From IMG/VR virus record IMGVR_UViG_2648501390_000008: 6,130 nucleotides of DNA. One strand, given 5' to 3'. Source of the stretch: a virus. Taxonomy: Duplodnaviria; Heunggongvirae; Uroviricota; Caudoviricetes. The notes below the pieces were generated by a model. It was given only the letters and a program-made list of their open reading frames with translations. It was not told the DNA's origin and searched no databases. Numbering within the stretch: the stretch's first letter is position 1; every line of letters begins with the position of its first letter. Below are positions 1 to 6,130 of this stretch, one piece after another. The translations under genes and the position numbers were made by a program.

Positions 1-1039
1 CCTGAGGTCCGGTTGCCCCCACCGGGCCAGCCGCACCTGTTTCTCCTTTCGGTCCCTGTGGGCCTGCCGGACCTGCCGCACCGGTATCTCCCTTTGGACC
101 CTGTGGACCTGCATTTCCCGTCAGACCGGTCTCTCCCCGCTCTCCCCTGTCGCCTTTCGGCCCCTGCGGGCCTGCCGGACCAGCATCACCTGCCGGTCCC
201 CGCTCACCGGTTGCCCCGACAGGACCGGTGTCGCCACGCTCTCCTTTATCTCCCTTCGGCCCCTGTTCCCCCTTTGGCCCGGGAGGTCCCACCACGGTGG
301 GGATTCGGTTTACGGCCTCTTCCGCCGCTATCCTGCTTTGTTCCGCTGACTGTGCGCTTTCTGCTGACTCCCGGGCTTTTTCTGTTGCGGTCGTTGCATC
401 CCTGGCTGCATTACCGGCTGCACTTTCTGCCATCTTTTTTGACAACTCAGCATCTGTTGCACTTTGTAATGACTCACTGGCTTTTTGAGCGGCCGCAGAA
501 GCCGAGGACGAGGACGCATCCTCTGACTGCTTTGCTGAGGCTGCACTTTCCGTCGCCTGCCGGGCTGACTCCGATGCATCCCCTGCAGAAGTCTCAGCAT
601 TTACTGCACTCTTTTCCGCCTGGCCGGCTGATATACCCGCATTCCTCGCTGACGTCTCTGCCTCTCCGGCATTCTTCTTCGCCTCCTCAGCGTGACGCGC
701 TGCCTCTTCCACCATCAGTTCAAAACGTCGCAGTGCCTCCGGACGGGCATCATCCTCCGTCATGGCACCGAGAAAATCATTCAGCGTACCGGGTTGAGAA
801 TCTTCATACACGGTGATGGTCCCGGCATGTGACGGCGGGAATCCCTCCACCAACAGAATAACGCTGTACTGACCGTACTCAACGTCCATACTGTAACGCC
901 CGGCTTCATCCGGATTTTCTGAGGCCAGCGTGTTCACCACCACAGTGGTACTGTTACGTTTTGCTTTCAGCTGGATTGTGCAGTTCTGTACCGGTTTTCC
1001 TGTGCCGTCTTTCAGTACACCTGAAATCTTTACTGCCAT
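1..1039 (-). CDS. stf: Side tail fiber protein Stf, N-terminal ~346 codons; the 3' end of the gene lies beyond the left edge of the window
   Basis: Hand translation of the minus strand from the ATG at 1039..1037 gives [20 protein letters not shown]..., then ...[29 protein letters not shown]..., which matches the lambda Stf N-terminus as I remember it. The frame stays open through the segments I translated (1039..981 and 790..2), with the last full codon at 4..2; 980..791 was not translated by hand. The gene is absent from the ORF track only because it has no in-window stop. It sits downstream of lom, as in lambda. Confidence 0.9.
2..289 (-). repeat. Collagen-like Gly-X-Y coding repeat inside stf (at least 96 consecutive triplets, continuing past the window edge)
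   Basis: Hand translation of the stf frame gives [96 protein letters not shown] with Gly at every third position. At the DNA level this is an imperfect 9-nt periodic repeat (ggNccNNNN on the coding strand). Confidence 0.85.
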
Positions 1040-1050
1040 ATTCACCCCAC

Positions 1051-1076
1051 AAAAAAGCCCGCCTGAACCGGCGGGC
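1051..1076 (-). terminator. Rho-independent terminator downstream of lom
   Basis: On the minus-strand RNA: a 7-bp all-GC stem (GCCCGCC / GGCGGGC, plus-strand 1057..1063 pairing with 1070..1076), a 6-nt loop, then UUUUUU (plus-strand A-tract 1051..1056). It lies between the lom stop (1104..1106) and the stf start (1039). Confidence 0.6.
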
Positions 1077-1103
1077 TGTCATAACACTGTGTTACCTGGC
1101 TAA

Positions 1104-1703
1104 TCAGAATTTATAACCGACACCCACGATGAAACCGTCAGTGCGCCAGTCACCACTGCCGGAGCCTTCATAAGCAATATCAATGGCCACGGATTCGGTC
1201 GGGTTAAACTGCACGCCAGCCCCCCACGCCAGAGACGTGTTGCTGTGGCGACCGTCATCACTTCCGGTCAGCACATCGTGCGTTTTCCCCTTGTTGTCAG
1301 TTACGCGGAGATAATCCCCGGAGAAAGTCGACACACGGCTGTAAGCCACACCCGCCATCGCATACGCGCTGAACCATTCATTCACGCGTACAGACGGCCC
1401 CGCCATCACGCTGAACCAGCGGTTACGCACGGAATCTTCATGCCAGCGGGTATCGCTGTAACGGGTAAGCTGGCGATTCTTGTCTCCTGCATAGCTGAAT
1501 GACGTCACCAGCCCCAGCGTGTCCGTAAATTCATAACGGTATTTCACGTTAATCCCGTTAAGATTATCGCTACCGGGAGCGTTCGTCCGGGCATGAAGAT
1601 ACCCCGCGCTCAGTGTGGACTGATGTTCAGACGCCCATGCAGGCGCACCGGATACGGACAGACAGATGGCTGCGGACAAAATGGCTGCACAAACTTTACG
1701 CAT
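1104..1703 (-). CDS. lom: Lom outer membrane protein (Ail/Lom/PagC-family beta-barrel), 199 aa
   Basis: The ORF translation [59 protein letters not shown]...[10 protein letters not shown] is near-identical to lambda Lom from memory. It has a Sec-type signal peptide ending AWA-S and a C-terminal aromatic residue typical of outer membrane beta-barrels. RBS GAGAGG lies ~6 nt upstream of the ATG. Position between J and stf is as in lambda. Confidence 0.95.
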
Positions 1704-1727
1704 AATTACCTCTCGCTTTTCTGCAAT

Positions 1728-1751
1728 AAAAAAGGCACCATTTCTGGTGCC
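1728..1751 (-). terminator. Rho-independent terminator between J and lom
   Basis: On the minus-strand RNA: stem GGCACCA / UGGUGCC (plus-strand 1734..1740 pairing with 1745..1751), GAAA tetraloop, then UUUUUUAUU (plus-strand A-tract 1728..1733). It starts 22 nt downstream of the J stop (1773..1775) and ends 24 nt upstream of the lom ATG. Confidence 0.6.
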
Positions 1752-1772
1752 CTTATATGGGTTATAACAATT

Positions 1773-4700
1773 TCAACGAATACTGATGCCGGAAGCGGCT
1801 TTTTTGGTCACAATCACCGTACAGTCGGTGATATTACCTGCCCACTGATTGCCTTTATGGAAAACCTTAAACTCCAGAGTGACGCTTCCCCTGCCACTCG
1901 GCATATCAATAACCGCACTGTAGCTACCGGGAATGGCCCCTTTAGTTTCTCTGGATGCGATTAATACACCGTTTTTGCGAACTTCAAAACCATAACCCGT
2001 GTAACTTGTACCTCCCGGGTTATTACCACTTCCCGGATAGCTATACGCTATTCCGTTAAAGATAATGGGCGGAATAATGATTTGACGGTCAAAGTTATGA
2101 TCATCGCTGATGGTGACTGTAACCGTCCCGTTTGGTGTTTCCGTGTTACCCCACGTACCAGCCTGTTTCGGAAATGATTTGGATACAGCTTTAACGAAAT
2201 CCCCTCTGACTTGGGTCGCCTCCAGCATGCCCTTAATCGTACAGTTTTCATTTACCGTGACATTGTTGAGCGTCCCGGCGTTCGCATTCACACTGCCACT
2301 GATATCCGCATTTTTAGCAGTCAGCTTTCCGTCCGGTGTCAGGGAAAATGCCGGTGGATTGCCACCGCTGGTAATGGTGGGGGCCGTCAGGCGTTTCAGG
2401 AACACGTCATTCATGAATATCTGATCGCCCTGACCAACAAACATCGGTTTTGTGTTGCCATTCGCAGGATTAACCATCGCAATCCTGTCCGCCGCCAGCA
2501 GCACCTGACTCTGCATGCCGTCAGGGGTGTTCTCAATACCGGCACCAATACCCGCGATATAAAGGCGTCCGTCCTGCATCTGCTGCAGCTTCACAGCCCA
2601 CATGCTGTTCAGGTTATTATTTGTATCAACCTGAACTTTCTGTATCTGCTGGATTGCCGCACTCTGGTCTTCCAGTTTTTTATTGACGGTCTGCGTGATT
2701 TCATTGCTGACATTCGTAATGGACGTCCTGATTTCAGCCAGGTCCGGCGCAAGCTGACCGTTATCAATCTGCGTCCACAGCTCCTGGGCCAGATGTGTTT
2801 TCCCGATTTCTCCTTTGAAAAAATCCAGGTAACCTTCCGCATCATCGCTCGCCTGACCGACAGCCTCCACGAATGCCGATTTGCCAACGGTGTTCACACT
2901 GCGGATATAAAAGTAATAATCATGGCCCGGTTTGATATTGATACTGGCGGCTATCCAGTACAGCGCCATACCAAGATAACGCGCGCTGGTTTCAACCTGC
3001 CGGATATCGGCAATCCGCTTTTCCGAGAACCAGAACTCAAACTGTACCGTCGGGTCATAAACAGCAAGATGCGGCGTGGCGGTTATCTGAAAATAGCCCG
3101 GCGTCAGCTCAATCTGTGACGGCGCTGCCGGTGCGGCAATCCTGAACGATACCGACGCCGGATCGCCCTGCTGCCCCCACGCATTTACCGCCCGGACTGT
3201 CAGCCTGTAGTTCCCCGGCGCCAGTTGCGTGAAGCGGTATGTGGTTTCCGCCGTCCGGGCCGTGCTGACCAGCCGCTCACTGCCGTCATCCGCGGCCACG
3301 GTCAGGCGAAGCATAAAACTCACGCCCTTCACCACCTTCGGCGTATCCCAGCGCGCCAGCACCTGATACTCCCCGCTGTCTGCGGTGACTTCGGCAGTCA
3401 GGTGCTGCACCGCTGGCGGCGTGACACCATTCACCGTGCCGCTCTGGTCGCCATCAAAGTGCGCCCCGTTATCCACGATAGCCTCTTTTTCAGGCACATG
3501 CTGCACGGCAGTGATAGCATACGTGCCGTCATCGTTCTCACGGATACTCACACAGCGGAACAGGCGCTGGCGCAACGTCGGCAACTTCAGCCCCCACACG
3601 CTGTATCCAGCAACACCGTCAGGAACACGGCTCACTTTCACCTGCACGCCGTCGGTGACGGACTGAACCTCCACGCTGACCGGATTGCCACTTCCGTCAA
3701 CCAGGCTTATCAGCGTGGTACCGGAGGATGGCAGCGTGATTTCACGGTCGAGCGTCAGCGTCCGGGTCTGGCTGTTCACCGCCAGCACACGACCACCGGT
3801 GCTGATACCGGCATAGTCATCATCACAGATTTCAACAACATCACCCGGTACATGGCGAAGCCCTTCTGCACCCACGCTGAAATCCACGGTCTGCGTTTCC
3901 AGCAGTTCCGTTTTAATCAGCCACAGCCCGGCGCGGTGTGCCTGCCCCCGACTGGTACAGCCAAAGGCATCCATCTTCGTGACATTACGACCATAACGGG
4001 CAATGGCCTGCGTATCCTCAACAAGCTCTGTCGCCGTCTCCCAGCCGTTGTCCGGGTCAATCCAGTTCACCTCAACGGCATTATGGCGGTCCTTCAGGGC
4101 GCTGAAGCTGTAGCGGAACGGCGCGCCATCATCCGGCATCACCACATTACTGCGGTTATAGGTCCACACCTTATCCGATGGCCGGTCCTGCACGAACGTC
4201 AGCGTCTGCCCGTTCCATACCGGCATACAGCGCATCGCCGAGCAGAAATCACTGAGCACATCCCACGCCTTGCGCTGTGTGGTCAGGTACGCATTACAGG
4301 TGATGCGCGGCTCCGTGCCGCCAGAGCCATCCGGTACCGACTGGTCGCAGTACTGGCCGATGACATACAGCGCCCATTTATCCACATCCGCCGCACCAAG
4401 ACGTTTCCCCATGCCGTAGCGCGGGTGGGTCAGCATGTCCCACAGACACCAGGCCATGTTGTCGCTGTACGCTGGCTTAAACGTTCCGTCCCAGATACCG
4501 CTGTATTGCCGCGTCTGCGGGTCATAGTTCGACGGCACCTGCAGAATGCGCCCGCGAAGATGATAATTACGGCTCACCTGCTGGCTGCCGAACTGCTCAG
4601 AGTCCACCTGCACGCCGACCAGTGCCGTGTTCGGGTAGCACTGTTTCACATCGATGATTTCGGTATACGAGGACCAGATTGTTTTGTTCTGCAGCTGGTC

Positions 4701-5270
4701 TGTGGTGCTGTCCGGCGTCATCCTGCGCATCCTGATACTGAACGGTCGCGGCGGCAGCTTATCCACCACCACCGAGGCCAGATACTGTGAGGTGGTTTTG
4801 CCCTTAATGGTGATGTCTTTTTCCGTCACCCAGCCACCATTACGTTGTATCTGAACCAGCAGGCGAACTTCCGACGGATTCCGGTCCCCCTTTGAAGTGG
4901 TTTCCACCAGTGCCTGCACACCGAAGGTCAGGCGCAGACGGTCGATGTTTGCCGACGTGATGGTCCGGGTGAGCGGATTGTCATATTTTAATTCTGCACC
5001 GATAACGGTTTCTGAACCGGAGGATTCAAATCCCTCCGGCGGTGTCTGCTCCTGCTCACCTGCCCGGAACACCACCGTGACGCCGGAGATGTTGGTATTC
5101 CCCTCACTGTCCAGCACCGGCGTACTGTTCAGCAGCACGCTTTTTAATCCATCTACCGGACCTTCAACCGGCCCTTCGCTGATGGCATCGATCACACTCA
5201 GCAACTGCGTGGACTTCAGGTTGTCCTTCGCTTCGCGCGGGGTATGCCCCTTACTGCTTCCTTTACCCAT
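1773..5270 (-). CDS. J: Tail tip / host specificity protein J (central tail fiber), 1165 aa, with a divergent C-terminal region
   Basis: ORF of 1165 aa beginning [34 protein letters not shown]..., matching the lambda gpJ N-terminus as I remember it; lambda-like through about residue 820. RBS GGAG...GAGGA upstream of the ATG. A 60-nt gap separates it from the upstream I gene, as in lambda. Confidence 0.97.
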
Positions 5271-5292
5271 TCCTCACGCTCCATAAATGACA

Positions 5293-5312
5293 AAACCGCC
5301 CGCAGGCGGTTT
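5293..5312 (-). promoter_or_regulatory. Short GC hairpin in the I-J intergenic region (possible weak terminator, attenuator or RNA stability element)
   Basis: Plus-strand 5296..5300 (ccgcc) pairs with 5305..5309 (ggcgg) around a 4-nt loop, extendable by three A:T pairs (5293..5295 with 5310..5312). On the minus-strand RNA the stem is followed by UUUUGUCAUUU. Only 5 GC pairs, so the function is uncertain. Confidence 0.3.
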
Positions 5313-5330
5313 CACATAAAACATTTTGCA

Positions 5331-6002
5331 TCAGCGACCAATCACCACAACCTGACCACCGTCCCCTTCGTCTGCCGTGCTGATCTCCTGAGAAACCACA
5401 CGTGATCCCACGCGCATTTCACCGTACAGAACGGGCAGAACATTGCCCTGGGCAACCATGTTATCCAGTGAGGAGAAATAGGTGTTTTGTTTGCCGTTAT
5501 CCGTTGTCTGTGTACGGGGAGTTCTGGCTTTCGGTGCCAGCATCTGGGCCACACCACCGAGCACCATACTGGCACCGAGAGAAAACAGGATGCCGGTCAT
5601 ACCACCGGCCCCAATGGCTGCCCCCCACGCTGCAAGGGTGGCTCCGGCAGTAAAGAATGATCCGGCAATGGCGGCTGCTCCCAGGACAATCTGGAATACG
5701 CCACCTGACTTGGCCCCGGCGACTCTGGGAACAATATGAATCACAGCGCCATCAGGCAGAGTCTCATGTAACTGCGCCGTTAACCCGGACGTGCTGACGT
5801 CCCGCCCGGCAATCCGTACCTGATACCAGCCGTCGCTCAGTTTCTGACGAAACACCGGGACCTGTGTGGACAGTGCGCGGATGGCTTCAGCCCCCGTTTT
5901 CACACGAAGGTCGATGCGGCGGCCAAATCGTTGCAAATCCCCGTAAAGGCAGATGCGTGCCATGCCCGGTGACGCCAGAGGGAGTGTGTGCGTCGCTGCC
6001 AT
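5331..6002 (-). CDS. I: Tail assembly protein I, 223 aa
   Basis: ORF translation MAATHTLPLASPGMARICLYGDLQRFGRRIDLRVKTGAEAIRAL... is near-identical to lambda gpI from memory, with the same length (223 aa). Its start overlaps the 3' end of K by 103 nt, as in lambda. RBS-like GAGAGG upstream. Confidence 0.97.
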   Translation of the reverse strand: MAATHTLPLASPGMARICLYGDLQRFGRRIDLRVKTGAEAIRALSTQVPVFRQKLSDGWYQVRIAGRDVSTSGLTAQLHETLPDGAVIHIVPRVAGAKSGGVFQIVLGAAAIAGSFFTAGATLAAWGAAIGAGGMTGILFSLGASMVLGGVAQMLAPKARTPRTQTTDNGKQNTYFSSLDNMVAQGNVLPVLYGEMRVGSRVVSQEISTADEGDGGQVVVIGR

Positions 6003-6130
6003 TTGTCGGTATACCTCTCTCGTTTGCTCAGTTGTTCAGGAATATGGTGCAGCAGCTCGCCGTCACCACAGTAAATGGCGGCATGATTCGGCACCGATGA
6101 ACCAAAACAGCACAGCAGCACATCGCCCGG
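5900..6130 (-). CDS. K: Tail assembly protein K, C-terminal portion (NlpC/P60-like region); the 5' end lies beyond the right edge of the window
   Basis: The minus-strand frame is open from the window edge (...PGD then VLLCCFGSSVPNHAAIYCGDGELLHHIPEQLSKRERYTDKWQRRTHSLWRHRAW...) to the stop at 5902..5900. The M at 6121 in the ORF track is an internal GTG codon, not the true start. Position immediately upstream of and overlapping I is as in lambda. The H..IY and LLHH motifs are consistent with the distal half of an NlpC/P60 fold. Confidence 0.9.
   Translation of the reverse strand, partial: PGDVLLCCFGSSVPNHAAIYCGDGELLHHIPEQLSKRERYTDKWQRRTHSLWRHRAWHASAFTGICNDLAAASTFV

Follow-up and report, generated by a model that had tools for sequence, protein, structure and literature searches.

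A side tail fibre gene with a collagen-like tract, very probably of the EPclA type, at the end of a lambda-like prophage contig

EPclA (EHEC prophage collagen-like protein A; e.g. ECs2717 and Z0982) is the closest described relative of the fibre studied here (Ghosh et al. 2012, PLoS One 7:e37872, PMC3368898). It is a protein of 437 aa that consists of PfN, a coiled coil of 116 aa (PCoil), a collagen-like tract (Col), which is 111 aa long in most O157:H7 copies, and PfC, and it is found in seven to eight copies per O157:H7 genome (PMC3368898). In other strains the length of Col varies between 63 and 144 aa, and tract lengths differ by multiples of three (PMC3368898). Recombinant EPclA is a trimer in which PCoil forms an alpha-helical trimeric coiled coil with a Tm of about 52 C, and in which the Gly-X-Y tract truly folds as a collagen triple helix, as judged from its CD signal, with a Tm of 42 C and without hydroxyproline (PMC3368898). 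PfC brings about trimerisation and renucleates the triple helix, and by EM the molecule appears as a dumbbell with a stalk that is hinged between PCoil and Col (PMC3368898).

Other collagen-like proteins share part of these features. EPclB, phi24B gp61 and Sp5 ORF67 of the short-tailed Stx2 phages are likewise composed of PfN, coiled coil, collagen and PfC and are located in the tail, but they have two collagen tracts parted by a Pf2 repeat, are at least 645 aa long and belong to a podovirus tail. Streptococcal Scl1/Scl2 and Bacillus BclA also form bacterial Gly-X-Y triple helices without hydroxylation, for which a globular trimerisation domain at the flank serves as nucleator. Unlike the fibre studied here, these proteins carry signal or anchor sequences and belong to the cell surface or the exosporium, and outside the Gly-X-Y repeats they have no relation to it.

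The attachment of side tail fibres to the virion has been seen in Ur-lambda, where a collar at the gpV/gpM junction is built from twelve Stf N-domains (cryo-EM, PMC12617516). Flexible linkers join three N-domains to each trimeric coiled-coil fibre, which gives four fibres per virion and makes adsorption faster (PMC12617516). The tip of Ur-lambda Stf (orf-401 + orf-314; PDB 9E7M/9MGH) is T4 gp37-like, rich in His and binds OmpC, and the chaperone Tfa is encoded by the gene downstream.

The window, i.e., the whole stretch of DNA analysed here, is 6130 nt long and is the complete draft contig JHRB01000290.1 of GCA_001265265.1, as found by an exact-protein look-up of J, for which this contig was the only carrier. 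The edge of the window at which the fibre gene breaks off is therefore the end of the contig. According to the open reading frames and the Pfam families of the neighbours, the tail module on the minus strand has the order C40-peptidase (K-like) gene end, I, J, lom and stf (Table 1). The genes I, J and lom are intact, and the gene layout around stf matches that of phages 434 and cdtI. stf is preceded by this terminator-like hairpin between lom and stf, and its expression presumably depends on antiterminated late transcription; a second terminator-like hairpin with a T-run is found after J (1731-1754, minus strand). Compared over its whole length, the window reaches no more than 94.5% identity with any of the complete E. 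coli genomes of the collection. Identity rises to 97% for the stf part alone and up to 100% to phages for the last 264 nt, and such uneven identity along the window is the mosaic pattern that lambdoid tail modules usually show.

Table 1. Features of the 6130-nt window, with the evidence on which each assignment is based.
Feature	Position (nt)	Strand	Evidence
I	6002..5331	-	ORF list, neighbour families
J, central tail fibre / host specificity protein, 1165 aa	1773..5270	-	GpJ domain families
lom, Ail/Lom outer-membrane protein, upstream of stf	1104..1703	-	PF06316
Terminator-like hairpin with T-run between lom and stf	1056..1077	-	Terminator annotated at the same place in the phage 434 record
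stf, side tail fibre gene; 5' part (346 codons), truncated at the contig end	2..1039	-	ORF; DNA identity to annotated side tail fibre genes
PF08400 phage_tail_N (PfN), residues 1-133	641..1039	-	E = 4.8e-69, 231 bits
Collar (tail-attachment) domain, residues 1-94, within PfN	758..1039	-	PDB 9E7M/9MGH match, E = 1e-54
Ala/Ser/Glu heptad coiled coil (PCoil), ~residues 101-247	299..739	-	Heptad periodicity; EPclA homology
RIPTVV, residues 245-250, coiled coil/collagen junction, probable hinge	290..307	-	EM hinge of EPclA
Collagen-like (Gly-X-Y) tract, residues 251-346, runs into contig end	2..289	-	32 triplets; PF01391
Single CAGGGGCC copy, site of the 18-nt (two-triplet) deletion; all close relatives keep the 18 nt	258..265	-	Alignment
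Terminal stretch, 100% identical to phages 434 and cdtI, multi-copy in E. coli	1..264	-	Alignment invariant after the deletion
Antisense ORF, 267 aa, Pro/Leu-rich, no gene	13..816	+	Entirely within stf, opposite strand

The stf reading frame starts with an ATG at 1039-1037 and is open through nt 2 without a stop codon. The PF08400 match to the first 133 residues covers profile positions 1-133 of 134. Residues 1-94 match chain Ta of the 'Tail fiber protein' in the Ur-lambda cryo-EM structures. The original prediction had described the N-terminus as lambda-like, which agrees with the 91% identity (107/117) of residues 1-117 to lambda Stf (orf-401). After these residues lambda Stf diverges from the window protein. 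Lambda Stf has an Ala/Ser-rich shaft and lacks a collagen tract, both as stated in the prediction: it matches only PF08400, PF03406, PF07484 and PF03335 in Pfam, with no Collagen match, and contains no Gly-X-Y run of ≥4. We could thus reject the idea that lambda carries the same collagen tract.

Ur-lambda Stf resembles the window protein in its collar-forming N-domain followed by an Ala/Ser-rich trimeric coiled coil. It differs in that its coiled coil is much longer, in its Pf2 repeat, Collar domain and Phage_fiber repeats, and in having neither collagen nor PfC. The lambda-type distal shaft, with Pf2, Collar and a gp37-like tip with Tfa, is not what follows in the window, where the protein switches to collagen at residue 251, and in the full-length relatives the gene ends in PfC and is followed by an 89-aa PfC-like ORF, not by Tfa. 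By homology, the window fibre would attach to the virion as Ur-lambda Stf does, while its shaft and tip would represent a different module.

PfN is separated from Col by 117 residues (134-250), which include 34 Ala, 22 Ser and 14 Glu. This segment had been predicted as an Ala/Ser/Glu-rich region of low complexity, and the composition is indeed as described; the segment is however not featureless but a continuous heptad repeat. About 20 heptads of the form xSAxxAx follow each other in one uninterrupted register between residues ~101 and 247, and the power of the Ala/Ser signal at a period of 3.5 was not exceeded in any of 2000 shuffled sequences. The RIPTVV sequence at the junction to the collagen tract is probably a hinge between the two shaft segments, by analogy to the EM images of EPclA.

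From residue 251 Gly is found at every third position, in all 32 triplets and uninterrupted up to the end of the window, and the tract is thus as perfect as first predicted. The number of triplets is however three times lower than stated there: the at least 96 triplets that had been counted correspond to 96 residues, since the 288 nt between positions 2 and 289 encode 32 triplets. A search for the collagen triple-helix family, which had been proposed as a check, gave a match to PF01391 (Collagen) of 60.6 bits (E = 1.3e-16), well above the cut-off of 27.2, and phmmer against PDB gave strong matches of the collagen tract to animal collagen chains and BclA. With Gly at a frequency of 0.056 elsewhere in the protein, the probability of the periodicity arising by chance is p ~1e-40, and a compositional accident could be rejected on these grounds. 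Position X is occupied mainly by P (15 of 32), followed by E (6), D (5) and A (4), and position Y by T (7), A (7), K (6), Q (5) and R (4). The tract was expected to be rich in Pro, Lys, Glu and Gln; Pro does dominate, but Lys, Glu and Gln are no more frequent than Ala and Thr. The DNA of the tract is loosely repetitive, with one 45-nt unit in two copies of 82% identity found by Tandem Repeats Finder, and a repeat search on the plus strand gave 41-45-nt families with 60-85% identity at spacings of 9, 45, 54 and 99 nt.

At the DNA level, nt 1-1100 of the window have 97.5% identity to phage cdtI over the full length and 94.7% identity to the gene annotated as 'side tail fiber' in phage 434. Phages BP-4795, 2851, VT1-Sakai, lambda_2B8 and many Stx1/Stx2 phages have ~93-94% identity over the 1100 nt, and DNA matching the stf region is present in 4866 of the 5426 complete E. 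coli genomes, with as many as 15 places in one genome. Among the full-length relatives, the proteins of phages 434 and cdtI comprise 437 aa and that of E. coli 7_12_30A 440 aa; they have 37-38 triplets, followed by a C-terminal region of 64 residues with the PF06820 (PfC) domain (E = 6e-36). The proteins of phages 434 (UMO75288.1) and cdtI (BAF63353.1) are particularly close to that of the window, with the last 264 nt identical and with the same flanking lom gene and terminator. They differ by a few substitutions in the coiled coil and by two extra Gly-X-Y triplets, where the window reads GEQ-GPK.

The window shares with EPclA the order of the domains, with PfN first, then a coiled coil of similar length (~116-117 aa) and a single uninterrupted collagen tract, as well as the position in the tail module after J and lom. 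It also shares ~93% DNA identity with Sakai/EDL933-type copies, the Ala/Ser/Glu composition and the heptad pattern. It differs from EPclA in the collagen tract, usually of 37 triplets (111 aa) compared to 35 (105 aa) here if the ending matches that of the relatives, and this is because of an 18-nt deletion private to the window. The stf fragment is therefore very probably the 5' four-fifths (nt 1039..2) of an EPclA-type side tail fibre gene of a lambda-like siphovirus prophage, with the order PfN-PCoil-Col-PfC. The suggestion that collagen shafts exist in prophage tail fibres is confirmed by the same architecture in EPclA (Ghosh et al. 2012; PMC3368898). The finding is thus real but already known, as this type of fibre was described and biochemically tested in 2012 and is very common in E. 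coli prophages.

All relatives with full coverage span 1118 nt where the window has 1100, and the difference is a single block of 18 nt. In NZ_CP074845.1 (L005) the sequence reads GAA-CAGGGGCC-CGCGGGTCCT-CAGGGGCC-GAAG, while the window has GAA-CAGGGGCC-GAAG. The loss thus corresponds to one unit between perfect 8-nt direct repeats of CAGGGGCC and is in frame, leaving GEQ-GPK at the junction. A 44-nt probe across the junction had no full-length match in the 5426 complete E. coli genomes, and neither did a 70-nt probe. The window therefore carries a rare allele, or possibly an assembly error.

Comparable changes are found among the relatives, where the tract varies from 0 to 38 triplets in 120 cluster representatives. 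For the proteins of the PfC type, almost every shorter tract can be derived from that of phage 434 by a single in-frame deletion, at 0-4 mismatches, and the deletions comprise 9, 27, 45, 99, 108, 144, 153, 162, 189, 198, 207, 261, 288 or 297 nt. Most of the breakpoints lie within a recurring (A)GPQGPKGD motif and have a junction ambiguity of 7-11 residues. The comparison of copy number among relatives proposed in the original prediction thus showed that tract length varies through in-frame deletions at internal repeats, and the idea that the repeat is a substrate for slippage or recombination gains support from the 18-nt deletion in the window and from the repeat-bounded alleles elsewhere. The alignments support a change of tract length by in-frame deletion between internal repeats, for which slippage or recombination would be the mechanism. 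The position of the breakpoints at GPQGPKGD is a small addition to the published remark on multiples of three.

Deletion alleles are also seen in the coiled coil. Compared to the window, P0019, P0029 and P0048 lack 41, 28 and 63 aa, respectively, at ~residues 160-230, and these deletions are bounded by repeated motifs such as ESAA...ESAA. The 41 aa missing from P0019 are not a multiple of seven, and their loss would move the heptads out of register by one position, which does not fit the published rule that PCoil lengths differ by multiples of seven.

The 3' end of stf lies outside the contig. A 70-nt probe from the terminal region was found in a median of 8 and up to 12 places per genome in the 708 genomes with a match, and the multi-copy nature of this stretch is likely to be what broke the short-read assembly. 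The final 88 residues of the window protein recur unchanged in nine PfC-type cluster representatives, compared to matches at ~60 of the 88 positions in Shigella-type Peptidase_S74 proteins. From this identity over 264 nt and 88 aa, a PfC ending is likely for the window copy as well. In the relatives the 89-aa ORF right after stf, which would lie beyond the window edge, is a free-standing second PfC (PF06820, E = 5e-36), located at L002:6377-6646 in phage 434 and at L005:3086-3355 in E. coli 7_12_30A. The phage 434 record names it 'tail fiber assembly chaperone'. It is unrelated to lambda Tfa, and it may serve as a chaperone, as a subunit that co-assembles with the fibre or as an alternative tip.

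Several proteins from Shigella and E. coli (P0001-P0010, P0014, P0015, P0017 and P0037) have the same PfN/coiled coil/collagen front, but a Peptidase_S74 (PF13884) C-terminus and no PfC. The occurrence of both PfC and Peptidase_S74 (an intramolecular chaperone) after the same front suggests that fibre tips are exchanged as modules beyond the collagen tract. P0012 and P0013 (494 aa) represent another variation, in which an Stf with 26 triplets and PfC runs on, by way of a garbled linker, into the PfC-like ORF that follows; both resemble products of a frameshift or a fusion.

The shortened tract, the missing gene end and the role of the protein could each be read in another way. The 18-nt shortening could be an artefact of assembly or sequencing in a repeat-rich multi-copy region of a short-read draft. 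It is seen in a single draft assembly, its junction occurs in 0 of the 5426 complete genomes, and the contig ends 260 nt beyond it, within multi-copy sequence. We nevertheless consider an artefact unlikely, as the change is exactly in frame and located between perfect 8-nt direct repeats, and as many comparable in-frame length alleles are present in finished genomes; a repeat of 8 nt should moreover be shorter than the usual assembly k-mers. The stf copy could also be a defective remnant, frameshifted, truncated or fused past the contig end and unable to give a working fibre, as in the case of the stf of lambda PaPa. The gene end is indeed outside the window, frame-shifted or fusion homologues exist (P0012/P0013, P0083 and P0084), and 3 of the 15 EPclA entries in the O157:H7 strains EDL933 and Sakai, about one in five, are marked as defective (Ghosh et al. 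Table 2). Yet no stop interrupts the 346 visible codons, the last 264 nt equal those of the intact phage 434 and cdtI genes, and the neighbouring I, J and lom are intact, which makes a defective copy quite improbable.

For the C-terminus, another module such as the Peptidase_S74 of Shigella-type (EPclD-like) fibres would give the fibre a different tip and maturation. The top-scoring database proteins (P0001-P0004, 498 aa) do join the same front end to PF13884, but with the closer agreement of the last 88 residues to the PfC-type tracts described above, and with PfC at the end of all the closest DNA relatives, we regard this as very unlikely. Collagen-like proteins of Gram-positive pathogens act as adhesins, and the protein might likewise serve mainly as a bacterial surface adhesin or virulence factor, as streptococcal Scl does, without being part of the virion. 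One homologue of 486 aa from this enterobacterial fibre family (P0017) even bears the NCBI label 'collagen-like surface-anchored protein SclE [Streptococcus pneumoniae]', which is probably due to contamination or mislabelling. Such a role is hardly credible for a gene placed in the tail module after J and lom, whose product begins with the virion collar domain solved in Ur-lambda and has no evident signal peptide or anchor in the visible 346 residues; the related ORF67 protein was moreover seen on the tail of phage Sp5 by immuno-EM. The PfC-ended side tail fibre of EPclA type is thus the reading on which we base the following.

We propose that three chains would form one fibre and that each virion would carry four fibres. 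Residues 1-94 would dock in the virion collar, for which homology makes a strong case, and a short linker would lead to a trimeric coiled coil of ~145 residues with an Ala core, as shown for proteins that are more than 90% identical. The RIPTVV hinge would be followed by a collagen triple helix of ~35 triplets, 32 of which are visible, and by PfC outside the window, which would trimerise, nucleate the triple helix and probably carry the receptor-binding surface. For the proteins with more than 90% identity, the trimer, the collagen and coiled-coil conformations and the trimerisation by PfC have been shown by others (PMC3368898). The fibre would speed up reversible adsorption before J binds its receptor. 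According to the phi24B preprint, a related collagen shaft is flexible and unlikely to transmit a signal, and the fibres of lambda_2B8 do not recognise BamA.

The plus-strand ORF at 13..816 had been predicted to be just the antisense reading of the repeat. It lies wholly inside stf on the opposite strand and matched no Pfam family, and we rejected it as a gene. Similar antisense ORFs span the Ala- and Gly/Pro-rich part of stf in public phage records and are labelled as hypothetical proteins, e.g., orf22 of cdtI (L001:5752-6510, minus strand) and orf206b of lambda (L003:1348-1968, minus strand). The cdtI record also begins stf 50 codons too late, at locus position 5212 where it should be 5062.

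Fibres of the EPclA class are widespread in prophages of E. coli, Shigella and E. albertii, and beyond correct annotation another copy matters little. For annotation and assembly there are two practical consequences of these genes: the near-identical collagen/PfC segments of co-resident prophages break short-read assemblies, and the GC-rich repeat gives rise to antisense ORFs that are entered as hypothetical proteins in public records. One may speculate, as a doubtful though possible extension, that the collagen tract is a built-in module for length variation, in which the GPQGPKGD-coding repeats lead to frequent in-frame deletions, and presumably duplications, so that co-resident prophages would vary in fibre reach, with selectable effects on adsorption depending on the thickness of the O-antigen or capsule. 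If so, the private 18-nt deletion at CAGGGGCC in the window would be a fresh example of it. The phages that host these genes move Shiga toxin, Cdt and type III effector genes, and both the receptor of the fibre and the effect of shaft length on host range therefore bear on the spread of virulence.

Follow-up and report, generated by a model that had tools for sequence, protein, structure and literature searches.

The lom gene and its flanking terminator-like hairpins in the distal tail operon of a lambdoid phage

Gene content of the window and its relatives

The window analysed here, a stretch of 6,130 nucleotides of viral DNA, carries the end of K, then I, J, lom and an stf-type gene, all on the minus strand and arranged as in the distal part of the lambda tail operon (Table 1). 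The Pfam matches of the J product (Phage-tail_3, Ig_J, FNIII-A_GpJ, Phage_Tail_Tip and Ig_GpJ_C) are all gpJ domains, and the product of the stf-type gene begins with the Pfam domain phage_tail_N ('prophage tail fibre N-terminal', the N-terminus of Stf; E 4.8e-69), followed by Pfam Collagen repeats. These domains confirm the position between J and stf that an earlier reading of the DNA, made from the sequence only, had assigned to lom. The first ~60 nt of the stf-type gene are 97% identical to lambda stf, and in the part that encodes its collagen-like G-X-Y repeats (window 1..~300, minus strand) the GC content is as high as 63-69%.

Over its whole 6.1 kb the window is 96% identical to phage cdtI, 95% identical to phage 434 and 94.5% identical to the best-matching E. 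coli chromosomes; since identity to the two phage records is only 96% and 95%, the DNA would come from a related mosaic phage or prophage and not from either of them. Around lom, the identity over 861 nt rises to 99.8% with phage cdtI and to ~97% (97.2-97.3%) with phage 434. Some part of the window is matched in 5010 of 5426 complete E. coli genomes, and by all of these comparisons the window derives from a mosaic lambdoid phage or prophage of a very common type. The location of lom at the J/stf junction and the terminators that surround it are already known, terminators being annotated in the records of phages 434, 21, mEp460 and Ayreon.

Table 1. Features of the window, along the tail operon, with the evidence on which each was assigned
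Feature	Coordinates	Strand	Basis and remarks
I	6002..5331	(-)	ORF
Third terminator-like hairpin, between I and J, AAACCGCCTGCGGGCGGTTTTGTCATTT	5285..5312	(-)	folding; identical in lambda
J (tip attachment / host specificity protein), 1165 aa	1773..5270	(-)	ORF and Pfam
Upstream intrinsic-terminator-like hairpin and T-tract, AAGGGCACCAGAAATGGTGCCTTTTTTATT	1725..1754	(-)	scans, folding, covariation; assigned to the backbone
Presence/absence segment (673 nt), made up of the 21-nt leader that holds the ribosome-binding site, lom and its 3' UTR, and the downstream hairpin together with the greater part of its T-run	1052..1724	(-)	junction comparison
lom ribosome-binding site GAGAGG, 5 nt before ATG	1709..1714	(-)	sequence; annotated ribosome-binding site in phage 434 record
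lom, 199 aa, Ail/Lom family outer-membrane beta-barrel protein	1104..1703	(-)	ORF, Pfam and PHROG
lom, part coding for the signal peptide	~1703..1632	(-)	inspection
Downstream intrinsic-terminator-like hairpin and T-tract, AGCCCGCCGGTTCAGGCGGGCTTTTTT	1051..1077	(-)	scans, folding; assigned to the lom segment
5' part of the stf-type side tail fibre gene, which continues beyond the window	1..1039	(-)	Pfam

The lom reading frame is intact, and its product matches the Pfam family Ail_Lom (PF06316) over its full length (residues 1-199 of 199; E 2.3e-121; 403.3 bits against a cut-off of 23) as well as PHROG 108, 'Lom outer membrane protein' (E 2.9e-110). Inspection of the translation by eye suggests a Sec-type signal peptide of 24 residues that ends in AWA, with cleavage between AWA and SE, and the C-terminus (...VGVGYKF) has the final aromatic residue, a phenylalanine, that is typical of outer-membrane beta-barrels. 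The description of lom in the sequence-only reading as an intact gene of the Ail/Lom family with a signal peptide is borne out. The comparison with Ail, PagC, OmpX and Rck that this reading recommended yields sequence matches in the PDB to lambda Lom (9wso, E 8e-51), OmpX (E 2e-19) and Ail (E 1e-18), whereas the NCBIfam models for Rck-type 'resistance to complement killing' and for OmpX score below their equivalog cut-offs (113.6 against 258 and 98.1 against 176, respectively), which indicates that the lom product is not an orthologue of Rck or OmpX. Chain C of 9wso is a solved structure of the 206-aa lambda allele, titled 'Outer membrane protein lom'. From its sequence homology to these solved structures, Lom of the window is predicted to be an eight-stranded beta-barrel of the Ail/OmpX type.

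The ribosome-binding site of lom has an invariant GAGG core, and the two bases that precede the core are nearly invariant, among 18 distinct variants of the upstream sequence. GC content was used to look for a compositional anomaly of lom relative to its surroundings, and none is seen: the values are 55.5% for lom, 55.7% for J and 56.2% for the window, only the final 500 nt of J being lower (46.8%).

The Lom protein of the window is 100% identical to that of phage cdtI and 95% identical to that of phage 434, whereas its identity to lambda Lom, which has 206 aa against 199 aa here, is 47% in a multiple alignment and 44% by BLASTP. The sequence-only reading, which had it nearly the same as lambda Lom apart from a few positions, was thus mistaken on this point, and on these identities the gene is the cdtI/434/Stx-phage allele, the common non-lambda allele of lom. 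At least three allele classes occur among the IMG/VR loci: the 199-aa class found here, the class of lambda, and a class of 203-207 aa that is ~61% identical to lambda's. The DNA of the three classes is 13-70% identical through most of lom; from ~1196 onward (to 1000), a stretch that takes in the final ~30 codons of lom and its 3' UTR, then the downstream hairpin and the beginning of stf, it is 87-100% identical. This sharp mosaic boundary places the right-hand limit of allele replacement inside the 3' end of lom and not at the terminator, and with the boundary there, the segment defined by presence and absence of lom (described below) and the unit of allele shuffling differ.

Hairpins of the tail-tip region

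A terminator-like hairpin lies on each side of lom on the coding strand, at coordinates that agree to within 3 nt with those of the sequence-only reading (1728..1751 and 1051..1076). The upstream hairpin, on the J side, consists of AAGGGCACCAGAAATGGTGCCTT followed by TTTTATT (1754..1725, minus strand; 10 pairs, -15.6 kcal/mol); the downstream hairpin consists of AGCCCGCCGGTTCAGGCGGGCT followed by TTTTT (1077..1051, minus strand; 8 pairs, of which 7 are G-C). Both have the make-up of an intrinsic terminator, each being an intergenic, G+C-rich stem-loop with a T-run directly behind it on the strand that is transcribed; they occupy two of the three intergenic gaps of the window, and in both cases the T-run is absent on the opposite strand. 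Judged by sequence, both are putative intrinsic terminators, at which transcription would be predicted to end. The record of phage 434 annotates each of them as 'terminator', and that of phage 21 does so for the upstream one.

A loose terminator scan of the window, too permissive to be discriminating, gives 6 sites against 5.5 expected and hence no enrichment. A strict scan, which asked for T at 6 or more of 7 bases abutting a hairpin of -12 kcal/mol or better and took dinucleotide shuffles as the null, yields 3 sites where 0.1 are obtained per shuffle; the hairpins that flank lom account for two of the three. The third (~2646..2682, plus strand) is a hairpin with internal loops and a T-run, antisense inside J (-12.4 kcal/mol), and is probably due to chance. 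An Rfam scan of the whole window with E values up to 1 returned only two sub-threshold chance matches; one of them, to Trp_leader (21.7 bits, the gathering score being 41), was dismissed because it simply reflects the hairpin between lom and stf with its T-run.

The stem of the upstream hairpin covaries. Among 18 distinct versions of the J-lom spacer it carries paired substitutions (CACC/GGTG, CGTC/GACG and CGCC/GGCG), 96% of the cells of the alignment being paired and double changes occurring at 3 of 7 pairs; none of 500 shuffles reaches the observed score, and registers slid along the same stem pair at just 28-62%. The TTTTTTATTG tract behind the hairpin is invariant in these 18 versions. 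In lambda, an unrelated hairpin with a T-run, CGTCCGGGAACGGGCG, stands at the position of the upstream hairpin. Two IMG/VR loci have rearranged versions ~60 nt before lom: in L040 the loop reads ATTTCT instead of AGAAAT, an inversion that leaves the stem intact, and in L136 unrelated DNA joins inside the 5' arm, leaving a weakened hairpin (-8.6 kcal/mol). The 11-mer TTTTTTATTGC is found behind three hairpins, namely the upstream hairpin of the window (1725..1733, minus strand), the stem-loop that precedes the fibre gene of N15 and the lom terminator of phi24B; N15 (L150, 7040..7055) and phi24B (L155, 3090..3105) also share GGGTTTTTTATTGCCC. These identities could reflect chance or a shared junction sequence.

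The downstream hairpin adjoins the ribosome-binding site of stf. It is nearly invariant in all three lom allele classes, that of lambda included, and carries little covariation information: most single changes keep G-U pairing, a few break a pair, and the lambda copy, with several base differences, still folds. It is scarcely credible that the hairpins on the two sides of lom are chance inverted repeats or functionless leftovers of recombination joints. Such an origin would accord with the loose scan, which gives as many sites as the shuffles do, and with the L136 junction, located within the upstream hairpin's 5' arm, but it is contradicted by the excess of sites in the strict scan at two flanks of lom that are both intergenic and on the coding strand, by the covariation, by the occurrence of a different hairpin at the same place in lambda, and by conservation across hundreds of phage records.

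The hairpin between I and J was missed by the loose scan because its T-run is interrupted. Under its match to the window, the phage 434 record has three annotated terminators, one on each side of lom and one before J; terminators are likewise annotated directly before J in HK97 and N15, and directly before the fibre gene in N15. The hairpins of the tail-tip region lie ~10-25 nt ahead of the ribosome-binding site or start codon of each of J, lom and stf. Because a similar hairpin precedes J, hairpins appear to punctuate this operon generally, and bracketing by hairpins is not special to lom. In lambda, late transcription is carried out by Q-modified RNA polymerase, which reads through terminators. 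Hairpins placed before J, lom and stf, each ahead of a ribosome-binding site in an operon subject to such read-through, might instead serve mainly as RNA elements of the late transcript, where they would block 3' exonucleases or be sites of processing and in this way fix how abundant the I, J, lom and stf messages are relative to one another. The compensatory change in the upstream stem supports an RNA structure and is silent on its role; the invariant run of six T after each hairpin, however, is needed by an intrinsic terminator and not by a stability hairpin, and a role mainly in the late message is accordingly unlikely in our judgement, while the two roles are not mutually exclusive.

The lom segment and its transcription

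At least 29 lambdoid phage records lack lom and pass from J through the upstream hairpin and TTTTTTATT to the ribosome-binding site of stf; phage 21, Tritos, ev207 and several 'Lambda_ev' isolates are among them. These records come from an empty-junction search that matched 219 records, 29 of them whole, most of the other ~190 matching part of the junction only. Six distinct phages listed among the partial matches have the J-side half and a second matching place in the record, as expected with lom between.

With the query sequence, the match of some phages was confined to the end of J and the upstream hairpin. The limits of the segment were read by comparison of the window with the empty sites of Tritos, Lambda_ev087 and PhiR11_1_star. 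In all three the order is the J stop codon, TTATAACCC, GGGCGCCAGAAATGGCGCC, TTTTTTATT and TGTGGAGTGAGTATG, the last belonging to stf. The window equals the empty sites through TTTTTTATT, continues with GCAGAAAAGCGAGAGGTAATT-ATG, lom, the downstream hairpin and TTTTT, and resumes at TGTGGGGTGAATATG of stf. The boundary of the segment so defined is ambiguous by 1 nt (a T), and its junctions share at most one T. On this comparison lom is a genuine presence/absence accessory segment; the junctions would fit either an insertion of lom or its deletion between two T-tracts. The J-stf spacer of HK97 (L149, 6032..6240), which has no lom, holds 207 nt with a long inverted repeat, GGAAGGTGCGAATAAGT ... 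ACTTATTCGCACCTTCC.

The two hairpins differ in their relation to the segment. The downstream hairpin is absent from the empty sites and is therefore part of the lom segment. The upstream hairpin is found unchanged directly before stf in the phages without lom and therefore belongs to J and the backbone, where it is, by sequence comparison, the predicted terminator of the J/stf junction, present with or without lom. This removes one side of the insulated unit, bracketed by two terminators, that had been proposed for lom.

Morons in the sense of Juhala and Hendrix have, among their textbook criteria, a promoter of their own and a deviant GC content (PMC3594210). The moron architecture claimed for lom stands in so far as lom is extra DNA absent from collinear relatives (the 673-nt segment, against 29 records without lom) and brings its own terminator downstream (the hairpin and T6 at 1077..1051, absent from the empty sites), whereas it shows neither a deviant GC content nor, in sigma-70 scans with approximate matrices, a visible promoter. 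A consensus scan of the coding strand near lom for sigma-70-like promoters returned none, and the best score of a sigma-70 matrix scan over the 600 nt upstream of lom is 9.45, against 10.0 +/- 1.8 for the best of shuffled sequences; the matrices are approximate and restricted to sigma-70, such that weak, activator-dependent or alternative-sigma promoters would escape them. The leader, GCAGAAAAGCGAGAGGTAATT, is all that lies between the upstream T-tract and the ATG of lom, and these 21 nt are too short a stretch to house a promoter within the segment.

One candidate for a -10 element was rejected. The conserved TTATAACCC between the J stop codon and the upstream hairpin, which reads TGTTATAAC in the window, resembles an extended -10 element by eye; it ends in C, however, most variants lack the TG, phages without lom have the motif as well, and a transcript that started there would include the whole terminator. 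The best sigma-70-like site of the window (2893..2920, plus strand; TTCACA-16-AATAAT, 10 of 12) is antisense inside J and is also present in lambda J.

Published data on expression concern the lambda allele and the distant phi24B gene. Lambda lom is reported among the few genes expressed in lysogens (PMC7067206); its prophage expression was not seen in one array study, and according to one published study little is known on the regulation of the lambda lom promoter. A 2025 preprint that cites ribosome profiling describes a strong rise of Lom expression late in infection. The lom paralogue of phi24B shows the same expression in lysogens as in induced cells; we rejected it as a proxy for expression, since it is a 244-aa paralogue, 41% identical, that lies behind a 90-nt AT-rich region without an upstream hairpin, and the result is not transferable. 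A preprint on small RNAs of lambda was consulted for any sRNA with its end at the hairpins that flank lom, and the sRNAs described there lie elsewhere.

Expression in lysogens, as reported for lambda lom and for its distant phi24B paralogue, together with the nature of lom as a presence/absence gene with a terminator downstream, could point to a self-contained and insulated moron, with its own promoter and two terminators of its own, that is transcribed independently of the late operon and mainly from the prophage. We doubt this account. The upstream hairpin also occurs without lom and so is not part of such a unit; the T-tract is 21 nt from the ATG, and no promoter-like site rises above chance; the GC anomaly is absent; Lom expression is strongly raised in late infection; and the behaviour of the phi24B gene, 41% identical and set in another context, does not transfer. 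As the segment shows no visible promoter, the standard statement of lom as an independently transcribed moron is still without a mapped one.

We consider it likely that the lom segment is a promoter-less passenger, composed of a ribosome-binding site, an open reading frame and a terminator, that lies behind a backbone terminator following J and is read in the late transcript. The backbone would already have an intrinsic terminator directly after J, just before the stf ribosome-binding site, and with the lom segment (1724..1052) lodged exactly behind the T-tract of this terminator, one hairpin would come to lie on each side of lom. During lytic growth, by analogy with lambda, Q-modified polymerase would pass all three hairpins, and lom would be made with the tail genes. 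In the repressed prophage the hairpins would be expected to stop unmodified polymerase, the upstream hairpin keeping stray J transcription out of lom and stf, and the downstream hairpin keeping any lom transcription out of stf. Expression of lom in the prophage, if any, might come from a weak or non-canonical promoter, whose start must overlap or precede the upstream hairpin because there is no room inside the segment. Lom itself would be exported via Sec, inserted in the outer membrane and active at the cell surface.

A variant in which prophage expression of lom depends on regulated read-through from starts inside the 3' end of J, the upstream hairpin being a conditional attenuator and not an insulator, appears to us quite improbable; were it true, the upstream hairpin would set the amount of Lom made by a lysogen. 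The passenger arrangement, with a terminator that belongs to the backbone, remains the one that we favour. The earlier reading of this DNA is to be corrected in four respects: the allele, the ownership of the upstream terminator, the promoter, which is not visible, and the composition, which is not anomalous.

Comparison with known systems

Phages cdtI (NC_009514, gp19) and 434 (OL657226, CPT_434_22) have the same gene as the window in the same place. Lambda lom (NC_001416, 18965..19585) also resembles lom of the window in lying between J and stf, with a hairpin and T-run before it and a nearly identical hairpin after it; it differs in its protein, which is 44-47% identical, and in its upstream hairpin, which is unrelated in sequence. 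The data on expression and function all come from the lambda allele and not from that of the window. Lom is dispensable for plaque formation, and the activities reported for lambda's allele are adhesion and, on over-expression, the blocking of lambda infection; in a 2025 preprint, over-expressed lambda Lom blocks lambda-vir and not T7. Results obtained with lambda Lom should not be transferred untried to the cdtI/434/Shiga-toxin-phage allele. Ail of Yersinia, OmpX of E. coli, and Rck and PagC of Salmonella belong to the same protein family as Lom.

The morons of HK97 and HK022 (for example HK97 gene 15, gp22/gp23) are, like lom, extra genes of the late operon that are absent from collinear relatives and have a terminator right after them; unlike these morons, the lom segment has no recognisable promoter, no room for one, and a GC content that is not deviant. 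Genes 22, 23 and cor of N15 differ from lom in that they follow J with no intervening hairpin, and their proteins bear other names in the record. Like lom, they are accessory genes (of membrane or exclusion functions) at the junction of J and the fibre gene, and they too are followed by a stem-loop and T-run before the fibre gene. The junction after J is a place for accessory genes, taken by lom alleles here and by 22, 23 and cor in N15.

Follow-up and report, generated by a model that had tools for sequence, protein, structure and literature searches.

In phage lambda, the J protein (gpJ) forms a trimer at the tip of the tail, which opens upon receptor binding, as seen by cryo-EM, and its shaft helices span residues 809 to 861 (PMC11101478). 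Lambda binds LamB. The receptor of phage 434 is OmpC, and replacement of lambda J by the 434 tail-fibre gene changes binding from LamB to OmpC (PMC11101478, PMC3509688); a lambda h434 imm21 hybrid has been sequenced (PMC9119081). The specificity region of J (residues 960 to 1132) has a phylogeny that is discordant with the rest of the protein and represents an independent evolutionary module (Maddamsetti et al., PMC6646904). Within it, indel and entropy peaks at lambda residues 1012, 1048/49, 1077/78 and 1107 were proposed to be specificity loops, and nested indel peaks located upstream of the region were left unexplained (PMC6646904). Engineered gpJ chimeras in which prophage receptor-binding domains (RBDs), known as A8 and 1A2, are grafted at lambda residue 964 give OmpC-dependent delivery (Brödel et al. 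2024, PMC11338833). The modularity of J specificity, the 434/OmpC host-range allele and the use of the conserved fibre segment as a chimera junction are already published, and the gene described here adds no new mechanism.

We have analyzed the J gene found in a 6,130-nt stretch of phage DNA (the window). Very probably, it codes for a functional central tail fibre of the lambda family that was built by recombination, with a lambda hub, a long shaft of the phage 21 type and a tip of the 434 type, and with OmpC as the most likely receptor.

Gene content of the window

All the genes of the window are on the minus strand and in lambda order, K(3')-I-J-lom-stf(5'), and all of them are open (Table 1). 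The same order is present in lambda, 434, cdtI and the prophage of E. coli strain 104 (Ec104), and K overlaps I as it does in lambda. The J reading frame is uninterrupted and no frameshift was found along its 3.5 kb. Its Pfam domain models, all above the curated cut-offs, appear in the expected order (FNIII-A_GpJ, Phage-tail_3, Ig_J, Ig_J_second, Phage_Tail_Tip and Ig_GpJ_C), and phmmer matched it to the lambda gpJ structures 8iyk and 9e7m with E=0. The domain series, the identity of the N-terminal part (see below) and the K-I-J-lom-stf context all identify the product as a lambda-type tip attachment protein. The stf part contains 32 collagen-like G-X-Y triplets (nt 2-289), and at the position equivalent to the hairpin 3' of J a terminator is annotated in the phage 21 record.

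Such a gene could also belong to a defective or cryptic prophage, in which J is no longer used for infection and its receptor specificity is a fossil. The median number of places with J-like sequences in an E. coli genome is 2 and the maximum 12-15, many of these loci sit in cryptic prophages, and the window holds tail genes only. Against this stand the open genes in lambda order and the J gene free of frameshifts, and also the presence of J genes 97-99% identical in inducible, plaque-forming phages, so that we regard a fossil J as very unlikely and a functional fibre as the better description.

Table 1. Features of the J region, with coordinates in the 6,130-nt window
Feature	Position (nt)	Strand	J residues	Basis
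stf (side tail fibre), N-terminal 346 aa, continues beyond the window	1..1039	-		translation start as in lambda Stf
lom, Ail/Lom outer-membrane beta-barrel	1104..1703	-		Pfam Ail_Lom E=2.3e-121, full length
Terminator-like hairpin and T-run, shortly 3' of J	1731..1754	-		consensus scan
J, tip attachment/central tail fibre protein, intact	1773..5270	-	1-1165	ORF list, 1165 aa + stop
Module 3, RBD, 434-type, putatively OmpC-binding	1776..2276	-	999-1165	157/167 identical to 434 J
Conserved island, lower central straight fibre (beta-prism)	2277..2438	-	945-998	51/54 identical to lambda
Module 2, alpha-helical shaft and upper central straight fibre, phage-21-type long allele	2439..2810	-	821-944	
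28-aa (21+7) insertion versus lambda and 434, within the helical shaft	2673..2765	-		pairwise global alignments
Shaft insertion, piece 2	2673-2693	-	860-866	
Shaft insertion, piece 1	2703-2765	-	836-856	
Module 1, hub domains and two FNIII/Ig domains, lambda-like	2811..5270	-	1-820	787/820 identical to lambda
Tail tip assembly gene I	5331..6002	-		Pfam Lambda_tail_I E=7e-29
Gene K, 3' end, C40 peptidase family	5900..6130	-		translation; K/C40 family peptidase annotation in matching records

Mosaic structure of J

Segment identities to lambda gpJ (PDB 8iyk, NC_001416) were calculated from pairwise global alignments. Up to residue 820 the two proteins share 787 of 820 residues (96%). Over residues 821-944 the value falls to 44 of 96 aligned positions, with an additional 28-aa insertion, then recovers to 51 of 54 at residues 945-998, and drops again to 68/156 (44%), with five indels, in the segment 999-1165. 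The break is located directly after residues 809-820 (residue 821 begins at window nt 2810) and can also be seen in the phmmer alignment to 8iyk. This agrees with the first-pass annotation, which had described a mosaic protein, lambda-like for roughly 820 residues, diverging from about residue 821 (nt ~2810), different again along its last ~160 residues (actually ~167) and 33 aa longer than its lambda counterpart (1165 versus 1132 aa, a difference to which the shaft contributes 28 aa and the RBD a net 5 aa). The C-terminal end is thus much less similar to lambda than the N-terminal part (68/156 against 787/820). The annotation had also placed a conserved island at nt ~2300-2420; the 46-residue peptide quoted for it is 100% conserved in lambda, but its coordinates were slightly off, the correct ones being about 2280-2417.

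The same pattern is found in the DNA. In adjacent windows of 90 nt the identity to lambda goes from 98% to 62% and 28%, rises to 86-94% in the island and falls back to 38-61%, so that the profile consists of steps with no gradient. It has been shown that the RBD is under diversifying selection (PMC6646904), and one could imagine that the C-terminal third of a lambda-like ancestor merely accumulated point mutations and small indels at a higher rate, with no recombination involved. However, the identity changes stepwise, with the island (51/54 aa, 86-94% DNA identity) sitting between blocks of 28-64% (shaft side) and 38-61% (RBD side); these blocks are 98-100% identical to different phages (21 for the shaft, Stx2c_PV98 and 434 for the RBD), and the J modules occur in other combinations elsewhere. 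Gradual divergence, which we consider extremely improbable, is effectively refuted by the steps in DNA identity and by the other module combinations, in favor of recombination.

To build a table of modules, the protein was aligned to nine J proteins (lambda, 434, 21, Lambda_2E9, cdtI, phi458, Stx2c_PV98-693, 2851 and Ec104). As judged from these alignments, the divergent third is made up of two separately exchanged modules, the shaft with the upper fibre and the RBD, with the conserved island between them. The complete layout reads as a lambda/21-like hub, a 21-type shaft, the island and a 434-type tip. The first module is closely similar in the other phages (790/820 residues identical to 434, i.e., 96%; 96% to phage 21 and about 96-97% across 21, cdtI, phi458 and Ec104). 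This hub and FNIII part, essentially that of lambda, would build the tail tip cone.

Helical shaft and upper fibre

The shaft and fibre domains are named here as in the cryo-EM work on lambda (PMC11101478). Residues 821-944 are 98-100% identical to phage 21 (98%), Lambda_2E9, cdtI, phi458 and Ec104, and 35-36% identical to lambda, 434 and Stx2c_PV98. Phage 21 J carries the same long shaft and upper fibre, 28-aa insertion included, whereas 434 J has a short one of lambda type (36% identical over this segment) that lacks the insertion. At the nucleotide level, a query covering the long shaft (361 nt, nt 2456-2816) was matched with 95.3% identity. The sequence, with its ...NSMWAVK stretch and 28 extra residues relative to lambda, is that of a phage-21-type long shaft.

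No Pfam model covers residues 819-871. The AlphaFold2 (AF2) monomer has helices at residues ~810-824, 826-836 and 841-890, with pLDDT values of 75-87 for residues ~840-879. It should be noted that AF2 modeled single chains of what is a trimer, with pLDDT below 50 across most of the beta-prism, and that these models were used in the fibre and shaft for secondary structure only. With moderate confidence, residues 821 to ~890 are predicted to form an alpha-helical shaft four heptads longer than that of the lambda/434 allele; the 28 residues amount to four heptads, which in a fully helical state would span about 4 nm. By these residues, the long allele, which is found in phage 21 and in many prophages of E. 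coli, exceeds the lambda/434 allele. The 21+7 indel of the shaft may correspond to the upstream nested indel peaks of Maddamsetti et al.

The conserved island

The island is 85-100% identical across the nine J proteins (87% in phage 21) in spite of their differing flanks, and its alignment columns are nearly invariant. Lambda residue 964, the junction of the working gpJ chimeras (PMC11338833), is within it. Both observations point to the island as a probable recombination junction or crossover site. The gene is explained most economically by homologous recombination at two conserved linkers, the boundary at residues 809-820 and the island, by which a functional gpJ would have been assembled from three exchangeable modules.

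Receptor-binding domain

The last ~140 residues are, by sequence and model, an Ig-like RBD homologous to that of lambda. Pfam Ig_GpJ_C covers residues 1029-1164 (E=2.4e-26), and phmmer aligned the domain end-to-end with lambda gpJ, matching A8 gpJ as well. Its AF2 model has pLDDT values of 74-94 per 10-residue block between residues ~1030 and 1159, and the use of the models for fold comparison was confined to this domain. The best Foldseek matches were lambda gpJ, closed and open (8xck and 8xcj), and A8, closed and OmpC-bound (9wca and 9wcb), with E values from 5e-18 to 7e-15. The proposal that the distal end is a diverged homologous domain and no unrelated fusion is borne out by these results, including the comparison of the predicted structure with the lambda RBD. 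The resemblance of the final 14-residue motif to the lambda end, VMVIKKQALGISVV, also holds, with 8 of 14 residues identical; in 434 J the 14 C-terminal residues are all identical to those of the window.

The RBD shares 157 of 167 residues (94%) with 434 J, with no indels and with equal loop lengths at the four specificity-loop positions. Identity is 99% with Stx2c_PV98 and 93% with 2851, and decreases to 44% with phage 21 and 39-44% with lambda. At the nucleotide level the values are 98.8% to Stx2c/Stx1a phages and Perceval, and 91.7-91.9% to 434 and lambda h434 imm21. The RBD types are discrete, i.e., database fragments are at least 89% identical, one representative is at 68% and the others are at or below 49%. 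By these similarities the domain falls in the 434-type (h434) cluster. The LamB-binding RBD of lambda, which belongs to a protein (8iyk, 8xck and 8xcj) of the same domain architecture with a homologous RBD fold and a shaft 28 aa shorter, lacks such close similarity to the window domain, with 68/156 identical residues and with indels at lambda residues 1011, 1051, 1078, 1099 and 1109-1114, which fall in all four receptor-contact loop regions. In the alignment, these indels coincide with the four published specificity-loop hotspots. The A8 domain (PDB 9wca, and 9wcb with OmpC) is a structural homologue, 49-57% identical in the Foldseek alignments. Nevertheless, A8 and 1A2 are other RBD sequence types, with different C-terminal tails and joined to a lambda shaft in the chimeras, so identity of the window RBD with either of them was rejected. 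Phage 21 J has an A8-like RBD that ends in ...ISDLLVVVMKKSTAGISIS.

Among the ten substitutions relative to 434, seven are in or adjoining variable loop regions. The candidate loop changes (window versus 434) are S1032A, Q1036K, A1037V, N1047D, S1077D, Y1078N, S1089R and R1127G. Y1078 and S1089 flank the PGSGNNPGG loop and are rare, being present in 2 of 31 cluster representatives.

Probable receptor

The domain is 94% identical to that of 434, with loops of identical length, so the receptor is most likely OmpC rather than LamB; we consider the assignment to OmpC probable. The expectation that a different allele at the distal end implies another outer-membrane receptor than that of lambda is in line with the similarity, free of indels, to 434 and lambda h434; our nucleotide search of the phage database indicated that the lambda h434 imm21 hybrid carries a 434-type RBD. 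Two examples of such receptors had been named, OmpC and FhuA. The first fits, being the receptor of 434, whose RBD type is found here, and the second is unsupported. In FhuA-dependent lambdoid phages (phi80, N15 or HK022 type), the cor exclusion gene is usually found downstream of J. Here, lom is located directly downstream, and this, together with the 94% identity to the 434 (OmpC) type, makes a FhuA-dependent type unlikely, if only on indirect grounds. A literature search for a published receptor of phages with an RBD at least 98% identical (phi458, Ayreon, cdtI, ev099, the PhiR series, mEp332 and mEp460) found none. A large receptor-screen preprint was discarded as a source, as it covers GpJ of the Drexlerviridae type, another family. 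The PDB searches with J and the RBD included no structure of a 434-OmpC complex.

If the protein works as it does in lambda, the RBD trimer would insert its four distal loops into the trimeric porin, and binding would then propagate along the beta-prism fibre, flip the helical shaft and open the tail tip.

Four point mutations in J suffice for lambda to add the use of OmpF (PMC6646904), so that two RBDs with 94% identity may still differ in receptor or in their range of OmpC alleles. With the same mosaic, the loop substitutions, Y1078 and S1089 above all, could have retargeted the tip to OmpF, a PhoE-like porin or a subset of OmpC alleles. Within the 434-type family, variation is concentrated in four stretches (residues ~1032-1047, 1077-1089, 1125-1129 and 1135-1143) that align with the lambda loop hotspots, and the A8 and 1A2 RBDs each recognize only part of 23 OmpC variants (PMC11338833). 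However, 157 of the 167 residues are shared with 434, the loop lengths are identical, and the closest relatives (98-99%) include phi458 and Ayreon, phages that plaque on K-12 as 434 does. Retargeting therefore seems quite unlikely to us, and OmpC is kept as the probable receptor. A related and speculative idea, which we judge unlikely, is that a 434-type RBD with Y1078/S1089 on a long shaft would be a distinct specificity allele, for particular OmpC variants or a second porin, and that the pairing of shaft and RBD might affect the trigger of tail opening.

Distribution of the modules

We searched the phage database for each of the two modules. The long shaft was found in 67 records and the 434-type RBD in 74 (at least 80% coverage), and only 25 had both, which indicates that the modules assort independently. 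The 434-type RBD (93-99% identical) follows upstream regions of four different kinds (those of 434, Stx2c_PV98, 2851 and the window), and the long shaft (98%) is joined to another RBD in phage 21 and Lambda_2E9.

The particular combination of the window is very common. Of 5426 complete E. coli genomes, 1164 contain the C-terminal 1074 nt of J (long shaft and 434 tip) at 80% coverage or more, the best identity being 99.0%, and the 216-aa C-terminal fragment is 100% identical to a public database cluster of 557 member sequences. Near-identical full-length J genes are found in cdtI, phi458, Ayreon and ev099, of which phi458 and Ayreon form plaques; for phi458, its paper describes plaques on K-12 MC1061 only (PMC9701743). 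In these four phages and in the Ec104 prophage (WP_001695588), J is 1165 aa long and has the same three-module composition, with the C-terminal 1074 nt 95-99% identical to the window and differing by scattered substitutions only. Among them are those at two of the loop positions, D1078/R1089 in these proteins and Y1078/S1089 in the window. We found no full-length match above ~96% to the whole 6.1-kb window, as would be expected from a new shuffle of common modules and no new element.

Implications

The gene can now be labeled with confidence as J, the central tail fibre, with an RBD of the 434 type, OmpC as the predicted receptor and the long shaft of phage 21 type. It also illustrates cleanly how modules are exchanged at the island of the lower fibre, the junction at which lambda particles have already been retargeted. 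Prophages of E. coli very commonly carry the allele, and they include Stx- and Cdt-converting phages, which have it in their tail regions; knowing its probable receptor would help to predict which hosts such toxin-converting phages can infect.

Modular composition of the window

Not a single match above ca. 96% over the whole window could be found among complete E. coli genomes or phage records, the best ones being phage cdtI (96.1%) and E. coli genomes (94.5 to 95.7%). In contrast, single modules of the window have matches of 99 to 100%. Within codons 1 to 820 of J, the closest relative switches every few hundred bases among phages lambda, 434, 21, Lambda_2E9 and cdtI. Both the discrepancy between modules and whole window and this shifting nearest relative indicate fine-scale mosaicism along the entire stretch.

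Features of the window and of the phage 21 record (L008)
Feature	Position	Strand	Remark
stf, side tail fibre gene	1-1039	minus	runs off the window
G-X-Y triplets in stf	2-289	minus
GC-rich hairpin followed by T-run	1056-1077	minus	directly 3' of lom
GC-rich hairpin followed by T-run	1731-1754	minus	directly 3' of J
J codon 1089	2003-2005		Ser
J codon 1078	2036-2038		Tyr
K 3' end/I start overlap	5900-6002		different frames
J of phage 21	L008, 1047-4529

The arrangement of the 3' end of K and the start of I, which share ca. 100 nt, is annotated likewise in lambda. By position alone, the hairpins downstream of J and lom look suggestive of intrinsic terminators; the phage 21 record also has a terminator annotated 3' of J. 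Across the window, terminator-like sites (6 versus 5.5 in shuffles) are not raised in total.

Tail fibre and receptor-binding tip

The N-terminus of Stf within the window is lambda-like; it is followed by an Ala/Ser/Glu-rich stretch and then by 32 uninterrupted, collagen-like G-X-Y triplets, and the gene continues beyond the window edge. The N-terminal part of lambda Stf is not known to have such a repeat. The triplet region is also the GC peak of the whole window (0.69).

At the tip of J, residues 1078 and 1089 flank a PGSGNNPGG loop, one on each side. While the majority of 434-type receptor-binding domains (RBDs) carry Asp (or Asn) and Arg there, the Tyr/Ser pair was common to only two of the 31 cluster representatives, despite which the fragment cluster identical to the window allele has 557 member sequences.

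The RBD of phage 21, with the C-terminal end ...ISDLLVVVMKKSTAGISIS, is in part much like the chain of A8 gpJ (an engineered lambda gpJ chimera with a natural prophage RBD), as judged by eye from two alignments. This chain was solved bound to OmpC of EDL933 (PDB 9wca and 9wcb). If both RBDs are of one type, phage-21-type tips may bind OmpC too.
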